Below, piece by piece: positions 1-64,000 of a stretch of DNA of 64,000 nucleotides (within the stretch, counting starts at the first letter, position 1; the number at the start of each line of letters is the position of its first letter). Source of the DNA: Escherichia coli. GTDB taxonomy: Bacteria; Pseudomonadota; Gammaproteobacteria; Enterobacterales; Enterobacteriaceae. The stretch lies in NCBI RefSeq assembly GCF_024700885.2, contig NZ_CP117016.1; one strand, given 5' to 3'. The translations under genes and the position numbers were made by a program. The notes beneath the pieces were generated by a model, which searched no databases, was not told the DNA's origin, and worked only from the letters and a program-made list of their open reading frames with translations.

Positions 1-69
1 TATCGCCTGCTGGTCATCGAAATAGAATGAGGAGTAGCCAGCGGTGAACAGGGCCTGTTTTATTTTCAT
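1..69 (-). CDS. methylaspartate ammonia-lyase, N-terminal fragment (gene continues beyond window start)
   Basis: Reverse complement of 1-69 translates MKIKQALFTAGYSSFYFDDQQAI, resembling MAL N-terminus; start codon overlaps glmE stop (TAATG); expected partner of glutamate mutase genes. Confidence 0.55.
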   Translation of the reverse strand, partial: MKIKQALFTAGYSSFYFDDQQAI

Positions 70-1514
70 TATGGTCTTCCTATTAATTTACTGTGGGATA
101 CAGCATTGATGTCATCTACAACCATCTGGAATGTCGGTTGGCGTCCTTCAAAGCGTGCGCGTTCCGCAACGTAATCGTGGTGGAGGTCGAGAATATCTTT
201 TGGCAATGGAACGGCTCCGGCTTCCAGTACGCGTATCGCGCCGGTGTTGTCACGGACCGGAAGAATTTTGCCCGCGTTGCAGGCGGCTGGCGCAAACGGC
301 ACATCCAGTACGCCCGCTTCAAATGCCAGCACCGTACCGCGCGCAATATCACCATTACCCAGTTCGAACACTTTATTCAGTACCGCGCGAACCTCGCTCT
401 TAATCAGTTCAATTTCCAGTTCAACCGCAGGGCAAGGCGGGAATTTCTGCTCGTTGACCATGTTGAGCATCTGGCGGGAGGCTTTCAGCCCCTGAATGTT
501 GGCAGCGGCAGTCGGGATGCCCCAGGCTTCGTGCGGACTTTTGGTGATGACTTTGGTGGCACCAGACATCCCCGCGACGGCTGCACCCCAGGAGATAATG
601 GCGAACGCTTTCGATTCGTCTTCCGGAAAGCCGCCCATCCACTGGTGAAACACGGTACTTAATTCATAGTCGGTATAGCCATAGCTCTGAAAGTATTCGT
701 GTGCAAGTTCACGCAGAGACTGGATCGCCGCGACATCCTGCGTCAGGCTGCCGACCTGTCCATAACCAACGGTGATAGATTTCACACCCTGTTCCAGCGC
801 CAGTAATCCTTCGATTATCGCGATAGAGTGCGAGATAAACGGCGGGATCAGCGTACCCGTTAGTGGGCCAAACGGTTCGCGGTTGATGCGGATCCCGTGT
901 TCTTCATACATCCCCATTAAACGATCGCAGTACTGCCAGTCGCGGATCGATTTTTCCAGCGTTACGCGCTTGGCATACGGAATATTGTAGGAAATGCCGC
1001 CGCCTTCATAACTGGTAAAGCCGCTGGCCATCGAGATTTCAGCCAGCAGACGCGCATCTGGCGTGCCGTGGCGGATCTGTAGCGGTTTTTGCAAAGTTTC
1101 GGTGAGGCGACGGCAAGCTGCGACGCCGTGGTTAACTACCGGTAAACCGTTCAGTTTAGAGGTTCCGGCTTCGATGGATTTTTTAATCCCTACAGCCGCT
1201 TCTTCGTACCGATTCAGACGGGTATATGCATCGATGGTGCTCGGCAGCAGATCGCACTCTTCTTGTGGTGTTTTCAGTAGTTCGATGTGTTCGTCCATCA
1301 GCGCCACGCCTGCGCGCGGTTGGCTAAGAGTTTTACCTTCCTTGTCTGCTTTCAGCAGGGCAAGAGAGAAGCGTTTATGCTCAGGAATGGTTTGTTGGTA
1401 TTTAACGCCATCTTCAAAGTTTTCAACATCCTTGCCGGTTTCCCAGGTTTTCAGTACCTGTTGCCGCTCGGTCATGAATTCGTCATGGGTTAATTTCTTA
1501 TTTCGAAGTTCCAT
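69..1514 (-). CDS. glmE: glutamate mutase (methylaspartate mutase) E/epsilon subunit
   Basis: 481-aa ORF; sequence recognised as glutamate mutase E chain; operon context with B12-binding S subunit and L component. Confidence 0.85.
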   Translation of the reverse strand: MELRNKKLTHDEFMTERQQVLKTWETGKDVENFEDGVKYQQTIPEHKRFSLALLKADKEGKTLSQPRAGVALMDEHIELLKTPQEECDLLPSTIDAYTRLNRYEEAAVGIKKSIEAGTSKLNGLPVVNHGVAACRRLTETLQKPLQIRHGTPDARLLAEISMASGFTSYEGGGISYNIPYAKRVTLEKSIRDWQYCDRLMGMYEEHGIRINREPFGPLTGTLIPPFISHSIAIIEGLLALEQGVKSITVGYGQVGSLTQDVAAIQSLRELAHEYFQSYGYTDYELSTVFHQWMGGFPEDESKAFAIISWGAAVAGMSGATKVITKSPHEAWGIPTAAANIQGLKASRQMLNMVNEQKFPPCPAVELEIELIKSEVRAVLNKVFELGNGDIARGTVLAFEAGVLDVPFAPAACNAGKILPVRDNTGAIRVLEAGAVPLPKDILDLHHDYVAERARFEGRQPTFQMVVDDINAVSHSKLIGRP

Positions 1515-1532
1515 TGATTGCAGCCTTAATTG

Positions 1533-1757
1533 TTATAGGGTTAAGCATTGAATACTGGTGCGCGCGGCGGCCAGTGGATCGACTCTGGCGACGTTTGCCA
1601 GCAGTGGTAATAGCCCCCGGGAATCGCGGTAATATTCAAATTCGGTCGGTAAGAGAATGCGTTTACCGTCGTCGTTTAACTCGCGGTATTTCAACCAGTG
1701 ATGCATATCGAACTGACTGGCACGCGAGAGCCATCCGCCGGAACCAACGACTTTACG
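1533..1757 (-). pseudogene. glmL: glutamate mutase component L, C-terminal fragment separated from N-terminal part by IS26
   Basis: Reading frame is continuous with the 2578-3749 fragment once IS26 and one copy of the 8-bp duplication are removed (restored length about 462 aa). Confidence 0.6.
1750..1757. repeat. IS26 target-site duplication, left copy (ACTTTACG)
   Basis: Identical 8 bp directly flank both IS26 ends. Confidence 0.9.
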
Positions 1758-2577
1758 GGCACTGTTGCAAATAGTCGGTGGTGATAAACTTATCATCCCC
1801 TTTTGCTGATGGAGCTGCACATGAACCCATTCAAAGGCCGGCATTTTCAGCGTGACATCATTCTGTGGGCCGTACGCTGGTACTGCAAATACGGCATCAG
1901 TTACCGTGAGCTGCAGGAGATGCTGGCTGAACGCGGAGTGAATGTCGATCACTCCACGATTTACCGCTGGGTTCAGCGTTATGCGCCTGAAATGGAAAAA
2001 CGGCTGCGCTGGTACTGGCGTAACCCTTCCGATCTTTGCCCGTGGCACATGGATGAAACCTACGTGAAGGTCAATGGCCGCTGGGCGTATCTGTACCGGG
2101 CCGTCGACAGCCGGGGCCGCACTGTCGATTTTTATCTCTCCTCCCGTCGTAACAGCAAAGCTGCATACCGGTTTCTGGGTAAAATCCTCAACAACGTGAA
2201 GAAGTGGCAGATCCCGCGATTCATCAACACGGATAAAGCGCCCGCCTATGGTCGCGCGCTTGCTCTGCTCAAACGCGAAGGCCGGTGCCCGTCTGACGTT
2301 GAACACCGACAGATTAAGTACCGGAACAACGTGATTGAATGCGATCATGGCAAACTGAAACGGATAATCGGCGCCACGCTGGGATTTAAATCCATGAAGA
2401 CGGCTTACGCCACCATCAAAGGTATTGAGGTGATGCGTGCACTACGCAAAGGCCAGGCCTCAGCATTTTATTATGGTGATCCCCTGGGCGAAATGCGCCT
2501 GGTAAGCAGAGTTTTTGAAATGTAAGGCCTTTGAATAAGACAAAAGGCTGCCTCATCGCTAACTTTGCAACAGTGCC
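1758..2577 (+). mobile_element. IS26 (IS6 family) insertion sequence, complete 820 bp
   Basis: 14-bp terminal inverted repeats GGCACTGTTGCAAA at 1758-1771 and its complement at 2564-2577; encodes Tnp26. Confidence 0.95.
1821..2525 (+). CDS. tnpA: IS26 transposase Tnp26
   Basis: 234-aa protein starting MNPFKGRHFQRDIILWAVRWYCKYGISYRELQEM, recognised as IS26 transposase. Confidence 0.95.
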   Translation: MNPFKGRHFQRDIILWAVRWYCKYGISYRELQEMLAERGVNVDHSTIYRWVQRYAPEMEKRLRWYWRNPSDLCPWHMDETYVKVNGRWAYLYRAVDSRGRTVDFYLSSRRNSKAAYRFLGKILNNVKKWQIPRFINTDKAPAYGRALALLKREGRCPSDVEHRQIKYRNNVIECDHGKLKRIIGATLGFKSMKTAYATIKGIEVMRALRKGQASAFYYGDPLGEMRLVSRVFEM

Positions 2578-2585
2578 ACTTTACG
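2578..2585. repeat. IS26 target-site duplication, right copy (ACTTTACG)
   Basis: Identical to 1750-1757. Confidence 0.9.
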
Positions 2586-3749
2586 CACGGTTGTCAGGTC
2601 ACGTCCCATCTGTAAATCGACATTGCCGACGCAGGTGCAGACCTCTTTTTTGGTGCCCGCATGTCTTTCGGTGGCATAACCCACACACAGTCCGGCCAGG
2701 ACGGTATCGAAATATTTTTCTTCTGCATTCGCGGGTAAGTAGTCGGGATGAGCGACTAGATGGCGGAGGTAATGATAAAAAGCGTCCAGCTGTGCGGGTT
2801 GCTGAGCAAAATTCACATTGACTAACTCTTTCGCACTTTCACCAACCACCATTGCCGAGACGCGCATTCCCAGATCGCCTTCCACCGTCCGTTTCACGAA
2901 GGGTTCCGGTACGCCGTGTAAAACGGTGTCGGGCGAGAGCGTGTTGGCACAGGCGGAATAGACATCGGTGGTTGCGCCACCCATGTCGATCAGCATGAAC
3001 TCTTTCCAGCTGTGATCGACGTTACTGATTGCCTTAACCAGTTCAAAGACCGTCCATGGTGTCGGCATTGGTTCTTCGCCTGTTTTATCAACAATGACAT
3101 CCAACCCTTTCCCTTTAACGATGCGTTTAAGGAATATGTCGCAGATAGCCTGGCGTGCAGCTAAAGGGTTCGGATGGTCAAGATCGGGCAGAACGTTGTC
3201 GACGATGGTCAGGTCTTTATGCCCGAGGATCTCCTGCACCTCGTCCTGAATATCCCGGTTTCCGGCATAAATAATGGCGCAGTCGAGTTTGGATTCTGCC
3301 AACACACGGGCGTTATTCAGTCCGTAGCTTTCTTCTCCGCCATCGGTGCCGCCGGTGAACAAGAGAATATCGGGCTGCGTTTCTTCCAGTGCCTGGATAT
3401 CACGGCGGTTCAGCTTGTAGGCGTAATATTGCGCAATTTTAGCACCCGCAGAGTGAGCGGTTACTTTCGCGGTTTCCAGGGTGATAGAAGGCACCAATCC
3501 CATTGCGGCAACCGCCAGCCCACCTTTGGCAGAGGAGGAATACTTCAATGCAACCTCACCACTGTTTAACAGGGGGAGGGCATTATCTACGTTTAACACC
3601 TGGTCCAGGCTGGAGAAAAACCCCTTCGCCAGATGATGGGTGGTGGTTGGGGTCAGAACGTGGTTAACCAACGTTAACGCGTCCCCCTCCCGGGTGAAGA
3701 GGGCTGCTTTGGTCCACGTCGAACCAATATCGACAGAGACGATTTGCAT
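2578..3749 (-). pseudogene. glmL: glutamate mutase component L, N-terminal part truncated by IS26
   Basis: ORF 2559-3749 (396 aa) reads 19 nt into IS26 before stopping; start overlaps glmS stop. Confidence 0.65.
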
Positions 3750-4198
3750 CAGATTGCCTCTTCAAGAATGCGAGTATCAACGTCATGACGTTGGTTGATA
3801 TCGTGGGCCATCAGCTGACAAACATCTTCTAAGTCATGACTTGGGGAAAAGACGCGATCAAATCCCATCTCTTTGAACTTGGTTTCCACGTCAGCGAAGT
3901 CATGTTTTCCGACCACCAGGTTACCGCCCACATAGAGCAGGATGTTACCCAGCCCACGCTCGATGCAGCGTTCGCGCATGCCCAGACAATCGATATCGCC
4001 ATGCCCATAGATAGAGGAGACGACAATCGCGTCAGCACCAGTTTCAATGGCAGCATCAATATATTCGTCCTGGCTGACCATTACGCCCAGATTAATAACT
4101 CTGAAGTCATGGTTGCTAAAAACGCGGTCCAGAACTTTATTGCCTACTGCATGGCAGTCCGCGCCAATAACGCCAATCACAAGTGTTGCTTTCTTCAT
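3749..4198 (-). CDS. glmS: glutamate mutase S/sigma subunit, B12-binding
   Basis: Start at [19 protein letters not shown] with an AAGGAT ribosome-binding site upstream; cobalamin-binding-type N-terminus. Confidence 0.8.
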
Positions 4199-4745
4199 GG
4201 GTAATCCTTTGTAAGACAGAGAGTAAAATAAGTTACACACGTCGTATTTATGGCCGCTCATAACGGCACAGGTTTAATATCACAGGAGTGTCTTTATCTG
4301 ACCGTAATGTTGCAATTGATCTATTTTCAAAATGTCTTTCGGGAAATGATTGTTTAAAGTGTGTTTTCAAATTCTCATTTTAATTCAGTGTGTTATGTCA
4401 ACTAATGTCATGAATGTTAAATTTTTAAAATTAACTTGATTTGATGTATTGAGATAATTGTGATCAACTTCTAATTTGCATTTTTGTGACGTGGCTTTAG
4501 CCATGAGTAAATACATTTCATAAAAGTTAAGTCGAATTTCACTGCAATTCATCTCTGCTTAATGTAAAAATAATGTTGAAAATAACAAATAATTAATGAT
4601 TCATGCGAATTATGACCTTTGTTAGCTCTTTTGATTTTTCGTAAAAAAGAAAAGTACATGAAGGTGCTACCAGTACGAGTAACGTTAATCAAAAGTTTTA
4701 TTACGTCTGGCAATAACGCAGGCCATTTTTCGCGACAGGAGGGAT

Positions 4746-5168
4746 TTAATCAGTATAATCCTCATACAATAGGTCAGGATTTACTGAACCGTTAACGGGG
4801 ATTTGGTGTTGAAATTTAGAAATGGCGGAGTCAATTAATGAAGACAATATCGGAAAAATGACAGTGTCAGAATTAATTTCAATTAATCCTTCTCGTTGTT
4901 GACCAAAAAAGATATTTATCTTGATTTCATTTGTACTACGGCAATCAATATGCAGTAATTTTTGATCGCTGAGATTTTCTGTTTCATAAATGTTTTTGGC
5001 GATAGTCGGATGTATTGATGCCAGACATCTGCTCAGATAAGCCAGATCCTTTAGGGAACACCCCGCTGAGTAGAGGATGTCAGAGAATTTTTGTGTGTCA
5101 ACTGTTGTCTCTGAAGCGTATGTTGCATTGACAGGAAGGGTGTTGAAAGAGATTTGAGATGGGATCAT
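4746..5168 (-). CDS. hypothetical protein (140 aa), AT-rich gene
   Basis: ORF in low-GC DNA, same strand and 80 bp downstream of the 314-aa ORF; no recognisable motif. Confidence 0.4.
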   Translation of the reverse strand: MIPSQISFNTLPVNATYASETTVDTQKFSDILYSAGCSLKDLAYLSRCLASIHPTIAKNIYETENLSDQKLLHIDCRSTNEIKINIFFGQQREGLIEINSDTVIFPILSSLIDSAISKFQHQIPVNGSVNPDLLYEDYTD

Positions 5169-5248
5169 TATTTAAATCTTTCCGTGAGTAATAAAAATTA
5201 ATCCCCGGGCATTGTTTAGCAATATTTGCCACAGGGAATATATAAAAA

Positions 5249-6193
5249 TTAAAGTATTTGATTGGCATCGGTTAACTGATCAATAACCAGTGCCAGATTG
5301 GTAAACATTTTGAAAAAGCGATACTGGCTCGGAATATCTCTTTCAAAGACGAAACATTCAATGTCATTGTTTGAAAAATAAAGGACTAGTGTTGCTGATT
5401 CGTCAGGAAAAATATGGAAATATATCTGGTTACCAGAAGGAGGATAGTCCAGATGAAGGGTATCTTTGCCCGTCACATACCTGTTGTGGTCGTGGATGCT
5501 GCGCTCACACTTCATCAGAGGTGTCATGATACTCATGTATTCATCTGATGTTAATATATTAAAATCACCATCCATTTTAAAGAAACGATAAAGTAACAGT
5601 ACATCCTCTTGCGTAACCGGTTCGTTTGTTTTTAGAGGGAAATAAGTGGGAACCAGAAGATGAGGTTCTAATCTATTTTGTTGAGCGCTATAACTAAATT
5701 TGAACATAAATTCCGGATCGCTCATTAATTGAGCGACATAATTATGCCTGGCTTCAAAAATTTTAACTTTTATCAGGTTAAATAAGTCTGTTTCGTTATC
5801 CTGTATTAAAAGACATTGGCCATAGCAGCCAGGCTTTTTTTCATTATAAGCAGAAACGGTTATTCTGTCAGGAGTGTCAACGTTATATCCAAAAGCCAGA
5901 TAGTGACCTTCCTCATCGAGATTTGTTTCCAGGTTATTTAAATTCATCACATGAAGTGTTTGCAATGCTGATTCAATGAGCTGTTGACTCTCTGAGGTAA
6001 ATGTTTCGCGCTGCGTTGTATAAAGTGTATCGATTCCAACGACTATCCGATGTGGGTCAAGGATGGCGGCAATCATCTTTATTACCTGCACAGTCATGGG
6101 TGATGTCATTGATTCTTTATCTGTTTTTAGAGGATCATTAGATGGCCAACCTGAGAAGCGATTGACAGCAGAACTGATATTATCAGGACTCAT
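5249..6193 (-). CDS. hypothetical protein (314 aa) with internal YRFFKM repeat
   Basis: Long ORF in low-GC DNA; motif YRFFKM occurs twice; no recognisable domain. Confidence 0.5.
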   Translation of the reverse strand: MSPDNISSAVNRFSGWPSNDPLKTDKESMTSPMTVQVIKMIAAILDPHRIVVGIDTLYTTQRETFTSESQQLIESALQTLHVMNLNNLETNLDEEGHYLAFGYNVDTPDRITVSAYNEKKPGCYGQCLLIQDNETDLFNLIKVKIFEARHNYVAQLMSDPEFMFKFSYSAQQNRLEPHLLVPTYFPLKTNEPVTQEDVLLLYRFFKMDGDFNILTSDEYMSIMTPLMKCERSIHDHNRYVTGKDTLHLDYPPSGNQIYFHIFPDESATLVLYFSNNDIECFVFERDIPSQYRFFKMFTNLALVIDQLTDANQIL

Positions 6194-6647
6194 AGCAGCA
6201 ACCTCATTGTAATCAAGCGAGGCGCTGAGCGTACTCGGCTATAGAAAAACTAACTTGCAAAAATCGCTCATTTTTCATTTATCAGGCGAAAGTGGTCTCT
6301 GTTCACTCAGAAACAATCACTCCCGCTAAGTCATACCTGTATCATCGATACATTTAAGTGATTATTACTAATGAAACAATAACATAACGGGCTTACGGCC
6401 GGTGCTCATAAACGCAACAATCAATTAACTTTGATAAAAATATGTTATGTAAAATAGCAACAAATTGGCTAATCTAATCAATTGGTATTATAAAAAGTGG
6501 ATAAGGCGGTTCTGTTAAATAAAACACTGGTTTTTTATCTATACCTTTTCATTGTAATAATTGTGTTGCATAAATATTTCACAATAAATTAACAATAAAA
6601 TTACCAATGATCTATGGTTTATACATAATTAACATATTTGGTTGGTT

Positions 6648-6661
6648 TTGATATAAATCAA
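6648..6661. promoter_or_regulatory. FNR-type binding site (TTGAT-N4-ATCAA) in cydA control region
   Basis: Exact match TTGATATAAATCAA in the long AT-rich leader upstream of cydA. Confidence 0.45.
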
Positions 6662-6998
6662 TTTTTAATTCTTGAAAAAAATCTGCAAAACACGATAAAT
6701 TGTCGTAGATCAAATTGGTGAGATCGTGACAATTTCGCTATAAATTGATCACTGTCGAAAAATGCAAATTTGCTCAATAAAAACCTGTTTATTGTAAGGA
6801 TTTTGCGGCGTAATATAATTACGGGATCAATTTGGTTTATTCATTAACATATTTGTAACTTTTTTATCATTGTCTTTTCCTCTTTTGATGAAATGGCAAC
6901 GATAGAGGCGAGCAAATAATTTTGTATTGGGGCATGCGTGTGACCCTTTCTAACGGGGTTCACTCTCGGAGTCTTCATGCGATGAGCAAGGAGTCATG

Positions 6999-8567
6999 AT
7001 GTTAGATATAGTCGAACTGTCGCGCTTACAGTTTGCCTTGACCGCGATGTACCACTTCCTTTTTGTGCCACTGACGCTCGGTATGGCGTTCCTGCTGGCC
7101 ATTATGGAAACGGTCTACGTCCTTTCCGGCAAACAGATTTATAAAGATATGACCAAGTTCTGGGGCAAGTTGTTTGGTATCAACTTCGCTCTGGGTGTGG
7201 CTACCGGTCTGACCATGGAGTTCCAGTTCGGGACTAACTGGTCTTACTATTCCCACTATGTAGGGGATATCTTCGGTGCGCCGCTGGCAATCGAAGGTCT
7301 AATGGCCTTCTTCCTCGAATCCACCTTTGTAGGTCTGTTCTTCTTCGGTTGGGATCGTCTGGGTAAAGTTCAGCATATGTGTGTCACCTGGCTGGTGGCG
7401 CTCGGTTCAAACCTGTCCGCACTGTGGATTCTGGTTGCGAACGGCTGGATGCAAAACCCAATCGCGTCCGATTTCAACTTTGAAACTATGCGTATGGAGA
7501 TGGTGAGCTTCTCCGAGCTGGTGCTTAACCCGGTTGCTCAGGTGAAATTCGTTCACACTGTAGCGTCTGGTTATGTGACTGGCGCGATGTTCATCCTCGG
7601 TATCAGCGCATGGTATATGCTGAAAGGTCGTGACTTCGCCTTCGCTAAACGCTCCTTTGCTATCGCTGCCAGCTTCGGTATGGCTGCCGTTCTGTCTGTT
7701 ATTGTTCTGGGTGATGAATCTGGTTACGAAATGGGCGACGTGCAGAAAACCAAACTGGCTGCTATTGAAGCCGAGTGGGAAACGCAACCTGCGCCTGCTG
7801 CCTTTACTCTGTTCGGCATTCCTGATCAGGAAGAGGAGACGAACAAATTTGCGATCCAGATCCCTTACGCGCTGGGCATCATTGCAACGCGTTCCGTGGA
7901 TACTCCAGTTATCGGCCTGAAAGAACTGATGGTGCAGCATGAAGAACGCATTCGTAACGGGATGAAGGCGTACTCTCTGCTCGAGCAACTGCGTTCTGGT
8001 TCTACCGACCAGGCGGTTCGTGACCAGTTCAATAGCATGAAGAAAGACCTCGGTTACGGTCTGCTGCTGAAACGCTATACGCCAAACGTGGCTGATGCGA
8101 CTGAAGCGCAGATTCAACAGGCAACCAAAGACTCCATTCCGCGTGTAGCGCCGCTGTACTTCGCGTTCCGTATCATGGTGGCGTGTGGCTTCCTGCTGCT
8201 GGCAATCATCGCGCTCTCTTTCTGGAGTGTCATCCGCAACCGCATTGGCGAGAAAAAATGGCTGCTGCGCGCCGCGCTGTACGGTATTCCGCTGCCGTGG
8301 ATTGCTGTAGAAGCGGGCTGGTTTGTGGCTGAATATGGCCGCCAACCGTGGGCTATCGGTGAAGTGCTGCCGACAGCTGTGGCGAACTCGTCACTGACCG
8401 CAGGTGATCTCATCTTCTCAATGGTGCTGATTTGCGGCCTGTATACCCTGTTCCTGGTGGCAGAATTGTTCTTAATGTTTAAATTTGCACGCCTCGGCCC
8501 AAGCAGCCTGAAAACCGGTCGCTATCACTTTGAGCAGTCTTCCACGACTACTCAGCCGGCACGCTAA
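6999..8567 (+). CDS. cydA: cytochrome bd-I ubiquinol oxidase subunit I
   Basis: 522-aa protein [23 protein letters not shown], recognised. Confidence 0.95.
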
Positions 8568-8582
8568 GACAGGAGTCGTCAA

Positions 8583-9722
8583 ATGATCGATTATGAAGTA
8601 TTGCGTTTTATCTGGTGGCTGCTGGTTGGCGTTCTGCTGATTGGTTTTGCAGTCACTGACGGTTTCGACATGGGGGTGGGCATGCTCACCCGTTTCCTCG
8701 GTCGTAACGACACCGAGCGTCGAATTATGATTAACTCCATTGCACCACACTGGGACGGTAACCAGGTTTGGCTGATCACCGCAGGCGGCGCACTCTTTGC
8801 TGCCTGGCCGATGGTCTATGCCGCTGCGTTCTCCGGCTTCTATGTGGCGATGATCCTCGTGCTGGCGTCTTTGTTCTTCCGTCCGGTCGGTTTTGACTAC
8901 CGCTCCAAGATTGAAGAAACCCGCTGGCGTAACATGTGGGACTGGGGCATCTTCATTGGTAGCTTCGTTCCGCCGCTGGTGATTGGTGTAGCGTTCGGTA
9001 ACCTGTTGCAGGGCGTACCGTTCAACGTTGATGAATATCTGCGTCTGTACTACACCGGTAACTTCTTCCAGCTGCTTAACCCGTTCGGCCTGCTGGCAGG
9101 CGTGGTGAGCGTAGGGATGATCATTACTCAGGGCGCAACCTATCTGCAAATGCGTACCGTGGGCGAACTGCACCTGCGTACCCGTGCAACGGCTCAGGTG
9201 GCGGCACTGGTGACACTGGTCTGTTTCGCACTGGCTGGCGTATGGGTGATGTACGGTATCGATGGTTATGTTGTGAAATCAACAATGGATCATTACGCGG
9301 CATCTAACCCACTGAATAAAGAAGTGGTTCGTGAAGCTGGCGCATGGCTGGTTAACTTCAACAACACGCCGATTCTGTGGGCTATTCCGGCACTGGGTGT
9401 GGTTCTGCCGCTGCTGACCATCCTGACTGCACGTATGGATAAAGCCGCGTGGGCGTTTGTGTTCTCCTCCCTGACGCTGGCCTGCATCATCCTGACAGCC
9501 GGTATCGCAATGTTCCCGTTTGTGATGCCGTCCAGCACCATGATGAACGCAAGTCTGACAATGTGGGATGCAACTTCCAGCCAGCTGACACTTAACGTCA
9601 TGACCTGGGTTGCGGTGGTTCTGGTACCGATCATTCTGCTCTACACTGCCTGGTGTTACTGGAAAATGTTCGGTCGTATCACCAAAGAAGATATTGAACG
9701 TAACACCCACTCTCTGTACTAA
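8583..9722 (+). CDS. cydB: cytochrome bd-I ubiquinol oxidase subunit II
   Basis: 379-aa membrane protein, recognised. Confidence 0.95.
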   Translation: MIDYEVLRFIWWLLVGVLLIGFAVTDGFDMGVGMLTRFLGRNDTERRIMINSIAPHWDGNQVWLITAGGALFAAWPMVYAAAFSGFYVAMILVLASLFFRPVGFDYRSKIEETRWRNMWDWGIFIGSFVPPLVIGVAFGNLLQGVPFNVDEYLRLYYTGNFFQLLNPFGLLAGVVSVGMIITQGATYLQMRTVGELHLRTRATAQVAALVTLVCFALAGVWVMYGIDGYVVKSTMDHYAASNPLNKEVVREAGAWLVNFNNTPILWAIPALGVVLPLLTILTARMDKAAWAFVFSSLTLACIILTAGIAMFPFVMPSSTMMNASLTMWDATSSQLTLNVMTWVAVVLVPIILLYTAWCYWKMFGRITKEDIERNTHSLY

Positions 9723-9736
9723 GTAAGGAGCTAAAA

Positions 9737-9850
9737 ATGTGGTATTTCGCATGGATTCTGGGAACGCTTCTTGCCTGTTCGTTTGGGGTAATCACTGCGC
9801 TGGCGCTTGAGCACGTCGAATCAGGCAAAGCCGGTCAAGAAGACATCTGA
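9737..9850 (+). CDS. cydX: cytochrome bd-I small subunit CydX (37 aa)
   Basis: MWYFAWILGTLLACSFGVITALALEHVESGKAGQEDI; below the ORF-track size cutoff. Confidence 0.85.
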   Translation: MWYFAWILGTLLACSFGVITALALEHVESGKAGQEDI

Positions 9851-10143
9851 TGAGTAAGATTATCGCAACCTTGTATGCGGTAATGGACAAGCGCCCCCTG
9901 CGGGCGCTTTCCTTCGTGATGGCGCTTCTGTTAGCAGGATGTATGTTTTGGGACCCATCTCGTTTTGCCGCGAAGACCAGTGAACTGGAAATCTGGCATG
10001 GTTTATTGCTGATGTGGGCCGTCTGTGCTGGTGTGATTCACGGCGTGGGCTTTCGTCCGCAGAAGGTTCTCTGGCAAGGGATTTTTTGCCCATTGCTTGC
10101 CGATATTGTTCTCATTGTCGGGCTGATTTTCTTCTTCTTTTAA
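9850..10143 (+). CDS. ybgE: small inner membrane protein YbgE
   Basis: 97-aa ORF following cydX. Confidence 0.85.
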   Translation: MSKIIATLYAVMDKRPLRALSFVMALLLAGCMFWDPSRFAAKTSELEIWHGLLLMWAVCAGVIHGVGFRPQKVLWQGIFCPLLADIVLIVGLIFFFF

Positions 10144-10292
10144 ATCAGAATTCTCTTTAAAAAATTATGGGCCGCTCCAGGCCCATAAATTTTTACGCTC
10201 CCTTAACTTGCCCTCATTCCCAAACCTCAATCGCGCGCGTATAGTAGCAGCGTTTAAAAGCTCTAACTTTTGTTGCATTACCGGGATGTAAA

Positions 10293-11386
<1,094 letters not shown>

Positions 11387-11389
11387 GCC

Positions 11390-11818
11390 ATGGCCAGAGC
11401 GCGTGGACGAGGTCGTCGCGATCTCAAGTCCGAAATCAACATTGTACCGTTGCTGGACGTACTGCTGGTGCTGTTGCTGATCTTTATGGCGACAGCGCCC
11501 ATTATCACCCAGAGCGTGGAGGTCGATCTGCCAGACGCTACTGAATCACAGGCGGTGAGCAGTAACGATAATCCGCCAGTGATTGTTGAAGTGTCTGGTA
11601 TTGGTCAGTACACCGTGGTGGTTGAGAAAGATCGCCTGGAGCGTTTACCACCAGAGCAGGTGGTGGCGGAAGTGTCCAGCCGTTTCAAGGCCAACCCGAA
11701 AACGGTCTTTCTGATCGGTGGCGCAAAAGATGTGCCTTACGATGAAATAATTAAAGCACTGAACTTGTTACATAGTGCGGGTGTGAAATCGGTTGGTTTA
11801 ATGACGCAGCCTATCTAA
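11390..11818 (+). CDS. tolR: Tol-Pal system protein TolR
   Basis: 142-aa protein, recognised. Confidence 0.95.
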   Translation: MARARGRGRRDLKSEINIVPLLDVLLVLLLIFMATAPIITQSVEVDLPDATESQAVSSNDNPPVIVEVSGIGQYTVVVEKDRLERLPPEQVVAEVSSRFKANPKTVFLIGGAKDVPYDEIIKALNLLHSAGVKSVGLMTQPI

Positions 11819-11882
11819 ACATCTGCGTTTCCCTTGCTTGAAAGAGAGCGGGTAACAGGCGAACAGTTTTTGGAAACCGAGA

Positions 11883-13148
11883 GTGTCAAAGGCAACCGAA
11901 CAAAACGACAAGCTCAAGCGGGCGATAATTATTTCAGCAGTGCTGCATGTCATCTTATTTGCGGCGCTGATCTGGAGTTCGTTCGATGAGAATATAGAAG
12001 CTTCAGCCGGAGGCGGCGGTGGTTCATCCATCGACGCTGTCATGGTTGATTCAGGTGCGGTAGTTGAGCAGTACAAACGCATGCAAAGCCAGGAATCAAG
12101 CGCGAAGCGTTCTGATGAGCAGCGCAAGATGAAGGAACAGCAGGCTGCTGAAGAACTGCGTGAGAAACAAGCGGCTGAACAGGAACGCCTGAAGCAACTT
12201 GAGAAAGAGCGGTTAGCTGCTCAGGAACAGAAAAAGCAGGCTGAAGAAGCCGCAAAACAGGCCGAGTTAAAGCAGAAGCAAGCGGAAGAAGCGGCAGCGA
12301 AAGCGGCGGCAGATGCTAAAGCGAAGGCCGAAGCGGATGCTAAAGCTGCGGAAGAAGCTGCGAAGAAAGCGGCTGCAGACGCGAAGAAAAAAGCAGAAGC
12401 AGAAGCCGCCAAAGCCGCAGCCGAAGCGCAGAAAAAAGCCGAGGCAGCCGCGGCGGCACTGAAGAAGAAAGCGGAAGCGGCAGAAGCAGCTGCAGCTGAA
12501 GCAAGAAAGAAAGCGGCAACTGAAGCTGCTGAAAAAGCCAAGGCAGAAGCTGAGAAGAAAGCGGCTGCTGAAAAGGCTGCAGCTGATAAGAAAGCGGCAG
12601 CAGAGAAAGCTGCAGCCGACAAAAAAGCAGCAGAAAAAGCGGCTGCTGAAAAGGCAGCTGCTGATAAGAAAGCAGCGGCAGAAAAAGCCGCCGCAGACAA
12701 AAAAGCGGCAGCGGCAAAAGCAGCAGCTGAAAAAGCCGCTGCAGCAAAAGCTGCCGCAGAGGCAGATGATATTTTCGGTGAGCTAAGCTCTGGTAAGAAT
12801 GCACCGAAAACGGGGGGAGGGGCGAAAGGGAACAATGCTTCGCCAGCCGGGAGTGGTAATACTAAAAACAATGGCGCATCAGGGGCCGATATCAATAACT
12901 ATGCCGGGCAGATTAAATCTGCTATCGAAAGTAAGTTCTATGACGCATCGTCCTATGCAGGCAAAACCTGTACGCTGCGCATAAAACTGGCACCCGATGG
13001 TATGTTACTGGATATCAAACCTGAAGGTGGCGATCCCGCACTTTGTCAGGCTGCGTTGGCAGCAGCTAAACTTGCGAAGATCCCGAAACCACCAAGCCAG
13101 GCAGTATATGAAGTGTTCAAAAACGCGCCATTGGACTTCAAACCGTAA
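11883..13148 (+). CDS. tolA: Tol-Pal system protein TolA
   Basis: 421-aa protein with Ala/Lys/Glu-rich helical repeat domain. Confidence 0.95.
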   Translation: MSKATEQNDKLKRAIIISAVLHVILFAALIWSSFDENIEASAGGGGGSSIDAVMVDSGAVVEQYKRMQSQESSAKRSDEQRKMKEQQAAEELREKQAAEQERLKQLEKERLAAQEQKKQAEEAAKQAELKQKQAEEAAAKAAADAKAKAEADAKAAEEAAKKAAADAKKKAEAEAAKAAAEAQKKAEAAAAALKKKAEAAEAAAAEARKKAATEAAEKAKAEAEKKAAAEKAAADKKAAAEKAAADKKAAEKAAAEKAAADKKAAAEKAAADKKAAAAKAAAEKAAAAKAAAEADDIFGELSSGKNAPKTGGGAKGNNASPAGSGNTKNNGASGADINNYAGQIKSAIESKFYDASSYAGKTCTLRIKLAPDGMLLDIKPEGGDPALCQAALAAAKLAKIPKPPSQAVYEVFKNAPLDFKP

Positions 13149-13280
13149 TCGCGATGTTGACTTTTCCGACGGTCAACATCAGGCACCGGTTGCCACGGGG
13201 TTCTGGTAGTTTTGTGTATTTTAGTTTGTTAACATTCTGCTAAATTATCGTGGGCCATCGGTCCAGATAAGGGAGATATG

Positions 13281-14573
13281 ATGAAGCAGGCATTACGAGT
13301 AGCATTTGGTTTTCTCATACTGTGGGCATCAGTTCTGCATGCTGAAGTCCGCATTGTGATCGACAGCGGTGTAGATTCCGGTCGTCCTATTGGTGTTGTT
13401 CCTTTCCAGTGGGCGGGTCCTGGTGCGGCACCTGAAGATATTGGCGGCATCGTTGCTGCTGACTTGCGTAACAGCGGTAAATTTAATCCGTTAGATCGCG
13501 CTCGTCTGCCACAGCAGCCGGGTAGTGCGCAGGAAGTACAACCAGCTGCATGGTCCGCACTGGGCATTGACGCTGTAGTTGTCGGTCAGGTCACTCCGAA
13601 TCCGGATGGTTCTTACAATGTTGCTTATCAACTTGTTGACACTGGCGGCGCACCGGGTACTGTACTTGCTCAGAACTCGTACAAAGTGAACAAGCAGTGG
13701 CTGCGTTATGCTGGTCATACCGCCAGTGATGAAGTGTTTGAAAAACTGACCGGCATTAAAGGTGCGTTCCGTACCCGTATTGCCTACGTTGTTCAGACCA
13801 ACGGCGGTCAGTTCCCGTATGAACTGCGCGTATCTGACTATGACGGTTACAACCAGTTTGTCGTTCACCGTTCACCGCAGCCGCTGATGTCTCCGGCGTG
13901 GTCACCAGACGGTTCTAAACTGGCTTATGTGACCTTCGAAAGCGGTCGTTCCGCGCTGGTCATCCAAACGCTGGCAAATGGCGCTGTACGTCAGGTGGCT
14001 TCATTCCCGCGTCACAACGGTGCACCTGCATTCTCGCCAGACGGCAGCAAACTGGCATTCGCCTTGTCGAAAACCGGTAGTCTGAACCTGTACGTAATGG
14101 ATTTGGCTTCTGGTCAGATCCGCCAGGTGACGGATGGTCGCAGTAACAATACCGAACCGACCTGGTTCCCGGACAGCCAGAACTTGGCATTTACTTCTGA
14201 CCAGGCCGGTCGTCCACAGGTTTATAAAGTGAATATCAACGGCGGTGCGGCACAACGTATTACCTGGGAAGGTTCGCAGAACCAGGATGCGGATGTCAGC
14301 AGCGACGGTAAATTTATGGTAATGGTCAGCTCCAATGGTGGGCAGCAGCACATTGCCAAACAAGATCTGGCAACGGGAGGCGTACAAGTTCTGTCGTCCA
14401 CGTTCCTGGATGAAACGCCAAGTCTGGCACCTAACGGCACTATGGTAATCTACAGCTCTTCTCAGGGGATGGGATCCGTGCTGAATTTGGTTTCTACAGA
14501 TGGGCGTTTCAAAGCGCGTCTTCCGGCAACTGATGGACAGGTCAAATTCCCTGCCTGGTCGCCGTATCTGTGA
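13281..14573 (+). CDS. tolB: Tol-Pal periplasmic protein TolB
   Basis: 430-aa beta-propeller protein with signal peptide. Confidence 0.95.
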
Positions 14574-14583
14574 TAATAATTAA

Positions 14584-15129
<546 letters not shown>

Positions 15130-15138
15130 GAGAATTGC

Positions 15139-15930
15139 ATGAGCAGTAACTTCAGACATCAACTATTGAGTCTGTCGTTACTGGTTGGTATAGCGGCCCC
15201 CTGGGCCGCTTTTGCTCAGGCACCAATCAGTAGTGTCGGCTCAGGCTCGGTCGAAGACCGCGTCACTCAACTTGAGCGTATTTCAAATGCTCACAGCCAG
15301 CTTTTAACCCAACTCCAGCAACAACTCTCTGATAATCAATCCGATATTGATTCCCTGCGCGGTCAGATTCAGGAAAATCAGTATCAACTGAATCAGGTCG
15401 TGGAGCGGCAAAAGCAGATCCTGTTGCAGATCGACAGCCTCAGCAGCGGTGGTGCAGCGGCGCAATCAACCAGCGGTGATCAAAGCGGTGCGGCGACATC
15501 AACGACGCCGACAGCTGATGCTGGTACTGCGAATGCTGGCGCGCCGGTGAAAAGCGGCGATGCAAACACGGATTACAATGCAGCAATTGCGCTGGTGCAG
15601 GATAAATCCCGCCAGGATGACGCAATGGTGGCATTTCAGAATTTCATCAAAAATTACCCTGATTCAACTTACCTGCCAAACGCCAATTATTGGCTGGGTC
15701 AGTTAAACTACAACAAGGGTAAAAAAGATGATGCGGCGTATTATTTTGCTTCGGTAGTGAAAAACTATCCGAAGTCACCGAAGGCTGCAGATGCGATGTT
15801 TAAAGTCGGCGTCATCATGCAGGACAAAGGTGACACCGCAAAAGCGAAAGCCGTATACCAGCAGGTTATCAGTAAATACCCTGGTACTGATGGCGCTAAA
15901 CAGGCGCAAAAACGTCTGAACGCGATGTAA
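15139..15930 (+). CDS. cpoB: cell division coordinator CpoB (YbgF), TPR protein
   Basis: 263-aa protein, recognised. Confidence 0.9.
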   Translation: MSSNFRHQLLSLSLLVGIAAPWAAFAQAPISSVGSGSVEDRVTQLERISNAHSQLLTQLQQQLSDNQSDIDSLRGQIQENQYQLNQVVERQKQILLQIDSLSSGGAAAQSTSGDQSGAATSTTPTADAGTANAGAPVKSGDANTDYNAAIALVQDKSRQDDAMVAFQNFIKNYPDSTYLPNANYWLGQLNYNKGKKDDAAYYFASVVKNYPKSPKAADAMFKVGVIMQDKGDTAKAKAVYQQVISKYPGTDGAKQAQKRLNAM

Positions 15931-16094
15931 TGCATAACACACGACCAGAAGTCGCATTATTTCTGGTCGTGTCGTGCGAATCATAAGCAGTTGAGTGATC
16001 TACATCGAAATTTTTGTTGCGCTCAAGTCTGAAATCAGTAATATATGCCGCCGTTGCCACGGGATATCAAACAAACCGAAAGCAACGAAAAAGT

Positions 16095-16170
16095 GGGTCG
16101 TTAGCTCAGTTGGTAGAGCAGTTGACTTTTAATCAATTGGTCGCAGGTTCGAATCCTGCACGACCCACCA
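16095..16170 (+). tRNA. lysT: tRNA-Lys (anticodon UUU)
   Basis: 76-nt cloverleaf GGGTCGTTAGCTCAGTTGGTAGAGC...ACGACCCACCA with CTTTTAA anticodon loop. Confidence 0.95.
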
Positions 16171-16198
16171 ATCGCTAAGGTGGACGCGGTAGTAAAAC

Positions 16199-16270
16199 GT
16201 GAAGGATAACGTTGCGTCAGCAACGGCCCGAAGGGCGAGACGAAGTCGAGTCATCCTGCACGACCCACCA
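16199..16270 (+). repeat. spacer repeat ending in a copy of the tRNA-Lys 3' terminus
   Basis: About 70 bp GTGAAGGATAACGTTGCGTCAGCAACGGCCCG...TCATCCTGCACGACCCACCA; second copy at 16694-16763. Confidence 0.7.
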
Positions 16271-16305
16271 CTAACCTAGTTAGTTGTAGTATCCAGCGTA
16301 GTATC

Positions 16306-16381
16306 GGGTGATTAGCTCAGCTGGGAGAGCACCTCCCTTACAAGGAGGGGGTCGGCGGTTCGATCCCGTCATCACCCACCA
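16306..16381 (+). tRNA. valT: tRNA-Val (anticodon UAC)
   Basis: 76-nt cloverleaf GGGTGATTAGCTCAGCTGGGAGAGC...CATCACCCACCA. Confidence 0.95.
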
Positions 16382-16383
16382 CC

Positions 16384-16459
16384 GGGTCGTTAGCTCAGTT
16401 GGTAGAGCAGTTGACTTTTAATCAATTGGTCGCAGGTTCGAATCCTGCACGACCCACCA
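16384..16459 (+). tRNA. lysW: tRNA-Lys (anticodon UUU)
   Basis: Identical to lysT. Confidence 0.95.
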
Positions 16460-16510
16460 CTAATTACGGTGGGTTCGGTGGAAGTAGTTTGTAGTATCCA
16501 GCGCAGTATC

Positions 16511-16586
16511 GGGTGATTAGCTCAGCTGGGAGAGCACCTCCCTTACAAGGAGGGGGTCGGCGGTTCGATCCCGTCATCACCCACCA
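16511..16586 (+). tRNA. valZ: tRNA-Val (anticodon UAC)
   Basis: Identical to valT. Confidence 0.95.
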
Positions 16587-16589
16587 CTC

Positions 16590-16665
16590 GGGTCGTTAGC
16601 TCAGTTGGTAGAGCAGTTGACTTTTAATCAATTGGTCGCAGGTTCGAATCCTGCACGACCCACCA
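16590..16665 (+). tRNA. lysY: tRNA-Lys (anticodon UUU)
   Basis: Identical to lysT. Confidence 0.95.
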
Positions 16666-16693
16666 ATTTTAACATCAAACTCAGATGTTAAGC

Positions 16694-16763
16694 GTGAAGG
16701 ATAACGTTGCGTCAGCAACGGCCCGTAGGGCGAGCGAAGCGAGTCATCCTGCACGACCCACCA
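16694..16763 (+). repeat. spacer repeat ending in a copy of the tRNA-Lys 3' terminus (second copy)
   Basis: Near-identical to 16199-16270. Confidence 0.7.
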
Positions 16764-16811
16764 ATTTTAAAGATTGGTTCCGAGTAGAAATCTTTCAGGT
16801 AACACCCGTAT

Positions 16812-16887
16812 GGGTCGTTAGCTCAGTTGGTAGAGCAGTTGACTTTTAATCAATTGGTCGCAGGTTCGAATCCTGCACGACCCACCA
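16812..16887 (+). tRNA. lysZ: tRNA-Lys (anticodon UUU)
   Basis: Identical to lysT. Confidence 0.95.
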
Positions 16888-16920
16888 TCCTGAATGATTA
16901 AAGCAGCATAATCCCGCAAG

Positions 16921-16996
16921 GGGTCGTTAGCTCAGTTGGTAGAGCAGTTGACTTTTAATCAATTGGTCGCAGGTTCGAATCCTGCACGACCCACCA
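16921..16996 (+). tRNA. lysQ: tRNA-Lys (anticodon UUU)
   Basis: Identical to lysT. Confidence 0.95.
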
Positions 16997-17000
16997 ATGT

Positions 17001-17030
17001 AAAAAAGCGCCCTAAAGGCGCTTTTTTGCT
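17001..17030 (+). terminator. rho-independent terminator of the tRNA operon
   Basis: GC hairpin AGCGCC-CTAAA-GGCGCT followed by TTTTTT. Confidence 0.8.
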
Positions 17031-17273
17031 ATTCAGGCATCTCTCAATTTCAATTCTTAACCCAGATGACATACTCCGCGTTTGCTGCGTAAACAACTTT
17101 ACGTCGGAGAAATAAGACGCAAAGTGTGGCATTCGGCATCTCATACGTAATTCGAGTGACTTTTCCCCACCATTCGACTATCTTGTTTAGCATATAAAAC
17201 AAATTACACCGATAACAGCGAATATTACGCTCATGTCGGTTTTAACGTTAAGCCTGTAAAACGAGATGGTAAG

Positions 17274-18317
17274 ATGAGCGTGATGTTTGATCCAGACACG
17301 GCGATTTATCCTTTCCCCCCGAAGCCGACGCCGTTAAGCATTGATGAAAAAGCGTATTACCGCGAGAAGATAAAACGTCTGCTAAAAGAACGTAATGCGG
17401 TGATGGTTGCCCATTACTATACCGATCCCGAAATTCAACAACTGGCAGAAGAAACCGGTGGCTGTATTTCTGATTCTCTGGAAATGGCGCGCTTCGGTGC
17501 AAAGCATCCCGCTTCTACGTTGTTAGTCGCTGGGGTGAGATTTATGGGAGAAACCGCCAAAATTCTCAGTCCGGAAAAAACAATTCTGATGCCGACACTT
17601 CAGGCTGAATGTTCACTGGATCTCGGCTGCCCTGTTGAAGAATTTAACGCATTTTGCGATGCCCATCCCGATCGTACTGTCGTCGTCTACGCCAACACTT
17701 CTGCTGCGGTAAAAGCGCGCGCAGATTGGGTGGTAACTTCAAGCATTGCCGTCGAACTTATTGATCATCTGGATAGTTTGGGTGAAAAAATCATCTGGGC
17801 ACCTGACAAACATCTGGGGCGTTACGTGCAAAAACAGACGGACGCAGACATTTTATGCTGGCAGGGTGCCTGCATTGTGCATGATGAGTTTAAGACTCAG
17901 GCGTTAACCCGCTTGCAAGAAGAATACCCGGATGCTGCCATACTGGTGCATCCAGAATCACCGCAAGCTATTGTAGAGATGGCGGATGCGGTCGGTTCCA
18001 CCAGTCAACTGATCGCTGCTGCGAAAACATTGCCACATCAGCGACTTATCGTGGCAACCGATCGGGGTATTTTCTACAAAATGCAGCAGGCGGTGCCAGA
18101 TAAAGAGTTACTGGAAGCACCAACCGCGGGTGAGGGCGCAACCTGCCGCAGCTGCGCGCATTGTCCGTGGATGGCCATGAATGGCCTTCAGGCCATCGCA
18201 GAGGCATTAGAACAGGAAGGAAGCAATCACGAGGTTCATGTTGAGGAAAGGCTGCGAGAGAGGGCGCTGGTGCCGCTCAATCGTATGCTGGATTTTGCGG
18301 CTACACTACGTGGATAA
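17274..18317 (+). CDS. nadA: quinolinate synthase
   Basis: 347-aa protein, recognised. Confidence 0.95.
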
Positions 18318-18354
18318 CGAATAATAAGGCGTAACGTTACGCTTTGGGGGAAAG

Positions 18355-19074
18355 ATGGATTTTTTTAGTGTGCAGAATATCCTGGTACATATACCAATAG
18401 GGGCAGGCGGTTATGATCTCTCATGGATCGAAGCGGTAGGCACGATCGCCGGGTTGCTGTGTATTGGCCTTGCCAGTCTGGAGAAGATCAGCAACTACTT
18501 CTTTGGCCTGATCAACGTCACCTTGTTTGGCATTATTTTCTTTCAGATTCAGCTGTATGCCAGCCTGCTATTACAGGTGTTTTTCTTTGCCGCGAATATT
18601 TACGGTTGGTATGCGTGGTCGCGACAAACCAGTCAGAACGAGGCGGAGTTGAAAATTCGCTGGTTGCCATTGCCGAAGGCGCTAAGCTGGTTGGCGGTTT
18701 GCGTTGTTTCGATTGGTCTGATGACGGTATTTATCAATCCGGTGTTTGCATTTTTGACCCGCGTGGCAGTCATGATCATGCAAGCATTAGGATTACAGGT
18801 TGTGATGCCTGAACTGCAACCGGACGCTTTCCCGTTCTGGGATTCATGCATGATGGTGTTATCTATCGTGGCAATGATTCTGATGACGCGTAAGTATGTG
18901 GAAAACTGGCTGTTGTGGGTGATTATTAACGTGATTAGCGTCGTTATTTTTGCACTTCAGGGCGTTTACGCCATGTCTCTGGAGTACATCATCCTGACCT
19001 TTATTGCCCTCAACGGCAGCCGGATGTGGATCAACAGCGCACGCGAAAGAGGTTCACGCGCGCTGTCCCATTAA
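18355..19074 (+). CDS. pnuC: nicotinamide riboside transporter
   Basis: 239-aa membrane protein, recognised. Confidence 0.9.
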
Positions 19075-20012
19075 TGGTGATGATGTGAATGGCCAGACAC
19101 CCCTTCATTCAGGTGGCAGTCTGGCCCATGACAAGGTTGATATTCCATCTGAATGGTGGCGTGCTCAATCTGATAGTGATCCATCAGGTAGTGTTGGATC
19201 TGATCTAACAAGGCATCGTGATCGTGTGGCGGGATCACCTGCACATGCAGCGTCATCACCGGCTTCTCGCCTACCATCCATACATGTACATGGTGCACAT
19301 TGCGGACTTCCGGGATTTCCCGGCACATACGACGCTTCAGTTCGGCGATATCCAGCGATACCGGTGCACCTTCAAGTAATTCATTCACGCTATCTTTCAA
19401 CAGTCGCCACGCGCTACGCAGAACCAGAAGCGACACCAGTATTGAGAGAATGGGGTCAGCAGGTGTCCAGCCGGTCCAGATAATAATCAACGCGGCAATA
19501 ATAGCCCCAACCGAACCCAGCAGGTCCCCGAGCACATGCAGTGCCGCTGCTCGCACGTTGAGGTTTTTCTCTTCGCTGCCGTGATGAAGTAACCAGAAAG
19601 AAAGTATATTTGCCAGCAGCCCAGCCACGGCAATTGCCATCATCATGCCGCCCTCGACCGGACGCGGAGTGCGGAAGCGTTCTATCGCCTCCCAGACAAT
19701 CAAAATAGTAATCACCACCAGGGCGATGGCATTCACAAACGCCGCGAGCGTGGTCAATCTTAGCCAACCGAAAGTGTGGCGAATGGTGGGAGGACGACGG
19801 GAAAATTGCACTGCGAGTAGGGCGAAAAGCAGGGCGGCAGTATCGGTCAACATATGACCCGCATCGGCCAGCAATGCCAGAGAACCGGAAAGAAAACCAC
19901 CAATGACTTCTACGAGCATAAACCCGGCAGTCACGCCGAAAGCATACAACAAGCGACGAGCATTATTATCTTCTGGCAGGTGTGAGGAAGTGTGTGAGTG
20001 TGAGTGCGCCAT
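19071..20012 (-). CDS. zitB: zinc efflux transporter (cation diffusion facilitator)
   Basis: 313-aa protein with His-rich termini, recognised. Confidence 0.9.
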
Positions 20013-20125
20013 GACGAGTCATCCCTTAATTATTCTCACTTAACTTTATGACATCATACTGCTTTTAGAAGGGAAAAATTAAAAGGGAGAGACTCCGCTC
20101 TCCCATTATTGGCTATTTCGCAGGG

Positions 20126-20506
20126 TTACTGCGTGGTACCGTCGGTTTTGGTATCGACATCATTGTTGATGCCATCACCGGTTTGGACTTTTTTATTGAT
20201 ATCCGGGCAGCGACCATCTTTGCACATGGTGTTCTTGTGCTCTTCATCTTTGGTCATGCCGTCGTTGTTCATTGAAGAACCATCCGGATGCAGCATTGTG
20301 CCTCCAGAACCGGTATTTACCCCGTTATTGTCGACGTTATTTGGCGCGACATTTTCACGGGCGTCAGGGGCTACCTGGCCCGCATCAGCTGCGGCGTTTG
20401 CCTGGCCGTTATTGCTTTGCGCTCCGCTATCGGCTGCCAGTGCGGCACCGCTGGCAAGGCTTAGAGTGGCAGTCAAAAATAGTGTGGCCAGTTTTGTCAT
20501 TTTCAT
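20126..20506 (-). CDS. ybgS: secreted protein YbgS
   Basis: 126-aa protein with signal peptide and low-complexity Asn/Asp/Gly-rich sequence. Confidence 0.8.
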
Positions 20507-20733
20507 AGGATGCTCCTGTTATGGTCGTTATGTCGGATAACCTCTTCCAACAGTGCATTTGCAGGTGAATATAAGGCAATGGTTTAAGATTTCAGCCAGG
20601 CAAAGATACCCAGCAGAGAATCTTGAAATAATTAACAAACAAAGGAGTTACAGTTAGAAATTGTAGGAGAGATCTCGTTTTTCGCGACAATCTGGCGTTT
20701 TTCTTGCTAATTCCAGGATTAATCCGTTCATAG

Positions 20734-20751
20734 TGTAAAACCCCGTTTACA
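20734..20751. promoter_or_regulatory. TyrR box (TGTAAA-N6-TTTACA) upstream of aroG
   Basis: Perfect palindrome TGTAAAACCCCGTTTACA about 70 bp upstream of aroG. Confidence 0.6.
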
Positions 20752-20821
20752 CATTCTGACGGAAGATATAGATTGGAAGTATTGCATTCACTAAGATAAG
20801 TATGGCAACACTGGAACAGAC

Positions 20822-21874
20822 ATGAATTATCAGAACGACGATTTACGCATCAAAGAAATCAAAGAGTTACTTCCTCCTGTCGCATTGCTGGAAAAATTCC
20901 CCGCTACTGAAAATGCCGCGAATACGGTCGCCCATGCCCGAAAAGCGATCCATAAGATCCTGAAAGGTAATGATGATCGCCTGTTGGTTGTGATTGGTCC
21001 GTGCTCAATTCATGATCCTGTCGCGGCTAAAGAGTATGCCACTCGCTTGCTGACGCTGCGTGAAGAGCTGCAAGATGAGCTGGAAATCGTGATGCGCGTC
21101 TATTTTGAAAAGCCGCGTACTACGGTAGGCTGGAAAGGGCTGATTAACGATCCGCATATGGATAACAGCTTCCAGATCAACGACGGTCTGCGTATTGCCC
21201 GAAAATTGCTGCTCGATATTAACGACAGCGGTCTGCCAGCGGCGGGTGAATTCCTGGATATGATCACCCCACAATATCTCGCTGACCTGATGAGCTGGGG
21301 CGCAATTGGCGCACGTACTACGGAATCGCAGGTGCACCGCGAACTGGCGTCTGGTCTTTCTTGCCCGGTAGGCTTCAAAAATGGCACTGATGGTACGATT
21401 AAAGTGGCTATCGATGCCATTAATGCCGCCGGTGCGCCGCACTGCTTCCTGTCCGTAACGAAATGGGGGCATTCGGCGATTGTGAATACCAGCGGTAACG
21501 GCGATTGCCATATCATTCTGCGCGGCGGTAAAGAGCCTAACTACAGCGCGAAGCACGTTGCTGAAGTGAAAGAAGGGCTGAACAAAGCAGGCCTGCCAGC
21601 ACAGGTGATGATCGATTTCAGCCATGCTAATTCGTCCAAACAATTCAAAAAGCAGATGGATGTTTGTGCTGACGTTTGCCAGCAGATTGCCGGTGGCGAA
21701 AAGGCCATTATTGGCGTGATGGTGGAAAGCCATCTGGTGGAAGGCAATCAGAGCCTCGAGAGCGGGGAGCCGCTGGCCTACGGAAAGAGCATCACTGATG
21801 CCTGCATCGGCTGGGAAGATACCGATGCTCTATTACGTCAACTGGCGAATGCAGTAAAAGCGCGTCGCGGGTAA
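20822..21874 (+). CDS. aroG: DAHP synthase, Phe-sensitive
   Basis: 350-aa protein, recognised. Confidence 0.95.
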   Translation: MNYQNDDLRIKEIKELLPPVALLEKFPATENAANTVAHARKAIHKILKGNDDRLLVVIGPCSIHDPVAAKEYATRLLTLREELQDELEIVMRVYFEKPRTTVGWKGLINDPHMDNSFQINDGLRIARKLLLDINDSGLPAAGEFLDMITPQYLADLMSWGAIGARTTESQVHRELASGLSCPVGFKNGTDGTIKVAIDAINAAGAPHCFLSVTKWGHSAIVNTSGNGDCHIILRGGKEPNYSAKHVAEVKEGLNKAGLPAQVMIDFSHANSSKQFKKQMDVCADVCQQIAGGEKAIIGVMVESHLVEGNQSLESGEPLAYGKSITDACIGWEDTDALLRQLANAVKARRG

Positions 21875-21885
21875 GGTTTAATTGT

Positions 21886-21965
21886 CGGATGCGCCGTCAG
21901 AGTGGCGTATCCGATGAATCACCGTAGCCCTGACAAGACGCGTAGCGTCGCATCAGGCAATGTGC
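21886..21965. repeat. REP-type extragenic palindromes between aroG and gpmA
   Basis: GGATGCGCCGTCAGAGTGGCGTATCCG and GACGCGTAGCGTCGCATCAGGC palindromic units. Confidence 0.55.
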
Positions 21966-22039
21966 TCCATTGTTAGCAACGACAAACAAAAAAGCCGGCT
22001 CACTTGCAGTCGGCTTTCTCATTTTTAAGCGAATGACGT

Positions 22040-22792
22040 TTACTTCGCTTTACCCTGGTTCGCAACGGCCGCTGCTTTCGCCGCGATCTCGTCAGCATTA
22101 CCCAGATAATAGCGTTTCAACGGTTTGAAATTCTCGTCGAACTCATACACCAGTGGCACACCAGTCGGGATATTCAGCTCAAGAATCTCTTCTTCGCTCA
22201 TGTTATCGAGATATTTCACCAGCGCACGTAACGAGTTACCGTGTGCGGCGATGATTACGCGCTCACCGCTCTTCATACGCGGCAGAATGGTTTCATTCCA
22301 GTAAGGGATCACGCGGTCAATGGTCAGCGCCAGGCTTTCCGTCAGTGGCAGTTCTTTCTCGCTCAGCTTCGCGTAACGTGGATCGTGACCCGGATAACGC
22401 TCATCATCTTTAGTCAGTTCCGGCGGAGTCACTGCAAAACCACGACGCCACTGTTTTACCTGCTCGTCGCCATACTTTTCAGCAGTTTCTGCTTTGTTCA
22501 GACCCTGCAACGCACCGTAGTGACGTTCGTTCAGTTTCCAGGATTTCTCAACGGGCAGCCATGCCTGATCCAGTTCGTCCAGCACATTCCACAGGGTATG
22601 AATAGCGCGTTTCAGCACAGAGGTGTAAGCAAAGTCAAAGCTGTAACCTTCCTCTTTCAGCAGCTTACCTGCTGCTTTTGCTTCGCTTACGCCTTTCTCA
22701 GACAGATCCACGTCGTACCAACCGGTGAAACGGTTTTCTTTGTTCCACTGACTTTCGCCATGACGAACCAGAACCAGCTTAGTTACAGCCAT
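22040..22792 (-). CDS. gpmA: 2,3-bisphosphoglycerate-dependent phosphoglycerate mutase
   Basis: 250-aa protein starting [17 protein letters not shown], recognised. Confidence 0.95.
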
Positions 22793-22994
22793 ATACTTAC
22801 TCCTCAAATCATCTTTTAATGATAATAATTCTCATTATATTGCCGTGACGAAGCAACAGCAATGCTTACGCATAACCATAGCGAAAATAGTGTCGCAGTG
22901 TAAGGTTGTTGTGAATATTGAGTTGCAAATATGTCGGTGTTTGCTGGTGATTTGAACAATATGAGGATAAAGCCCTCATGACGAGGGCTTAACA

Positions 22995-24035
22995 TTACTG
23001 AGCAATAAACTGATATTCCGTCAGGCTGGAATACTCTTCGCCAGGACGCAGGAAGCAGTCTGGTTGCGGCCATTCAGGGTGGTTCGGGCTGTCCGGCAGA
23101 AATTCGCTTTCCAGAGCCAGCCCTTGCCAGTCGGCGTAAGGTTCGGTTCCCCGCGACGGTGTGCCGCCGAGGAAGTTGCCGGAGTAGAATTGCAGAGCCG
23201 GAGCGGTGGTGTAGACCTTCAGCTGCAATTTTTCATCTGCTGACCAGACATGCGCCGCCACTTTCTTGCCATCGCCTTTGGCCTGTAACAAGAACGCGTG
23301 ATCGTAACCTTTCACTTTGCGCTGATCGTCGTCGGCAAGAAACTCACTGGCGATGATTTTGGCGCTGCGGAAATCAAAAGACGTTCCGGCGACAGATTTC
23401 AGGCCGTCGTGCGGAATGCCGCCTTCATCAACCGGCAGATATTCGTCCGCCAGAATCTGCAACTTGTGATTGCGCACGTCAGACTGCTCGCCGTCAAGAT
23501 TGAAATAGACGTGATTAGTCATATTCACCGGGCAAGGTTTATCAACTGTGGCGCGATAAGTAATGGAGATACGGTTATCGTCGGTCAGACGATATTGCAC
23601 CGTCGCACCGAGATTACCCGGGAAGCCCTGATCGCCATCATCTGAACTCAGGGCAAACAGTACCTGACGATCATTCTGGTTCACAATCTGCCAGCGACGT
23701 TTGTCGAACCCTTCCGGGCCGCCGTGCAGCTGGTTAACGCCCTGACTTGGCGAAAGCGTCACGGTTTCACCGTCAAAGGTATAACGGCTATTGGCGATGC
23801 GGTTGGCATAACGACCAATAGAGGCCCCCAGAAACGCGGCCTGATCCTGATAGCATTCCGGGCTGGCACAGCCGAGCAGCGCCTCGCGGACGCTGCCATC
23901 GGAAAGCGGAATACGGGCTGAAAGTAAAGTCGCACCCCAGTCCATCAGCGTGACTACCATCCCTGCGTTGTTACGCAAAGTTAACAGTCGGTACGGCTGA
24001 CCATCGGGTGCCAGTGCGGGAGTTTCGTTCAGCAC
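22995..24035 (-). CDS. galM: galactose mutarotase (aldose 1-epimerase)
   Basis: 346-aa protein, recognised. Confidence 0.95.
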
Positions 24036-25177
24036 TGTCCTGCTCCTTGTGATGGTTTACAAACGTAAAAAGTCTCTTTAATACCTGTTTTTGCTTCATA
24101 TTGTTCAGCGACAGCTTGCTGTACTGCAGGCACCAGCTCTTCCGGGATCAGCGCGACGATACAGCCGCCAAATCCGCCGCCGGTCATGCGTACGCCACCT
24201 TTGTCGCCAATCACAGCTTTGACGATTTCTACCAGAGTGTCAATTTGCGACACGGTGATTTCGAAATCATCGCGCATAGAGGCATGAGACTCCGCCATCA
24301 ACTCGCCCATACGTTTCAGGTCGCCTTGCTCCAGCGCGTTGGCAGCTTCAACGGTGCGGGCGTTTTCAGTCAGGATATGACGCACGCGTTTCGCCACGAT
24401 TGGGTCCAGTTCATGCGCAACAGCGTTGAACTCTTCAATGGTGACATCGCGCAGGGCTGGCTGCTGGAAGAAACGCGCACCGGTTTCGCACTGTTCACGA
24501 CGGGTGTTGTATTCGCTGCCAACCAGGGTACGTTTGAAGTTACTGTTGATGATGACGACAGCCACACCTTTGGGCATGGAAACTGCTTTGGTCCCCAGTG
24601 AGCGGCAGTCAATCAGCAAGGCATGATCTTTCTTGCCGAGTGCGGAAATTAGCTGATCCATGATCCCGCAGTTACAGCCAACAAACTGGTTTTCTGCTTC
24701 CTGACCGTTAAGCGCGATTTGTGCGCCGTCCAGCGGCAGATGATAAAGCTGCTGCAATACGGTTCCGACCGCGACTTCCAGTGAAGCGGAAGAACTTAAC
24801 CCAGCACCCTGCGGCACATTGCCGCTGATCACCATGTCCACACCGCCGAAGCTGTTGTTACGCAGTTGCAGATGTTTCACCACGCCACGAACGTAGTTCG
24901 CCCATTGATAGTTTTCATGCGCGACAATGGGCGCATCGAGGGAAAACTCGTCGAGCTGATTTTCATAATCGGCTGCCATTACGCGAACTTTACGGTCATC
25001 GCGTGGCGCACAGCTGATCACGGTTTGATAATCAATCGCGCAGGGCAGAACGAAACCGTCGTTGTAGTCGGTGTGTTCACCAATCAAATTCACGCGGCCA
25101 GGCGCCTGAATGGTGTGAGTGGCAGGGTAGCCAAATGCGTTGGCAAACAGAGATTGTGTTTTTTCTTTCAGACTCAT
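24029..25177 (-). CDS. galK: galactokinase
   Basis: 382-aa protein, recognised. Confidence 0.95.
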
Positions 25178-25180
25178 TTC

Positions 25181-26227
25181 TTACACTCCGGATTCGCGAA
25201 AATGGATATCGCTGACTGCGCGCAAACGCTCTGCTGCCTGTTCTGCGGTCAGGTCTCGCTGGGTCTCTGCCAGCATTTCATAACCAACCATAAATTTACG
25301 TACGGTGGCGGAGCGCAACAGAGGCGGATAAAAGTGCGCGTGCAGCTGCCAGTGTTGATTCTCTTCGCCATTAAATGGCGCGCCGTGCCAGCCCATAGAG
25401 TAGGGGAAGGAGCACTGGAAGAGGTTGTCATAACGACTGGTCAGCTTTTTCAACGCCAGCGCCAAATCGCTGCGCTGGGCGTCGGTCAAATCGGTGATCC
25501 GCAAAACGTGGGCTTTGGGCAGCAGTAGCGTTTCGAACGGCCAGGCAGCCCAGTAAGGCACAACGGCTAACCAGTGTTCGGTTTCGACAACGGTACGGCT
25601 ACCGTCTGCCAGCTCGCGCTGAACATAATCCACCAGCATTGGCGATTTCTGCTCGGCAAAATATTCTTTTTGCAGGCGGTCTTCGCGCTCAGCTTCGTTA
25701 GGCAGGAAGCTATTTGCCCAAATCTGTCCGTGCGGATGCGGGTTAGAGCAGCCCATCGCCGCACCTTTGTTTTCAAAGACCTGCACCCATGGGTATGTTT
25801 TCCCCAGTTCTGCGGTTTGCTCCTGCCAGGTTTTGACGATTTCCGTCAATGCCGCAACGCTGAGTTCTGGCAACGTTTTACTGTGATCCGGTGAAAAGCA
25901 GATCACCCGGCTGGTACCGCGCGCGCTCTGGCAACGCATCAGCGGATCGTTGCTTTCTGGCGCATCTGGCGTGTCAGACATCAAGGCCGCAAAGTCATTA
26001 GTGAAAACGTAAGTCCCGGTGTAATCGGGGTTTTTATCGCCTGTCACCCGCACATTACCTGCGCAGAGGAAGCAATCTGGATCGTGCGCAGGTAACACCT
26101 GTTTGGCTGGCGTTTCCTGCGCCCCCTGCCAGGGGCGCTTAGCGCGGTGCGGTGAAACCAGAATCCATTGCCCGGTGAGCGGGTTGTAGCGGCGATGTGG
26201 ATGATCAACGGGATTAAATTGCGTCAT
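25181..26227 (-). CDS. galT: galactose-1-phosphate uridylyltransferase
   Basis: 348-aa protein with HPH motif, recognised. Confidence 0.95.
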
Positions 26228-26236
26228 GGTCGTTCC

Positions 26237-27253
26237 TTAATCGGGATATCCCTGTGGATGGCGTGACTGCCAGTGCCAGGTGTCCTGCGCCATTTCATCG
26301 AGTGTGCGCGTCACGCGCCAGTTCAGTTCACGGTCGGCTTTGCTGGCGTCCGCCCAGTAGGCCGGAAGGTCGCCCTCGCGACGCGGTGCAAAATGATAGT
26401 TAACTGGTTTGCCGCAGGCTTTGCTGAAGGCATTAACCACGTCCAGCACGCTGCTGCCTACGCCAGCGCCGAGGTTGTAGATGTGTACGCCTGGCTTGTT
26501 CGCCAGTTTCTCCATCGCCACGACGTGACCGTCCGCCAGATCCATTACGTGGATGTAATCGCGTACGCCAGTACCGTCTTCGGTCGGATAATCGTTACCA
26601 AAAATCGCCAGCGAGTCGCGACGGCCTACAGCAACCTGGGCGATGTATGGCATCAGGTTATTCGGAATGCCTTGCGGATCTTCGCCCATATCGCCCGACG
26701 GATGTGCGCCAACCGGGTTGAAGTAGCGCAGCAGGGCAATGCTCCAGTCCGGCTGGGCTTTTTGCAGATCGGTGAGGATCTGTTCAACCATCAGTTTGCT
26801 TTTGCCGTAAGGGCTTTGCGGTGTGCCGGTCGGGAAGCTTTCAACGTATGGAATTTTGGGCTGATCGCCATAGACGGTGGCGGAGGAGCTAAAAATAAAG
26901 TTTTTGACGTTCGCGGCGCGCATGGCGCTAATCAGGCGCAGGGTGCCGTTAACATTGTTGTCGTAATATTCCAGCGGTTTTTGTACCGATTCGCCAACGG
27001 CTTTCAGCCCGGCGAAGTGGATCACAGTGTCGATAGCGTGATCGTGCAGGATCTCGGTCATCAACGCTTCGTTACGGATATCGCCTTCAACAAACGTTGG
27101 ATGTTTGCCGCCTAAACGCTCGATAACAGGCAGTACGCTGCGCTTACTGTTACAGAGGTTATCAAGAATGATGACATCATGACCGTTTTGCAGTAATTGC
27201 ACACAGGTATGACTTCCAATGTAACCGCTACCACCGGTAACCAGAACTCTCAT
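26237..27253 (-). CDS. galE: UDP-glucose 4-epimerase
   Basis: 338-aa protein starting MRVLVTGGSGYIGSH, recognised. Confidence 0.95.
   Translation of the reverse strand: MRVLVTGGSGYIGSHTCVQLLQNGHDVIILDNLCNSKRSVLPVIERLGGKHPTFVEGDIRNEALMTEILHDHAIDTVIHFAGLKAVGESVQKPLEYYDNNVNGTLRLISAMRAANVKNFIFSSSATVYGDQPKIPYVESFPTGTPQSPYGKSKLMVEQILTDLQKAQPDWSIALLRYFNPVGAHPSGDMGEDPQGIPNNLMPYIAQVAVGRRDSLAIFGNDYPTEDGTGVRDYIHVMDLADGHVVAMEKLANKPGVHIYNLGAGVGSSVLDVVNAFSKACGKPVNYHFAPRREGDLPAYWADASKADRELNWRVTRTLDEMAQDTWHWQSRHPQGYPD
27230..27245. promoter_or_regulatory. gal internal operator OI (GalR/GalS site)
   Basis: Reverse complement reads GTGGTAGCGGTTACAT inside the galE 5' end. Confidence 0.7.
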
Positions 27254-27331
27254 AATTCGCTCCATTAGGCTTATGGTATGAAATAACCATAGCATAACAA
27301 AGATGCGAAAAGTGTGACATGGAATAAATTA

Positions 27332-27347
27332 GTGGAATCGTTTACAC
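27332..27347. promoter_or_regulatory. gal external operator OE (GalR/GalS site)
   Basis: Reverse complement reads GTGTAAACGATTCCAC upstream of galE. Confidence 0.7.
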
Positions 27348-27513
27348 AAGAATTTAGCCGTTTTTTATGCGCGATTAAGTGATTATAAAACAGAGGGTTT
27401 ATGAATGATTGCGCTTTTTATCTGAAAAAAGTCGCGGTTTCATGCCTGCATGCGTCGAACCGTTGGCCGGAGAGGGCGTTTAGGCCGCCTCCGGTACAGT
27501 CAGCATTACCGAC

Positions 27514-28986
27514 TCAGTTTATTTTTGTCAGCGCATAGCGATAAAAGTCACCGTCCGGCACGAACTCAAGACGATGGGTAATACAGGCAGGCGCATCTTC
27601 AGCGTGGTGCGAAACAAACAACAATTGCGTTTCACCTTCGCTAATCAGCACATCAACAAAACGGCGGATAAGCTGGCGATTGAGTGGATCAAGCCCCTGT
27701 AGTGGTTCATCGAGAATAAGCAACGTCGGATGTTTCACCAGTGCGCGGACAATCAGCGCCAGACGCTGCTGTCCCCAGGAAAGACTATGGAAAGGAGCGT
27801 CAGCCGTGCGTTTATCAATGCCGAGAATATCCAGCCACTGCTGCACCAGCTTTTGCTGGCGATCCGAAACGGCCTGATAAATGCCAATCGAATCAAAATA
27901 ACCAGACAGGATCACATTACGCACGGTAGTGCTGACCCGGTAATCCAGATGCAAACTACTGCTGACGTAACCGATATGCTTTTTGATATCCCAGATGGTT
28001 TCGCCGCTGCCGCGACGTCGTCCGAAAAGCGTTAAATCGTTGCTGTAACCTTGCGGATGATCGCCAGTAATCAGGCTTAATAACGTCGATTTTCCCGCGC
28101 CATTTGGCCCGACAATTTGCCAGTGTTCGCCTGGATTCACCTGCCAGCTAAGGTTATTAAGAATGGGGCGATCGTTATAAGAAACCACGCCATTGTTCAG
28201 CACAATGCGCGGTTCGTTGGCGGGTAAGGCGTGACGTGCTGAAGGTTCATCCGGCTCCGGCAGTTGTACACCTTCAAGCTGTTCGCTATGCGCCAGTTGC
28301 GCAACGAGTGCTTGTTGGAGCAGTTCCTCTTTAGCGCCCGTTTCCGCTAACGTACAATCCGCCAGCACGCCAGCAAACTGGACAAATTCCGGGATCTCAT
28401 CGAAGCGATTGAGCACCAGTACCAGAGTAATACCGGACTGATGTAACGAGGCGAGTAGCTCAGCCAGCTGCTGACGTGAGGCAACATCCAGGCCATCGAA
28501 CGGCTCATCAAGAATCAACAAGTCAGGCTCCGACATCAGCGCCTGACACAGCAGGGTTTTTCGCGTCTCGCCAGTGGAAAGGTATTTAAAGCGTCGGTCG
28601 AGGAGGGCGGTAATACCGAACTGCTGCGCCAGTTGCATACAACGCGGTGCATCCTTTACTTCATCCTGAATGATTTCAGCCGTGGTACGCCCGGTGTCAT
28701 CTTCGCCAGGGCCGAGCATATCGGTGTTATTCCGCTGCCATTCGTCGCTGACGAGCTTTTGCAATTGCTCGAAGGAGAGACGAGTGATGTGGGAAAACTG
28801 GCTTTGCCGCTCACCTTTCAAAAGCGGAAGTTCCCCCGCCAGCGCGCGGGCCAGGGCCGATTTCCCGCTTCCATTCGAACCGACAAACGCCCAACTATCA
28901 CCCGCGTTTAACGTTAGCTGAGGCAATTGCAGCGTTTTTGTGTCGCTAAGACGAAACGTGCCTTGCAAAATTTGCAATGATGACAT
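27514..28986 (-). CDS. modF: ABC-family ATPase ModF
   Basis: 490-aa protein with two ATP-binding cassettes, recognised. Confidence 0.9.
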   Translation of the reverse strand: MSSLQILQGTFRLSDTKTLQLPQLTLNAGDSWAFVGSNGSGKSALARALAGELPLLKGERQSQFSHITRLSFEQLQKLVSDEWQRNNTDMLGPGEDDTGRTTAEIIQDEVKDAPRCMQLAQQFGITALLDRRFKYLSTGETRKTLLCQALMSEPDLLILDEPFDGLDVASRQQLAELLASLHQSGITLVLVLNRFDEIPEFVQFAGVLADCTLAETGAKEELLQQALVAQLAHSEQLEGVQLPEPDEPSARHALPANEPRIVLNNGVVSYNDRPILNNLSWQVNPGEHWQIVGPNGAGKSTLLSLITGDHPQGYSNDLTLFGRRRGSGETIWDIKKHIGYVSSSLHLDYRVSTTVRNVILSGYFDSIGIYQAVSDRQQKLVQQWLDILGIDKRTADAPFHSLSWGQQRLALIVRALVKHPTLLILDEPLQGLDPLNRQLIRRFVDVLISEGETQLLFVSHHAEDAPACITHRLEFVPDGDFYRYALTKIN

Positions 28987-29053
28987 TTTATATCCCATTT
29001 TGTGCAGCGATTACTGACAGGGATACGTGTTTCATAACAAATTGTCAACACGC

Positions 29054-29842
29054 TTAGCACAGCGTGGCGATAATCACGCTGTCGGCATTAAAGTAGGCCG
29101 TGACATTCTGTCCTTGCTGAAGAGAAGTCGCTTCATTTACCGGCACTGTGGCGCACAGTGTTTGCCCGTCGGGTAGCGCCATTAATACTTCGCACTGCTC
29201 TGCGCCGCGCTCAATATGACTAATAATACCCGGTAATTGGTTGTCGGCGTTTTGTGCGACCGCTTCGTCCTGAGTAATGCCTACCCACGGCGCTTTTAGT
29301 AATATCAACACTTCTTTGCCTTCATCCAGCCCCAGACGCGCGCCGCTTTGTGCGGTAATTGCGACTTTCAGGCGTGTTTTTCCGTCAGCCAGTAAGACAT
29401 CAACATGCTGTTGAACGTCATCATGATCGCGGGCGGTGATGGTGCCAAACCATTGGTTACGGGCGCTGGTTTGCAGTGAAAAACGTGAGATCGCGGCCAG
29501 CAGGCTGTTCAGCGGCAGGGCGTCATCGTCACTTAACACATCAAAGGCTTTTTGCTGGATTTGCGCCAGTAAGTCATAGAGCTGAATCAGTCGCTGACCA
29601 TAGCGGGTCAGTACTGCGCCGCCGCCACCTTTACCGCCTGTTGCGCGCTCGACCAGAATATGCTCACTTAACTGATTCATTTCGTTAATGGCATCCCAGG
29701 CGCTTTTATAGCTGATACCGGCATCTTTCGCTCCCTGGCTAATGGAACCGGAAAGCGCAATGTGTTTTAGTAGCGAAATGCGGCGCGGGTCGGCGAATAA
29801 TTTTTGTTGGAGCTTAAGGGTGAGAAGGATTTCGGCCTGCAT
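29054..29842 (-). CDS. modE: molybdate-responsive transcriptional regulator ModE
   Basis: 262-aa protein, recognised. Confidence 0.95.
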   Translation of the reverse strand: MQAEILLTLKLQQKLFADPRRISLLKHIALSGSISQGAKDAGISYKSAWDAINEMNQLSEHILVERATGGKGGGGAVLTRYGQRLIQLYDLLAQIQQKAFDVLSDDDALPLNSLLAAISRFSLQTSARNQWFGTITARDHDDVQQHVDVLLADGKTRLKVAITAQSGARLGLDEGKEVLILLKAPWVGITQDEAVAQNADNQLPGIISHIERGAEQCEVLMALPDGQTLCATVPVNEATSLQQGQNVTAYFNADSVIIATLC

Positions 29843-29952
29843 AACAATATCCTGGCAAAAGTCTTATTGTGACGGAAAACGGACGCCACGCAAAGCTGAC
29901 CGCACAAAAGGGGAGTGCTTTTCTGTGCTTAGCGGTTAGAATAGTCTCATGA

Positions 29953-30120
<168 letters not shown>

Positions 30121-30242
30121 TTCCCTGAATGCCCGCTTAGTCGGGCATTTCTTTTTCTCAACTTCCTGCTTTTCCTGCCGATATTTTTTCTCATCTACCT
30201 CACAAAGGTTAGCAATAACTGCTGGGAAAATTCTGAGTTAGC

Positions 30243-30266
30243 CGTTATATTGTCGCCTACATAACG
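30243..30266. promoter_or_regulatory. ModE operator in the modA promoter
   Basis: Inverted repeat CGTTATAT-N8-ACATAACG about 20 bp upstream of modA. Confidence 0.6.
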
Positions 30267-30285
30267 TTACATTAAGGGGTTACCA

Positions 30286-31059
30286 ATGGCTCGTAAATGG
30301 TTGAACTTGTTTGCCGGGGCGGCACTCTCTTTCGCTGTTGCTGGCAATGCACTGGCAGATGAAGGGAAAATCACGGTGTTCGCCGCCGCATCACTGACTA
30401 ACGCAATGCAGGACATTGCTACGCAGTATAAAAAAGAGAAAGGCGTGGATGTGGTTTCTTCTTTCGCTTCGTCATCTACTCTCGCCCGTCAGATTGAAGC
30501 GGGTGCGCCTGCGGATCTGTTTATTTCTGCCGATCAGAAATGGATGGATTATGCGGTTGATAAAAAAGCGATCGATACAGCTACGCGTCAGACACTGCTC
30601 GGCAATAGCCTGGTCGTTGTAGCACCGAAAGCCAGCGAGCAGAAAGATTTCACCATCGACAGCAAAACCAACTGGACTTCGCTGCTGAATGGCGGTCGTC
30701 TGGCGGTTGGCGATCCGGAACATGTTCCCGCTGGCATTTATGCAAAAGAAGCACTGCAAAAACTGGGCGCATGGGATACGCTCTCCCCGAAACTGGCTCC
30801 GGCGGAAGATGTTCGTGGCGCGCTGGCGTTGGTCGAACGCAATGAAGCGCCGCTGGGCATAGTTTACGGTTCTGACGCAGTTGCCAGCAAAGGGGTAAAA
30901 GTGGTCGCCACCTTCCCGGAAGATTCGCATAAAAAAGTGGAATACCCGGTTGCTGTTGTGGAAGGGCATAACAATGCGACAGTGAAAGCATTTTATGATT
31001 ATTTGAAAGGGCCGCAGGCTGCGGAAATCTTTAAACGTTACGGATTTACAACCAAGTAA
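30286..31059 (+). CDS. modA: molybdate ABC transporter periplasmic binding protein
   Basis: 257-aa protein with signal peptide, recognised. Confidence 0.95.
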   Translation: MARKWLNLFAGAALSFAVAGNALADEGKITVFAAASLTNAMQDIATQYKKEKGVDVVSSFASSSTLARQIEAGAPADLFISADQKWMDYAVDKKAIDTATRQTLLGNSLVVVAPKASEQKDFTIDSKTNWTSLLNGGRLAVGDPEHVPAGIYAKEALQKLGAWDTLSPKLAPAEDVRGALALVERNEAPLGIVYGSDAVASKGVKVVATFPEDSHKKVEYPVAVVEGHNNATVKAFYDYLKGPQAAEIFKRYGFTTK

Positions 31060-31748
31060 TGATACTGACCGATCCAGAATGGCAGGCGGTTTTACTAAGC
31101 CTGAAAGTTTCTTCCCTGGCTGTGCTGTTTAGCCTGCCGTTTGGGATCTTTTTTGCCTGGTTACTGGTGCGTTGCACGTTTCCGGGCAAAGCTCTGCTCG
31201 ACAGCGTACTGCATCTACCGCTGGTGTTACCGCCCGTGGTCGTCGGTTACTTATTATTAGTTTCGATGGGACGGCGCGGATTTATCGGTGAACGTCTGTA
31301 TGACTGGTTTGGCATTACCTTCGCCTTTAGCTGGCGCGGCGCGGTTCTCGCTGCCGCCGTCATGTCGTTTCCGCTGATGGTGCGGGCAATTCGTCTGGCG
31401 CTGGAAGGTGTTGATATCAAACTGGAACAGGCCGCAAGAACACTGGGTGCCGGGCGCTGGCGCGTTTTCTTTACTATCACGTTACCGCTGACCTTACCGG
31501 GCATTATTGTTGGTACGGTACTGGCTTTTGCTCGTTCTCTCGGTGAGTTTGGTGCAACCATCACCTTTGTGTCGAACATTCCTGGTGAAACGCGAACCAT
31601 TCCTTCTGCCATGTATACCCTGATCCAGACCCCCGGCGGGGAAAGTGGCGCGGCGAGACTGTGCATTATTTCTATTGCACTGGCGATGATCTCCCTGTTG
31701 ATTTCAGAATGGCTGGCCAGAATCAGCCGTGAACGGGCGGGGCGCTAA
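31059..31748 (+). CDS. modB: molybdate ABC transporter permease
   Basis: 229-aa membrane protein, recognised. Confidence 0.95.
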
Positions 31749-31750
31749 TC

Positions 31751-32809
31751 ATGCTGGAACTGAATTTTTCCCAGACGTTGGGCAACCATTGCCTGACCAT
31801 TAATGAAACGCTGCCCGCCAATGGCATCACTGCTATCTTTGGCGTCTCCGGTGCCGGAAAAACTTCGCTGATTAACGCCATCAGTGGACTGACGCGCCCG
31901 CAAAAAGGGCGGATTGTCCTCAATGGGCGGGTACTAAATGATGCCGAAAAAGGTATCTGCCTGACGCCAGAAAAGCGTCGCGTTGGCTATGTTTTTCAGG
32001 ATGCGCGGCTGTTCCCGCATTACAAAGTGCGTGGCAATCTGCGCTACGGCATGTCGAAAAGTATGGTCGATCAGTTCGATAAGCTGGTGGCGCTTTTAGG
32101 CATTGAACCGTTGCTTGACCGTTTACCAGGCAGCCTGTCCGGAGGCGAAAAACAGCGCGTGGCGATTGGTCGGGCTTTGCTGACAGCACCGGAATTGCTG
32201 TTGCTGGATGAACCGCTGGCGTCACTGGATATTCCGCGTAAACGCGAACTGTTGCCTTATCTGCAACGGCTGACACGGGAAATCAACATTCCGATGTTGT
32301 ATGTCAGCCATTCGCTGGATGAGATCCTCCATCTGGCAGACAGAGTGATGGTACTGGAAAACGGTCAGGTGAAAGCCTTTGGCGTGCTGGAGGAAGTGTG
32401 GGGCAGTAGCGTGATGAATCCGTGGCTGCCGAAAGAGCAACAAAGTAGCATTCTGAAAGTGACGGTGCTTGAGCATCATCCGCATTACGCGATGACCGCG
32501 CTGGCGCTGGGCGATCAGCATTTGTGGGTCAATAAGCTGGACGAACCGCTGCAAGCTGCGCTACGCATCCGCATTCAGGCTACCGATGTCTCGCTGGTTT
32601 TACAACCGCCGCAGCAAACCAGCATTCGTAACGTATTGCGGGCAAAAGTTGTTAATAGTTATGACGACAACGGCCAGGTGGAAGTGGAGCTGGAAGTCGG
32701 CGGTAAAACGCTGTGGGCGCGTATCAGCCCGTGGGCCAGGGATGAACTGGCGATCAAACCAGGCTTGTGGCTGTACGCGCAAATTAAAAGTGTGTCGATA
32801 ACCGCCTGA
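31751..32809 (+). CDS. modC: molybdate ABC transporter ATPase
   Basis: 352-aa protein with Walker [10 protein letters not shown], recognised. Confidence 0.95.
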
Positions 32810-33628
32810 TTAAATCAGGTGGCTATAAATGAACTGGGCAATGCTGTCGGTGGTGTTATCACCAATCACAATGTTGGCGCGCGCTTTTACCGCGTCATCG
32901 GCGTTGCCCATCGCCACGCCTGTACCAGCGGCTTCCAGCATACTGATATCATTAAAGTTATCGCCGAATGCCACGACGTTTTCCATCGACCAACCTTGTG
33001 CCTCAACCCATTTCGTCAAACGTTTACCTTTGCTGTTGCCGCCGCGTGCAATATCAACCTGATCGTGCCAGGACCATTCACACTCCAGTCCCAGTTCATG
33101 TTCGACATGCTTACCAAAATGCTGCAATTGCGGCAGGTCATCGTGCGTCAGGGCGAACTTCCATACGGCGTTAACTTGTTGCGCCGTTTCAGCCAGAGAA
33201 GCGACTTGTGTGAAAGTCGGACGCTGTTCCGGCGGCAGGGTTTGCGCCCAGTTAGACGTGCGAATGACATGCCCGGTCGGGTGCTCATAGACCATTGCAT
33301 CATCGACATACATCAGACCGTGAATGTGGTGTTCATTCAGCATCTCAATGAGTTGCAGGGCTTTATTAACGGGCATTGGGTCCGCTTCCAGCACTGTTTT
33401 TGCATGATAATCATACAAATAGGTGCCATTACAGCAAATAGCAGGTGTATCCAGCGCCAGCGCCTGATAAAAAGGATGAATAGCGACGTGATGGCGACCT
33501 GTGACGATGATTAATTGATAGCCTGCTTCGCGAGCGCGGGCCAGGGCTTCTATCGATGATGGAAGCAAGGTCTTTTTCGGGGTCAATAAGGTGCCGTCTA
33601 AGTCGAGAGCAATCACGCGTGTGGTCAT
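32810..33628 (-). CDS. ybhA: HAD-family sugar phosphatase YbhA
   Basis: 272-aa protein starting MTTRVIALDLDGTLL. Confidence 0.9.
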   Translation of the reverse strand: MTTRVIALDLDGTLLTPKKTLLPSSIEALARAREAGYQLIIVTGRHHVAIHPFYQALALDTPAICCNGTYLYDYHAKTVLEADPMPVNKALQLIEMLNEHHIHGLMYVDDAMVYEHPTGHVIRTSNWAQTLPPEQRPTFTQVASLAETAQQVNAVWKFALTHDDLPQLQHFGKHVEHELGLECEWSWHDQVDIARGGNSKGKRLTKWVEAQGWSMENVVAFGDNFNDISMLEAAGTGVAMGNADDAVKARANIVIGDNTTDSIAQFIYSHLI

Positions 33629-33746
33629 GGCGTATTCCAGATTAAGGTTAAGAATTTTCTTCTGCGCGAATGGTACACCGATACCACTATCGGACAAAAT
33701 TCTGCGTTTTAATTCAGCATTCACCGCCAAAAGCGACTAATTTTAG

Positions 33747-34778
<1,032 letters not shown>

Positions 34779-34818
34779 CCGCTGATTTACCCGGCGCAGT
34801 CTCTTCTGCGCCGGTGTA

Positions 34819-35772
34819 TTAACCTATCTCCTGTAACGCATGTCTCTGGCGTTCGACGATATTGGTCCACAAATTGTCTTTATCGTCAGTCCACAAATTA
34901 ATCAGCAAGGCAAAAAAGCGTTCAGCTGCCGGAGAAAGCACGGCATCTTTGCGGCGAATAATCCCCAATGTCCGACGTATAACCGGTTCCACCAGCGGGA
35001 TACCAATAATCGAAGAATAGGGTGCATGGGGCATTGCCAGACCAGGAAGCGCCGAAATCCCCAGTCCCGCCTCCACCAGTCCTAATGACGTCGAAAGATG
35101 ACGCACTTCGTAAAACCAGTCCAGCTTCCAGGGCTTGTCGGCCAGCTGTTGTTCTATCAACAGTCGGTTGCCGCTGGAGGAGCGTACGCCAATCATTTTG
35201 TAACCCACTAACTCCTGCCATTCTACAAGCTGCTTTTTGGCCAATGGATGGTCACGCCGACAGGCCAGCACGAACGGCTCGTTGACCAGTGGGGTAAAAT
35301 CAATGGATGAATTTGTGACGTTGTTCATGTTTATGCCAAAGTCTGATTCGTTACACAGCACCGATTCCATGCAATTATTCGTGCCTTGTTCCAGAATCCG
35401 CACTTTAATATTGGGATACAGCTCATTAAATTTACCGATTGCCAGCGGTAAAAAATAAAATACCGCGGTCGGAATACACGCTAACGTCACCATACCACGA
35501 TGATAAGCATTCATATCACGAATATTAAAAAGCGTTTCATCGAATTTCTTTATTAATTCCCGCGCCTCCGGGAGCAACCTTTTTCCTGCTTTTGTTAACG
35601 TAACCTTGCGAGTTGTACGCTCAAATAGTTGAATATGTAAATCTTCCTCCATCTTTTTTATTCTTCGCGTTAATGCAGGTTGCGTAATATTGAGTAATTT
35701 AGCGGCATTGTTAAATGAACTGGACTCTGCCAGTATGACAAATGCCTTCATACTTGATAATTCATGCTTCAT
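34819..35772 (-). CDS. ybhD: LysR-family transcriptional regulator YbhD
   Basis: N-terminal helix-turn-helix; divergent to ybhH. Confidence 0.85.
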   Translation of the reverse strand: MKHELSSMKAFVILAESSSFNNAAKLLNITQPALTRRIKKMEEDLHIQLFERTTRKVTLTKAGKRLLPEARELIKKFDETLFNIRDMNAYHRGMVTLACIPTAVFYFLPLAIGKFNELYPNIKVRILEQGTNNCMESVLCNESDFGINMNNVTNSSIDFTPLVNEPFVLACRRDHPLAKKQLVEWQELVGYKMIGVRSSSGNRLLIEQQLADKPWKLDWFYEVRHLSTSLGLVEAGLGISALPGLAMPHAPYSSIIGIPLVEPVIRRTLGIIRRKDAVLSPAAERFFALLINLWTDDKDNLWTNIVERQRHALQEIG

Positions 35773-35955
35773 TATTACTCCGAAAAATGGAAGCGTCGAT
35801 TTTGGGTGGCTGGCCGTTAAAAATTTTAACTGCATTTAGCCAACTTAAATTAATGAAAAAATGTTATTAATCGTTGAGCTAAAGTCATTAGAGATGCTTT
35901 GCCCTTAATGTAACCATATCGCAATAAGTTATGTTTTTAAATTGAGGGCATTATT

Positions 35956-37008
35956 ATGAAAAAAATACCCTGCGTGATGATGCGAGGTGGAACCTCGAGG
36001 GGCGCGTTCCTGTTAGCGGAACATCTACCCGAAGATCAAACGCAGCGCGATAAAATATTGATGGCAATTATGGGTTCCGGTAACGATCTGGAAATTGACG
36101 GTATTGGCGGCGGTAATCCGCTGACCAGTAAAGTCGCCATTATTAGCCGTTCCAGCGATCCGCGTGCAGATGTCGATTATCTGTTTGCTCAAGTTATCGT
36201 CCATGAGCAACGTGTCGATACCACGCCTAACTGCGGCAATATGCTGTCTGGGGTTGGGGCATTCGCCATTGAAAATGGTTTGATTGCAGCGACTTCGCCA
36301 GTTACCCGCGTACGTATCCGCAACGTCAATACTGGTACGTTCATCGAGGCTGATGTGCAAACGCCAAATGGTGTTGTCGAGTACGAGGGTAGCGCCAGAA
36401 TTGACGGCGTACCGGGTACTGCCGCACCGGTTGCGCTCACTTTCCTGAATGCCGCCGGAACCAAAACCGGAAAAGTCTTCCCGACTGATAATCAGATTGA
36501 TTATTTTGACGATGTCCCGGTGACCTGTATCGATATGGCGATGCCAGTTGTCATTATTCCTGCTGAATATCTGGGAAAAACAGGCTATGAATCACCGGCG
36601 GAGCTGGATGCCGACAAAGCATTATTAGCCCGCATTGAATCTATCCGTCTACAAGCGGGTAAAGCAATGGGCTTAGGCGATGTCAGTAATATGGTTATCC
36701 CTAAACCTGTGCTTATTTCTCCAGCGCAGAAAGGCGGAGCAATTAATGTGCGTTATTTTATGCCGCATTCTTGCCATCGCGCGCTGGCGATAACCGGAGC
36801 TATTGCCATTTCCAGTAGTTGTGCATTGGAAGGCACCGTCACCCGACAAATCGTCCCTTCTGTAGGATACGGCAATATCAATATTGAACACCCCAGTGGT
36901 GCGCTCGACGTTCATTTAAGTAATGAAGGTCAGGATGCCACGACGTTACGCGCATCTGTTATTCGGACAACCAGAAAAATATTTTCCGGTGAAGTTTATC
37001 TTCCCTGA
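35956..37008 (+). CDS. ybhH: PrpF/AcnD-accessory family isomerase YbhH
   Basis: 350-aa protein, recognised. Confidence 0.85.
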   Translation: MKKIPCVMMRGGTSRGAFLLAEHLPEDQTQRDKILMAIMGSGNDLEIDGIGGGNPLTSKVAIISRSSDPRADVDYLFAQVIVHEQRVDTTPNCGNMLSGVGAFAIENGLIAATSPVTRVRIRNVNTGTFIEADVQTPNGVVEYEGSARIDGVPGTAAPVALTFLNAAGTKTGKVFPTDNQIDYFDDVPVTCIDMAMPVVIIPAEYLGKTGYESPAELDADKALLARIESIRLQAGKAMGLGDVSNMVIPKPVLISPAQKGGAINVRYFMPHSCHRALAITGAIAISSSCALEGTVTRQIVPSVGYGNINIEHPSGALDVHLSNEGQDATTLRASVIRTTRKIFSGEVYLP

Positions 37009-37083
37009 AAAAATTCGTTGTCAGGATAAGGACAATCAATAAAGGACTTCTGTATGAGTCATACAGAAAGAACAGGATTTTAA

Positions 37084-38517
37084 ATGAATAAGAAATCGTT
37101 ATGGAAGCTAATTCTGATATTAGCGATCCCATGTATTATTGGCTTTATGCCAGCTCCGGCAGGATTAAGCGAACTGGCGTGGGTGCTTTTTGGTATTTAC
37201 CTGGCGGCCATTGTGGGGCTGGTTATCAAGCCTTTCCCGGAACCTGTCGTACTGTTAATTGCCGTTGCTGCCTCAATGGTGGTGGTCGGTAACTTATCCG
37301 ACGGTGCGTTTAAGACCACCGCCGTATTAAGCGGTTACTCTTCAGGTACCACCTGGCTGGTGTTCTCGGCGTTTACCTTAAGCGCCGCATTTGTGACCAC
37401 CGGCTTAGGTAAACGTATAGCCTATCTGCTGATTGGTAAAATTGGTAGCACTACCCTGGGTCTGGGTTACGTTACGGTATTTCTCGATCTGGTACTGGCT
37501 CCGGCAACACCGTCTAACACCGCGCGTGCGGGCGGTATTGTGTTACCGATCATCAACAGCGTGGCGGTGGCTTTGGGGTCCGAACCGGAAAAAAGTCCGC
37601 GTCGTGTCGGACATTACCTGATGATGTCCATTTACATGGTCACCAAAACCACCAGCTATATGTTCTTTACCGCAATGGCGGGGAATATTCTGGCGCTGAA
37701 AATGATCAACGACATTCTGCACCTGCAAATTAGCTGGGGTGGATGGGCGCTGGCCGCTGGATTGCCGGGTATCATTATGCTGCTGGTCACCCCGCTGGTG
37801 ATTTACACCATGTATCCGCCAGAAATTAAGAAGGTGGATAACAAAACCATCGCCAAAGCGGGCCTTGCCGAACTGGGACCGATGAAAATCCGCGAAAAAA
37901 TGCTGCTCGGTGTCTTCGTGCTGGCGCTGCTGGGCTGGATTTTCAGTAAGTCACTGGGGGTTGATGAATCCACCGTGGCAATCGTTGTTATGGCGACTAT
38001 GCTGCTGCTGGGTATCGTTACCTGGGAAGACGTGGTTAAAAATAAAGGCGGCTGGAATACCTTAATCTGGTACGGCGGTATTATCGGCTTAAGCTCCTTA
38101 TTATCGAAAGTTAAATTCTTCGAATGGTTAGCTGAAGTCTTTAAAAATAACCTGGCATTTGATGGTCACGGTAACGTTGCTTTCTTCGTTATTATTTTCC
38201 TCAGCATTATCGTGCGTTATTTCTTCGCTTCCGGTAGTGCCTATATCGTTGCCATGTTACCAGTATTTGCCATGCTGGCGAACGTCTCCGGCGCGCCGTT
38301 AATGTTAACCGCGCTGGCACTGTTGTTCTCTAACTCCTATGGCGGCATGGTTACTCACTATGGCGGCGCGGCAGGTCCGGTCATCTTTGGCGTGGGTTAC
38401 AACGATATTAAATCCTGGTGGTTGGTCGGTGCGGTACTGACGATATTAACCTTCCTGGTGCATATCACCCTCGGCGTGTGGTGGTGGAATATGCTGATCG
38501 GCTGGAACATGCTGTAA
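37084..38517 (+). CDS. ybhI: anion transporter YbhI
   Basis: 477-aa polytopic membrane protein. Confidence 0.85.
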   Translation: MNKKSLWKLILILAIPCIIGFMPAPAGLSELAWVLFGIYLAAIVGLVIKPFPEPVVLLIAVAASMVVVGNLSDGAFKTTAVLSGYSSGTTWLVFSAFTLSAAFVTTGLGKRIAYLLIGKIGSTTLGLGYVTVFLDLVLAPATPSNTARAGGIVLPIINSVAVALGSEPEKSPRRVGHYLMMSIYMVTKTTSYMFFTAMAGNILALKMINDILHLQISWGGWALAAGLPGIIMLLVTPLVIYTMYPPEIKKVDNKTIAKAGLAELGPMKIREKMLLGVFVLALLGWIFSKSLGVDESTVAIVVMATMLLLGIVTWEDVVKNKGGWNTLIWYGGIIGLSSLLSKVKFFEWLAEVFKNNLAFDGHGNVAFFVIIFLSIIVRYFFASGSAYIVAMLPVFAMLANVSGAPLMLTALALLFSNSYGGMVTHYGGAAGPVIFGVGYNDIKSWWLVGAVLTILTFLVHITLGVWWWNMLIGWNML

Positions 38518-38520
38518 ATA

Positions 38521-38640
38521 TACTCGTCATACTTCAAGTTGCATGTGCTGCGTCTGCGTTCGCTCACCCCAGTCACTTACTTATGTAAGCTCCTGGGGAT
38601 TCACTCGCTTGTCGCCTTCCTGCAACTCGAATTATTTAGA
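38521..38640 (-). repeat. ERIC / IRU intergenic repeat element
   Basis: Reverse complement contains GTGAATCCCCAGGAGCTTACATAAGTAAGTGACTGGGGTGAGCG. Confidence 0.7.
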
Positions 38641-38699
38641 GTATATCCATTTATTATCTTTCTGCGCACTTTCCGGTGCGCAGATATCTGGAGCATTTG

Positions 38700-40961
38700 A
38701 TGATCAAGTTATCTGAAAAAAGCGTGTTTCTCGCCAGTAATAACGAAATAATTGCCGAAGAACATTTCACCGGCGAAATTAAAAAAGAAGAAGCAAAAAA
38801 AGGCACTATTGCCTGGTCTATTCTCTCTTCTCATAATACGTCCGGAAATATGGATAAACTTAAAATTAAGTTTGATTCATTAGCCTCTCACGATATTACC
38901 TTTGTTGGTATTGTACAGACCGCTAAAGCGTCCGGTATGGAACGTTTCCCGCTGCCGTATGTGCTGACCAACTGCCATAACTCACTCTGCGCCGTCGGCG
39001 GCACCATTAACGGTGATGACCATGTTTTTGGTTTATCGGCAGCGCAGCGTTATGGCGGTATTTTTGTGCCTCCGCATATTGCGGTCATCCATCAATATAT
39101 GCGTGAGATGATGGCAGGCGGCGGCAAAATGATCCTCGGGTCAGACAGCCACACCCGTTACGGTGCATTAGGGACAATGGCAGTCGGTGAGGGTGGCGGT
39201 GAGTTGGTAAAACAGCTGCTTAATGACACCTGGGATATCGACTATCCGGGCGTGGTTGCGGTGCATTTGACCGGAAAACCTGCGCCGCATGTGGGGCCAC
39301 AGGATGTGGCGCTGGCTATCATCGGTGCCGTGTTCAAAAACGGCTACGTCAAAAACAAAGTGATGGAATTCGTAGGTCCCGGTGTTGCTGCGCTCTCTAC
39401 CGATTTCCGTAACAGCGTTGACGTTATGACCACTGAAACGACCTGTTTAAGTTCTGTCTGGCAAACCGATGAAGAAGTCCATAACTGGCTGGCGCTGCAC
39501 GGTCGCGGCCAGGATTACTGCCAGCTTAACCCTCAACCGATGGCGTACTACGATGGCTGCATCAGCGTTGATTTAAGCGCCATCAAACCAATGATTGCGC
39601 TGCCGTTCCACCCGAGCAACGTATATGAAATCGACACACTGAACCAGAACCTGACCGACATTCTGCGTGAGATTGAAATTGAGTCCGAGCGCGTGGCGCA
39701 CGGTAAAGCCAAACTCTCGCTGCTGGATAAAGTCGAAAACGGTCGCCTGAAAGTGCAGCAGGGGATTATCGCGGGCTGTTCTGGCGGTAACTACGAAAAC
39801 GTCATCGCGGCGGCGAATGCACTGCGCGGTCAATCCTGTGGCAATGACACCTTCTCGCTGGCGGTTTATCCGTCATCACAGCCGGTGTTTATGGATCTCG
39901 CCAAAAAAGGTGTGGTAGCAGATTTGATTGGCGCAGGCGCAATCATCAGAACCGCGTTCTGCGGCCCATGCTTTGGCGCGGGCGATACGCCAATCAACAA
40001 CGGTTTGAGCATTCGCCACACCACGCGTAACTTCCCGAACCGCGAAGGCTCTAAGCCAGCCAATGGGCAGATGTCAGCGGTGGCGTTGATGGACGCTCGT
40101 TCTATCGCTGCGACTGCGGCAAACGGTGGCTATTTAACTTCTGCCAGCGAACTCGATTGCTGGGACAACGTGCCGGAGTACGCCTTCGATGTAACGCCGT
40201 ATAAAAACCGTGTTTATCAGGGCTTTGTGAAAGGGGCAACTCAGCAACCGCTGATTTACGGACCGAACATTAAAGACTGGCCGGAATTAGGTGCGCTGAC
40301 TGACAATATCGTCCTCAAAGTGTGCTCGAAGATCCTCGACGAAGTGACCACCACCGACGAACTGATCCCTTCCGGTGAAACCTCTTCTTATCGTTCAAAT
40401 CCGATTGGTCTGGCGGAGTTTACCCTGTCACGCCGCGATCCAGGTTATGTTGGCAGAAGTAAAGCGACTGCTGAGCTGGAAAATCAGCGTCTGGCGGGGA
40501 ATGTCAGCGAGCTGACAGAGGTGTTTGCGCGCATTAAGCAGATTGCTGGTCAGGAGCATATTGATCCGCTGCAAACTGAAATTGGCAGCATGGTCTATGC
40601 GGTGAAACCAGGCGATGGTTCTGCGCGTGAGCAGGCGGCGAGCTGCCAGCGTGTGATTGGCGGTCTGGCGAATATTGCCGAGGAGTACGCGACTAAACGC
40701 TACCGTTCTAACGTCATCAACTGGGGGATGTTACCGCTGCAAATGGCGGAAGCACCGAACTTTGACGTAGGTGATTACATTTACATCCCAGGCATTAAAG
40801 CGGCGCTGGATAATCCGGGTACGACGTTTAAAGGTTATGTGATCCATGAAGATGCGCCAGTAACAGAGATTACGCTCTATATGGAAAGTCTGACTGCTGA
40901 AGAGCGCGAGATTATCAAGGCGGGTAGTTTGATTAACTTCAATAAAAACCGTCAGATGTAA
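38700..40961 (+). CDS. ybhJ: aconitase-family protein YbhJ
   Basis: 753-aa protein starting [11 protein letters not shown]. Confidence 0.85.
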
Positions 40962-40987
40962 AAAAAGGCGCTATGAAATATAGCGCC
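40961..40987 (-). terminator. rho-independent terminator for ybhC
   Basis: A-run followed by hairpin GGCGCTAT-GAAA-TATAGCGCC on the + strand. Confidence 0.6.
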
Positions 40988-40999
40988 CAGTTTCATTAA

Positions 41000-41031
41000 C
41001 CCGATGGTTCAGACTATCGGGTTTTCTTTTT
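41000..41031 (+). terminator. rho-independent terminator for ybhJ
   Basis: Hairpin CCCGAT...ATCGGG followed by TTTTCTTTTTT. Confidence 0.6.
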
Positions 41032-42314
41032 TACTTCTTCGCCTCTGCAACCACTTTGCTACCCACGCCGCGGTTATTGTATTCCCACATGCGGTTGTAG
41101 TTAGTGTCATTCAGATTGCGTTGTATTTCGTCGCTATCGTCAACGCTGCCGGTGTTACCTGCGAATGGACGATTGGAAATCACCGCATCGGCCCACGGTT
41201 TCGCCGTGTTAAAACCTTCGTTGATGGCGCTATCACGGATCACCACCTGACCGTTGGTATTGGCATCAACATCCAGCGAGCGGCCCAGTTGCGCCACGCC
41301 ATCACCGGAAGCATTGAAACGGCTGTTTACGGCGAGGAAACCGTAATAGATGTTAGACAGCGTAGCCGGTGCAAACACATACGCTTCTTGCTGAGTACGT
41401 GAGTTCACCACGCGGAATTCGGTATTATCGAACACCACTGCGCCGCGACCAGAAACGATATCCACATCCCCTTCAATATAGCTGTTGGTCACCAGAGTAC
41501 GCGGCTGACGGTTGGTTTCCAGACGGTTTTGCACACCACTGTTGGTGACAAAGAAGGTATTCTGACGACCGAGAATGTTGACGTTATTGATCTGCACTTT
41601 GTCGCCATCAGTACGCAGTGCCACCGCCGGATGGTTACCCGCATCTACGCTATCGCCCAGCGTGTTTTCGATGGTCAGGTTTTGCAGTTGCAGGCCATTG
41701 TTTTGTGACCAGAAGACCGCAGAGCAGAGAACGCCGATACTGTCGCTGCGTTTGCTCTGGCAGCTATCGTACATATACCACGCTGGTTTACCTGGCATAT
41801 ATTTGCCGCGCGGGTTGACGTCATGACGCCAGTCGGCAGGGCTCATGCCCCCATCAAGGGAAAGCCCAATCTTCACATCAATCGGTTTTTCACCTGTACC
41901 GTACAGAGTAATTCCACCCGGAGCGGCAGGGACATATACCGTTCCCTGATACTCACCAGGCATCACGGCAATATACTGGCGCTTGTTGGTGCGCTTGATA
42001 ATTGCCGCATCTACCGCCGCCTGAATCGTGGTATGCGTTACACCTTGAGTACCCGCCGGGCCGACAACAAAGTCAGGTTGCGCAGGCAGGGTAATCGGGG
42101 AAGGATTCCACGCTGCCGCACCTGGTGTCAGGGATGCAAAATAGTGTTGAGCATCGAAATTCTGCGCTTCTTTTGCCGACAGAATCGGGCGAGAAGAGGT
42201 ACCAGGCGCGGTTTGATCAGAAGGACGTTGATCGGGCGGTGTTGAGCTACAGGCGGTCAGCGTCACGCCAAAAGCCAATGCCAGCGCCAGACGGGAAACT
42301 GAAAATGTGTTCAC
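41031..42314 (-). CDS. ybhC: outer-membrane lipoprotein YbhC, pectinesterase-like
   Basis: 427-aa protein with lipobox (LTAC), recognised. Confidence 0.9.
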   Translation of the reverse strand: MNTFSVSRLALALAFGVTLTACSSTPPDQRPSDQTAPGTSSRPILSAKEAQNFDAQHYFASLTPGAAAWNPSPITLPAQPDFVVGPAGTQGVTHTTIQAAVDAAIIKRTNKRQYIAVMPGEYQGTVYVPAAPGGITLYGTGEKPIDVKIGLSLDGGMSPADWRHDVNPRGKYMPGKPAWYMYDSCQSKRSDSIGVLCSAVFWSQNNGLQLQNLTIENTLGDSVDAGNHPAVALRTDGDKVQINNVNILGRQNTFFVTNSGVQNRLETNRQPRTLVTNSYIEGDVDIVSGRGAVVFDNTEFRVVNSRTQQEAYVFAPATLSNIYYGFLAVNSRFNASGDGVAQLGRSLDVDANTNGQVVIRDSAINEGFNTAKPWADAVISNRPFAGNTGSVDDSDEIQRNLNDTNYNRMWEYNNRGVGSKVVAEAKK

Positions 42315-42360
42315 AGGTTGCTCCGGGCTATGAAATAGAAAAATGAATCCGTTGAAGCCT

Positions 42361-42375
42361 GCTTTTTTATACTAA
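42361..42375. other. attL: prophage attL core (lambda att core GCTTTTTTATACTAA) followed by P' arm
   Basis: Exact lambda core next to ybhC, followed by lambda P' arm sequence GTTGGCATTATAAAAAAGCATTGCTTATCAATTTGTTGCAACGAACAGGTCACTATCAGTCAAAATAAAATCATTATTTG. Confidence 0.9.
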
Positions 42376-42448
42376 GTTGGCATTATAAAAAAGCATTGCT
42401 TATCAATTTGTTGCAACGAACAGGTCACTATCAGTCAAAATAAAATCA

Positions 42449-43519
42449 TTATTTGATTTCAATTTTGTCCCACTCCCTGCCTCTGTCATCACGATACTGT
42501 GATGCCATGGTGTCCGACTTATGCCCGAGAAGATGTTGAGCAAACTTATCGCTTATCTGCTTCTCATAGAGTCTTGCAGACAAACTGCGCAACTCGTGAA
42601 AGGTTGGCGGATCCCCTTCGAAGGAAAGACCTGATGCTTTTCGTGCGCGCATAAAATACCTTGATACTGTGCCGGATGAAAGCGGTTCACGACGAGTAGA
42701 TGCAATTATGGTTTCTCCGCCAAGAATCTCTTTGCATTTACCAAGTGTTTCCTTCATTGATATCCCGAGAGCATCAACATGCAATGTTGTAGGGATGGCA
42801 ATTTTTACGCCTGTTTTGCTTTGCTCGACATAAAGATATCCATCTACGATATCAGACCACTTCATTTCGCATAAATCACCAACTCGCTGCCCGGTAACAA
42901 CAGCCAGTTCCATTGCAAGTCTGAGCCAACATGGTGATGATTCTGCTGCTTGATAAATTTTCAGGTATTCGTCAGCCGTAAGTCTTGATCTCCTTACCTC
43001 TGATTTTGCTGCGCGAGTGGCAGCGACCGGGTTTGTTGTTATATGGCCTTCAGCTATTGCCTCTCGGAATGCATCGCTCAGTGTTGATCTGATTAACTTG
43101 GCTGACGCCGCCTTGCCCTCGTCTATGTATCCATTGAGCATTGCCGCAATTTCTTTTGTGGTGATGTCTTCAAGTGAAACATCAGGCAGACCCCTCCTTA
43201 TTGCTTTAATTTTGCTCATGTAATTTATGAGTGTCTTCTGCTTGATTCCTCTGCTGGCGAGGATTTTTTCGTAGCGATCAAGCCATGAATGTAACGTAAC
43301 AGAATTATCACTGTTGATTCTCGCTGTCAGAGGCTTGTGTTTGTGTCCTGAAAATAACTCAATATTGGCCTGTATTGCTTCAGTAATTGCTATCCTCCTG
43401 TCTCTGCCTAATCCGAACTCTTTACCCGTCCTTGGGTCCCTGTAGCAGTAATATCCATTGTTTCTTATATAAAGGTTAGGGGGTAAATCCCGGCGCTCAT
43501 GACTTCGCCTTCTTCCCAT
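42449..43519 (-). CDS. int: lambda-type integrase (tyrosine recombinase)
   Basis: 356-aa protein MGRRRSHERRDLPPNLYIRNNGYYCYRDPRTGKEFGLG, recognised as lambda Int. Confidence 0.95.
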   Translation of the reverse strand: MGRRRSHERRDLPPNLYIRNNGYYCYRDPRTGKEFGLGRDRRIAITEAIQANIELFSGHKHKPLTARINSDNSVTLHSWLDRYEKILASRGIKQKTLINYMSKIKAIRRGLPDVSLEDITTKEIAAMLNGYIDEGKAASAKLIRSTLSDAFREAIAEGHITTNPVAATRAAKSEVRRSRLTADEYLKIYQAAESSPCWLRLAMELAVVTGQRVGDLCEMKWSDIVDGYLYVEQSKTGVKIAIPTTLHVDALGISMKETLGKCKEILGGETIIASTRREPLSSGTVSRYFMRARKASGLSFEGDPPTFHELRSLSARLYEKQISDKFAQHLLGHKSDTMASQYRDDRGREWDKIEIK

Positions 43520-43715
43520 TTCTGATCCTCTTCAAAAGGCTACCTGTTACTGGTCGATTTAAGTCAACCTTTACCGCTGATTCGTGGAACAGATACTCTC
43601 TTCCATCCTTAACCGGAGGAGGGAATATCCTGCATTCGCGCACCCATCGACGAACTGTTTCAAGGCTTCTTGGGCGTCGCTGGCGTGCGTTCCACTCCTG
43701 AAGTGTCAAGTACAT
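43497..43715 (-). CDS. xis: lambda-type excisionase
   Basis: 72-aa protein MYLTLQEWNARQRRPRSLETVRRWVRECRIFPPP, recognised as lambda Xis; overlaps int. Confidence 0.9.
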   Translation of the reverse strand: MYLTLQEWNARQRRPRSLETVRRWVRECRIFPPPVKDGREYLFHESAVKVDLNRPVTGSLLKRIRNGKKAKS

Positions 43716-43754
43716 CGCAAAGTCTCCGCAATTACACGCAAGAAAAAGCCGCCA

Positions 43755-43922
43755 TCAGGCGGATTGGTGTTCTTTCAGTTCTTCAATTCGAATATTGGTT
43801 ACGTCTGCATGCGCTATCTGCGCCCATATCATCCAGTGGTTATAGCAGTCGTTGATGTCCTCTGCTTCGATAACCCTGTCGAATGGCTCTCCATTCCATT
43901 CACCTGTGACTCGGAAGTGCAT
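43755..43922 (-). CDS. small hypothetical protein (55 aa), xis-proximal
   Basis: ORF with GGAG ribosome-binding site; MHFRVTGEWNGEPFDRVIEAEDINDCYNHWMIWAQIAHADVTNIRIEELKEHQSA. Confidence 0.4.
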   Translation of the reverse strand: MHFRVTGEWNGEPFDRVIEAEDINDCYNHWMIWAQIAHADVTNIRIEELKEHQSA

Positions 43923-44040
43923 TTATCATCTCCATAAAACAAAACTCGCCGTAGCGAGTTCAGATAAAAGAAATCCCCGCGAGTTCGAGGATTGTTATTC
44001 ATTGCCGATATTCACCTTTATCGCGAACACCTTTACCGGT

Positions 44041-44283
44041 TTATCTCCTTTGCATAGCACGTAATTTTTTCAGATGGTTCTCCTGTTCTGTTTCAGCCAG
44101 GATCTGGTGATATTCTCTGTGATCAATGTGTTCGAATAAATTATTGAATTTTCTGATGCACACTCTTCCAGGATAGCCATCCATCCTCTTGAAGAATACT
44201 GAGTGATCAGTACTACGAATGATTTTTACTGGATAGCCAGCGCTATCGGTGTATATCTGACCACGTTGAATCAGAGAGAACAT
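44041..44283 (-). CDS. hypothetical phage protein (80 aa)
   Basis: ORF in early-left operon orientation. Confidence 0.45.
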   Translation of the reverse strand: MFSLIQRGQIYTDSAGYPVKIIRSTDHSVFFKRMDGYPGRVCIRKFNNLFEHIDHREYHQILAETEQENHLKKLRAMQRR

Positions 44284-44349
44284 TCGTTTATCCCCAGATA
44301 AAAATATAGCAATACCAATTACATAAAATACTTCAGGCCAAGCATCATT

Positions 44350-45006
44350 TCACCCCTGGGGCGGTTCTGGTAGCGGCATCCAGTGGGTTACCTCCATGCG
44401 GCACCCATCATCCGACGTAAACCACGAACGATCGTCCGCACTGAACCAGCCAATCCGGATATAACCCCACACATCGAAGAAAAGTACGTCGTGATTATTA
44501 TCCGGCATTCGATCACTACAGCTTATCCAACCATCAGGAGTTACCGGAGAGTTGCCACCGGGAATATTTTCCGGAATATTTTGTTGTGCGTTTTGTGGTT
44601 GTTCGGATTTACCCTGAAGCATGGCGGCGCGGCAGGCGTTCCAGCCAGCTGTTCGCCCAAGCGCGTAAACTTCAGATGGCTCAAGATAATCAATGTCATG
44701 CCCATCCTCATCGTCGTTCTCAGGTAATGCAGCAGGTACTACCGGTACTGGCGGAGCGGCGTAGACTTCAATAATCCCATTATCAATAGGCCATTCCCCA
44801 TCCTTGATGTAGTCACTTGTGCCGTCAACTTGCTGTTCTGCAATGTGGAATGCGCCAATAGGCTCTGCTTCCAGCGATGCCAGTGCAATACGCAGGGCAG
44901 CCAGGATATTCCCCTGGTAATCATCAAGCCCGAAAGGAAGCTCATCACGAATGCTTTCATAATCGTTGATAGCCTGCTGCAGCCATTCTCTTGTGATAGT
45001 GCTCAT
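44350..45006 (-). CDS. DUF551-like phage protein
   Basis: 218 aa; C-terminal WFSADDRSWFTSDDGCRMEVTHWMPLPEPP resembles the DUF551 family common in lambdoid early regions. Confidence 0.5.
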   Translation of the reverse strand: MSTITREWLQQAINDYESIRDELPFGLDDYQGNILAALRIALASLEAEPIGAFHIAEQQVDGTSDYIKDGEWPIDNGIIEVYAAPPVPVVPAALPENDDEDGHDIDYLEPSEVYALGRTAGWNACRAAMLQGKSEQPQNAQQNIPENIPGGNSPVTPDGWISCSDRMPDNNHDVLFFDVWGYIRIGWFSADDRSWFTSDDGCRMEVTHWMPLPEPPQG

Positions 45007-45671
45007 GATGCCTCTCCTTTACATGCTTCGGTGACGTTTATTCCAGCGTTGTGCAGTGCCTCAAGAACCTGATGCTGCCTGTAAACCATTTCAGTGTGGT
45101 AAGGCTCGTCAAAATCGACGCGATGCAACATGCTATAGCATTGCGGAAGCACAACCTCCCGCAACTCCAGCTCAGCAATGCGCTTCTCTGCGGCTTCCAG
45201 CTTCTCGCGCATATCGTCAACGTACTCGACCAGAGATCCGCCAGCAGGAATTTCGCACTCCTCGACCAGTTGGAAGTAGATATCAGCTGCGGCCCGTGTG
45301 TTGCTATGCCTAGCGTCGCCCATCTCACCTTCACGAAGAGCACCGCGTTCGGCGGTAAGATTGGCTATTTTGCTGTCTTTGCCTTCAAGCTCAACGCGCA
45401 GCTTCCCTACCGTTAGCGCAATATCCTCGTTCTCCTGGTCACGGCGTTTGATGTATTGCTGGTTTCTTTCCCGTTCATCCAGTAGTGCCAGCACGGTTTC
45501 TGGTCCGGCCAGAAATTTGAAGGCGTTGAGCGCATCAATATCCACACCGTAATCTTTAAGTTCCTGTTCACTTAACAAATCATCATCAGCTGGCAACATT
45601 AACAGGCGTTCCATTGCTGGAATTGCACGTTTCGCCGCCTCACGCAGTGCCTGATAGTCAATCTTGCTCAC
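45003..45671 (-). CDS. coiled-coil phage protein, paralog A
   Basis: 222 aa; shares N-terminal IDYQALREAA motif with next gene; start overlaps upstream stop. Confidence 0.5.
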   Translation of the reverse strand: MSKIDYQALREAAKRAIPAMERLLMLPADDDLLSEQELKDYGVDIDALNAFKFLAGPETVLALLDERERNQQYIKRRDQENEDIALTVGKLRVELEGKDSKIANLTAERGALREGEMGDARHSNTRAAADIYFQLVEECEIPAGGSLVEYVDDMREKLEAAEKRIAELELREVVLPQCYSMLHRVDFDEPYHTEMVYRQHQVLEALHNAGINVTEACKGEAS

Positions 45672-46264
45672 TGGTTGCCTCCTTTTCGAAGCTGGGCGGC
45701 GATATCTTCGAGAACGCCATCAGAGAATGAGCGGTCAAAATCGCCTTCCGGCGCATTAGCCATAAACTCAGTAGAGGTAAGAATCATCCGGGCAATATCC
45801 GCGGCGTTCTTCGCAGTATCATCAATAAAACCAGCTTCCCAGGCAGCCAGCATTCTGTTCGCCACAAAATAAGCGCCTTCCTTGCGTGCTTCAGTCTTCA
45901 CTTCAGCTAGAAAAGCATCGGTAGCTGGAGTTTCGCTGTGGTGCAGGGCATCGTTGATAATCATTGCAGCAACTCCGGCCTGCCCTGCATCCGTGACCGA
46001 CACATGCTCAAGAGTTACGGCCATTGCGTGTTTCAGCCCGGCGTTCTCTGCCACCAGCGCCGCGAGATTAGTCTCAAGCTCTGCAATACGGCACATAGCA
46101 TCAATATTTGTGTCTTCCAGCCGCTTAATTTCATCCAGTAGAGCCAGTGCCACCGATGGCGTGAACGCCATACGAAACGCCACAAAATTTTGATGCATAG
46201 GTTCTGTTTCTACTGCAACTGCCGCATCTCGCAGTGCCTGATAGTCAATTGTCATTCTCGCCAT
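45668..46264 (-). CDS. coiled-coil phage protein, paralog B
   Basis: 198 aa; N-terminal [14 protein letters not shown]. Confidence 0.5.
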   Translation of the reverse strand: MARMTIDYQALRDAAVAVETEPMHQNFVAFRMAFTPSVALALLDEIKRLEDTNIDAMCRIAELETNLAALVAENAGLKHAMAVTLEHVSVTDAGQAGVAAMIINDALHHSETPATDAFLAEVKTEARKEGAYFVANRMLAAWEAGFIDDTAKNAADIARMILTSTEFMANAPEGDFDRSFSDGVLEDIAAQLRKGGNQ

Positions 46265-46917
46265 CCTTCACAGTTGTAATCACGACAGCCTTCAAAATCA
46301 TATGGGCTGTACTGCCAGGTAATTTTTCCGCAATGCGGACAATTCCAACGCACCTTCCCGCTTCGCGACTTCTTTCTTCTGTTCTGCTTTTTCAACCAGT
46401 CAGGCATGACCAAACCTGCGCCCTGAACCATTGTTCTGCGGTTAAAGTTATTGATATTGAACGTCCGGCGCTTTGCTGAATCAGCAATGGAAAATGGCAA
46501 CCAAACTATTCCTGGTTCGTTTTTGTTGGCGACGCTAAAGATGGTCGCTTTACTGAAGTCATCTGTTGGCAATCCACCGTGTTGAAGCCAGTAAACATCG
46601 TTGCCGTTCCAGCTACCTTTTTTGTAGGCCACATACGCAGTGCAATCTGACTCAATCAGGCTTTCTGTAGGGATGTACTGGCAATCAACGTGCCACACTG
46701 CCATTGCATCCACGCTATCCGCGCAAACAGGCTGATCGATATCTCGCCCACAATTCCAGGCTTTTTGGGCTTCTTCCAGCGTGTAAACATGAGCGCGATC
46801 GATATCAGAACTGTAACCATTGCCGTTATGGCAATGGAATGAAGCGTTATTGCCCACAGTTTCACGCGAGCACATCATGTAAAAACGGTTAGTCACTGGC
46901 TGCCTCCTTTGCGCCAC
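46252..46917 (-). CDS. hypothetical phage protein with C-terminal Cys-rich zinc-ribbon-like motif
   Basis: 221-aa ORF (GTG start; ATG alternatives at 46878/46875); CPHCG...C...C at C-terminus. Confidence 0.5.
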
Positions 46918-47076
46918 ATCGCATTCAGATATTTGTTTTCATTCACTGATGGAAAAGAATTTCTCTTAAGTAATTCCTCTCTCGATGGCATTGGCTTTAC
47001 GCGTTGGCGAATAATCATTTCTGCCGGAAGAATGCCGGGATTGTATGCAAGTCCTCTCATGGTAAATTACTCTTTG

Positions 47077-47391
47077 TTAATTTATTTGTATGCCTGCTCT
47101 TTCTTCATCGAGTTTTTTTAGCTTGTATCGCATAGCTCTTACTGAATAAATTGAGCGGCAGGTTGCAATTGCTATTTCTTCTGCGGAGAACTTACCGAAA
47201 AGTGATACTTCGGCTCTTGTCCATCGTCTTCCACGAAGTCGGCTAACAATGTCAGCGCCAATCCTTGTTGCTTTCGCCATTACTGCTTTTTCAGTCCTTT
47301 CCAGTTTTTCAGCGATAACTTCAACTGGCATTGTCGCCGCCACTTCGCGCAAGAAATCGACTTCCCATTTCTCCCATGGAGTCTTTTTCAT
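47077..47391 (-). CDS. hypothetical phage protein (104 aa)
   Basis: Basic protein in early-left operon. Confidence 0.45.
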   Translation of the reverse strand: MKKTPWEKWEVDFLREVAATMPVEVIAEKLERTEKAVMAKATRIGADIVSRLRGRRWTRAEVSLFGKFSAEEIAIATCRSIYSVRAMRYKLKKLDEERAGIQIN

Positions 47392-47402
47392 AGGCGATAC
47401 CG

Positions 47403-47891
47403 TTATTTGATAAGAAGTGAAGGTTTCCCAACTTTGAGTTGAGCACCGGGGATATTTATTCCTGCTTTTAGTTGGTGTTTGATTGCCAGTTTGTCGGCTT
47501 TAATTGTCGTTTCAAACTCAACGTATTCAGGAGGAAGGGTGCTTGAGTCGATGATTTCTACAGTTTCTGACGGTTTGCGGATTGTTACCTGGTGAATACC
47601 TGCTCGAATCTTTTTCTTGCCAACCATTTCAAGCGATGACGCTATATACGCCATAATGCTGTCAATCTTATTTTGAATTACTGCGGCTCGCTCATTTAGT
47701 GACTTTGCCTCGTCCTTGAGGCGTTCAGCATAACCAGATTCATTTTTAATAATGGCAAGAAGTTGCTCTATTTTATCGGTAAATTCTCCTTCCATGCCTT
47801 CTATTGTGTCAGCAATCATCTCTGGCTCTAAATCTGAATCCATCAATTTTGCGTATTCATTGGCTATTTCATATAGTTTGCTCACTGGCAA
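47403..47891 (-). CDS. Gp157-like recombination accessory protein
   Basis: 162-aa coiled-coil protein immediately downstream of and overlapping recT; assignment to the Gp157 family is from memory. Confidence 0.45.
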   Translation of the reverse strand: MPVSKLYEIANEYAKLMDSDLEPEMIADTIEGMEGEFTDKIEQLLAIIKNESGYAERLKDEAKSLNERAAVIQNKIDSIMAYIASSLEMVGKKKIRAGIHQVTIRKPSETVEIIDSSTLPPEYVEFETTIKADKLAIKHQLKAGINIPGAQLKVGKPSLLIK

Positions 47892-48771
47892 CCTCCAGTT
47901 TCGCTTTGCATTCTATGTAAATGGCTTGTACGTTCTGCTGCAATTTCATTCCAGATGTCAGGCGATATGCTTCTGCAAAATATCGCTTCAAATCATCCAT
48001 GTTTTCTGCCTGAGCCATTTCATCACAAAGAAGTTGTGCTTTTTCCATAATTTCCTGCTGGCGTTTCCGTTCATCTTCGCGGATATATTCCTCTGATTTG
48101 TGCGGCATAACTGGTTCAGTCCACACACCTTCTTCTTCGTTTAGTACGTGAATAGCACTATCAAGACGTGATGCCTTAGGCCAATACTTGCTTGCACGCT
48201 TTACGACCGTCTTTCGCGCCATCTCTTCCCAGAATGTTTTCCACGGTCCATTCTTTGCCTTGCTCGTTGCTTCCACAGCTTTAATTTCTGCCAGACTCAT
48301 TTCTTCAGTCAGGTAGTCACCATCTGCTGTTTTAACCGTGCAATAACCACCAACAATAGAGCCTCGCTCACCAAATGCGTTGTATTTGTGGGTTGGTGCT
48401 GAATCAAGACCGTTTGATTCATAGGTGTCGTTTGAGTACACCAGTTTGCATTGCCCCCACTTAATTGATCCTGTCGACTGTGCAAGGTGAAGTAATCCCA
48501 TGTAACTGATATCAAGGCACACCATGCCGTCGCGAGGAACCAGATAAGCCAGTTTGCTGGCCGGGTTTAAGGTGATGCCGATCGCCGCAACGTTGATGAT
48601 AGCGTTCTGTGCGCTGGTCGGATTTGCCAGTGCCGTTTTAGCCAGGTAATCATTTTTCTGGAAATACTGAATTGCAAACTGGCTTTCCTTAGCCCATGTC
48701 ACCGTCTGTTCAGTCAATGCTCCGCAGAATAACTGCTCCTGCTGTTTAACGAATTCAACGATATTGCTCAT
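47869..48771 (-). CDS. recT: RecT-family single-strand annealing recombinase
   Basis: 300-aa protein, recognised as RecT-like; occupies the position of lambda bet. Confidence 0.7.
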   Translation of the reverse strand: MSNIVEFVKQQEQLFCGALTEQTVTWAKESQFAIQYFQKNDYLAKTALANPTSAQNAIINVAAIGITLNPASKLAYLVPRDGMVCLDISYMGLLHLAQSTGSIKWGQCKLVYSNDTYESNGLDSAPTHKYNAFGERGSIVGGYCTVKTADGDYLTEEMSLAEIKAVEATSKAKNGPWKTFWEEMARKTVVKRASKYWPKASRLDSAIHVLNEEEGVWTEPVMPHKSEEYIREDERKRQQEIMEKAQLLCDEMAQAENMDDLKRYFAEAYRLTSGMKLQQNVQAIYIECKAKLEVASEQTI

Positions 48772-49079
48772 GCTGCTTCTCCATAAATGTGTCTGCGTTT
48801 GAATATTGCGAAGGCATATTCAGCCTTAACTCTTTCGGTTATTGCATCCCAGAACCATTCAGCGGCTTTTTCCTGATAGTTACAGTCATCATCTTCCAGC
48901 CAGTCGATAGCGTCCTTAGTGTGTTCATCTGGTTTATATGAGCGAAGCATTTCGCTTATTGGGTCGCAACGTTTGCAGAGGCGATCAACTTCACTGTTGA
49001 TTCGTTCGTAATCTTCATCAGTAAAACTTGCGATTATTTGCGATATTTCACGCTTATCATTCAGAGTCAGAATCATCAT
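48768..49079 (-). CDS. hypothetical phage protein (103 aa)
   Basis: ORF overlapping recT start. Confidence 0.45.
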   Translation of the reverse strand: MMILTLNDKREISQIIASFTDEDYERINSEVDRLCKRCDPISEMLRSYKPDEHTKDAIDWLEDDDCNYQEKAAEWFWDAITERVKAEYAFAIFKRRHIYGEAA

Positions 49080-49160
49080 CTTTCTCCTGTTCTTTGTGCT
49101 GATTGAGCATTTTGTTCATCTGACGAATGAATTCTTCGTCTGACCAGTTATCTGTAAAAC

Positions 49161-49313
49161 TCATTTCCTGCGATACCACGGAAGGTTGATAGCTGATTTC
49201 ATCTCTTTATTTGCTTCAAGCCACATTTTGGAATCACCAATAAATCTGGCTATTACTGCTTTGTTTTGTGCCGCACGAAGCATCTGGTGATTGATGGCTA
49301 TTTCATTGCGCAT
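49161..49313 (-). CDS. kil: Kil-like host division inhibitor (50 aa)
   Basis: MRNEIAINHQMLRAAQNKAVIARFIGDSKMWLEANKEMKSAINLPWYRRK; resemblance to lambda Kil is from memory; adjacent to cIII as in lambda. Confidence 0.45.
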   Translation of the reverse strand: MRNEIAINHQMLRAAQNKAVIARFIGDSKMWLEANKEMKSAINLPWYRRK

Positions 49314-49432
49314 AACGCCTCCAGTTGTTTCTTTGCTGCTCTGATTAATTGTTTAACTCGGCGTGATAATTCAGATTCGTGCGGGTAGAAAGCGGACATG
49401 ACGCCGCTACCCGCGAGCTGAAAGTGCATCAT
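49298..49432 (-). CDS. cIII: CIII-like protein (FtsH inhibitor)
   Basis: MMHFQLAGSGVMSAFYPHESELSRRVKQLIRAAKKQLEAL resembles lambda CIII; AAGGAG ribosome-binding site. Confidence 0.5.
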   Translation of the reverse strand: MMHFQLAGSGVMSAFYPHESELSRRVKQLIRAAKKQLEALCAMK

Positions 49433-49615
49433 GGGTAACTCCTTATATTTGATTGCATAACGAAAACGCCTCGAGTGAAGCGTTATTGGTATGCATATAA
49501 AAAGGCCCTCACACTGGAGGGCAAAGAAGAGTTCCAATAATCAGAACAAGTCGGCTCCTGTTTAGTTACGAGCGACATTGCTCACATAGCAGACTCGTAA
49601 ATCTGCTATAGGCGC

Positions 49616-49777
49616 TTATTCGCATCGCATGACAACATCAAATTTTTCGAGATTACTTTGTCGCAACAATCCTTCTTCTACGCGGTCAGCTTTTCTATAA
49701 TTATCAAATTCGAAATGTTTAATTACTTCTTTTGTTTCTCGCTCTATAACTTCAACAATGTATTTCTTATTCATCAT
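49616..49777 (-). CDS. small hypothetical protein (53 aa)
   Basis: ATGA start/stop overlap with upstream ORF. Confidence 0.35.
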   Translation of the reverse strand: MMNKKYIVEVIERETKEVIKHFEFDNYRKADRVEEGLLRQSNLEKFDVVMRCE

Positions 49778-50070
49778 TCTTCCCCAAGAGCTTTTCTGAT
49801 TGCTGCAAGACCTTTATTAACAGCTCCATACCATTCTGGATATGTTGTCGTTGTTCTATTTTTGGTTTGCTTAAGTAATAACTGAAGTGCTTCGAGAAGG
49901 TCAGGTGCTGCCGCTATTAGATTGGCATCTTCAATGCATTGAACTTCCTCACAGATTGCAATATACGAACGCCAGCCTGCGCCATTTTCAAGTGAGTCTG
50001 CCTGGATGATTTTAATCTCATCGCCATCCATCATTATTTCCCACTTACCTTCAGTACCTTTAAATTCCAT
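49774..50070 (-). CDS. hypothetical phage protein (98 aa)
   Basis: ORF in N operon. Confidence 0.45.
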   Translation of the reverse strand: MEFKGTEGKWEIMMDGDEIKIIQADSLENGAGWRSYIAICEEVQCIEDANLIAAAPDLLEALQLLLKQTKNRTTTTYPEWYGAVNKGLAAIRKALGEE

Positions 50071-50109
50071 GTTAGCCTCTGTTGTTTATGCCAAAAATGA
50101 AGGCCACCA

Positions 50110-50361
50110 TCAGGCAGCCTTGTTGTAAATGTTGCAGGTATCAAGTAAGTAATTAGATGGAGCGCCATAAATTATGAATTCATCGTTTGTCGGGTCCATC
50201 TCCATCTCTTGGCCTATTGCCATTCTTGCGTCAGTGTCATCAGCGGCGAAACATAAAACAGCCCACGCACCCATTGTTTTAAAAAGAACTGCAATTGGCT
50301 GTGGTTTTACTGAATTTGCGTTAGCGCGAAAATCACAAATCGCACTTTCATGAAATTCCAT
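50110..50361 (-). CDS. hypothetical phage protein (83 aa)
   Basis: ORF directly downstream of N. Confidence 0.45.
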   Translation of the reverse strand: MEFHESAICDFRANANSVKPQPIAVLFKTMGAWAVLCFAADDTDARMAIGQEMEMDPTNDEFIIYGAPSNYLLDTCNIYNKAA

Positions 50362-50369
50362 ATCTCACC

Positions 50370-50696
50370 TCAAATAAGTGGTTTGCTGCCTAATTTCATT
50401 TTCTGGCGACCAACACAAGTCACGCCCATTTCACTGCGTGGCTTGCTGTACCATGTGCGCTGATTCTTGCGCTCAATACGTTGCAGGTTGCTTTCAATCT
50501 GTTCGTGGTATTCAGCCAGCGCCGTAAGGTCTATCGGATTCAGTGCGCTTTCTACTCGTGATTTCGGTTTGCGATTCAGCGAGAGAATAGGGCGGCTAAC
50601 TGGTTTTGCGCTTACCCCAACCAACAGGGGATTTGCTGCTTTCCATTGAGCCTGTTTCTCTGCGCGACGTTCGCGGCGGCGTGTTTGTGCATCCAT
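50370..50696 (-). CDS. N: antitermination protein N
   Basis: Starts MDAQTRRRERRAEKQAQWKAAN, the arginine-rich boxB-binding motif of lambda N. Confidence 0.85.
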   Translation of the reverse strand: MDAQTRRRERRAEKQAQWKAANPLLVGVSAKPVSRPILSLNRKPKSRVESALNPIDLTALAEYHEQIESNLQRIERKNQRTWYSKPRSEMGVTCVGRQKMKLGSKPLI

Positions 50697-50868
50697 CTGG
50701 ATTCTCCTGTCAGTTAGCTTTGGTGGTGTGGTAGGTGGGAGACCCATTTCGACCTGCTTCGGCCGACTTCAATTCGGCAATAGTTCCGCAGGCCTCGCCG
50801 CTTTACGTGCGACATATTCCCATCCATGAACCCTTCACCACACCCCAAAGCCTTCTGCTTTGAATGCT

Positions 50869-50902
50869 GCCCTTCTTCAGGGCTAAATTTTTAAGAGCCT
50901 CA
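50869..50902 (-). promoter_or_regulatory. nutL site (boxB hairpin GCCCTGAAGAAGGGC plus adjacent boxA-like sequence)
   Basis: boxB palindrome at 50869-50883 between pL and N. Confidence 0.7.
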
Positions 50903-50944
50903 CCTTCAATGGTGGTTAGTGCGTCCTGCTGATGGCTTAAAATT

Positions 50945-51012
50945 ACAAGAAAGATTGTATGTTGTAAACAAGAAATATTGTAAAAATGGGCGTGAAAAAC
51001 AAACTCCATTGT
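50945..51012. promoter_or_regulatory. oL/pL region with three 434-type operators (ACAA-N6-TTGT)
   Basis: ACAAGAAAGATTGT, ACAAGAAATATTGT, ACAAACTCCATTGT. Confidence 0.7.
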
Positions 51013-51062
51013 TTTTAAACGGAAAATAGTTTGTTTTTTGGTTGTCGAAATTGAGGTGAGGA

Positions 51063-52415
<1,353 letters not shown>

Positions 52416-52423
52416 GACATTCC

Positions 52424-52455
52424 CGCTCTTACACATCCCAGCCCTGAAAAAGGGC
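52424..52455 (+). promoter_or_regulatory. nutR site (boxA CGCTCTTA and boxB GCCCTGAAAAAGGGC)
   Basis: Canonical boxA and boxB hairpin between cro and cII. Confidence 0.8.
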
Positions 52456-52534
52456 ATCAAATTAAACCACACCTATGGTGTATGCATTTATTTGCATACA
52501 TTCAATCAATTGTTATCTAAGGAAATACTTACAT

Positions 52535-52813
52535 ATGCAACTTACAAGTACTCGCAAGAAAGCGAATGCAATTACAAGCAACATCCTGAATCGAATTGCT
52601 GTACGTGGTCAGCGAAAGGTTGCCGACGCGTTAGGGGTTAATGAATCGCAAATTTCGCGATGGAAAGACAGCTTCATCCCCAAAATGGGAATGCTTCTGG
52701 CTGTTCTTGAATGGGGTGTTGAAGACGAGGAGTTGGCGGAACTGGCTAAGAAAGTAGCCAGAATGCTGACAAAAGAAAAAGCCCCGAAGAACGGCGAATT
52801 CTTCGAGGCCTAA
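52535..52813 (+). CDS. cII: CII-like transcriptional activator
   Basis: 92 aa; ...VNESQISRWKDSFIPKMGMLLAVLEWGVEDEE matches CII helix-turn-helix region; AAGGAAA ribosome-binding site. Confidence 0.75.
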   Translation: MQLTSTRKKANAITSNILNRIAVRGQRKVADALGVNESQISRWKDSFIPKMGMLLAVLEWGVEDEELAELAKKVARMLTKEKAPKNGEFFEA

Positions 52814-52847
52814 TGTAGAAAGACTGGATCAATCCACGGGAGTAATT

Positions 52848-53009
52848 ATGACAAAACGTCGTAAGAAATACCAGGAAAAAGAAGAGATTCGACACCCTGA
52901 TTCACCTGAGGGATTAGTGGTAGCCGCAGCAAATAACAGGGCGTTCGCAGAGCGCCTTGTTGGTGTTTACAGACTAGCCAAAGCAGGAGTGAAACATGGG
53001 CGTCGTTAA
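52848..53009 (+). CDS. small hypothetical basic protein (53 aa)
   Basis: ORF with GGGAG ribosome-binding site between cII and the replication gene. Confidence 0.3.
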   Translation: MTKRRKKYQEKEEIRHPDSPEGLVVAAANNRAFAERLVGVYRLAKAGVKHGRR

Positions 53010-53058
53010 GTTAGCTGATTACAGGCATAACCCTGTACAACATCAGGAGGCATCCAGT

Positions 53059-53886
53059 ATGGGGTATGTCTCTATACACCGCCAGTTTATGGACAGCAGG
53101 CTCTATAAGGACTCTCAGGCAGTACATCTTTGGCTTCACTTAATCCTCAAGGCTAATCACGAATCTACTGTCGTCAATACGGTTATCGGGCCGATAACTG
53201 TTGATCGCGGTCAGATGATAACTGGACGCCCGTCGCTGGTCAGAGAAACATTCATCCCCGACAACAAAGTTAGGAGCTTATTGCGGACTTTTGAGTCGAA
53301 AGGGATGCTTAATATTTGCTCGATGGGGAAGAAATTTAGCCTGTTTACAATCGTTAAATATGACGATTTTCAGGCAAAAAATTGTCCAACGGTTGTCCAA
53401 CGGTTGTCCAACGCAAACACCAGTAATGGCGCGGCTCTCAGCGGAGATTGTCCAACGGTTGTCCAACGGTTGTCCATAAACAATAATATAAATAATATCT
53501 CTAATACTGACGTATTAGAGAGTACCGCAGCAGACAAAAAGTCTGACAAGAAAAAACCTTCCGTCAGCTGTCAGGATGTTGTCGATGCTTACCACGAAAT
53601 CCTTCCTGAAGCGCCAAGAATCCGCGCACTGAATGACAAGCGTAAAAACCAGATCCGAACGTTCTGGCGCAAAGCCGGAGTGATAACCCGACAGCTTGAC
53701 GGGCATGGGTTCACGATGCAGGACTGGAGAAATTATTTGAGCTACGTAGGCGAAAATTGCCGATGGATGTTCGAAGAACGCCCAAACCATCAACGCGGAA
53801 CCGTCTGGCACAAAAAGGGATTTGATTTCCTGCTTAACGACAATACCTACCTGAAAGTTCGTGAGGGTGAACATGATGACCGATAA
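53059..53886 (+). CDS. replication initiator (O-like) containing the iteron origin
   Basis: Strong AGGAGG ribosome-binding site; iterons embedded in coding sequence; followed by helicase gene. Confidence 0.7.
   Translation: MGYVSIHRQFMDSRLYKDSQAVHLWLHLILKANHESTVVNTVIGPITVDRGQMITGRPSLVRETFIPDNKVRSLLRTFESKGMLNICSMGKKFSLFTIVKYDDFQAKNCPTVVQRLSNANTSNGAALSGDCPTVVQRLSINNNINNISNTDVLESTAADKKSDKKKPSVSCQDVVDAYHEILPEAPRIRALNDKRKNQIRTFWRKAGVITRQLDGHGFTMQDWRNYLSYVGENCRWMFEERPNHQRGTVWHKKGFDFLLNDNTYLKVREGEHDDR
53382..53477. repeat. origin iterons: two clusters of three TTGTCCAACGG repeats
   Basis: Direct 11-bp repeats at 53382-53414 and 53448-53477, followed by AT-rich stretch. Confidence 0.8.
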
Positions 53887-55312
53887 TTTTTATGCGCCGC
53901 CCCATAGCATCGAGGCAGAGCAGGCGGTGATTGGTGGATTGCTTCTGGATGATGACAGCAGTGAGCGCGTCCAGAAAGTTCTGGCGATGCTGAAGCCCGA
54001 TTCATTTTACAGCCGACCACACAAAATCCTTTTCGAAGAAATAACCAGAATGCACCGGGAGCAAAAGCCAGTAGATGGCCTGACGCTTTTCGATGAACTG
54101 GAGCGTAAATCGTTAACGGTGTCTGTTGGCGGTTTTGCTTATATCGCTGAGATCGCAAAGAACACGCCAAGCGCAGCAAACATCGTTGCCTATGCAATGC
54201 AGGTTCGTGAAACCGCAATGGAACGCTACGCCATCAACCGCATGACTGAAGCGACGGAATTGCTCTATTCCCGCAACGGAATGACTGCAACGCAGAAGTA
54301 CGAAGCTATTCAGGCGATTTTCACGCAACTGACAGACCATGCAAAAACCGGATCGCGTCGCGGCCTTCGCTCATTTGGTGAGGTCATGGAAGACTGGGTT
54401 AGCGACCTTGAGAAGCGATCTGACCCGTCAGGCGAACAACGAGGAATGAGCACAGGGATCCCATCTCTGGACAGGATGCTGTCACCGAAAGGTCTGGTGA
54501 AAGGCTCTCTGTTCGTCATTGGCGCTCGCCCTAAGATGGGGAAAACGACGCTATACAGCCAGATGGCAATCAACTGCGCAGTGCATGAGAAAAAGCCAGC
54601 TCTGATGTTCAGCCTTGAAATGCCAGGTGACCAGATACTGGAAAAACTGGTAGGGCAGAAGTCTGGTGTTAACCCGAATATTTTTTACCTTCCGGCGACA
54701 AATGACGCTGATGACGGCTATCAGGGTGATTACGATGGTGACTTCAACAGGGCGATCGAAACAGCAAATCGCTTGAGTGAAATCGACCTGCTTTACATCG
54801 ACGACACGCCGGGATTATCTCTGGCTCAAATCGTCAGCGAAAGCCGTCGAATCAAGCGAGAAAAAGGATGTGTTGGCATGATTCTGGTCGATTACCTGAC
54901 ACTAATGACCGCTGAAAAGGCCGATCGCAACGACCTTGCTTACGGCATGATCACCAAAGGACTGAAGAACCTTGCCAAAGAGCTTGATTGCGTTGTTGTG
55001 CTTCTGACACAGCTTAACCGCGCACTGGAAAGCCGAACCAATAAACGCCCATTACCAAGTGACTCACGAGATACAGGGCAGATTGAACAGGATTGCGATT
55101 ATTGGGTGGGGATCCATCGTGAAGGTGCTTTTGATGACAGCGTTCCTCCTGGTGAAACCGAACTAATCCTTCGTCTCAATCGTCATGGCAATACCGGCAC
55201 GGTGTATTGCATTCAGGTAAATGGCGCTATTTATGACACAGACCAACAGTCTGCTGAAATGCGCCGACGTGAACGCGAGGAACCGCAGTCCAAGAAGAAA
55301 GGAGGATTCTGA
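53873..55312 (+). CDS. DnaB-family replicative helicase
   Basis: 479 aa; N-terminal IEAEQAVIGG and Walker A GARPKMGKTT. Confidence 0.85.
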   Translation: MMTDNFYAPPHSIEAEQAVIGGLLLDDDSSERVQKVLAMLKPDSFYSRPHKILFEEITRMHREQKPVDGLTLFDELERKSLTVSVGGFAYIAEIAKNTPSAANIVAYAMQVRETAMERYAINRMTEATELLYSRNGMTATQKYEAIQAIFTQLTDHAKTGSRRGLRSFGEVMEDWVSDLEKRSDPSGEQRGMSTGIPSLDRMLSPKGLVKGSLFVIGARPKMGKTTLYSQMAINCAVHEKKPALMFSLEMPGDQILEKLVGQKSGVNPNIFYLPATNDADDGYQGDYDGDFNRAIETANRLSEIDLLYIDDTPGLSLAQIVSESRRIKREKGCVGMILVDYLTLMTAEKADRNDLAYGMITKGLKNLAKELDCVVVLLTQLNRALESRTNKRPLPSDSRDTGQIEQDCDYWVGIHREGAFDDSVPPGETELILRLNRHGNTGTVYCIQVNGAIYDTDQQSAEMRRREREEPQSKKKGGF

Positions 55313-55387
55313 TGACCATCTACATCACTGAGCTAATAACAGGCCTGCTGGTAATCGCAGGCCTTTTTATTTGGGGGAGAGGGAGTC

Positions 55388-55828
55388 ATGAAAAAACTAA
55401 CCTTTGAAATTCGATCTCCAGCACATCAGCAAAACGCTATTCACGCAGTACAGCAAATTCTTCCAGACCCAACCAAACCAATCGTAGTAACCATTCAGGA
55501 ACGCAACCGCAGCTTAGACCAAAACCGAAAGCTTTGGGCCTGCTTAGGTGACGTCTCTCGTCAGGTTGAATGGCATGGTCGCTGGCTGGATGCAGAAAGC
55601 TGGAAGTGTGTGTTTACCGCAGCATTAAAGCAGCAGGATGTTGTTCCTAACCTTGCCGGGAATGGCTTTGTGGTAATAGGCCAGTCAACCAGCAGGATGC
55701 GTGTAAGCGAATTTGCGGAGCTATTAGAGCTTATACAGGCATTCGGTACAGAGCGTGGCGTTAAGTGGTCAGACGAAGCGCGACTGGCTCTCGAATGGAA
55801 AGCGCGATGGGGAGACAGGGCGGCATGA
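55388..55828 (+). CDS. ninB: NinB (Orf-family recombination protein)
   Basis: 146-aa protein, recognised. Confidence 0.75.
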
Positions 55829-56001
55829 GACGACAGCGACGAAGTATCACCGACATAATCTGCGAAAACTGCAAATACCTTCCAACGAAACGCTCCAGAA
55901 ATAAACGCAAGCCAATCCCAAAAGAATCTGACGTAAAAACCTTCAATTACACAGCTCACCTGTGGGATATCCGGTGGCTAAGAAATCGTGCGAGGAAATG
56001 A
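55825..56001 (+). CDS. ninD: NinD-like small Cys-containing protein
   Basis: [36 protein letters not shown]...; ATGA overlap with ninB stop. Confidence 0.5.
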
Positions 56002-56381
56002 CAATGGATTATTCACAGTTAAGTGATTTTGAAATTAACAAGCGAGTGGCAATCGCAAATGGACTTTTGGTTCAGGGCATTGATGATAGTAAAGCCACTG
56101 GAATGACTAGCAAATATCACGAACTCCGGCCGCACACTGTTTGGGTGAGTGATGGTAAAAACCCATGGGTGCAATATGCACCAACTCTTTGCTGGGAGGA
56201 TGCTGGACCTGTCATCTTGAAGAATCGCATCAGTCTTGTTTGGGATTGCGCTGAAGATGGCAGTTCTGAATGGTGGAATTCTGTTGATCAGTTCGATTCT
56301 TGCCGAGTTCAGTACCAGTCTAATCCCCTCCGCGCCGCCATGATTGTATTTCTCATGATGCAGGACGCCAATAATGCTTAG
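55998..56381 (+). CDS. hypothetical nin-region protein (127 aa)
   Basis: ATGA overlap with upstream stop. Confidence 0.5.
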
Positions 56382-56559
56382 CCCATCCCAATCCCTTCAA
56401 TACCAGAAAGAAAGCGTCGAGCGGGCTTTAACGTGCGCTAACTGCGGTCAGAAGCTGCATGTGCTGGAAGTTCACGTGTGTGAGCGTTGTATATATGAAT
56501 GCTTAAATATGGTGGAACATAATGAGAAATATAAGCAACATAGACGAATTAAGAAATAA
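56374..56559 (+). pseudogene. ninF: ninF disrupted by insertion; chimeric 61-aa ORF keeps the CxxC...CxxC motif
   Basis: [37 protein letters not shown] then divergence at 56486; in-frame NinF-like C-terminus resumes at 57028-57089. Confidence 0.6.
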
Positions 56560-57027
56560 ATTATCATATGATGATGTTTTAGGTGTGCTTAGATGGAAAG
56601 TGTCTCCTTCTAATAATGTTAAGGTTGGCAGTGTTGCTGGTTACATTAGGAGTGATGGTTATAGGATGTTAACTATCGATGGTGTAATTACTTATGCTCA
56701 CCACGTTATATGGATGATAAATAATGGTGAGATTCCATTAGGGTATAAAATTGATCATATAAATGGAGTAAGGTCAGATAATAGGCTATCTAATCTTCGA
56801 TTGGTTACACACCAACAGAATGCACAGAACCAAAAGAGAAAAATAACCAATTCGTCAGGAGTGACTGGAGTATATTTCAATAAAGAGAGATGTAAGTGGA
56901 TTGCGAATATATGCGTAGATGGGCGCACCAAATATCTTGGAATATTTGCAAGCATCATTGACGCTATTGCAGAAAGGAAGAGGGCAGAAAAAGAACTGGG
57001 TTTTCATGAAAACCATGGCAGACCATA
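56486..57027 (+). mobile_element. 542-bp AT-rich insertion carrying an HNH homing endonuclease gene, inside ninF
   Basis: Deleting 56486-57027 restores a contiguous ninF frame (...VHVCEHCAELMSDPNSSMYEEEDDE); abrupt GC drop. Confidence 0.6.
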
Positions 57028-57028
57028 A
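56522..57028 (+). CDS. HNH homing endonuclease with AP2-like DNA-binding domain
   Basis: 168 aa; YKIDHINGVRSDNRLSNLRLVTHQQNAQN (HNH) followed by SGVTGVYFNKERCKWIANI (AP2-like). Confidence 0.75.
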   Translation: MRNISNIDELRNKLSYDDVLGVLRWKVSPSNNVKVGSVAGYIRSDGYRMLTIDGVITYAHHVIWMINNGEIPLGYKIDHINGVRSDNRLSNLRLVTHQQNAQNQKRKITNSSGVTGVYFNKERCKWIANICVDGRTKYLGIFASIIDAIAERKRAEKELGFHENHGRP

Positions 57029-57029
57029 C

Positions 57030-57089
57030 TGCGCAGAACTGATGAGCGATCCGAATAGCTCAATGTACGAGGAAGAAGACGATGAGTGA
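57030..57089 (+). pseudogene. ninF: ninF 3' remnant
   Basis: In-frame CAELMSDPNSSMYEEEDDE-stop immediately after the insertion. Confidence 0.5.
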
Positions 57090-57351
57090 TTTCTCTGAGC
57101 TTATTTCCTTCAAAAAAGACAGAGAAGAAATGCGGACTGAATCTGTCTATTACGTTCAACACCGGAATAAACGCTCTGTGCTTGATCAGGAGCTGGTTAT
57201 TACCGGAGACCTGGCATTCAGAACATATAAGGCCAGCATGGAAATGAAGGATTTCCCTAAATGTGGTTCTGAAAGAGAAGCCGCGTTAAAGCTGGCAGAG
57301 TGGATGCAGAGAATGGCTGCTGCAATTGAGAATTACTGGAGCGAACCATAA
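57082..57351 (+). CDS. hypothetical nin-region protein (89 aa)
   Basis: ORF; start lies 5 nt before ninF-remnant stop. Confidence 0.5.
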   Translation: MSDFSELISFKKDREEMRTESVYYVQHRNKRSVLDQELVITGDLAFRTYKASMEMKDFPKCGSEREAALKLAEWMQRMAAAIENYWSEP

Positions 57352-57641
57352 TGGCTAACCTACGCAAAGAAGCACGCGGCAGAGAATGCCAGGTACGTAT
57401 TTACGGCGTATGCAATGGCAATCCTGAAACTACAGTTCTGGCACATTACCGGATGGCTGGAATTTGCGGAACGGGAATGAAACCTGACGACCTGATCGGT
57501 GCATGGGCTTGTAGCGCGTGTCACGATGAAATCGACCGACGTACCCATAACCTCGACAACAAAGACGCCAGACTTTACCACCTCGAAGGCGTGATCAGGA
57601 CGCAGGCGATACTGCTGAGGGAGGGGAAGATTAAGCCATGA
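57351..57641 (+). CDS. YbcO-like (DUF1364) putative nuclease
   Basis: 96 aa; Cys/His pattern CQVRIYGVCNG...HYRMAGICGTGMKPDD...CSACHDEIDRRTH. Confidence 0.55.
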   Translation: MANLRKEARGRECQVRIYGVCNGNPETTVLAHYRMAGICGTGMKPDDLIGAWACSACHDEIDRRTHNLDNKDARLYHLEGVIRTQAILLREGKIKP

Positions 57642-58000
57642 ACGAATATCAGTTTGTGCTTCCATACCCGCCGTCGGTGAATACCTACTGGCGAAGACGG
57701 GGAAGCCAATACTACATCAGCGATAAAGGCCAGAAATACCGAAAAGATGTACAGCAAATAATCCGCCAACTCAAGTTAGACATTTTCACCAAATCACGAC
57801 TCCGCATCAAAGTCATCGCAGACGTTCCAGACTCCCGCCGCCGCGACCTCGATAACATCCTGAAAGGTTTACTCGATTCCCTTATCCACGCCGGATTTGC
57901 GGAAGACGACGAGCAATTCGATGACATTCGCGTAATTCGTGGTGTGAAAGTACCAGGCGGACGGCTTGGAATAAAAATCACCGAACTGGAGAACGCATGA
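57638..58000 (+). CDS. rusA: RusA Holliday junction resolvase
   Basis: 120-aa protein MNEYQFVLPYPPSVNTYWRRRG with conserved acidic residues, recognised. Confidence 0.8.
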   Translation: MNEYQFVLPYPPSVNTYWRRRGSQYYISDKGQKYRKDVQQIIRQLKLDIFTKSRLRIKVIADVPDSRRRDLDNILKGLLDSLIHAGFAEDDEQFDDIRVIRGVKVPGGRLGIKITELENA

Positions 58001-58185
58001 ACGCCACAATTCAAACGATACCAGAGCTTCTTATTCAGACACGAGGCAATCAGACCGAAGTGGCGAGGATGCTTTCCTGCGCAAGAGGAACAGTGCTCAA
58101 GTACAACCGAGACAGCAAAGGCGAGCGTCACGTAATAGTTAACGGCGTCCTGATGGTCAAACAGGGCAAGAGGGGTAGACCATGA
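57997..58185 (+). CDS. small putative DNA-binding protein (62 aa)
   Basis: Helix-turn-helix-like segment TRGNQTEVARMLSCARGTVLKY; overlapping start/stop with rusA and Q. Confidence 0.45.
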   Translation: MNATIQTIPELLIQTRGNQTEVARMLSCARGTVLKYNRDSKGERHVIVNGVLMVKQGKRGRP

Positions 58186-58805
58186 GACTCGAAAGTGTAG
58201 CTAAATTTCATTCGCCAAAAAGCCCGATGATGAGCGACTCACCACGGGCCACGGCTTCTGACTCTCTTTCCGGTACTGATGTGATGGCTGCTATGGGGAT
58301 GGCGCAATCACAAGCCGGATTCGGAATGGCTGCATTCTGCGGTAAGCATGAACTCAGCCAGAACGACAAACAAAAGGCTATCAACTATCTGATGCAATTT
58401 GCACACAAGGTATCGGGGAAATACCGTGGCGTGGCAAAACTCGAAGGAAATACTAAGGCAAAGGTACTGCAAGTGCTCGCAACATTCGCTTATGCGGATT
58501 ATTGCCGTAGTGCCGCGACGCCGGGCGCAAGATGCAGAGATTGCCACGGTACAGGCCGTGCGGTTGATATAGCAAAAACAGAGCAGTGGGGGAGAGTTGT
58601 CGAGAAAGAGTGCGGAAGATGCAAAGGCGTCGGCTATTCAAGGATGCCAGCAAGCGCAGCATATCGCGCTGTGACGATGCTAATCCCAAACCTTACCCAA
58701 CCCACCTGGTCACGCACCGTTAAGCCGCTGTATGACGCTCTGGTGGTGCAATGCCACAAAGAAGAGTCAATCGCAGATAACATTTTGAATGCGGTCACAC
58801 GTTAG
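58182..58805 (+). CDS. Q: late-gene antiterminator Q (lambda type)
   Basis: 207 aa with zinc-finger CRDCHGTGR...CGRCKGVGY; recognised as lambda Q. Confidence 0.85.
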   Translation: MRLESVAKFHSPKSPMMSDSPRATASDSLSGTDVMAAMGMAQSQAGFGMAAFCGKHELSQNDKQKAINYLMQFAHKVSGKYRGVAKLEGNTKAKVLQVLATFAYADYCRSAATPGARCRDCHGTGRAVDIAKTEQWGRVVEKECGRCKGVGYSRMPASAAYRAVTMLIPNLTQPTWSRTVKPLYDALVVQCHKEESIADNILNAVTR

Positions 58806-59017
58806 CGGCATGATTGCCACGGATGGCAACATCTTTACGGCATGATATTGACTTTTTGAATAAAGTTGGGTAAATTTGACCCAACGATGGGTTAATTCGC
58901 TCGTTGTGGTAGTGAGATGAAAAGAGGCGGCGCTTACTACCGATTCCGCCTAGTTGGTCACTTCGACGTATCGTCTGGAACTCCAACCATCGCAGGCTGA
59001 GAGGTCTGTAAAATGCA

Positions 59018-59076
59018 ATCCCGAAACAGTTCGCAGGTAATAGTTAGATCCTGCATAACGGTTTCGGGATTTTTTA
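59018..59076 (+). terminator. tR'-like terminator downstream of Q
   Basis: Long hairpin ATCCCGAAAC...GTTTCGGGAT followed by TTTTTTATTT. Confidence 0.7.
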
Positions 59077-59079
59077 TTT

Positions 59080-59154
59080 GGGTCAGTCGTATAAAGGTCA
59101 TTACGGAAGGCTGTTAACCTTCTTATCGTGGTTCGAGTCCACGCTGTCCCGCCA
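59080..59154 (+). tRNA. phage-encoded tRNA, anticodon GUU (Asn-type), slightly non-canonical
   Basis: Manual fold: acceptor GGGTCAG/CTGTCCC (one mismatch), D-loop with GG, anticodon arm GAAGG-CTGTTAA-CCTTC, T-arm CGTGG-TTCGAGT-CCACG, discriminator G, CCA. Confidence 0.55.
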
Positions 59155-59159
59155 AATAT

Positions 59160-59235
59160 GCTGGTTTAGCTCCAATGGTAGAGCAGTCGCCTTGTAAACG
59201 AATGGGTAGCGGTTCAAGTCCGTTAACCAGCACCA
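59160..59235 (+). tRNA. phage-encoded tRNA, anticodon UGU (Thr-type), weak anticodon stem
   Basis: Manual fold: acceptor GCTGGTT/AACCAGC perfect, D-arm GCTC-CAATGGTA-GAGC, T-loop TTCAAGT, CCA; anticodon stem has two mismatches. Confidence 0.5.
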
Positions 59236-59477
59236 TAACTGAGCCGTAGCCACTGACTATCCTGAATTCATCAGTGATAGTTACGCTGCGGCCTTCTACA
59301 CATGATATTCGTGAAAGCGGGTGGCAGGAGGTTGCGCTAACAACCTCATGCCGTTTTGCCCGTGCATATCGGTCACGAACAAATCTGATTACTAAACACA
59401 GTAGCCTGGATTTGTTCTATCAGTAATCGACCTTATTCCTAATTAAATAGAGCAAATCCCCTTATTGGGGGTAAGAC

Positions 59478-59801
59478 ATGAAGATGCCAGAAAAACATGA
59501 CCTGTTAGCCGCCATTCTCGCGGCAAAGGAACAAGGCATCGGGGCAATCCTTGCGTTTGCAATGGCGTACCTTCGCGGCAGATATAATGGCGGTGCGTTT
59601 ACAAAAACAGTAATCGACGCAACGATGTGCGCCATTATCGCCTGGTTCATTCGTGACCTTCTCGACTTCGCCGGACTAAGTAGCAACCTCGCTTATATAA
59701 CGAGCGTGTTCATCGGCTATATCGGTACTGACTCGATTGGTTCGCTTATCAAACGCTTCGCTGCTAAAAAAGCCGGAGTAGAAGATGGTGGAAATCAATA
59801 A
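59478..59801 (+). CDS. S: holin S (lambda S107/S105 dual start)
   Basis: [41 protein letters not shown], recognised as lambda S. Confidence 0.95.
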
Positions 59802-60261
59802 TCAACGTAAGGCGTTCCTCGATATGCTGGCGTGGTCAGAGGGGACTGATAACGGACGTCAGAAAACCAGAAATCATGGTTATGACGTCATTGTAGGCGG
59901 AGAGCTATTCACTGATTACTCCGATCACCCTCGCAAACTTGTCACGCTAAACCCCAAACTCAAATCAACAGCCGCCGGACGCTACCAGCTTCTTTCCCGT
60001 TGGTGGGATGCCTATCGTAAGCAGCTTGGCCTGAAAGACTTCTCTCCGAAAAGCCAGGACGCTGTGGCACTGCAACAGATTAAAGAGCGTGGCGCTTTAC
60101 CGATGATTGATCGCGGTGATATCCGTCAGGCAATCGACCGTTGCAGCAATATCTGGGCTTCACTGCCGGGGGCTGGTTATGGTCAGTTCGAGCATAAGGC
60201 TGACAGCCTGATTGCAAAATTCAAAGAAGCTGGCGGAACGGTCAGAGAGATTGAGGTATGA
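59785..60261 (+). CDS. R: endolysin R (lytic transglycosylase)
   Basis: 158-aa protein [34 protein letters not shown], recognised as lambda R. Confidence 0.95.
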
Positions 60262-60725
60262 GCAGAGTAACCGCGATTATCTCCGCTCTGGTTATCTGCA
60301 TCATCGCCTGTCTGTCATGGGCGGTTAATCATTACCGTGATAACGCCATCGCCTACAAAGAACAGCGAGATAAAAAAGTCAGTGAGCTGAAGCAGGCGAC
60401 CGCCACCATTACTGACATGCAGCAGCGCCAGCGTGCTGCTGATGCACTCGATGCTAAATACACGAAGGAGTTAGCTGATGCGAAAGCTGAAAATGATGCT
60501 CTTCGGCGCAAGCTTGATAATGGTGGTCGGGTGTTCGTCAAAGGAAAATGCCCTATGCCATCCTCAGCCGAAACCTCCAGCGCCTCCGGCATGGGCAATG
60601 ATGCCACCGTCGAACTCTCTCCAGTTGCTGGACGAAACGTTCTCGGTATCCGGGACGGAATCATCAGCGACCAAACAGCACTGAGAACGCTTCAGGAATA
60701 CATCAGGACGCAATGCCTTCGATGA
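60258..60725 (+). CDS. Rz: spanin inner-membrane subunit Rz (divergent C-terminal half)
   Basis: N-terminal [16 protein letters not shown]...[17 protein letters not shown] lambda-like; C-terminal part differs. Confidence 0.8.
60478..60684 (+). CDS. Rz1: spanin outer-membrane lipoprotein Rz1, embedded in Rz in +1 frame
   Basis: [21 protein letters not shown] lipobox followed by Pro-rich [11 protein letters not shown]. Confidence 0.65.
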
Positions 60726-60901
60726 TAGCGATAATTTTACTCATCATCCTTCACATCTGGCTCTGTAGACAGGGTGGTGATCACTTCTGGAGTGAATCCA
60801 GATTAAACATCTCATTGCTGATGCTTGATATTGAGCATCTTGCGCGCGGTAAGGGGCTGCGTTGAGATAAGAGCCAGTTCATTACAAATACCAGGATTTA
60901 G

Positions 60902-60924
60902 CCTCGCATTCGCGGGGTTTTTTA
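60902..60924 (+). terminator. rho-independent terminator after lysis cassette
   Basis: Hairpin CCTCGC-ATTC-GCGGGG followed by TTTTTTATT. Confidence 0.7.
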
Positions 60925-60947
60925 TTCCCAACTCCATAGGTAATTTT

Positions 60948-61427
60948 ATGACCCAGCATATTGGCGTAAAACTGATTAACGCCTTTCCGATGACGAGACA
61001 GGCATATAACGATTTTCGTGGCTGGCAGCTTCCTGCCGGAGAAAACGGCGAGGACGAAGGCTATCTGGTTGAATATCTGGATGGCGGAAAACCTAACACC
61101 GATCGCTTTGATGGCTACGTTAGCTGGAGTCCAAAAGAAGTATTCGAAAAGGCTTATCGTCCGGTATCAGGACTAAGTTTCGGCCTTGCCATGGAAGCGT
61201 TAAAACAGGGCAAAAGTTTGCAGCGGGCAGGATGGAATGGGAAAGACCAGTTTGTTTATCTCGTGAAAGGGGAAAAATTAGCGTCTGCGTTGGGTTATGG
61301 CTTTGGCGAATATGTTGGCGAGCCAACTTTCAATGACACGCTTGTATTGAAAAACTCACAGAACCGCCTTGCTACATGGGTTCCATCCATTGGCGACCTG
61401 ATGGCTGAAGACTGGCAAATCATTTAA
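60948..61427 (+). CDS. DUF2829-like (possible Tad2-like) protein, 159 aa
   Basis: Start at MTQHIGVKL after the terminator; motif FGLAMEALKQGKSLQRAGWNGKDQFVYL and C-terminal DLMAEDWQI fit my recollection of the DUF2829 signature. Confidence 0.5.
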   Translation: MTQHIGVKLINAFPMTRQAYNDFRGWQLPAGENGEDEGYLVEYLDGGKPNTDRFDGYVSWSPKEVFEKAYRPVSGLSFGLAMEALKQGKSLQRAGWNGKDQFVYLVKGEKLASALGYGFGEYVGEPTFNDTLVLKNSQNRLATWVPSIGDLMAEDWQII

Positions 61428-61660
61428 CCATGTAGGCATTACAAAGCCTATCTACGGGTGGGCTTGATAATGAAACCGGAATTTATTCTGGGCAACCAGT
61501 TACGGCAGTACAGCGAAGCAACCCAAGCCAGAAAGTGGGGAAATAACACTGGCAGCCACTGAAAGATGAACCTCCTGCCTTATGGCAAAAAAGATTCTTT
61601 GTGGTGGCGGACTGATGGAAAGACATCCTAATCAAGCAACCACTCCACAGGGTCATAATT

Positions 61661-62032
61661 ATGAACGACCAGCAAATCGAAAAAGAAATCGTTGAGAAAG
61701 GCAAAACGGCACCGCGCGTTACGCCAGACCATATCGAAGGAATTATTGCTCAGGAGGCATATTTCACAGCAGAGGATGGTGCCTTTGGCAAAGCCATAAA
61801 AGATAAACATACTGGCGGAGAGGTAAACTACCAGCCGCACGAATCACTTTCTCTGCTGACGTTCTGCGTCCTGGTGCTGCGCAACGGCTTCACCGTCACC
61901 GGAGAGAGTGCCTGTGCAAGTCCGGAAAATTTTGATGCAGAAATTGGTCGGAAGATTGCCCGGCAGAATGCTGTAAACAAAATCTGGATGCTCGAAGGTT
62001 ACTTGCTGAAGCAGAAGCTAAGCGAACAGTAG
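61661..62032 (+). CDS. hypothetical phage protein (123 aa)
   Basis: ORF between lysis and packaging modules. Confidence 0.5.
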   Translation: MNDQQIEKEIVEKGKTAPRVTPDHIEGIIAQEAYFTAEDGAFGKAIKDKHTGGEVNYQPHESLSLLTFCVLVLRNGFTVTGESACASPENFDAEIGRKIARQNAVNKIWMLEGYLLKQKLSEQ

Positions 62033-62135
62033 TTATTACAAAAGCCATTCCCTACAGAGTGGCTTTGATAATGGCTTATACCCTACACGGGATAACTTAA
62101 CTGATATCCCTTTTAACGGATAAACGGAGCCAACA

Positions 62136-62378
62136 ATGGCAGAGATTATTCCCATGACTGAAGAACAGAAATTCCAGTTAGAGATTTACAAACTGGTCAT
62201 GAACCAGAACGCAGCCGCAGAAGAAGCATTTCAATTCATTGGCACTGACGAACTGAAGCTTGAGCTATTCAAAATTCACTTCCAGTCAGGCGGCGCTAAT
62301 TCGGATATCACGACCCGCACTATCGAAGCGGTGCGTAAATCGAAGGAAGCGTTAGACCTGTTCACTACCGGAGCATGA
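62136..62378 (+). CDS. hypothetical phage protein (80 aa)
   Basis: ORF with GGAG ribosome-binding site. Confidence 0.45.
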   Translation: MAEIIPMTEEQKFQLEIYKLVMNQNAAAEEAFQFIGTDELKLELFKIHFQSGGANSDITTRTIEAVRKSKEALDLFTTGA

Positions 62379-62407
62379 TGCTCAACCTGAAATAACAAAT
62401 AAGTGAG

Positions 62408-62902
62408 ATGAATATGGCAGCACCAAAGGGCAACCGATTTTGGGAGGCCCGCAGTAGTCATGGGCGAAATCCTAAATTCGAATCGCCCGAGGCGCTGTGG
62501 GCTGCTTGTTGTGAATACTTCGAGTGGGCTGATGATAACCCGCTATGGGAGGGTAAGGTATTTTCATATCAGGGAGAAATAATTAAGGCTAACGTTCCTA
62601 AGATGCGAGCCATGACTATTTCAGGATTGTGTACCTTCCTTGATATCACCAGGCAAACATGGGGAACCTTCCGGTCAATGGAAGGTTTTTCTGACGTCAC
62701 ATCACGAGCGGAAGACATCATCTACGACCAGAAATTCTCTGGCGCAGCCGCTGACCTTCTCAACGCTAACATCATCGCCCGTGATTTGGGCCTCAAAGAG
62801 CAGTCGCAAGTTGAAGACGTGACACCTGATAAGGGAGATCGCGATAAGCGGCGCTCTCGTATCAAGGAGCTATTCAACCGTGGAACTGGACGCGATTCTT
62901 GA
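62408..62902 (+). CDS. terminase small subunit (P22 gp3-like)
   Basis: 164-aa protein [40 protein letters not shown] immediately upstream of large terminase. Confidence 0.65.
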
Positions 62903-64000
62903 TAACCTGAGCGACGAAGAGCAAATCGAATTGCTCGAGCTACTTGAAGAAGAAGAGAACTACCGTAACACACACCTGCTATATGAATTTACGCCATACA
63001 GCAAACAGCGTGAGTTCATCGACGCCGGACATGACTATCCAGAGCGATGTTTTATGGCTGGTAACCAGCTTGGTAAGTCATTTACTGGTGCTGCTGAAGT
63101 CGCGTTTCACCTTACAGGGCGTTATCCGGGCACAAAAGGCTATCCTGCTGATGGTAAATATGGCGGTGAGTGGAAAGGTAAGCGTTTCTATGAGCCTGTT
63201 GTCTTCTGGATTGGCGGCGAGACAAACGAGACGGTAACCAAAACGACTCAACGCATCCTGTGCGGTCGTATCGAAGAGAATGACGAGCCAGGCTACGGTT
63301 CCATACCTAAAGAAGACATCATTAGCTGGAAGAAGTCTCCTTTCTTTCCGAACCTTGTTGATCATCTTCTGGTTAAGCATCACACGGCTGATGGCGTTGA
63401 AGATGGCATTTCAATCTGCTACTTCAAGCCATACTCGCAAGGCCGTGCTCGCTGGCAGGGTGACACAATCCACGGCGTGTGGTTTGACGAAGAGCCACCA
63501 TACAGCATTTATGGCGAAGGTCTTACCCGTACCAACAAATACGGGCAATTCTCAATTCTGACGTTTACCCCGCTGATGGGGATGTCTGACGTTGTTACCA
63601 AGTTCCTGAAGAATCCCAGCAAGTCGCAGAAAGTGGTCAACATGACCATCTATGACGCTGAGCACTACACAGACGAACAGAAAGAGCAAATCATCGCATC
63701 CTATCCCGAACATGAGAGAGAGGCGCGTGCTCGCGGTATTCCTACGATGGGTAGCGGTCGAATCTTCCAGATACCGGAAGAGACGATTAAGTGTCAGCCG
63801 TTCGAGTGTCCTGATCACTTCTACGTCATCAACGCAATGGACTTCGGATGGGATCACCCACAGGCACATATCCAGCTTTGGTGGGATAAAGACGAGGACG
63901 TGATTTATCTTTCTCGCGTCTGGAAGGCCAAACAGAAGAAGGCGACAGAGGCATGGAGTGCTGTTAAAGCATGGAGCAAAAACACCCCTACGGCTTGGCC
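62880..64000 (+). CDS. terminase large subunit, N-terminal part (open to window end)
   Basis: Not in the ORF track because it lacks a stop in-window; GTG start with AAGGAG ribosome-binding site; Walker A AGNQLGKS. Confidence 0.75.

Follow-up and report, generated by a model that had tools for sequence, protein, structure and literature searches.

We found that the first 6,622 nt of the Escherichia coli sequence analyzed here (64,000 nt of contig NZ_CP117016.1, hereafter the window) very probably represent the end, nearest to cydA, of a ~14-kb accessory island for the upper methylaspartate (mesaconate) pathway, with a copy of IS26 lodged in its glmL gene (Table 1). The locus itself has already been published and is a well-known accessory E. 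coli cluster for the B12-dependent conversion of glutamate to mesaconate and citramalate; every enzyme gene of the island is named by the NCBI annotation pipeline (PGAP annotation of the identical MLI114 sequence).

Table 1. Features of the cydA-proximal island end in the window; gene names and products are those predicted from the listed matches.
Feature	Position	Strand	Basis
mal, 5' end (first 23 codons; remainder beyond window start)	1–69	−	identity to WP_000695025.1
glmE, glutamate mutase epsilon (catalytic) subunit, 481 aa, intact	69–1514	−	TIGR01503, PF06368
glmL, interrupted, 462 codons in intact form	1533–3749	−	split after codon 391 by IS26
glmL 3' fragment, codons 389–462 and stop; first 8 bases are the left target duplication	1533–1757	−	severed from 5' part
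Target-site duplication, left copy, ACTTTACG, 8 bp	1750–1757		direct repeat
IS26, 820 bp	1758–2577	+	inverted repeats, NF033587 IS6 transposase (275 bits)
tnp26, IS26 transposase gene, antisense to glm operon	1821–2525	+	NF033587
Target-site duplication, right copy, ACTTTACG, 8 bp	2578–2585		direct repeat
glmL 5' fragment, codons 1–391	2578–3749	−	TIGR01319; prefix comparison with intact GlmL
glmS, glutamate mutase sigma (B12-binding) subunit, 149 aa, intact	3749–4198	−	NF002612, TIGR01501, PF02310
AT-rich spacer (31–38% GC) upstream of glmS, presumed operon promoter/regulatory region	4199–4745		composition
orf140, orphan ORF, 140 aa (Sakai ECs_0766), part of island	4746–5168	−	no family match
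orf314, orphan ORF, 314 aa (Sakai ECs_0767), fast-evolving	5249–6193	−	no family match
Right island boundary, conserved cydA promoter region	6623–6998	+	blastn: K-12 homology restarts at window 6623

By their sequences, the minus-strand ORFs are assigned to the S and E subunits of glutamate (methylaspartate) mutase, the accessory protein GlmL, and the start of methylaspartate ammonia-lyase. An earlier note on this DNA had proposed these identities and named homology searches as a possible means of refuting them; the searches instead returned glutamate mutase subunits, with equivalog models far above cut-off, Pfam and solved-structure matches, and the MLI114 annotation in support. GlmS scores 251 bits against NF002612 (cut-off 110) and 245 bits against TIGR01501 (cut-off 135.8), and, as expected of a sigma subunit, it is a small domain for B12 binding whose base-off/His-on DxHxxG motif (D14-C-H16-A-V-G19) lines up with the one in C. 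cochlearium GlmS (PDB 1I9C chain A, E=3e-49). GlmE is a full-length MutE/GlmE TIM-barrel protein, spanning the whole of TIGR01503 (861 bits, cut-off 390; positions 1–480 of 480), scoring 709 bits against PF06368, and matching C. cochlearium GlmE over its entire length (PDB 1CCW and 6H9E chain B, E=1e-189). Alignment to these two structures shows that equivalents of the active-site residues R66, R100, R149, E171, and Y181 are kept; we take the arginines to be substrate-binding and the glutamate and tyrosine to be catalytic. Only 23 codons of mal fall within the window, and their translation (MKIKQALFTAGYSSFYFDDQQAI) is the N-terminus of WP_000695025.1, annotated as the 413-aa methylaspartate ammonia-lyase of MLI114. 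The genes form a compact operon, as had been claimed: a single nucleotide is shared between the stop of glmS and the start of glmL (TGATG), and again between the stop of glmE and the start of mal (TAATG), and 18 nt separate the glmL stop from the glmE start. The idea that these ORFs encode some other B12-dependent mutase system (e.g., of the ornithine/lysine aminomutase or methylmalonyl-CoA mutase type) can be considered effectively refuted, for the weak secondary matches, which link GlmS with other B12-binding domains and GlmL with a GlmL-related ornithine-degradation protein, lie far below cut-offs (e.g., NF040744, 235 bits against 600), whereas the glutamate mutase equivalogs lie far above theirs, GlmE matches a solved glutamate mutase end to end, and mal and the mesaconase gene fumD are adjacent (PMC4682846).

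GlmS, binding B12, and GlmE, providing catalysis, would together make up an adenosylcobalamin-dependent glutamate mutase converting (S)-glutamate to (2S,3S)-3-methylaspartate, which Mal would deaminate to mesaconate and FumD would hydrate to (S)-citramalate. CobO would adenosylate salvaged cobalamin, and GlmL, an ATPase-like accessory protein, is presumed to be a reactivating chaperone. FumD has been characterized as a mesaconase, and we found no demonstration of glutamate mutase activity of the E. coli proteins in the literature on the cluster (PMC4682846). A check for B12 genes, suggested in the earlier note, found the means of cofactor supply: btuB is present in 5425 of 5426 complete E. coli genomes, and cobO lies within the island.

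The full island runs, between sdhX and cydA, from genes for a LysR regulator, CobO, FumD, a GltP-like transporter, and DUF4387 and AtuA/DUF1446 proteins through mal, glmE, glmL, and glmS to orf140 and orf314. It takes the place that in K-12 belongs to mngR-mngA-mngB (a mannosylglycerate PTS and hydrolase, unrelated in genes and function), just as the earlier note had stated for mngAB; in the alignment one cleanly replaces the other, with homology breaking off sharply right behind sdhX and resuming as sharply 373 bp upstream of cydA. The placement upstream of cydA also held, with cydA at 6999–8567 and two orphan ORFs and the AT-rich spacer (4199–6998) separating it from glmS. The accessory nature of the island is evident in its distribution: at ≥80% coverage it is found in 1121 of the 5426 complete genomes, including O157:H7 Sakai (ECs_0755-0767), as compared to 3864 for mngRAB, the majority allele. 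Kronen and Berg (2015, PLoS One) described the O157:H7 cluster as co-localized with fumD, cobA, and gltP, and found that 26.5% of E. coli strains, and 90.6% of those of serotype O157:H7, carry it (PMC4682846). In Sakai (ECs_0755-ECs_0767), the same 12 genes occupy the same slot (sucD/sdhX to cydA) in the same order, sharing 98.1% nucleotide identity with the MLI114 island over 13,970 bp and having identical residues at 147/149 positions of GlmS, 459/462 of GlmL, 479/481 of GlmE (ECs_0762), and 411/413 of Mal; Sakai differs in that its glmL is free of IS26 and its orf314 is only 93% identical. In the comparison of MLI114 with Sakai, glmS, glmL, glmE, and mal have dN/dS values (0.02–0.05) indicating that they are maintained by selection.

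The S-L-E-mal order is shared with the operon of C. cochlearium and C. tetanomorphum (glmS-glmL-glmE, equivalent to mutS-mutL-mutE, with mal), but the clostridial clusters additionally contain a heterodimeric mesaconase (MesAB) and citramalate lyase (CitDEF, CitCXG), which complete the fermentation route (PMC4682846). The E. coli island, unlike these, has a single-chain FumD, CobO, a GltP-like transporter, and an AtuA/DUF4387 pair. In MLI114 and Sakai alike, the cluster encodes the mutase, the ammonia-lyase, and the mesaconase and has no gene for citramalate lyase, and is to that extent not a complete Clostridium-type pathway. The earlier description of the locus as one of glutamate fermentation therefore stands for the steps to (S)-citramalate, which are encoded, but is otherwise overstated, as citramalate lyase activity was not found in O157:H7 either, where none of the laboratory conditions tried switched on expression of the cluster (PMC4682846).

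The claim that IS26 interrupts the operon was likewise upheld. The element within glmL is IS26 in every respect, being 820 bp long with a single DDE transposase, perfect 14-bp terminal inverted repeats (GGCACTGTTGCAAA) at 1758–1771 and 2564–2577 (chance expectation 0), and an 8-bp target duplication, and all of its 820 bp match IS26 on at least 5000 plasmids with 100% identity. It leaves an ORF of 396 aa (2559–3749), which runs 19 nt into IS26 before a stop at 2559 and comprises 391 native and 5 foreign residues (ALLQS). This ORF scores 759 bits against TIGR01319 (cut-off 204; profile positions 1–386 of 456) and 418 bits against PF13941 (MutL); it is not a full-length GlmL/MutL (~460 aa), reaching 458 bits against NF040745, short of the cut-off of 475 because of the truncation (positions 2–390 of 459). 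Deletion of 1758–2585 (IS26 and one duplicate) restores an intact 462-aa GlmL identical to the PGAP-named WP_001167709.1 of MLI114, so the gene is a disrupted member of the GlmL family rather than a non-member. Mechanistically, nothing sets this event apart from other insertional disruptions by this member of the IS6 family; only the choice of glmL as target seems to be without record, as none of the 5426 complete E. coli genomes contains the IS26/glmL junction. The glmS-glmE segment was uninterrupted in 59 of 60 evenly spaced sampled island carriers (about 99%). A damaged segment occurs in about 1% of carriers, none of them with the present junction. We infer that transposition into glmL was recent and private to the lineage.

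Apart from IS26, the window matches MLI114 NZ_CP117013.1 (assembly version.2) with 100.000% identity across 63,172 bp, a chromosome on which IS26 is absent both at glmL and elsewhere; an identical IS26 copy is carried by plasmid p8_MLI114 (8,286 bp, recorded as 'linear'). With the element missing from the public assembly of the sequence-identical MLI114, the insertion may be present in only part of the population or may reflect the assembly version. One could envision that the IS26 copy is no stable chromosomal feature at all, having arisen as an assembly artefact, as a sub-population variant (e.g., a resolved IS26-mediated cointegrate of p8), or through a change of assembly version, and both the otherwise identical chromosome and the copy on p8 are in keeping with this. 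However, a complete element with intact inverted repeats and a perfect 8-bp duplication bears the hallmarks of real transposition, which a mis-join would normally lack, and we regard such an origin as rather improbable.

Upstream of glmS, an Rfam search of 1–9000 returned no match at E<=1 and thus no cobalamin riboswitch controlling the operon, and a consensus promoter scan found sites no more frequently than chance. The two orphan ORFs match nothing in Pfam, NCBIfam, PADLOC, or PHROGs. Homologues of orf140 are confined to Escherichia and Shigella (dN/dS 0.17 compared to Sakai; AF2 pLDDT 46), and orf314 has no homologue beyond its own family among 1.84 billion representatives (dN/dS about 0.45; AF2 pLDDT 44). 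In locus L005, a 65%-identical copy of orf314 of equal length adjoins cydA without any glm genes. This AT-rich pair may be a protein module that belongs to a multi-allelic hotspot, on its cydA side, and not to the glm pathway.

As to the effect of the insertion, truncation is predicted to abolish GlmL through loss of the C-terminal 71 residues, including the glycine-rich VVGSGGW motif, and the roughly 1 kb of untranslated antisense IS RNA preceding glmE would likely exert polarity, so that glmE, mal, and the genes further along are expressed less. Together, these effects would probably leave the pathway non-functional or much weakened in this isolate, and it is from this anatomy that the operon may be called inactivated, as the earlier note had done. 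Alternatively, the insertion may be neutral or mildly deleterious, with GlmL dispensable and read-through yielding glmE, mal, and further genes, such that the pathway is as functional, or as silent, as elsewhere. The gene struck encodes a presumed accessory chaperone, and both catalytic subunit genes, glmS and glmE, are intact and specify proteins 99% identical to those of Sakai. Clostridial GlmS and GlmE alone, without MutL, reportedly reconstitute active enzyme in vitro (work of the Marsh and Buckel laboratories), and loss of GlmL need not abolish catalysis. A terminator scan of 1–7100 gave 6 matches, as compared to 7.7 expected from shuffled sequence, with none on the minus (operon sense) strand within IS26. 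Laboratory culture leaves the O157:H7 cluster silent in any case (PMC4682846), so that disruption of glmL may have no phenotypic cost there. Nevertheless, purifying selection on glmL is as strong as on the catalytic genes (dN/dS 0.048), its integrity in nearly all carriers argues that it matters in nature, and the early stop leaves about 1045 nt untranslated ahead of glmE, which would constitute the classic condition for Rho-dependent polarity; we therefore consider a neutral or nearly neutral insertion unlikely, though by no means negligible.

It is also conceivable that IS26 rewires the operon, a −35 hexamer in its terminal repeat contributing to a hybrid outward promoter for glmE, mal, and further genes that would be independent of the native silent promoter. 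Such IS26 hybrid promoters are well documented, and an outward-facing TTGCAA is present at the IS26 end adjoining the glmL 3' fragment, but the hexamer 17 nt downstream (TTGGTT) shares only 2 of 6 bases with TATAAT, a spacing of 16 or 18 nt brings no improvement, and GlmL would be truncated even under such a promoter. We judge this very improbable and favor a pathway probably disabled or much weakened by the insertion.

The locus is textbook accessory metabolism, noted in O157:H7 genomes and dissected in 2015 by Kronen and Berg. For the field, the questions are what keeps a B12-dependent cluster under strong purifying selection in roughly one in five E. coli when its expression has gone unobserved, and what becomes of the citramalate that it would make. 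The window answers neither, and its contribution is solely a rare natural disruption allele of glmL, in which IS26 provides a further case of this element moving from a resident plasmid to the chromosome. It is possible, and we suggest it tentatively, that this isolate and intact MLI114 constitute a natural isogenic pair (glmL::IS26 and wild type) and that orf140 and orf314 are a real protein module, fast-evolving and restricted to Escherichia. Differing in nothing else over 63 kb, the pair may permit a test of the role in the gut of an island that is silent in the laboratory and strongly conserved.

The genes at the start of the window are what the earlier note took them to be, a compact, overlapping series of glmS, glmL, glmE and the beginning of the methylaspartate ammonia-lyase gene (mal); the six-frame ORF listing of positions 1-9000, the profile scores and the gene junctions bear this out in every detail. 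The series lies on the minus strand and is followed by plus-strand cydA, and the GC content is 51-56% across 1-4000 and 29-40% across 4000-7000. In the annotation, glmS begins at 4198 (MKKATL...), exactly the end coordinate of the locus in the earlier note, and the minus-strand translation of bases 1-69 is MKIKQALFTAGYSSFYFDDQQAI, with which the annotated methylaspartate ammonia-lyase also starts. One nucleotide is shared by glmS and glmL and one by glmE and mal, and an 18-nt gap separates glmL from glmE.

Features of the window with their positions
Feature	Position	Strand	Remark
glmE ORF	69-1514	-	481 aa
IS-type transposase ORF	1803-2525	+	240 aa
tnp26	1821-2525	+	antisense to operon
glmL 5' part, ORF	2559-3749	-	396 aa
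glmS with upstream extension, ORF	3749-4261	-	170 aa
orf140	4746-5168	-	140 aa; orphan ORF; Sakai ECs_0766
orf314	5249-6193	-	314 aa; orphan ORF; Sakai ECs_0767
cydA	from 6996	+	
cydB	from 8583	+	
CpoB/ybgF RNA thermometer	15030-15168		Rfam RF02782, 142 bits
lysT-valT-lysW-valZ-lysY-lysZ-lysQ	16095-16996		seven tRNA genes and two RtT elements
Lambdoid prophage	~42,400-64,000		continues past the window end
Prophage integrase	42449-43519		
Prophage tRNA-Asn	59080-59154		
Prophage tRNA-Thr	59160-59235		

The glmE product matches TIGR01503 from profile position 1 to 480 of 480, at 861 bits (cut-off 390), which identifies it as methylaspartate mutase subunit E; the glmS product is subunit S (NF002612, 251 bits against 110; TIGR01501, 245 bits against 135.8). 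The glmL ORF belongs to the GlmL family (TIGR01319, 759 bits against 204, profile positions 1-386 of 456); its score of 458 bits against the GlmL equivalog is slightly below the cut-off of 475 because the ORF covers only part of the profile. Pfam is concordant (Met_asp_mut_E, B12-binding, MutL), NCBIfam places the plus-strand ORF within glmL in the IS6 transposase family, and the profile scores rule out other B12-mutase identities. Alignment to solved structures agrees with the equivalog models on the S and E subunits, so that the homology on which the earlier note staked its assignment is upheld: GlmE aligns end to end with the epsilon subunit of Clostridium cochlearium glutamate mutase (1CCW, 6H9E; E=1e-189), and the sigma subunit (1I9C) is matched by GlmS (E=3e-49), which carries the DxHxxG cobalamin-ligand motif. 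GlmE has equivalents of R66, R100, R149, E171 and Y181, whose roles we take to be those described for the clostridial enzyme. Elsewhere in the window, the RNA thermometer and the tRNA cluster are core features, and the prophage, whose packaging genes (portal, terminase) are P22-like, is integrated beside ybhC, between gal and bio in the lambda attB region.

The same note had placed mngAB at this position in K-12 and had suggested an accessory island, and both points hold. The sdhX-cydA interval of K-12 contains mngR-mngA-mngB; in the alignment, K-12 homology stops directly after sdhX and returns 373 bp upstream of cydA, at 6623, and from these breaks at both ends it follows that 13,969 bp stand in for 5,932 bp of K-12. 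In strain MLI114, the order from sucD/sdhX to cydA is a LysR regulator, cobO (product annotated as cob(I)yrinic acid a,c-diamide adenosyltransferase), a class I fumarate hydratase, a dicarboxylate/amino acid:cation symporter, DUF4387, an AtuA-family gene, mal, glmE, glmL, glmS and two hypothetical proteins, and O157:H7 Sakai (ECs_0755-ECs_0767) has the same gene order, with 98.1% identity over 13,970 bp. By megablast, the locus without IS26 is present at 80% coverage or more in 1121 of 5426 complete E. coli genomes, versus 3864 carrying mngRAB at that coverage, and roughly 440 reach that coverage for neither. One haplotype (strain 21KM1392) has a lone TPR protein in the interval. Another, on an Escherichia contig (Logan SRR11658232_8), has neither glm genes nor mngRAB; an orf314 homologue lies by cydA together with a 258-aa ORF whose N-terminus is hydrophobic. 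Read by eye, this ORF would encode a signal peptide and an outer-membrane protein, and no record among the complete E. coli genomes covers 80% or more of this haplotype. Because mngRAB, the glm island, the lone TPR protein and this ORF with its orf314 neighbor have each been seen between sdhX/sucD and cydA, that interval is a multi-allelic hotspot, and its known contents number at least four.

The orphan ORFs orf140 and orf314, in the 29-40% GC stretch, had no match in Pfam, NCBIfam, PADLOC or PHROGs, and word-indexed and exhaustive phmmer searches of 1.84 billion representatives returned only copies and fragments from Escherichia and Shigella. AlphaFold models of both are of low confidence (pLDDT 46 and 44, respectively). 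orf314 evolves fast: its dN/dS is about 0.45, whereas the glm genes have 0.02-0.05. It is nevertheless open at all 314 codons across dS=0.5, and the copy on the distant Escherichia contig, at 65% identity, is intact and adjoins cydA. orf314 belongs to the cydA flank of the hotspot.

The locus is already known, since Kronen and Berg (PLoS One 2015; PMC4682846) described exactly this cluster, with frequencies of 14.8% among Enterobacteriaceae strains, 26.5% among E. coli strains and 90.6% among O157:H7 strains. They found an extra class I fumarase always co-localised with the cluster, named it FumD and demonstrated that it acts as a mesaconase (kcat/Km 2x10^6 M^-1 s^-1 on mesaconate); GltP, CobA, the LysR regulator and the DUF1446 gene are also on their list. 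In O157:H7 they found neither conditions giving expression of the cluster genes nor citramalate lyase activity (PMC4682846). Mal activity had been treated as a marker of the pathway in enterobacteria by Kato and Asano in 1997, as cited in PMC4682846. We found no literature on locus tags ECs0761-0767 and, on the function of the E. coli cluster, nothing later than 2015. The AtuA/DUF1446 and DUF4387 genes lie directly downstream of mal, past the window start (9140-10824 of L001, the MLI114 locus), and the older Sakai annotations of ECs_0760 and ECs_0759 ("methylaspartate ammonia-lyase" and "acyl-CoA synthetase") are mislabels; the pair may supply the step that is lacking beyond mesaconate or citramalate. 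The earlier note had proposed looking for B12 uptake or synthesis genes: the cobO adenosyltransferase gene lies within the island, and btuB, encoding the outer-membrane B12 transporter, is present in 5425 of the 5426 genomes. E. coli salvages corrinoids and is not known to synthesize them de novo. Upstream of glmS, Rfam (positions 1-9000, E<=1) showed neither a cobalamin riboswitch nor any other structured RNA.

The sole new item at the locus is the IS26 allele of glmL, which is probably lineage-private. The 64-kb window has just two copies of GGCACTGTTGCAAA, in inverted orientation (1758-1771 and 2564-2577; 0 expected by chance), and they bound an element of 820 bp that is 100% identical to the IS26 of at least 5000 plasmids and is flanked by the direct repeat ACTTTACG (1750-1757 and 2578-2585). 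Removal of 1758-2585 in silico yields a 1389-bp glmL with a 462-aa product identical to WP_001167709.1. Of the claim that IS26 inactivated the island, the insertion in glmL stands on the repeats, the duplication and the restored gene, whereas inactivation itself is something we infer. None of the 5426 complete genomes covers a 400-bp query across the glmL-IS26 junction; the nearest match to the locus among them by megablast is MLI114 (human stool, Mali), whose chromosome (NZ_CP117013.1) is 100.000% identical to the window over 63,172 bp, the sole difference being the 828 bp of IS26 and target duplication. IS26 was not found on that chromosome, and the 8.3-kb plasmid p8_MLI114 (NZ_CP117012.1, recorded as "linear"; L007 107-926) has a copy identical at 820/820 bases. 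One could envision that the insertion reflects a sub-population or a difference between assembly versions, as a public chromosome without IS26 and a "linear" p8 with the identical element may suggest. Because the chromosome is without IS26 and p8 has the identical copy, however, transposition from this resident plasmid, in MLI114 or a sibling, is the simplest history, with p8 a plausible donor.

Comparison of the MLI114 alleles with those of Sakai gives dN/dS of 0.053 for glmS, 0.048 for glmL, 0.020 for glmE and 0.034 for mal, values that point to strong purifying selection on all four genes, glmL included. With the intact glmS-glmL-glmE segment as query, 1135 genomes matched, 1122 of them at 80% coverage or more, and of 60 carrier records sampled at even intervals, 59 gave one unbroken alignment of 3301-3302 bp, so disruption of the segment is uncommon, at around 1% of carriers. 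The exception, O127:H6 NZ_LT903847.1, keeps only a 510-bp glmS remnant (4109900-4110409) and is an independent instance of island decay.

The interrupted glmL encodes 391 native residues followed by ALLQS, with the stop 19 nt into IS26; the 71 residues lost include the glycine-rich stretch VVGSGGW, presumably part of the GlmL nucleotide-binding fold. GlmS and GlmE are intact. The damage would be twofold: GlmL would be truncated, and the premature stop would leave ~1045 nt of the transcript, antisense to IS26, untranslated ahead of the glmE start codon, a stretch that would favor Rho-dependent polarity affecting glmE, mal and the genes after them. A hybrid promoter at the IS26 end driving glmE is unlikely because its outward -35 (TTGCAA) lacks a usable -10, the best candidate at 16-18 nt spacing being TTGGTT, with 2 of 6 positions matching; a promoter and terminator consensus scan of 1-7100 gave 13 promoter-like sites against 13.0 expected and was uninformative. 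Judged from the sequence, glmL::IS26 probably impairs the pathway substantially. The most fitting reading of the allele is a recent loss of function, and with its intact counterpart in the public MLI114 sequence it forms a natural isogenic pair.

Follow-up and report, generated by a model that had tools for sequence, protein, structure and literature searches.

The glmL gene of an accessory operon of Escherichia coli is split by a single complete copy of IS26, a common and well-known insertion sequence associated with resistance, within the 64-kb stretch of DNA analyzed in this work (64,000 nucleotides, hereafter referred to as the window). A recent, clone-specific insertion of this element, inactivating glmL, is in our opinion the best explanation of the locus, and we give it a probability of roughly 90%. 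The features on which the analysis was based are collected in Table 1.

Table 1. Features of the IS26 insertion and of the neighboring glm genes, in order of their position within the window.
Feature	Position	Strand	Remarks
mal (methylaspartate ammonia-lyase), first 23 codons	1-69	-	cut by window edge; read from sequence
glmE, methylaspartate mutase subunit E	69-1514	-	intact, first gene downstream of insertion; TIGR01503
glmL 3' fragment	1533-1757	-	codons 389-462 plus stop; begins with duplicated R-K-V codons
target-site duplication, left copy	1750-1757	.	ACTTTACG
IS26, complete copy	1758-2577	+	820 bp; boundaries read from sequence; tnp26 direction opposite to glm operon
left terminal inverted repeat	1758-1771	+	GGCACTGTTGCAAA; contains TTGCAA
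tnp26 transposase gene	1821-2525	+	234 aa plus stop; open, intact
right terminal inverted repeat	2564-2577	+	TTTGCAACAGTGCC, reverse complement of left end
glmL 5' fragment (truncated ORF)	2559-3749; native DNA 2578-3749	-	ORF list, NCBIfam alignment
target-site duplication, right copy	2578-2585	.	ACTTTACG
glmS, methylaspartate (glutamate) mutase subunit S	3749-4198	-	intact, upstream of insertion; NF002612, TIGR01501

The IS26 copy and the interrupted glmL gene

The inserted element shows 100% identity across all 820 bp with the IS26 copies of at least 5000 plasmid records, in which the overlying genes are annotated as "IS6-like element IS26 family transposase". Its terminal inverted repeats are perfect (14/14 bp in a scripted comparison of both ends) and start with GG, and the repeat GGCACTGTTGCAAA agrees with the family consensus at all conserved positions, deviating from it at positions 3-5 only, i.e., at those which are the most variable within the inverted-repeat consensus of the IS6/IS26 family (PMC6807381). 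The product of tnp26 was recognized by the NCBIfam profile NF033587 (IS6-family transposase) with 275.6 bits at a cut-off of 125. According to its translation, it is the canonical G184 form and carries the DDE triad at D78/D138/E173; Harmer et al. (PMC4196232) number these residues D82/D142/E177, which fits a start located four codons upstream, at ATG 1809. A scripted scan of the 64-kb window revealed no further IS26 ends besides those of this copy. The sequence-only reading discussed below had spoken of a single chromosomal IS26, a count which the scan supports for these 64 kb and not for the whole chromosome. It is also worth mentioning that a long antisense ORF within IS26 (2348 to 1533) enters the glmL 3' remnant in frame.

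The direct repeat flanking the element, ACTTTACG, is exactly 8 bp long, as the ninth base differs on both sides, and the probability of such an 8-bp match by chance is 1/65,536. In strains 1190 and MLI114, whose site is empty, the octamer is present as a single copy, within the context ...GGAACCAACGACTTTACGCACGGTTGTC..., and codon arithmetic places it at nucleotides 1165-1172 of glmL, i.e., within codons R389-K390-V391. A previous sequence-only reading of the window had described a complete 820-bp IS26 with intact 14-bp inverted repeats and an intact transposase, bounded by a perfect 8-bp direct repeat; upon re-reading, all of its coordinates proved correct, the two copies of the repeat being identical and related genomes carrying one copy.

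When IS26 and one copy of the repeat were deleted in silico, an in-frame, minus-strand glmL ORF of 462 codons was obtained, whose product showed zero differences from GlmL of strain 1190 (RefSeq WP_001167709.1). The break is located inside codon 391 of 462, in good agreement with the sequence-only reading, which had set the split about 390 codons into a gene of roughly 462 codons. The same reading had claimed that the two halves of glmL join in frame, and the identity of the joined ORF with WP_001167709.1 bears this out, indicating one gene and not two unrelated ones.

The identity of this gene is well supported by profile searches. The reconstructed GlmL scored 510.7 bits against the NCBIfam equivalog NF040745 (methylaspartate mutase accessory protein GlmL; cut-off 475) and 893 bits against TIGR01319 (GlmL family; cut-off 204), and Pfam MutL (PF13941) covers its residues 3-456. 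Moreover, glmL sits between glmS and glmE on the same strand, and both neighbors pass the equivalog cut-offs: GlmS with 251.9 bits against NF002612 (cut-off 110) and 245.8 bits against TIGR01501 (cut-off 135.8), and GlmE with 860.9 bits against TIGR01503 (cut-off 390.1). The glmS gene is annotated as such in strains 1190 and MLI114. On the other side of glmE, the ATG of mal overlaps the glmE stop codon by 1 nt, and the DNA of this gene start is the same as in MLI114, where it is annotated as methylaspartate ammonia-lyase.

The 5' part of the interrupted gene encodes native residues 1-391 followed by the IS-encoded residues ALLQS, with a stop codon 19 nt into IS26, which gives a product of 396 aa. 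This truncated protein scored 458 bits against NF040745, i.e., under the cut-off of 475, with the alignment ending at residue 391, and 759 bits against TIGR01319, with profile positions 387-456 gone. The truncation costs GlmL the conserved C-terminal part of the family profile (about 15%), from the glycine-rich VVGSGG segment onward. This segment may correspond to the ASKHA "adenosine" motif, which could serve as a lead. A single-sequence AlphaFold2 model of GlmL (mean pLDDT 34.5) was too poor to read the role of the C-terminus from it, and a sequence search of the PDB with GlmL found no relative.

The disrupted gene had been presented in the sequence-only reading as the L component of the glutamate mutase operon. 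The assignment to glmL of the glm operon stands; the protein itself, however, is annotated as an accessory one, and the catalytic enzyme consists of GlmS plus GlmE. In the part of PMC4682846 dealing with GlmL/MutL, earlier work is cited according to which it is a reactivating chaperone of glutamate mutase. Taken at the sequence level, the insertion is predicted to be a knockout of glmL, which is an accessory gene within an operon for glutamate breakdown that is optional in E. coli.

Distribution of the site and age of the insertion

For the analysis of the distribution of the target site, 5426 complete E. coli genomes were searched with a 247-bp sequence covering the reconstructed junction. 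The empty site was present in 1131 of them, in each once and in each on the chromosome, and 773 of these matches showed at least 99% identity; in every one among the matches listed, the gene at this place is annotated as glmL. The uninterrupted glmL site is thus found in 20.8% of complete E. coli genomes, and a frequency of 26.5% has been given for the glutamate fermentation cluster in this species (PMC4682846). The occupied site was represented by a 1751-bp query, and a genome was considered as occupied when one place covered at least 80% of it. As none of the 5426 complete E. coli genomes reached this coverage, the insertion of IS26 into glmL is absent from this collection. Likewise, no gene encoding the exact truncated 396-aa GlmL product was on record in a large gene-position collection, and the left IS26 junction had no exact match among the GTDB species-representative genomes.

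The comparison with MLI114, an ESBL E. coli from a soldier's stool in Mali (PMC10198576), was much more informative. A 25-kb flank of the window was 100% identical with this strain, and when positions 2578-64000 and 1-1757 were compared with the MLI114 chromosome, 0 mismatches were found in all 63,172 non-IS bases. The identical stretch includes the P22-like prophage adjoining ybhC. The window differs from MLI114 solely by IS26 and the additional 8 bp, and glmL of MLI114 is intact. Since nothing else distinguishes the two sequences, the insertion is, on this comparison, a very recent and clone-specific event. The window would accordingly derive from a sibling isolate of this clone or from another assembly of it.

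The MLI114 chromosome was found to be free of IS26, as the occupied-site query matched only one place there, i.e., the glm flanks. A donor of IS26 nevertheless exists in the clone, because the plasmid p8_MLI114 contains at least two full-length copies, one identical over 820 bp and another differing by a single mismatch, as well as a fragment of IS6. The IS26 copies of p8_MLI114 adjoin mph(A)-mrx(A)-mphR(A).

So close a match to a chromosome with an empty site raises the question of whether IS26 in glmL could be an assembly artefact, or could be carried by only a part of the sequenced culture. Besides the fact that the window otherwise equals MLI114 over 63,172 bases and that MLI114 is without this IS26, such a reading might draw on the public assembly of MLI114, which is a version 2 and in which one plasmid record is a linear, incomplete contig containing pseudogenes of IS26, and on IS copies being classic trouble spots for assemblers. 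We find it very unlikely, as a misjoin would not yield a perfect duplication of an octamer found once in the empty site, and both junctions are located exactly at the IS26 termini. Moreover, a near-clone of MLI114 from another person, MLI121, exists and is 14 cgMLST alleles apart from it (PMC10198576), and the window might come from this isolate.

Possible route of IS26 into the chromosome

Published work shows that the copy-in reaction of IS26 forms only cointegrates, and that homologous recombination completes it to a single IS26 flanked by an 8-bp duplication (PMC10433875, PMC7986276, PMC4196232). Resolution of cointegrates has been observed in recombination-proficient hosts only (PMC4196232, PMC7986276), and Harmer and Hall (2021), as cited in PMC10433875, state that "IS26 cannot move alone". 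The structure found in glmL, i.e., a single IS26 with the 8-bp duplication, is compatible with a resolved cointegrate, an end product which keeps no record of its intermediate. From the known behavior of IS26, we infer the following route. An IS26 on a resident plasmid or a translocatable unit would have attacked the chromosomal octamer ACTTTACG by copy-in, and the donor would thereby have become part of the chromosome, bounded by two direct copies of the element. RecA-dependent recombination between both copies would then have dropped the donor, so that one IS26 and the duplication stayed. The sequence-only reading had seen in the flanking repeat the signature of simple transposition. This is the wrong mechanism for IS26 and has to be replaced by copy-in cointegrate formation combined with homologous recombination (PMC10433875, PMC7986276).

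It should be stressed that one IS, an 8-bp duplication and contiguous flanks would look the same if IS26 had moved alone into glmL, by simple cut-and-paste or direct insertion. The decision between the two routes comes from the published assays, which recover cointegrates only and in which resolution needs a recombination-proficient host (PMC10433875, PMC4196232, PMC7986276), and they leave a lone move with only a slim chance.

Slightly more improbable still, in our view, is that a larger IS26 structure (a pseudo-compound transposon or an integrated plasmid) once occupied the site and left this copy behind, or that the copy arose by intramolecular deletion or inversion. IS26 often forms arrays, and the plasmids of the clone hold IS26-bounded resistance DNA. 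The window, however, contains a single IS26 in 64 kb, and the sequence on both sides of it is collinear with the empty site, without any loss or inversion. The collinearity of both flanks excludes an intramolecular IS26 event; in addition, such a deletion or inversion splits the duplication between two IS26 copies (PMC7986276), whereas here both copies of the octamer are located around one IS. A transient larger IS26 structure that later collapsed would be a version of the recent insertion proposed here.

Predicted effect on the glm operon

The operon order in MLI114 is glmS-glmL-glmE-mal-AtuA family-DUF4387-symporter-fumD-cobO. Of these genes, the window contains glmS to the start of mal only, and the rest, through cobO, was read from MLI114, which is identical up to the window edge. 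Via MLI114, glmS-glmL-glmE-mal were thus found to be linked with cobO and with fumD, the mesaconase gene. In that strain the genes from glmS to DUF4387 are spaced by -4 to +18 nt, and after DUF4387 there follow a dicarboxylate/amino-acid symporter gene at 160 nt, fumD at 107 nt and cobO at 9 nt.

The insertion leaves an untranslated stretch of 1047 nt between the stop codon of the truncated glmL and the start of glmE, and a search of this gap for start codons with a Shine-Dalgarno sequence in front of them found none. As glmL translation ends just inside IS26, a transcript of the operon would carry about 1 kb of untranslated RNA ahead of glmE, which would favor Rho-dependent polarity on glmE, mal and the packed genes after them. 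For the C/G ratio of this RNA, unremarkable values of 0.7-1.5 and of about 1.0-1.3 were obtained, i.e., there is a mild C excess and no strong Rho-utilisation signature. Judging from these features, polarity of the insertion on glmE and mal, already suggested in the sequence-only reading, is plausible. It could also reach past mal onto the AtuA-family and DUF4387 genes, because the genes from glmS to DUF4387 are tightly spaced, and possibly onto the three more genes after them (symporter, fumD, and cobO). The glmE gene has its own AAGG Shine-Dalgarno sequence, 18 nt past the glmL stop codon, and should therefore be translated from any read-through transcript.

The other question is whether the element could restore or even raise the expression of the downstream genes. 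TTGCAA, present in the inverted repeats of the IS26 family, is a bidirectional -35 motif, and in its outward orientation it is frequently combined with a -10 of the flanking DNA, which raises expression (PMC6807381). The insertion might accordingly be thought adaptive, either by an IS26 hybrid promoter turning on glmE, mal and further genes up to fumD and cobO, or by selection for loss of the pathway. This view fares no better than that of a larger IS26 structure. On either side, no acceptable -10-like hexamer was found 15-19 bp from the outward TTGCAA (the candidates were CGTTGG, GTTGGT, TTGGTT, TGGTTC, and GGTTCC), and a consensus scan of the operon strand inside IS26 revealed neither a promoter-like nor a terminator-like site. 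The tnp26 gene is directed away from the downstream genes, and the presence of the insertion in 0 of 5426 genomes gives no sign of its recurrence or spread. With tnp26 in the opposite direction and TTGCAA motifs without a -10 partner, the element would provide no compensating outward promoter. We regard it as similarly far-fetched that silencing of the B12-dependent glutamate mutase was useful in a gut-colonising ESBL clone and hence selected, or that the antisense ORF 2348-1533 is expressed as a chimera.

Returning to the recent insertion as a plain loss of glmL, the catalytic S and E subunits are intact, and the most likely outcome is that the route from glutamate to mesaconate is weakened or silenced. 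The insertion is probably neutral in the laboratory, and its phenotype may be silent, since no laboratory condition is known to express the cluster in E. coli; Kronen and Berg found no condition for its expression in E. coli O157:H7, and no growth on glutamate (PMC4682846).

Significance and comparison with known systems

The case presents nothing new in kind: a known element, acting by a known mechanism, produced an ordinary gene knockout in a known accessory operon, and its importance is otherwise small, consisting mostly of strain-level bookkeeping. Some points, nevertheless, are worth mentioning. Firstly, it is a clean and datable example of the passage of IS26 from a resistance plasmid to the chromosome within a clone of ESBL E. 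coli, and the empty site is still present in a sibling genome. Secondly, the naturally glmL-disrupted strain and its matched intact relative form a pair that could help to study what the methylaspartate-pathway cluster does in E. coli. Thirdly, an IS26 already present in the target raises the frequency of the targeted conservative reaction about 100-fold (PMC7986276), and the chromosomal copy in glmL is now expected to be a preferred target in this reaction for those resistance plasmids of the clone that bear IS26. Later integration of translocatable units or plasmids with IS26 could therefore be efficient at this place. The idea that this copy might seed later rearrangements, put forward from the sequence alone, is therefore reasonable, given the roughly 100-fold higher use of IS26-bearing targets and the IS26-flanked resistance DNA carried by the clone.

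Compared with the reference IS26, the element described here is alike in its sequence (820 bp), the 14-bp inverted repeats, Tnp26 with its DDE triad and the 8-bp target duplication, and its location alone is unusual, i.e., a chromosomal metabolic gene instead of a resistance plasmid or island.

The end product is the same as in single insertions of the R388::IS26 type (PMC4196232, PMC10433875), with one IS26 in the target and a new 8-bp duplication, as it stays in the target replicon once the DNA separating the two IS26 copies of a cointegrate has been removed. In contrast to R388::IS26, the target here is chromosomal, and both donor and cointegrate were deduced rather than observed; it should be added that the R388::IS26 of PMC4196232 was constructed in vitro from a cointegrate, which was digested with SwaI and religated, and did not arise by recombination in the cell.

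Finally, the glutamate fermentation cluster of E. coli O157:H7 and other Enterobacteriaceae, as far as its layout is given by Kronen and Berg (2015) (PMC4682846), agrees in gene set and order with that annotated in MLI114, and the locus analyzed in this work differs from this methylaspartate-pathway cluster in having its glmL interrupted by IS26.

Reading frame across the IS26 end and IS26 copies on the sibling plasmid

A mechanically called open reading frame that starts within IS26 passes the left inverted repeat of the element and continues in frame as the 3' remnant of glmL. No Shine-Dalgarno-like sequence was found upstream of this frame. Probably it is nothing more than an antisense frame that happens to be open in the transposase gene tnp26.

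On p8_MLI114, a plasmid of the sibling E. coli MLI114 (its record, NZ_CP117012.1, is an incomplete linear contig), the transposase gene of one of the two full-length IS26 copies contains an internal stop. The IS26 copies and the IS6 fragment are neighbours of mph(A)-mrx(A)-mphR(A), and the tetR that they flank is truncated.

Features located in the window and on the sibling plasmid
Feature	Position	Strand	Description
Antisense ORF	1533-2348	-	271 codons; ATG inside IS26, antisense to tnp26
Orphan ORF	4746-5168	-	140 aa; inside AT-rich stretch
Orphan ORF	5249-6193	-	314 aa; inside AT-rich stretch
tRNA array	16095-16996		seven genes: five tRNA-Lys (UUU), two tRNA-Val (UAC)
P22-like prophage	about 42449-64000		adjoins ybhC; extends past window end
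tRNA-Asn and tRNA-Thr	59080-59235		carried by P22-like prophage
Two full-length IS26 and one IS6 fragment	p8_MLI114 (NZ_CP117012.1) 107-926, 4111-4930, 4933-5106

AT-rich interval between glmS and cydA and the tRNA array

The interval separating glmS from cydA (4200-7000) is AT-rich, with a GC content of 31-39% compared with about 52% on either side. Both orphan ORFs located there are annotated as "hypothetical protein" in MLI114 and in strain 1190, an E. coli comparison genome, and searches of NCBIfam, PADLOC, and PHROGs gave no matches for either of them. Further along, the tRNA array is bordered, according to the MLI114 annotation, by cpoB and nadA.

P22-like prophage

The P22-like prophage is 100% identical to its counterpart in E. 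coli MLI114, and its annotated genes include those for an integrase, an excisionase, a LexA-family repressor, a terminase, and a portal protein, as well as nin and lysis genes. At about 56374-57089, an HNH endonuclease gene has a complete ninF on one side and a partial copy of ninF on the other (gene calls taken from the MLI114 annotation of the identical prophage DNA). This arrangement may have been left behind when a mobile endonuclease inserted here.

Follow-up and report, generated by a model that had tools for sequence, protein, structure and literature searches.

The best described relatives of the elements considered here are the 178-bp repeats of the tyrT-tyrV operon (RtT/rttR, RF00391), which lie 3' of a tRNA and on its strand, form a distal tandem array of variable copy number and finish with a copy of the 3'-terminal 18-19 nt of the adjacent tRNA, CCA included, which also supplies one strand of the closing stem. 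The first tyrT repeat is released from the tyrT transcript as the rtT/RttR RNA (PMC3318445; PMC4986893), a discrete and stable RNA of 171 nt. In K-12 this repeat is annotated as a small RNA gene, rttR, with which tpr overlaps; rttR (1567-1737 of locus L002) starts 8 nt past tyrV and ends at the CCA base of the RtT match. According to PMC4986893 and PMC7542023, Bosl and Kersten (1991) reported that the tyrT rtT RNA affects the response to starvation for amino acids. RtT-family RNAs are also visible on Northern blots in Actinobacillus, in which the RtT RNAs Arrc20 and Arrc21 adjoin tRNA genes (PMC4986893).

The lysT operon of Escherichia coli is transcribed as a single polycistronic RNA, which RNase P takes apart with the assistance of RNase E (PMC4176162). 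When all four lysT-operon spacers were probed on Northern blots, only large intermediates were described in RNase P mutants, and in wild-type K-12 "surprisingly few" intermediates and no stable spacer-derived RNA (PMC4176162). The same paper never mentions repeats in these spacers, and nothing on lysT spacer copies was found in the literature on rttR, the RtT sRNA and tRNA-gene archaeology.

Two repeats in the spacers of the lysT operon

In this study, a 64-kb stretch of E. coli DNA (hereafter the window) was analysed. The lysT operon, flanked by cpoB and nadA, is located about 16 kb into the window and contains seven tRNAs (16095-16996; ARAGORN and Rfam) in the order Lys-Val-Lys-Val-Lys-Lys-Lys. 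Two elements of about 70 nt each were recognized within it, element 1 in the lysT-valT spacer and element 2 in the lysY-lysZ spacer, and both terminate in an exact copy of the final 18 nt of tRNA-Lys (Table 1). This 18-mer (ATCCTGCACGACCCACCA) has seven exact matches in the window, namely the five tRNA-Lys 3' ends and the ends of the two elements, and none in 100 shuffles. The elements have in common a 48-nt block (from 16192 and 16687, respectively) with 94% identity; between 16199/16694 and the CCA, a single hairpin-loop substitution and a 2-nt length change in the last hairpin are the only differences. The remainder of the two spacers shows no mutual relationship.

A sequence-only reading of this region had pointed to two near-identical spacer elements, and the common block and the exact 18-mer at both ends bear this out. 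It had also correctly recognized that the tRNA-Lys 3' end is copied with its CCA, although the copy is 18 nt long and not 17, the quoted string (TCATCCTGCACGACCCACCA) begins with TC where tRNA-Lys has GA, and the similarity starts a few bases upstream (16192/16687) of the element starts that it gave.

Table 1. Features of the lysT operon in the window that are related to the two elements.
Feature	Position	Strand	Basis or remark
tRNA-Lys(UUU) lysT	16095..16170	+	ARAGORN; Rfam tRNA 79.2 bits; last 18 nt (16153-16170) are the left direct repeat of element 1
Type-A leader of element 1	16171..16197	+	Variable spacer (aligned with leaders of other species) with a small hairpin
Element 1, short-form RtT	16198..16270	+	Rfam RtT; fold; pair counts in alignment
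P1 of element 1	16198-16207 (CGUGAAGGAU) x 16253-16262 (AUCCUGCACG)	+	One A.G mismatch
Hairpins of element 1	P4 16210-16225; P5 16226-16236; P6 16236-16250	+	Tandem G.A in P6
tRNA-derived 18 nt of element 1	16253-16270	+	ACCCACCA is the unpaired 3' tail
Empty site, lysW 3' end	16442..16459	+	K-12 has a 98-bp unit here (type-B leader, element and 18-nt repeat)
tRNA-Lys(UUU) lysY	16590..16665	+	Last 18 nt (16648-16665) are the left direct repeat of element 2
Type-B leader of element 2	16666..16692	+	9-bp hairpin, 16668-16676 x 16684-16692
Element 2, short-form RtT	16693..16763	+	Rfam RtT 55 bits; alignments; pair counts
P1 of element 2	16693-16702 x 16746-16755	+	
Hairpins of element 2	P4 16705-16720; P5 16721-16731; P6 16731-16743	+	
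tRNA-derived 18 nt of element 2	16746-16763	+	
Empty site, lysZ 3' end	16870..16887	+	K-12 has a 99-bp unit here (type-A leader, element and 18-nt repeat)
lysQ 3' end and operon terminator	16979..17029	+	One or two additional 156-bp units in K-12 and other strains; 0 in the window

The reading frames within the elements are short, start with GTG or TTG and encode 20-54 aa, and none of them is a plausible gene. A coding function was considered and rejected: there is no tpr-like ATG frame in the window copies (K-12 tpr is MRSFDQGSTRAPARERCRRQRPEGRSAQR), and the similarity to tpr, i.e. the string RPEGR in the 20-aa TTG frame MRQQRPEGRDEVESSCTTHH, results from the P4-P5 hairpins being read in the same frame. 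A consensus scan for promoters and terminators gave no plus-strand hits inside the elements and weak minus-strand matches at P4 only; because it also missed the obvious lysQ terminator, it was given no weight. In the RefSeq (PGAP) records inspected, only tRNAs are annotated in the lysT-operon spacers and the short copies are unannotated, while the PGAP features named "RtT sRNA" are longer copies located 3' of lysQ in some strains (loci L128, L130 and L132).

Membership of the elements in the RtT family

The RtT model of Rfam matches positions 16102-16270 with 60.6 bits and 16597-16763 with 55 bits, the curated gathering score of RF00391 being 45 bits. Both elements are located 3' of a tRNA, on the same strand and inside a tRNA transcription unit. 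The residue-level alignment reveals that model positions 1-50 align with the tRNA-Lys upstream, not with the spacer, and are followed by a 44-nt insertion; when the spacer was searched without the tRNA, element 1 matched model positions 51-130 with 42.5 bits (E=1.5e-7), which is slightly below the gathering score. We regard it as almost certain that the elements are homologues of the RtT repeat, the homology extending over only the 3' two-thirds of a tyrT-type repeat.

Both elements lack the 5' domain of tyrT repeats (P2 with GGUUCGA, P3 with tandem G.A), and in them AUAAC joins the 5' strand of P1 to P4. As far as their sequences tell, the elements are truncated, "short-form" RtT repeats without this domain, and deletion of P2-P3 from a long form would give what looks like the short form. 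The window copies share with the tyrT repeats their position relative to the tRNA, homologous P4-P5-P6 hairpins, the copied tRNA end with its role in the closing stem, and the variable copy number. They differ in the lack of the T-arm-like P2 and of P3, in length (~72 nt versus ~130 nt) and in being single copies in internal spacers, whereas tyrT RtT is a distal tandem array.

In K-12, the four tyrT copies reach 133-137 bits and the lysT operon contains five RtT matches. Copies of the Pro, Arg(CCG) and long Lys types were confirmed as RtT by Rfam with 75-101 bits; the short-form Arg(ACG) relatives at locus L016 gave no RtT match at the gathering threshold. The short copies of the window pass this threshold only via the adjacent tRNA; with a model built for the short form, they would be annotated cleanly.

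The family dates back to the sequencing of the tyrT repeats and has its own Rfam entry. As the elements are short copies of this known family, the finding of two repeats is largely ordinary, and as a rediscovery it matters little. Three points may be worth keeping: that short forms can be told apart from long ones, the rule governing their 3' ends and the 0-5-copy polymorphism within E. coli, which are described below.

Secondary structure and covariation

Element 1 alone folds with -26.7 kcal/mol (z -2.77) and element 2 alone with -24.0 kcal/mol (z -1.73), and the two architectures are identical. Together with their leaders the respective values are -35.5 kcal/mol (z -2.22; 16171-16270) and -33.2 kcal/mol (z -3.50; 16666-16763); in the minimum-energy fold, GGUGG of the type-A leader can pair with CCACC of the 3' tail. 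In P1, (C)GUGAAGGAU pairs with AUCCUGCAC(G), the 9-10 nt at the start of the tRNA-derived segment, and the stem contains a single A.G mismatch. P4 is CGUUGC-NNNN-GCAACG, P5 is GCCC-GNA-GGGC, and P6, embedded in CGAG...CGAG, carries the motif C-G/G.A/A.G/G-C in the short form.

This structure was evaluated in an alignment of 41 non-identical short-form sequences, which were taken from the Lys and the Arg(ACG) operons of several genera. In these, 86.4% of cells are paired, compared with 28-45% when the partners are slid, and none of 500 shuffles reached a covariation as high; P6 exchanges GC, AU, CG and UA pairs. P4 and P5 are invariant, partly since they were fixed by the survey pattern, and are neutral as evidence.

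In the long forms, the P1 pairs at tRNA positions 59-65 are present in 64-73 of the 75 sequences, position 64 exchanges AU, GC and CG pairs, and pairing fades past tRNA positions 66-67, for which reason P1 is generally a stem of 7-10 bp and not a full acceptor/T minihelix. The same holds for the short-form P1 of Lys, because of its uncompensated A.G mismatch and length of only 9-10 bp. A full minihelix (12-bp acceptor and T-stem stack) was thus dropped as a general rule, given that pairing fades after 66-67 in Lys, Tyr and Pro copies, although such a stack does hold for Arg(ACG) (10/12 pairs) and Arg(CCG) (11 bp). The 3' strand of the long-form P2, together with UUCGA, resembles the 5' half of the T-arm of the cognate tRNA, and P3 has the same C-G/G.A/A.G/G-C motif as P6 (G.A in 74/76 and A.G in 73/76 sequences), with covarying flanking pairs. 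In a strand-asymmetry test for selection on RNA versus DNA, G.U and A.C were counted 47 versus 65 times in the long forms and 9 versus 2 times in the short forms.

In spite of the copied tRNA end, the elements are neither tRNAs nor pseudo-tRNAs by the programs used, and the tRNA-like folding considered in the sequence-only reading was not found: ARAGORN predicted no tRNA other than the seven true ones, and the tRNA model of Rfam did not match the elements even at E<=1.

The 3' ends of RtT copies and the neighbouring tRNAs

A survey with a P4-P5 core pattern covered at least 120 loci, with one genome per species, to which the window and other loci were added. Among the matches listed there are at least 185 cores, 148 of which have a same-strand upstream tRNA within the fetched locus, and 126 of these 148 end in at least 12 nt of the 3' end of that tRNA. 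The printed examples match 18-19 nt, which corresponds to tRNA positions 58/59 to 76. Among the matches listed, the common core is carried by seven isoacceptor classes: (i) Lys(UUU), at least 38 copies, (ii) Tyr(GUA), at least 31, (iii) Arg(ACG), at least 26, (iv) Pro(UGG), at least 19, (v) Pro(CGG), at least 8, (vi) Pro(GGG), at least 2 and (vii) Arg(CCG), at least 2.

The 5' strand of P1 varies with the tRNA. It is GGGGAAGGAU in Tyr copies, CGUGAAGGAU or GUGCAGGAU in Lys copies, GGGAGGAU in Arg(ACG), AGAGGAU in Pro and CGCCUGGAGGG in Arg(CCG) copies, and in one Lys variant the 3' strand of P1, CCUAUACG, stands opposite the 5' strand CGUAUAGG. In most copies, judging from the aligned strands, the end is that of their own tRNA and a compensating 5' strand closes the multi-hairpin fold. 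The occurrence of this arrangement in seven isoacceptor classes provides an experimental handle on RtT function.

Cores of one tRNA class are 0.83 identical between genomes, while cores of different classes within one genome are 0.77 identical, which equals the background; copies inside one operon are 0.93 identical. These values suggest that the lineages are old and bound to their loci, with homogenisation acting locally, rather than that copies have recently spread between loci. Four pattern matches (Pseudomonas L034, Chloroflexi L048, Prevotella L071 and Polaromonas L080) are embedded in ordinary sequence and were set aside as likely chance hits.

Copy-number polymorphism of the lysT operon in E. 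coli

BLAST coverage counts are confounded by the repeated pieces of this operon, and copy numbers were determined by direct inspection of seven strains. They are: (i) MS20654 with no copy, (ii) O157:H7 Z1768 with one short and no long copy (six tRNAs), (iii) the window strain with two short and no long copies, (iv) an ST69 isolate with two short and two long, (v) strain W with three short and one long, (vi) RMDEC364 with three short and one long (six tRNAs) and (vii) K-12 with four short and one long. All element sites are polymorphic among these strains, with a total of 0-5 copies. Since one natural isolate (MS20654) has zero copies and every site is polymorphic, the elements are dispensable for the operon.

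The sequence-only reading had proposed a comparison with K-12. Relative to K-12, exactly 98 bp are missing from the window after lysW and 99 bp after lysZ, with identical flanks in the alignments, and each missing piece is one unit of leader, element and 18-mer, bounded by the 18-mer. The window is also devoid of the 156-bp unit that follows lysQ, composed of a terminator, a degenerate long form and the 18-mer. The long copies 3' of lysQ resemble the window copies in belonging to the same operon, in their 18-nt tRNA-Lys end and in being present or absent as whole units; they differ in the duplicated terminator, the long 5' domain and their absence from the window strain.

The 3' end of the tRNA and its 18-bp copy are direct repeats around a unit of ~98-100 bp, and recombination or slippage between these repeats would add or remove exactly one unit. 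Gain and loss in one-unit steps by such events are very likely; the outcome is directly visible in the alignments, and the mechanism is suggested by the position of the repeats. The operon is a clear case of structural polymorphism in whole units, with 0-5 copies and either 6 or 7 tRNA genes, which is probably driven by the 18-bp repeats together with the tRNA-length repeats and which matters for genome assembly and strain typing.

Proposed processing and alternative explanations

Taken as a whole, the elements are probably self-folding, short-form RtT spacer modules within the single precursor of the lysT operon. According to the folds and pair counts, P1 closes a junction of the three conserved hairpins P4, P5 and P6 and leaves ACCCACCA-3', which is identical to the acceptor end of tRNA-Lys, unpaired. 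By analogy with tyrT, the excision of the flanking tRNAs by RNase P and RNase E would set each element free along with its leader, and 3' trimming would stop at the tRNA-type ...ACCA end, as the 3' end of K-12 rttR suggests. The expected products would be RNAs of ~90-100 nt with 3' ends at 16270 and 16763. For this model of processing and 3'-end formation, which is drawn from tyrT, we see about even chances. As the wild-type blots describe few intermediates (PMC4176162), the short-form RNAs may be degraded quickly. Of the origins suggested in the sequence-only reading, processed spacer elements came closest to the truth, in view of the homology to the tyrT repeats, from which the rtT/RttR RNA arises.

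Several other explanations have to be weighed against this one. That the elements are decayed tRNA-Lys pseudogenes, left by tandem duplication or unequal crossing-over and kept by chance and by gene conversion of the 3' end, with no role as RNA, would agree with the identity of their last 18 nt to tRNA-Lys and with the strain-variable number of tRNA genes in the operon (6 or 7). It would also fit the long forms, whose internal strand with UUCGA is similar to the 5' half of the cognate T-arm and could form 4.21 of 5 pairs with their own T-stem 3' strand, and the Arg(ACG) copies, whose P1 5' strand equals the fused acceptor-5' and T-stem-5' strands at 10/12 positions; a tRNA-derived origin of the outer parts of the element is plausible on these similarities. 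However, the ~45-nt P4-P5-P6 core is not tRNA-like and was seen by neither ARAGORN nor the tRNA model, and as one core is shared between seven tRNA classes it cannot have arisen by independent decay from each tRNA. Compensatory changes in the helices and the 83% identity of cores across genera within a class are not expected from neutral decay either, which makes this explanation unlikely. The notion of duplication remnants put forward in the sequence-only reading thus holds for the exact one-unit copy changes between 18-bp repeats and for the T-arm-like 5' half of the long forms, but not for the conserved core. A selfish or neutral DNA repeat of the REP/MITE kind, with hairpins acting as DNA and the shared T-loop and 3'-end sequences serving as homology for spread and thereby keeping it next to tRNA ends, could account for the precise gain and loss between direct repeats, the tandem arrays (tyrT; loci L006 and L032), the tRNA-unlinked P4-P5 module of Alcanivorax and Marinobacter and the lack of a G.U over A.C bias. 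It is improbable in view of the 126 matched copies, all of which are downstream of the tRNA and on its strand (in a survey that sought same-strand upstream tRNAs only), the strand-specific tandem G.A motifs, the clustering of cores by tRNA class and not by genome, which gives no sign of recent spread, and the fact that no associated transposase was seen. Integration into a tRNA gene duplicates the tRNA 3' end, and the elements do resemble attL/attR sites in having such a direct repeat flanking an insert. The 18-nt copy might accordingly be the attR of a tRNA-Lys integrative element that has since been almost wholly deleted, and in the viral contig L004 an integrase does adjoin a partial tRNA-Pro, after which come RtT copies. 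These copies, however, are on the host side of the junction, and the scan of viral contigs for the core returned five loci, all of them tRNA/host junctions or tyrT fragments, so that the matches are not element-borne and a phage origin was rejected. Within the window, only ~82 bp separate the repeats, without an integrase or foreign genes, the elements lie within an operon between tRNA genes, and what lies between the repeats is a core of conserved structure that recurs behind seven isoacceptors, each with its own 3' end, in many genera. The integrase-mediated events mentioned in the sequence-only reading are hence extremely improbable.

The elements could also give rise to a trans-acting regulatory RNA which binds readers of uncharged tRNA 3' ends (RelA, RNase T/PH or the CCA-adding enzyme) or acts as a sponge, and for which the matched end would be required. 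The covarying structure conserved across Enterobacterales, the match to the cognate 3' end (126/148 cores among the matches listed), the Actinobacillus RtT RNAs seen on Northern blots (PMC4986893) and the starvation effect of the tyrT rtT RNA that Bosl and Kersten (1991) are cited for (PMC4986893; PMC7542023) speak in its favour. We nevertheless consider it rather unlikely, because natural E. coli strains carry 0-5 copies, no stable lysT-spacer species has been reported (PMC4176162), no target or partner is known and papers citing RtT call its function unknown (PMC7542023). A function in trans, such as an effect on the stringent response, is known only as a report on the tyrT rtT RNA and for the lysT copies would be hypothetical. 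A more specific, and likewise unlikely, proposal is that RtT RNAs are mimics of the tRNA acceptor end, re-fitted to each host tRNA by the copied 3' 18-19 nt and the compensated 5' strand of P1, and acting on 3'-end readers. Candidate partners would be RelA, 3' exonucleases, the CCA-adding enzyme and tRNA-targeting toxins, the lysT and argV-type short forms would be a distinct, unmodelled architecture, and the four T-stem-related strands of the long form could constitute a two-state switch (1:4 with 2:3 versus 1:2 with 3:4).

Related modules outside the RtT family

3'ETS-leuZ is a small RNA from a tRNA spacer, which works as a base-pairing sponge with Hfq. It is a segment cut from a tRNA precursor by processing nucleases, as the elements would be if they are excised, but the elements are defined by the copied tRNA 3' end and the multi-hairpin fold rather than by base-pairing targets. 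The consensus of Aggregatibacter sRNA 22 (RF02902) contains a P4-P5-P6 module like that of the elements; with a match of only 13.4 bits against a gathering score of 39.8, the homology concerns the core module alone. The P4-P5 module is also present, unlinked to tRNA, in a tandem repeat of Alcanivorax and Marinobacter.

Copy-number variation in the lysT operon

Alignment of the region downstream of lysQ revealed a difference between the window and K-12. In K-12 (positions 1854-2050 of the lysT operon locus), a 156-bp duplication is present 3' of lysQ, which consists of a terminator, a degenerate long-form RtT repeat (46.7 bits in the Rfam search) and an 18-nt copy of the tRNA-Lys end, whereas the window (16997-17030) carries one terminator and lacks the 156-bp copy. 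In some E. coli strains two copies are found 3' of lysQ, labelled by PGAP as "RtT sRNA". In O157:H7 (Z1768) and strain RMDEC364 one tRNA-Lys gene is absent, which leaves six tRNA genes in the operon instead of seven, so that tRNA gene number is variable as well as RtT copy number. A separate feature of this region is a patch between the lysQ terminator and the upstream region of nadA (window approx. 17050-17140; alignment A2, columns 226-320) that is only about 70% identical to K-12, with near-identical flanks; either recombination in this tract or hypervariability of the segment may account for it.

Alternative folds of the long form

The long-form alignment, together with the K-12 tyrT locus (1211-1995), revealed four strands related to the T-stem: (1) the 5' strand of P1, (2) the 5' strand of P2, (3) the 3' strand of P2, with UUCGA, and (4) the tRNA-derived 3' strand of the T-stem. 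With four such strands, two mutually exclusive folds would in principle be possible, i.e. 1:4 with 2:3 or 1:2 with 3:4. For the tyrT copy, RNA folding gave 1:4 with 2:3 as the minimum-energy structure.

Related modules and a prophage at a tRNA gene with RtT repeats

The consensus of the Rfam family RF02902 (Aggregatibacter sRNA 22) includes the P4-P5-P6 module of RtT, which suggests that the two families overlap in a common core; the window itself (16187-16264) scores only 13.4 bits with RF02902. The P4-P5 module (GTTGCnnnnGCAACGGCCCGnAGGG) was also found within a different repeat, with no tRNA gene nearby, in five loci (L039-L041, L059 and L097) of Alloalcanivorax, Marinobacter and Alcanivorax. 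There it is flanked by hairpins of the AAAATCGCCGGGAGCGATTTT type and GGCCGCC...GGCGGCC. In L097 the repeat is arranged in tandem, and an Rfam scan of this locus gave no RtT match for these copies.

RtT repeats are also present in a viral contig (L004, approx. 950-1450, minus strand), which ends with the C-terminus of an integrase, followed by the 3' part of a partial tRNA-Pro(GGG) gene, two RtT copies and a terminator. Both copies end in the 3' end of the adjoining tRNA-Pro(GGG). This contig is a prophage integrated at a tRNA gene bearing RtT repeats, and RtT pseudo-3' ends could be used as secondary attachment sites.

Other elements of the window

Other elements identified in the window
Element	Position	Strand	Remarks
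CpoB/ybgF thermometer (RF02782)	15030-15168	+	142 bits; directly 5' of cpoB
tRNA-Asn(GTT)/tRNA-Thr(TGT) pair	59080-59235	+	5-nt gap

The thermometer is an already known cis-regulatory element, and a weaker match to this family was also found in a Zophobihabitans locus (L062). The tRNA pair is located in the late region of a lambdoid prophage (Q antiterminator, holin and endolysin). Three phages, HK446, Kapi1 and mEp506, share approx. 98% identity with this region, and the same tRNA-Asn and tRNA-Thr are annotated in two of them.

Follow-up and report, generated by a model that had tools for sequence, protein, structure and literature searches.

Adjacent Ead/Ea22-family genes of an Escherichia coli lambdoid prophage as probable products of cassette exchange at short sequence islands

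Two genes that lie end to end on one strand, begin with nearly the same dozen residues and end in unrelated sequence raise the question of whether they are local duplicates that drifted apart or family members brought together from elsewhere. The pair, here called A and B, lies in a 64-kb stretch of the genome of E. coli MLI114 (the window, meaning the whole of the DNA that was analyzed), which carries a lambdoid prophage integrated beside ybhC, in the attachment site of lambda. An earlier note, made from the sequence alone, placed adjacent open reading frames of 222 and 198 aa at 45003-46264 on the minus strand, where both are indeed found, and described them as tandem coiled-coil paralogues in which a conserved N-terminal module is fused to partner-specific C-terminal domains, with lambda's ea genes as a place to look for relatives. 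Our explanation, which taken as a whole we hold to be very probable, is that A and B are Ead/Ea22 members that are products of cassette exchange, are probably co-translated, and may by analogy have a scaffold role. RefSeq names both an "ead/Ea22-like family protein", and the family profile PF13935 (Ead_Ea22; IPR025153) matches B with 104.4 bits over residues 2-169 and A with 41.1 bits over residues 6-122, where the cut-off is 27. The pointer to lambda was a good one; B matches lambda Ea22 with 55% identity over residues 1-102 (E = 8e-28) and A matches it with 34% identity over residues 3-64 (E = 4e-6).

The genomic setting agrees with the family assignment. RefSeq gives the gene order int, xis, ..., DUF551, B, A, ..., Gp157, RecT, kil, N and a cI-like repressor, which is the order found in lambda around ea22, and A and B stand at the lambda ea22 position with recombination genes to one side (the RecT gene is 1.6 kb away) and xis/int to the other. 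This early-left accessory location is typical of the Ead/Ea22 family, and A and B belong to the leftward early operon of the prophage. The gene upstream of A, which accompanies A in P1-like plasmids and P7, was considered as an EaE/Oad2 relative and set aside, as it has no similarity to the EaE of HF4s; the downstream DUF551 gene is 40% identical to HF4s EaA, with the first 51 residues near-identical. A search of NCBIfam with all four genes gave nothing useful. The exact A protein occurs on 801 contigs and the exact B protein on 23, the latter within a 266-member cluster. The 2.7-kb region as a unit is covered to at least 80% in one E. coli genome only and in no phage record, and pieces of it are found in 2,958 genomes. 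The features discussed below are collected in Table 1.

Table 1. Positions of genes, islands, structural regions and junctions at the A/B locus, numbered from the first letter of the window.
Feature	Coordinates	Strand	Description and basis
Upstream gene	46252..46896	-	214 aa, PHROG 2457, Cys-rich C-terminus; ATGA overlap with A
Gene A, Ead/Ea22-like	45668..46255	-	WP_001702241.1, 195 aa; RefSeq, ORF list, Pfam
Gene B, Ead/Ea22-like	45003..45671	-	WP_257843044.1, 222 aa, GTG start; ORF list, RefSeq, Pfam
Downstream DUF551 gene	44350..45006	-	218 aa, EaA-like; PF04448 E = 1.2e-15; ATGA overlap with B
N-cap DNA island of A (IDYQALRDAA)	46221..46249	-	Direct repeat D1, 27/29 nt with B copy
N-cap DNA island of B (IDYQALREAA)	45634..45662	-	Direct repeat D1
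LLDE island of A (..ALALLDE)	46130..46147	-	Opens long helix; direct repeat D3, 17/18 nt
LLDE island of B (..LALLDE)	45474..45491	-	Direct repeat D3, 17/18 nt
Heptad-repeat region of A, residues 34-70	46046..46156	-	Heptad score; helical in low-confidence model
Long helix/coiled-coil region of B, residues 57-115	45327..45503	-	AlphaFold2, heptad test
C-terminal region of A, about residues 86-195	45671..46000	-	Predicted all-helical; PHROG 14548 and 614
C-terminal region of B, residues 116-222	45006..45326	-	Sub-module map, AlphaFold2
A/B junction	45668..45684	-	A codons K-G-G (AAAGGAGG) are the RBS for the B GTG
B/DUF551-gene junction	45003..45019	-	B codons K-G-E (AAGGAGAG) are the RBS for the downstream ATG

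The longest open reading frame of A runs 45668-46264 (198 aa), and the RefSeq start at 46255 (MTIDYQ...) has the better RBS spacing and an ATGA overlap with the upstream gene. The overlapping stop and start that the earlier note saw between A and B is GTGA at 45668-45671, in which the TGA stop of A overlaps the GTG start of B, with AAGGAGG at 45678-45684, six nucleotides upstream of that start; ATGA at 45003-45006 is in turn common to B and the DUF551 gene. Between 46896 and 44350, four genes are linked stop to start by ATGA, GTGA and ATGA, and because of these overlaps their products are probably co-produced by translational coupling. A scan of 43400-48900 found fewer promoter-like sites than in shuffled sequence, and no convincing terminator within the gene chain. 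The same A/B junction (..QLRKGGNQ and stop, then a GTG start) recurs in 13 viral loci. Proteins of the Ea22 family are known to end in a basic-Gly-Glu (+GE) motif (PMC7093339), which is altered or shifted here to K-G-E-A-S in B and K-G-G-N-Q in A, and whose position coincides with the RBS of the next, coupled gene. To judge from the sequence, it is this ribosome-binding function that likely explains the motif.

The shared N-terminus, which we call the N-cap, is the signature helix of the Ead/Ea22 family. The A and B versions, IDYQALRDAA and IDYQALREAA, score 45 with BLOSUM62, the next best score being 24 among the 86,273 six-frame 10-mers of the window, so that the near-identity of the first dozen residues is well above chance. 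The DUF551 gene begins with NDYESIRDEL, which we examined as a further relative and treated as a chance resemblance, its score of 24 being the same as that of an unrelated match elsewhere. At the DNA level the two N-cap copies share 27 of 29 nucleotides, including a 20-nt exact match that belongs to one of five repeat families in the whole 64-kb window (none was found in 20 shuffles); the A island is a recurrent isolated BLASTN match in relatives, and the B copy likewise gives short isolated matches in otherwise dissimilar E. coli genes. A homologue search with full-length A returned almost solely near-identical proteins, and the diversity of the family was instead surveyed by a profile search of representatives, in which the module profile matched 754 clusters (50% identity) at E <= 1e-3. 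Nearly all of the 150 best representatives have the motif at residue 3-4; its codons occur in synonymous variants at nine of ten positions, and I, L, R and the last A are invariant as residues. In the AlphaFold2 model of B, the corresponding helix (residues 6-24) has a pLDDT of 83-93. The synonymous variation, together with the confident helix, indicates that the N-cap is held by selection on the protein.

The conserved module extends beyond a dozen residues, and the description of the two proteins as diverging completely beyond that point does not hold. A second island of 17/18 identical nucleotides encodes ..P-x-x-V/A-L-A-L-L-D-E in both proteins, the heptad-repeat helices that follow align weakly (BLASTP E = 3e-4, approximately 28% identity), PF13935 covers more than 100 residues of each, and only after roughly residue 85 in A and 97 in B are the two unrelated. 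Each protein consists of an N-terminal helix of the form I-(D/N)-Y-Q-A-L-R-(E/D)-A-A and a variable insert, after which the conserved P-x-x-V-L-A-L-L-D-E opens a long heptad-repeat helix that leads into the unrelated C-terminal region. The AlphaFold2 model of B, made from a 51-sequence alignment, has a pLDDT of 74 and contains a helical unit at 6-54, a long helix of 59 residues at 57-115 (pLDDT approximately 86-95 as far as residue 100) and a separate C-terminal part; a run of 34 residues in the B coil, LLDERERNQQYIKRRDQENEDIALTVGKLRVELE, is the same in lambda Ea22. The model of A, built from a single sequence, is poor (pLDDT 52), and the layout of A is consequently drawn from the alignment and the heptad score only. 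By a crude heptad test, residues 34-70 of A and residues 78-106 and 143-175 of B exceed the 99th percentile of shuffles. With the long helix of B, this gives the proposed coiled coils modest support.

What had been said of the pair, namely that a conserved N-terminal module is joined to unrelated C-terminal regions, is true of the family at large. All 150 of the best module-profile matches are PF13935 proteins, 25 of them also with DUF551, a domain that Pfam does not find in A or B themselves, and these 150 matches spread over 72 PHROG families and approximately 52 end classes, as defined by clustering the last 55 residues. Single-linkage clustering of the C-terminal tails was abandoned for this purpose because short common coil segments chain unrelated cassettes, which merged 127 of 142 sequences into one cluster. 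The C-terminal region of A ends ..AAQLRKGGNQ, is divided by a cassette boundary near TDAFLAEV (45899) and is present in variant forms in viral loci. In B, BLASTP against 226 relatives delimits sub-cassettes at residues 97-170, with a mini-coil EKLEAAEKRIAELE at 151-173, and, with AlphaFold2, a small helix/strand unit at the terminus (163-220). Searches for a relative of known structure or function gave little: a PDB sequence search with A and B returned noise only and did not find 8DSX, which a lambda Ea22 query does find, Foldseek with the B model yielded no PDB match at E <= 0.001 (the top matches being generic long-helix proteins), and the A C-terminal region has no match in PDB, NCBIfam or PADLOC. 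PADLOC-DB likewise had no match for A as a whole or for either neighboring gene, and for B a single weak one (PbeC, E = 0.026) over a coiled-coil stretch. The suggestion that the last 50 residues of B form half of the lambda fold was dropped, since BLASTP of the lambda C-terminal domain (CTD) against the B C-terminus gave no alignment.

The breaks in similarity between this locus and its relatives fall repeatedly in the same places (45385, 45491-97, 45634-72, 45700, 45899, 46130 and 46219-50), although the way BLAST delimits its matches would in part produce such breaks at conserved islands. The break at 46130, in the LLDE island of A, is seen in P7 and in locus L005; that at 45491-45497, in the LLDE island of B, in lambda, P7, L005 and Min27. 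The recurrent break at 45383-45385 is the end of the 34-aa block shared with lambda, and that at 45899-45900 lies inside the C-terminal region of A, while at the N-cap four upstream junction types are freely combined with several downstream cassettes. We propose that the variety arises through exchange of ready-made cassettes rather than local duplication and drift, at islands that would comprise the N-cap (29 nt), LLDE (18 nt), the mini-coil AAEKRIAELE and the terminal K-G-E/RBS junction. In this view alleles that are otherwise unrelated retain DNA homology at these short islands only, and it is there that crossovers fall. The crossovers may be promoted by phage single-strand-annealing recombinases, of which RecT is the candidate here; relaxed homologous recombination by phage recombinases is described in a published account (PMC3945230). 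Tandem pairs would form by the same exchange and would collapse again to single chimeric genes. P7 provides a clear case, as its Upf88.3 is the A N-terminus (MARM..LLDE, 45 aa in the P7 annotation) joined to B' after LLDE, with an 18-nt overlap at the junction on CTGGCACTACTGGATGAA, which is common to both tandem genes of the P1-like plasmid. In sequence, Upf88.3 is exactly what a deletion by crossover between the LLDE islands of such a tandem pair would leave. Locus L005 has one chimeric gene between the same flanks. Tandem layouts recur, in that P1-like plasmids carry the pair, abutting pairs are found in 13 of 80 viral loci and a decayed first gene in 11 more, frequencies that are merely indicative because the 80 loci are a best-scoring and redundant set.

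Three other accounts of the shared N-terminus and of the origin of the pair have to be set against cassette exchange. That the N-terminal match arises by chance or from low complexity could be argued from the full-protein BLASTP, which omits the N-terminal match and whose best A/B pair reaches only E = 3e-4, but the idea is already refuted by the motif score, by the 20-nt repeat that shuffles never reproduced and by the hundreds of clusters that carry the same motif, and it has next to no chance of being right. It is also conceivable that the N-terminal identity is kept mainly at the nucleotide level, for translation initiation or coupling or as a recombination 'linker'. The 20 exact nucleotides directly follow coupled start codons, Leu is always encoded by CTG and third positions show fair conservation, crossovers occur inside the N-cap, and the K-G-E motif near the C-terminus of family members seems to be a comparable nucleotide-level signal. 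Yet the residues are kept while nine of ten codons vary synonymously, the motif is retained across four upstream junctions with both ATG and GTG starts, and AlphaFold2 packs it as a confident helix in a small N-terminal domain, and for these reasons we regard a mainly nucleotide-level explanation as unlikely, though it deserves some credence. The remaining account is that one ea22 gene was duplicated in place and that the copies diverged except at the N-terminus because their C-terminal domains changed fast in pursuit of different partners. In its favor, A and B lie side by side on one strand and belong to a single family, whose most variable part is the C-terminal region. Against this, the 29-nt and 18-nt islands are all the DNA similarity that they share, and almost the same sequence as each occurs in other settings: P1-like plasmids and viral contigs carry genes that match A fully or at 98-99% identity, and the C-terminal half of B is 99% identical to a single-copy gene of another prophage. 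First- and second-gene classes, moreover, retain distinct coils and ends across many loci. This evidence argues that the pair was assembled from alleles that had already diverged, and makes duplication in place very improbable, so that of "paralogous" the common family stands and divergence after local duplication does not.

As to function, lambda Ea22 is a homotetramer (PMC10834534), the Ea22 family is characterized by full-length tetramers and a dimeric C-terminal domain, and deletion of ea22 speeds induction and raises burst size, a pro-lysogenic phenotype (PMC7093339). By analogy, A and B may be oligomeric coiled-coil scaffolds, tetrameric in the studied homologues, that display their C-terminal domains to host or phage partners; their net effect would favor lysogeny, and they would act as two scaffolds with different specificities. 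That the C-terminal domains are specific for partners, as had been suggested, is not supported, given that published yeast two-hybrid surveys of Ea22 were negative for partners (PMC10834534). Alternatively, A and B might assemble with each other by way of the shared N-terminal module into a mixed oligomer, a single two-headed machine, for which one could cite the N-cap and LLDE island in both proteins, their co-synthesis through GTGA coupling, the recurrence of a two-slot layout with a fixed junction (a first gene ending ..QLRKGGNQ, the GTGA overlap and a second gene starting with the N-terminal module), and locus L010, whose genes are near-identical up to residue 96, a stretch that takes in the coil. 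Identity between the A and B coils, however, is only about 28%, which speaks for their assembling separately, many phages have one gene only or a decayed first gene, and lambda Ea22 assembles with itself, all of which leave the mixed oligomer quite doubtful. A different role altogether would be that of anti-defense or host-takeover factors, in which the scaffold presents inhibitor domains against immune or recombination proteins, hence the rapid turnover of cassettes. The locus lies within a recombination-linked accessory hotspot, its cassette diversity is extreme, and a comparable region is reported to encode the anti-OLD protein Oad2, which is EaE-related and has relatives fused to EaD/Ea22 proteins in some phages (2026 preprint, 10.64898/2026.07.10.737580). 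No Ea22 protein is known to inhibit a defense system, however, the C-terminal regions of A and B have no sequence link to any known inhibitor, the gene upstream of A is unlike HF4s EaE, and the published phenotype is a shift to lysogeny (PMC7093339), and we give this role a small share of our belief. A combination of these ideas, in which the two-slot arrangement is the functional unit, a co-translated mixed oligomer of A and B with swappable heads directed at defense or recombination proteins and with the islands as both interface and exchange sites, is in our view highly doubtful.

Separate scaffolds of the Ea22 type, varied by cassette exchange, remain the reading that we prefer. As a discovery the pair itself has little weight, as RefSeq already lists both proteins by the family name, the family's architecture is published, and the idea of the earlier note is already in the literature (PMC7093339, PMC10834534), as are the conserved front, the coiled coil and the variable back, the mosaic genes and the occasional presence of two variants per phage. 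What is added here is the set of island breakpoints, the origin of P7 Upf88.3, the recurrent two-slot layout and the coincidence of +GE with the RBS. The likely explanation of the +GE ending, which was published as being of unknown significance, could help those who work on Ea22. The P1-like plasmid pair and P7 Upf88.3 together constitute a clear natural case in which tandem paralogues recombined at an 18-nt island, and the island map delimits exchangeable cassettes and so supplies domain boundaries for constructs and partner screens.

Among the closest comparators is lambda Ea22 itself (NP_040612, 182 aa), which is of the same Pfam family and genome position, and which begins V-S-E-I-N-S-Q-A-L-R-E-A-A from a GTG start with a GTGA overlap with the upstream gene, like B. 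It differs in being present as one copy where the MLI114 prophage has two, in having an insert between N-cap and LLDE that is 23 residues shorter than that of B, in having a coil unlike that of A, and in its CTD (residues 102-182; NMR, PDB 8DSX), to which sequence comparison finds nothing equivalent in A or B, nor Foldseek in the B model. The Stx-phage variants Ea22 V1, V2 and V3 are similarly mosaic, in that they share their N-terminal and coil part but differ in C-terminal domains that are unrelated to one another (PMC10834534, PMC7093339), and they have the +GE motif at the end, but their N-terminal insert is a longer strand-containing domain unlike that of A and B, and V2 contains in the same polypeptide the DUF551 that MLI114 encodes in a separate downstream gene. 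Two Ea22 variants per phage occurred in 8 of 37 genomes in the published Stx-phage work (PMC10834534, PMC7093339), and in the phage collection that we searched there are about 10% more Ea22 places than records. In Min27 about 1 kb and four small genes separate the annotated ea22-like gene from the DUF551 gene, whereas at the A/B locus they abut. EaD of the Salmonella phage P22, from which the "ead" in the family name comes, belongs to the same family and ea region, and its match to B is limited to the coil block (tblastn; 83% identity, B residues 62-96), the N-terminal part and C-terminal region being different. The P1-like plasmid pZ1323CEC0010-3 shares the upstream gene, carries an A that is identical and has a second gene of the B type. 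It is 98.9% identical to the MLI114 region over 1,529 bp, though the C-terminal region of its second gene (250 aa, with a Cys-rich insertion) differs from that of B. P7, in which the A N-terminus is fused to a B-type coil, has one chimeric gene in place of the two in MLI114, and in both P7 and the P1-like plasmids the setting is a P1-type operon rather than the lambdoid pL operon in which A and B are found.

The 2.7 kb around the two ead/Ea22-like genes, A and B, is 100% identical to the chromosome of E. coli MLI114 (NZ_CP117013.1). The RefSeq gene order starts with ybhC, a lambda-type integrase, an excisionase, two small genes, a DUF551 gene and the two genes named "ead/Ea22-like family protein" (B, then A), continues with a hypothetical gene, DUF2737, a hypothetical gene, Gp157, RecT, a hypothetical gene and kil, and passes through several small hypothetical genes to N and a LexA-family repressor, which identifies the host element as a lambdoid prophage, probably one inserted at the lambda attachment site. 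A and B hold the position of ea22 in lambda. Insertion at the lambda attachment site is suggested by the integrase and excisionase genes, which match lambda int/xis in length, arrangement and overlap, and by the adjacency of the prophage to ybhC, although for recombination the prophage has RecT/Gp157 in place of lambda exo/bet. The DUF551 gene downstream of B has a mosaic build of its own: compared with HF4s phage EaA, residues 1-51 are near-identical, the middle differs and the DUF551 end is common to both (40% identity overall). A perfect 11-nt unit, TTGTCCAACGG, is repeated in two arrays in the region expected to hold the replication gene of the prophage; these arrays look like the origin iterons of a lambdoid ori. 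Outside the prophage, a cluster of seven tRNA genes with long exact repeats looks like the E. coli chromosomal lysT-valT cluster, and the chromosomal part of the window also carries the direct repeat AAAGCGGCTGCTGAAAAGGC.

Coordinates of the genes, islands, breakpoints and other features discussed in the text
Feature	Position	Strand	Details
Gene B	45003-45671	minus	222 aa; GTG start, AAGGAGG six nt upstream
Gene A, longest ORF	45668-46264	minus	198 aa; ATG start
Gene A, RefSeq start	45668-46255	minus	195 aa (MTIDYQ...); ATG start
DUF551 gene	44350-45006	minus
Short DNA islands of DUF551 gene	44355-44389, 44498-44557, 44610-44651, 44857-44892		recur in many relatives
Integrase/excisionase region	42449-43715	minus	1071-nt and 219-nt genes
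RecT gene	47869-48771
A/B junction with K-G-G codons of A	45668-45684		AAAGGAGG
B/DUF551-gene junction with K-G-E codons of B	45003-45019		AAGGAGAG
Breakpoint (BLASTN)	45383-45385		end of lambda-type coil block
Breakpoint (BLASTN)	45491-45497		B LLDE island
Breakpoint (BLASTN)	45634-45672		B N-cap, isolated 29-39-nt island
Breakpoint (BLASTN)	45700-45704		end of A/B junction
Breakpoint (BLASTN)	45899-45900		within C-terminal region of A
Breakpoint (BLASTN)	46130-46147		A LLDE island
Breakpoint (BLASTN)	46219-46250		A N-cap
Stretches compared for Upf88.3	L003 (P7) 3380-4066 vs L004 (pZ1323CEC0010-3) 2535-3871
P7 upf89.0	L003 2863-3378		171 aa
60-61-aa N-cap ORFs	L034, L036, L037, L057, L059, L065, L066, L070, L072, L075, L076		about 430-690 nt upstream of main Ea22-like gene
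Arrays of TTGTCCAACGG	53382-53413 and 53448-53476		2.9 and 2.6 copies
tRNA cluster	16095-16996	plus	five tRNA-Lys (UUU), two tRNA-Val (UAC)
Direct repeat AAAGCGGCTGCTGAAAAGGC	12558 and 12636		20 nt, exact; copies 78 nt apart

Both genes belong to a known family and are already annotated: protein A has the same sequence as WP_001702241.1 (801 contigs), and protein B is found in exact form on 23 contigs and falls into a cluster whose 266 proteins are all named ead/Ea22-like. The earlier note had described adjacent genes of 222 and 198 aa with overlapping stop and start codons, and both minus-strand ORFs are found with these lengths and with a GTGA overlap between the stop of A and the start of B. 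We take the real start of A to be 46255, as in RefSeq, because it has a GAAGGA eight nt upstream, overlaps the preceding gene in an ATGA, and places the motif at the residue position found in most relatives. A further ATGA joins the stop of B to the start of the next gene, so that stop-start overlaps link all four genes between 46896 and 44350 without a break.

The shared N-terminus is more than chance. Aligned to each other, IDYQALRDAA and IDYQALREAA score 45 (BLOSUM62), compared with 24 for the runner-up among the 86,273 stop-free 10-mers of the six-frame translation of the window; the DNA of this motif, the N-cap, has 27 of 29 nt in common, including an exact run of 20 nt. The 64-kb window has only five repeat families, one of which includes this 20-mer, and twenty shuffles of the window gave no repeated 20-mer. 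The similarity over the first dozen residues thus stands, but the further claim that the proteins then diverge completely holds for the C-terminal regions only, which are unrelated. Pairwise alignment finds a second island, F..P-x-x-(V/A)-L-A-L-L-D-E (the LLDE island; 17 of 18 nt alike, 45474-45491 in B vs 46130-46147 in A), followed by a heptad-repeat helix (BLASTP E = 3e-4), and both proteins pass the 27-bit cut-off of PF13935 (Ead_Ea22), B with 104.4 bits over residues 2-169 and A with 41.1 bits over residues 6-122. By a crude test, heptad scores exceed the 99th percentile of shuffled windows at residues 34-70 of A and 78-106 and 143-175 of B. The AlphaFold2 model of B (mean pLDDT 74, 51-sequence alignment) places the motif in a helix at 6-24, followed by two short helices, a helix of 59 residues (57-115) and a C-terminal part of lower confidence, and the single-sequence model of A is all-helical and poor (pLDDT 52). 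The N-cap seems to be kept for protein and DNA both, the protein contributing more. Its 26 distinct 30-nt versions show synonymous variants at nine of the ten codons, with Ile, Leu, Arg and the final Ala invariant, and in B the motif is a confidently predicted helix; crossovers, too, fall at the motif.

In BLASTN comparisons with ten relatives, breakpoints recur at the same spots. The 2.7-kb region is covered to at least 80% by only one E. coli genome and by no phage record, and across 110 genes the N-cap joins four different upstream junctions to at least five different downstream inserts. In the clearest case, the P1-like plasmid pZ1323CEC0010-3 carries the same upstream gene, an identical A and, in tandem, a B-type gene (B'), and phage P7, in the same context, has a single gene, Upf88.3, composed of the N-terminus of A (MARM..LLDE, 45 aa in the P7 annotation) and of B' after LLDE. 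The alignment blocks overlap by 18 nt, on CTGGCACTACTGGATGAA, which is common to both plasmid genes. Upf88.3 is exactly the chimera that would be expected from a crossover between the two 18-nt LLDE islands in a tandem Ea22 pair, with a 638-bp deletion, and the matching pair is still present in the related plasmid. A P22-like prophage with the same flanks likewise has a single gene, with the A N-cap, a third insert type, and a coil and C-terminal region 99% identical to those of B. From the recurrent breakpoints and these two chimeras, A and B were thus probably joined as already-diverged alleles, and local duplication with drift would not be their origin. Phage single-strand-annealing recombinases, which tolerate short, diverged homology (PMC3945230), probably promote such exchanges, and the prophage carries a RecT gene. 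Among the accessory genes of P7, upf89.0 has a RefSeq name, "minor tail protein", that looks doubtful, and an E-x-K-type motif (..CLIEAKCSRAD..) gives the impression of a small nuclease.

The tandem layout recurs elsewhere. Among 80 viral loci picked by module similarity (a redundant and biased set), an additional N-cap ORF lies upstream in 25: in 13 it abuts the second gene, in one it is about 930 bp upstream, and in 11 it is a remnant 60-61 aa long. In abutting pairs the first gene always ends in ..QLRKGGNQ and usually has an A-type coil, and the second usually ends in ..AGIRIKGE; in one pair (L010) the first 96 residues are near-identical in both genes. The 60-61-aa ORFs have an N-cap start (MSKIDYQALREAAEQATQDEW...) followed by nonsense-looking sequence, and look like the decayed remains of an Ea22-like gene in the first slot.

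A basic-Gly-Glu tripeptide ("+GE") at the C-terminus of Ea22 proteins has been reported, with its significance stated as unknown (PMC7093339). Judged from sequence, this tripeptide coincides with AAAGGAG, the putative ribosome-binding site from which the translationally coupled gene after it would be read: B has its site in the K-G-G codons of A, and the DUF551 gene in the K-G-E codons of B. In the viral loci, [KR]G[EG] occurs within the last six residues of 78 of the 93 Ea22-like genes, compared with only 7% of 279 other ORFs from these loci; the next ORF of at least 50 codons starts -1 to +7 nt from the stop in 76 of the 78, and in 74 the downstream start is preceded at 3-11 nt (mostly 6) by a GGAG-type core. 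The downstream genes are diverse. The variant endings R-I-N-G-G-E and P-P-Q-E-V-N retain the purine core, and endings without it (..DEKP) have no coupled downstream gene; the association has a Fisher p of 0.02 over 39 distinct junctions, which are not phylogenetically independent. Lambda differs in keeping AAAGGAGAGTGAG without a coupled gene of at least 50 codons, only a five-codon GTG ORF being next, and here the sequence could be a relic, or the residues could matter too.

The survey of homologs bears out a conserved N-terminal module with variable C-terminal ends. A profile of the module and first coil block, searched against 1.84 billion representatives (E <= 1e-3), matches 754 clusters at 50% identity. 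In the 150 best matches the module is nearly always N-terminal, PF13935 is present in all, DUF551 is the only further Pfam domain of note (25 matches), and 72 PHROG families are touched. The insert between N-cap and LLDE falls into nine classes of 23 to 68 residues, and the last 55 residues into about 52 classes, frameshift artefacts among them. The module occurs at 431 places in 392 records of the phage collection. Pieces of an 880-bp segment (A and the N-terminus of B) occur in 2,652 of 5,426 complete E. coli genomes, at up to ten places per genome, and the exact tandem segment in 13.

By analogy with Ea22 of lambda and Stx phages, A and B may each be an oligomeric coiled-coil scaffold that shows its C-terminal region to a partner and biases the phage toward lysogeny; the two would differ in specificity and be co-made through translational coupling. 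No EaE likeness was found for the gene upstream of A in comparison with HF4s EaE, and no defence or anti-defence homology for A, B and neighboring genes against PADLOC-DB. A 2026 preprint describes Oad2, an inhibitor of the OLD defence system from such a region, and mentions Oad2-Ea22 fusions (10.64898/2026.07.10.737580), and for this reason we keep an anti-defence reading of A and B open.

Comparison with lambda places both proteins beside Ea22, whose N-terminus is V-S-E-I-N-S-Q-A-L-R-E-A-A: B is 55% identical over residues 1-102 (E = 8e-28), with an exact 34-residue block, LLDERERNQQYIKRRDQENEDIALTVGKLRVELE, in common, and A is 34% identical over residues 3-64 (E = 4e-6). No counterpart of the lambda C-terminal domain (PDB 8DSX) was detected in A or B by sequence searches or Foldseek. 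Published work (PMC10834534; PMC7093339) describes Ea22 as a coiled coil between a short N-terminal region and a C-terminal domain that varies, tetrameric with a dimeric C-terminal domain, encoded by mosaic genes and pro-lysogenic in phenotype; two-hybrid screens gave no partner, and Stx phages have three unrelated C-terminal variants, of which two occur together in the same phage in 8 of 37 genomes. The proposal of the earlier note, that a conserved module fused to variable ends reflects diversification of a partner-specific domain, is therefore partly supported and already in print, being essentially the published view of Ea22.

What the first reader, a model, noticed from the sequence alone, without database searches (positions are those of the whole stretch)
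46252..47391. Unassigned early-left genes including a protein with a C-terminal Cys-rich zinc-ribbon-like motif
In the early-left operon, where lambdoid phages commonly carry host-takeover and anti-restriction genes, lie a 221-aa protein with a C-terminal CPHCG...C...C motif and a 104-aa basic protein, plus a possible 55-aa ORF between them. None matches a family I can name. Start-codon choice for the 221-aa ORF is ambiguous (GTG at 46917 versus ATG at 46878).
Basis: seen in the sequence. Interest (0 to 1): 0.4.

Follow-up and report, generated by a model that had tools for sequence, protein, structure and literature searches.

The report
Three unassigned phage early-left accessory genes
The region holds three real, co-transcribed early genes of a lambda-like E. 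coli prophage: a two-repeat DNA-binding helix-turn-helix protein, a tiny DUF2737 protein and a 214-residue zinc-ribbon protein with no recognisable fold. All three belong to catalogued families of unknown function, so the finding is a modest lead, not a discovery.

Summary
All three ORFs on the minus strand of 46252-47391 are real genes in the PL-type operon of a lambdoid prophage. The window is 100% identical to E. coli MLI114, with the prophage next to ybhC.

- **The 55-aa ORF** is Pfam DUF2737 (E 1.4e-32) and is 76% identical to P22 orf56.
It starts at GTG 46896 and gives 214 aa. AGGAGG lies 6 nt upstream and GTGA overlaps the DUF2737 stop. All 58 alleles start with this GTG in at least 10 different upstream contexts.

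Function is untested. My best guess is a nucleic-acid-binding accessory effector.

The parts
47077..47391 (-). 104-aa basic protein (pI 9.86) made of two three-helix Myb/GcrA-like HTH repeats (helices 8-17, 23-30, 34-44 and 59-66, 70-77, 81-101).
46893..47060 (-). 55-aa DUF2737 protein, homologue of P22 orf56.
   Evidence: Pfam PF10930, E 1.4e-32, 111.8 bits against a cut-off of 25. phrog_1117, E 1e-37. 76% identity to P22 orf56. PGAP calls it 'DUF2737 family protein'.
46252..46896 (-). 214-aa protein (24.6 kDa, pI 8.0) of family phrog_2457, with the corrected GTG start at 46896 and the TGA stop at 46254-46252.
   Evidence: phrog_2457 E 5e-119 over the full length. Annotated as 645 nt in MLI114, 611R6 and P7. 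Homologues. pN/pS 0.17, and all 58 alleles start with GTG. AF2 pLDDT 92.6, pTM 0.80.
46893..46910 (-). 18-nt junction AAAGGAGGCAGCCAGTGA. It encodes the ..KGGSQ* tail of the DUF2737 protein, the AGGAGG Shine-Dalgarno and the GTG start of the 214-aa gene (GTGA overlap). It is also a mosaic breakpoint.
   Evidence: Sequence. Conserved across different upstream contexts. The P1/P7 homology block ends at 46907 and the HK140/mEpX1/Gally/Kapi1 block begins at 46912. Two exact copies in the window against 0.08 expected.
46402..46896 (-). Residues 1-165: globular alpha/beta domain built from two units of about 80 residues (hairpin-helix-strand-helix-strand). D71, Q73, G98, N99 and R143 are invariant; D100 is nearly so.
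46348..46401 (-). Residues 166-183: basic arm ([18 protein letters not shown]).
   Evidence: Sequence. The family consensus KKxRRRK..GKTR is. Together with the ribbon it aligns weakly to ribosomal eL43/L37a (E 0.008-0.03).
46255..46347 (-). Residues 184-214: C4 zinc ribbon, C186-x2-C189-x14-C204-x4-C209.
   Evidence: C186, C189 and C204 are invariant down to 20-43% identity; C209 is nearly invariant in A1. pLDDT is 86-91. Weak profile matches to zinc-ribbon and zinc-finger chains only.
45668..45685 (-). Second exact copy of the junction linker (AAAGGAGGCAACCAGTGA), at the Ea22-like to Ead/Ea22 gene boundary. It lies outside the finding.
   Evidence: The same linker recurs at other gene boundaries in 66 of 102 fetched loci.
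47403..48771 (-). Context: the recombination module upstream in the operon, RecT (47869-48771) and Sipho_Gp157 / Mu-Gam-like protein (47403-47891).
   Evidence: Pfam RecT E 3.8e-34 and Sipho_Gp157 E 1.6e-36. PGAP annotation.
45668..46255 (-). Context: the Ead/Ea22-like gene immediately downstream. Its ATG overlaps the 214-aa stop (ATGA).
   Evidence: Pfam Ead_Ea22 E 3.4e-10. PGAP coordinates. Sequence.

Best explanation
The region carries three translationally coupled, non-core accessory genes of a lambdoid prophage's early-left (PL) operon. This position corresponds to lambda's exo-xis region and P22's ea region.

Shown:
- All three are real, conserved genes.
- The 214-aa gene is a self-contained cassette that carries its own Shine-Dalgarno and GTG start. 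It has been exchanged recently between unrelated E. coli phage types.
- The 104-aa protein has a tandem Myb/GcrA-like HTH architecture.

Inferred:
- The 214-aa protein is made early and acts alone, since it has no conserved partner gene.
- It docks on nucleic acid, or on a nucleic-acid machine, through its basic arm and C4 zinc ribbon.
- Its duplicated alpha/beta domain, the conserved core of the family, then binds or modifies a target common to many Proteobacteria.
- The likely result is host takeover or counter-defence, not an essential step of the phage cycle.
- The 104-aa protein most likely binds DNA with its two HTH repeats as a small regulator or DNA-binding adaptor. It is inherited together with the Gp157 and DUF2737 genes.
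- DUF2737 remains a small protein with no deducible activity.
For: Genes and operon:
- Gene reality rests.
- Operon position, with overlapping or near-abutting stops and starts and no excess of promoter or terminator motifs inside.

Early expression elsewhere:
- In P7 the homologue upf87.6 lies in the operon behind the C1 operator Op(hea).
- In Yersinia, Acinetobacter and Methyloprofundus prophages it sits in operons next to cI/cro-type repressors.

Cassette behaviour:
- Protein copies 96-98% identical occur in P22-like, Stx2c, P1/P7/SJ46 and Vequintavirinae Av-05 phages.
- The gene is in 270 of 5426 complete E. coli genomes, at 174 plasmid and 105 chromosomal places.
- About 19 upstream and 16 downstream context clusters flank an almost identical gene.
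- No neighbour recurs across distant contexts.

Nucleic-acid docking:
- Cysteines are invariant and the arm is lysine/arginine-rich.
- The only sequence resemblance is to rRNA-binding zinc ribbons eL43/L37a and to zinc-finger linkers.

Core domain:
- D71, Q73, G98, N99 and R143 stay invariant at 20-43% identity.
- The domain survives in ribbon-less variants.

104-aa protein. Its contiguity with Gp157 and DUF2737 in about 10 phages is shown.
Against: - There is no functional evidence of any kind.
- PADLOC and all profile libraries are silent.
- No anti-defence library was available.
- The sequences are absent from the supplements of two accessory-gene screens.
- The zinc-ribbon similarity to ribosomal proteins is marginal (E about 0.01). 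Zinc ribbons also mediate protein-protein contacts, as in TraR/Orf73 and Ogr.
- The invariant D71 and R143 sit at equivalent positions of the two repeats. They could be a structural salt bridge instead of a functional site.
- The internal-repeat signal is weak (hhalign probability 37%; single-sequence Smith-Waterman not above shuffles).
- The fold is a prediction only, and AFDB could not be searched.
Confidence: 0.4

Rival explanations
1. The 214-aa protein is a developmental regulator of the lysis-lysogeny decision, like other lambda and Stx-phage exo-xis genes. It would act as a zinc-ribbon transcription factor on phage or host promoters, or on RNA polymerase.
For: It occupies the same genomic position as lambda exo-xis genes. 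Those genes include two zinc proteins, Ea8.5 and the TraR homologue Orf73, and are reported to affect lysogenisation and induction (PMC3824215, PMC9239242, PMC8614690). It has a basic arm and a zinc ribbon.
Against: A 97%-identical copy sits in the rV5-like phage Av-05 (Vequintavirinae), and rV5-like myoviruses are virulent from background knowledge, so that phage has no lysogeny decision. There is no similarity to Ea8.5 (BLASTP E 0.88). No Pfam hit to TraR/DksA or Ogr/Delta zinc fingers. Ribbon-less variants exist.
Confidence: 0.2
2. The N-terminal duplicated domain is an enzyme acting on nucleic acids or nucleotides, for example a modification, cleavage or nucleotide-signal-degrading activity. 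The zinc ribbon would serve as a substrate-targeting module.
For: A small set of polar residues stays invariant across very divergent members: VDxQ, GND and R143. The family is broad, with 893 HMM hits at E <= 0.001 across Enterobacterales, Vibrio, Pseudomonas, Burkholderia, Acinetobacter and Methyloprofundus. That breadth fits a universal substrate better than a strain-specific protein target. DNA methyltransferase genes lie nearby in F116 and in locus L012.
Against: No fold or sequence similarity to any enzyme superfamily. The conserved G-x-N turns and the D/R pair may be structural. The methyltransferase neighbourhood is seen in only two contexts. P7's old note 'putative tyrosine phosphatase' fails, because there is no CX5R and the Cys is not conserved.
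Confidence: 0.2
3. The three genes are accessory parts of the recombination or replication module. The 104-aa protein would take the positional place of P22 Abc1/Abc2, and the 214-aa protein would act as a DNA-end or replisome cofactor.
For: They lie immediately downstream of RecT and Gp157. P22 has erf-abc1-abc2-orf56, with the DUF2737 homologue in the matching place. Phage Gally labels the 104-aa protein 'Anti-RecBCD protein 1'. The Acinetobacter homologue of the 214-aa protein sits just before a DUF1376 gene, next to cro.
Against: No BLASTP alignment of the 104-aa protein to Abc1 or Abc2. The 214-aa gene travels without any Rec module in P7, Av-05, F116, Vibrio phages and metagenomic contigs. 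A 2025 survey of lambdoid Rec modules names no such component in the passages I read or searched (PMC12315714).
Confidence: 0.12

Closest known systems
Lambda / Stx-phage exo-xis region genes (orf60a, orf63, orf61, orf73/TraR-like, ea22, ea8.5) and the P22 ea region
   Same: Same place in the genome, between the recombination module and xis/int in the PL operon. They are early, non-essential, highly mosaic small genes. Ea22/Ead homologues lie directly downstream here. That region also holds zinc-binding proteins.
   Different: The 214-aa and 104-aa proteins have no sequence relationship to any named lambda exo-xis protein. Ea8.5 gives BLASTP E 0.88, and there are no TraR/DksA Pfam hits. Only DUF2737 has a named P22 counterpart, orf56, which is itself uncharacterised.
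GcrA DNA-binding domain and Myb/SANT repeats (R2R3-type)
   Different: No Pfam GcrA or Myb hit at E <= 0.1. The protein is too short (104 aa, both halves HTH) to hold a GcrA-type C-terminal sigma70-binding domain, a feature I know from background knowledge of GcrA. The DNA target is unknown.
Ribosomal zinc-ribbon proteins eL43/L37a (a basic arm plus a C4 ribbon that binds rRNA)
   Same: Residues 169-216 of the family profile align to eL43/L37a, covering the basic stretch followed by CxxC...CxxC (E 0.008-0.03).
   Different: The similarity is marginal. It covers only the last 45 residues and probably reflects a shared motif, not common descent. The last Cys pair has x4 spacing here.
PHROG phrog_2457 (unknown function) and P7 Upf87.6
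   Same: Full-length membership (E 5e-119). P7 Upf87.6 covers the gene at about 98% nucleotide identity.
   Different: Nothing differs. This is the family itself. It has no function, no Pfam entry and no solved structure.

Membership tests
Pfam DUF2737 (PF10930), 55-aa ORF | Score above the Pfam gathering threshold over the full model | tested here: met
   111.8 bits against a cut-off of 25, E 1.4e-32, residues 1-51 on model positions 1-51 of 53. 76% identical to P22 orf56.
PHROG phrog_2457, 214-aa protein | Full-length profile match | tested here: met
   E 5.1e-119, residues 1-214 on profile positions 1-220 of 222. All 33 members of alignment A3 (the query and 32 relatives at 20-43% identity) hit it.
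C4 zinc ribbon | Four conserved Cys in two knuckles (CxxC ... CxnC) on a small beta hairpin pair | tested here: met
   C186, C189 and C204 are invariant; C209 or its equivalent is nearly invariant. Strands 182-185 and 192-195 have pLDDT 86-91.
C4 zinc ribbon | Zinc actually bound | not testable with these tools
   Needs ICP-MS or PAR assay on purified protein.
Protein tyrosine phosphatase (note on P7 Upf87.6) | HCX5R(S/T) active-site loop with a conserved catalytic Cys and Arg | tested here: not met
   The sequence is [10 protein letters not shown], with Tyr where Arg is required. C22 is replaced by R or G in homologues. No phosphatase Pfam hit.
P22 Abc1 / Abc2 anti-RecBCD proteins (label on the 104-aa homologue in phage Gally) | Sequence homology to P22 Abc1 (94 aa) or Abc2 (97 aa) | tested here: not met
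   BLASTP finds no alignment at E <= 100 to either protein. tblastn of the 104-aa protein against 50,697 phage records does not hit P22.
GcrA family (104-aa protein) | N-terminal GcrA-type HTH DNA-binding domain | tested here: inconclusive
GcrA family (104-aa protein) | C-terminal sigma70-interacting domain after a linker (feature recalled from background knowledge) | tested here: not met
   The protein is 104 aa and both halves are HTH repeats. There is no room for such a domain.
Myb/SANT tandem repeats (104-aa protein) | Tandem three-helix repeats of about 50 aa with a conserved aromatic core | tested here: inconclusive
Lambda Ea8.5 (hybrid homeodomain / zinc-finger fold) | Sequence or fold similarity to Ea8.5 | tested here: not met
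TraR/DksA C4 zinc finger (lambda Orf73) and Ogr/Delta zinc finger | Pfam zf-dskA_traR or Ogr_Delta match | tested here: not met
   Pfam-A scans of the protein and of 32 distant relatives return neither family.
Known anti-phage defence proteins (PADLOC-DB) | Match to any PADLOC model | tested here: not met
   No hits at E <= 0.1 for any of the three proteins.
Known anti-defence proteins | Homology to a characterised anti-defence family, or a counter-defence phenotype | not testable with these tools
   No anti-defence profile library was available. The sequences are absent from the supplements of two accessory-gene screens.

The most novel reading that the evidence does not exclude
The 214-aa protein is the E. 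coli representative of a large family with a new fold (893 HMM hits at E <= 0.001 among 50%-identity cluster representatives). The family would be single-gene phage effectors, a duplicated alpha/beta domain with a basic arm and C4 zinc ribbon, that disarm a widely conserved host defence or host nucleic-acid process. They would spread as a plug-in cassette between temperate, plasmid-prophage and virulent phages through a conserved 18-nt SD/start linker.
Probability: 0.25. Interest if true: 0.6.

Novelty: new member of a known kind. Interest (0 to 1): 0.3.

Why it matters
If the 214-aa family has a counter-defence or host-takeover activity, it would add a new fold and mechanism to the phage-host arms race. 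It would also annotate hundreds of protein clusters: it is in 5% of complete E. coli genomes, in P1-like plasmids that often carry resistance genes, and in Stx2c phages.

The corrected start codon and the linker that marks mosaic breakpoints are useful now for annotating lambdoid ea/exo-xis regions. As things stand, these are ordinary 'hypothetical' early genes with better-defined architecture.

Tried and rejected
- **Phosphatase note in P7**: rejected. There is no CX5R and the Cys is not conserved.
- **'Anti-RecBCD protein 1' label in phage Gally**: rejected by BLASTP against P22 Abc1 and Abc2.
- **Ea8.5, TraR/Orf73 and Ogr zinc proteins**: no similarity.
- **P22 EaE as a positional counterpart of the 214-aa protein**: no similarity.
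- **Sequence and profile searches against the PDB**: only zinc-motif noise.
- **PADLOC and NCBIfam**: nothing.
- **Domain fusions among the longer homologues** P0240, P0252, P0264 and P0248: no Pfam domains. P0197, P0232, P0184 and P0253 look like chimeric or frameshifted gene calls.
- **Guilt by association**: eight distant genomic contexts share no neighbour.
- **Internal repeat**: not significant by single-sequence Smith-Waterman and only weak by hhalign.
- **Literature**: no papers for DUF2737, Upf87.6 or the PHROG ids. The exo-xis modelling paper and the Rec-module survey, as far as I read or searched them, do not mention these proteins.
- **The search for related loci with the distant alignment A3**: failed for lack of a conserved stretch. 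With A1 it returned only close E. coli-type loci.
- **Rfam on 43000-53000**: no RNA family.
- **Promoter and terminator scan**: promoter-like sites are at the shuffle mean, and none of the consensus sites, promoter or terminator, falls inside the three genes.
Full report
**Where the window comes from**

Window 43000-52000 is 100% identical to the chromosome of E. coli MLI114. The surrounding annotation shows a lambdoid prophage next to ybhC. Reading along the minus strand, the genes run: cI-like repressor, N, kil, RecT, Gp157, three genes labelled hypothetical or DUF2737, two Ead/Ea22-like genes, DUF551, DUF4222, xis, int. The finding therefore lies in the PL-type early-left operon, between the recombination module and the integration end. 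This matches lambda's exo-xis region and P22's ea region.

**Are the ORFs real?**

All three ORFs are present on the minus strand.

- **The 55-aa 'possible ORF'** is a gene. It matches Pfam DUF2737 with E 1.4e-32, well above the gathering score. It is 76% identical to P22 orf56.
- **The 104-aa ORF** (pI 9.86) has 51 homologues and two PHROG matches.
- **The large ORF** has 138 word-indexed homologues. A profile search of 1.84 billion cluster representatives gave 893 hits at E <= 0.001 and 198 at E <= 1e-10, nearly all 200-220 aa and aligned end to end.
- Among 80 ungapped copies from viral contigs and the window there are 58 alleles. Of these, 57 are intact and the mean pN/pS is 0.17.
- No Rfam family lies in 43000-53000. 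None of the consensus promoter or terminator sites found in 44000-52500 falls inside the three genes, and promoter-like sites are at the level of shuffled sequence.

**The start codon**

The evidence favours a third codon, GTG 46896.

- AGGAGG at 46908-46903 sits 6 nt upstream, and the GTG overlaps the DUF2737 stop as GTGA.
- PGAP in MLI114, phage 611R6 and P7 all annotate 645 nt.
- Homologues start MxNRFY, with F5 and Y6 at least 90% conserved. The first predicted strand begins at residue 5.
- The PHROG profile aligns from residue 1 of the 214-aa form.
- The strongest evidence is comparative. In the window, 611R6 and P7 the upstream sequences are unrelated and become alignable only at ..GGAGGCA[AG]CCA GTG. 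In 81 loci carrying a gene whose product is 96-98% identical to the query, the 400 nt upstream fall into about 19 clusters. At least 10 are clearly different contexts, and all converge on that same motif.
- All 58 alleles begin with GTG.

Some database entries of 208 aa use ATG 46878, but that choice removes conserved residues. The protein is therefore 214 aa.

**The 214-aa protein**

- **Family assignment.** It belongs to phrog_2457, of unknown function. It has no Pfam, NCBIfam or PADLOC assignment.
- **Distribution.** Source names are 'hypothetical' throughout, or 'putative zinc finger protein' in Vibrio phages. Homologues occur in Enterobacterales, Yersinia, Vibrio, Pseudomonas phage F116, Burkholderia phages, Acinetobacter and Methyloprofundus.
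- **Duplicated N-terminal domain.** The secondary-structure order repeats: hairpin 5-22, helix 40-49, strand 54-58, helix 59-64, strand 67-71, then hairpin 88-103, strand 130-134, helix 135-141, strand 142-145. Profile-profile alignment of the two halves gives E 3.5e-4 at only 37% probability. A single-sequence test was not significant. An internal duplication is therefore likely but not proven.
- **Conserved residues.** At 20-43% identity the invariant residues are D71, Q73, G98, N99, R143, C186, C189 and C204. D100, G27, Y28 and P56 are nearly invariant.
- **C-terminal region.** Residues 166-183 form a Lys/Arg-rich arm. Residues 184-214 form a C-x2-C-x14-C-x4-C ribbon. The only PDB sequence similarity is to zinc-finger linkers and, weakly (E 0.008-0.03), to the rRNA-binding ribosomal zinc ribbons eL43/L37a.
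- **Ribbon-less relatives.** Some keep the N domain but lack the ribbon. The N domain is therefore the core of the family.
- **The P7 phosphatase note.** The old note 'putative tyrosine protein phosphatase' does not hold. The HC..G motif lacks the Arg, and its Cys is not conserved.

**Genomic behaviour of the 214-aa gene**

- Protein copies 96-98% identical occur in a P22-like podovirus (611R6), IME10, Stx2c phages, P1/P7/SJ46 plasmid-prophages and the Vequintavirinae myovirus Av-05.
- The gene is present in 270 of 5426 complete E. coli genomes. More places are on plasmids of about 92-100 kb (174) than on chromosomes (105).
- In P7 it lies in an operon behind a C1 operator.
- In Yersinia, Acinetobacter and Methyloprofundus prophages it lies in operons adjacent to cI/cro-type repressors.
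- In F116 it follows three methyltransferase genes.
- Neighbours differ in every distant context. It appears to act without a dedicated partner.
- Longer 'fusions' carry no known domain or look like chimeric or frameshifted calls.

**The 104-aa protein**

- Alignment shows two copies of a W..E..L..(8)..IA....RS...V motif. Relatives of about 152 aa have three copies.
- AF2 (pLDDT 82.6) predicts two three-helix bundles.
- The profile weakly hits the NarL HTH (E 0.023) and phrog_323 'transcriptional regulator, D5-like'.
- It is not Abc1 or Abc2, and P22 is not among its phage hits.
- It is inherited as one block with the 3' part of Gp157 and with DUF2737 in HK140, mEpX1, Gally, Louie, Kapi1 and others.
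- I conclude that it works like a tandem Myb/GcrA-type DNA binder. Membership of the GcrA family is not supported.

**A recurring junction sequence**

- The 18-mer AAAGGAGGCARCCAGTGA occurs twice in the window, at 46893-46910 and at 45668-45685 (the Ea22-like to Ead boundary). The chance expectation is 0.08.
- It encodes the ..KGG(S/N)Q* tail of the upstream protein, the SD and the GTG of the downstream gene.
- It is present in 66 of 102 fetched loci, in some of them at a second gene boundary as well as at the 214-aa start.
- Phage homology blocks break at it. The P1/P7 block ends at 46907 and the HK140-type block starts at 46912.
- It looks like a linker at which ea-region cassettes are exchanged. 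From memory, and unverified here, conserved boundary sequences were discussed for HK620 and the lambdoid phages around 2000-2001.

**Mechanism**

Function is not shown for any of the three genes. I commit, at about 0.4 confidence, to the following.

- The 214-aa protein is an early, stand-alone accessory effector.
- Its basic arm and zinc ribbon dock on nucleic acid or on a nucleic-acid machine.
- Its duplicated domain engages a broadly conserved target, for host takeover or counter-defence.
- The 104-aa protein is a DNA-binding regulator or adaptor.

The rivals are a lysis-lysogeny regulator (weakened by the copy in Av-05, an rV5-like phage, which I know as virulent), an enzyme, and a recombination or replication cofactor (weakened by the lack of linkage to Rec modules).

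**Verdict**

These are still catalogued hypothetical early genes. Interest is modest at 0.3, with some upside if the fold and a counter-defence role are confirmed.

Noticed in passing
window 46893-46910 and 45668-45685 (minus strand); also L023-L102: An exact 18-nt junction AAAGGAGGCARCCAGTGA recurs at different gene boundaries of the ea region. It carries the upstream gene's KGG(S/N)Q* tail, the SD and the GTG start. It coincides with mosaic breakpoints between phage homology blocks and may be a recombination linker for cassette exchange.
   Followed up: partly
window 46893-47060 versus P22 (L004 7450-7620): The DUF2737 gene sits just after the recombination and anti-RecBCD genes both here (recT-gp157-104aa-DUF2737) and in P22 (erf-abc1-abc2-orf56). 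The Rec modules themselves are unrelated, which hints at a conserved distal module gene or a boundary marker.
   Followed up: no
phage Gally OV696608.1 23094-23405; P7 NC_050152 upf87.6: Two public annotations look wrong. 'Anti-RecBCD protein 1' on the 104-aa homologue has no similarity to P22 Abc1. 'Putative tyrosine protein phosphatase' on the 214-aa homologue lacks a CX5R motif.
   Followed up: yes
L016 (Escherichia phage Av-05, Vequintavirinae) 3492-4148: An rV5-like myovirus (virulent, from background knowledge) carries a copy of the 214-aa protein about 97% identical to the prophage protein, but with a different 5' end and start (ATG..KNRFY). This indicates recent transfer between temperate and virulent phages.
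   Followed up: partly
window 45668-46264: The mechanical ORF list starts the Ea22-like gene at ATG 46264. PGAP and the ATGA overlap with the 214-aa stop place the start at ATG 46255 (MTIDYQALR...), matching the conserved Ead/Ea22 N terminus.
   Followed up: partly
P0197, P0232 (homologues): Chimeric proteins join an Ea22-like or an unrelated N terminus to the C-terminal half of the 214-aa family. They are probably products of deletions or recombination between neighbouring ea-region genes.
   Followed up: partly
window 47403-47891: The Sipho_Gp157 protein next to RecT also gives a weak Mu Gam Pfam hit (E 0.01) and is labelled 'Mu Gam-like end protection' in HK140. Whether it is a RecBCD or DNA-end inhibitor was not examined.
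   Followed up: no
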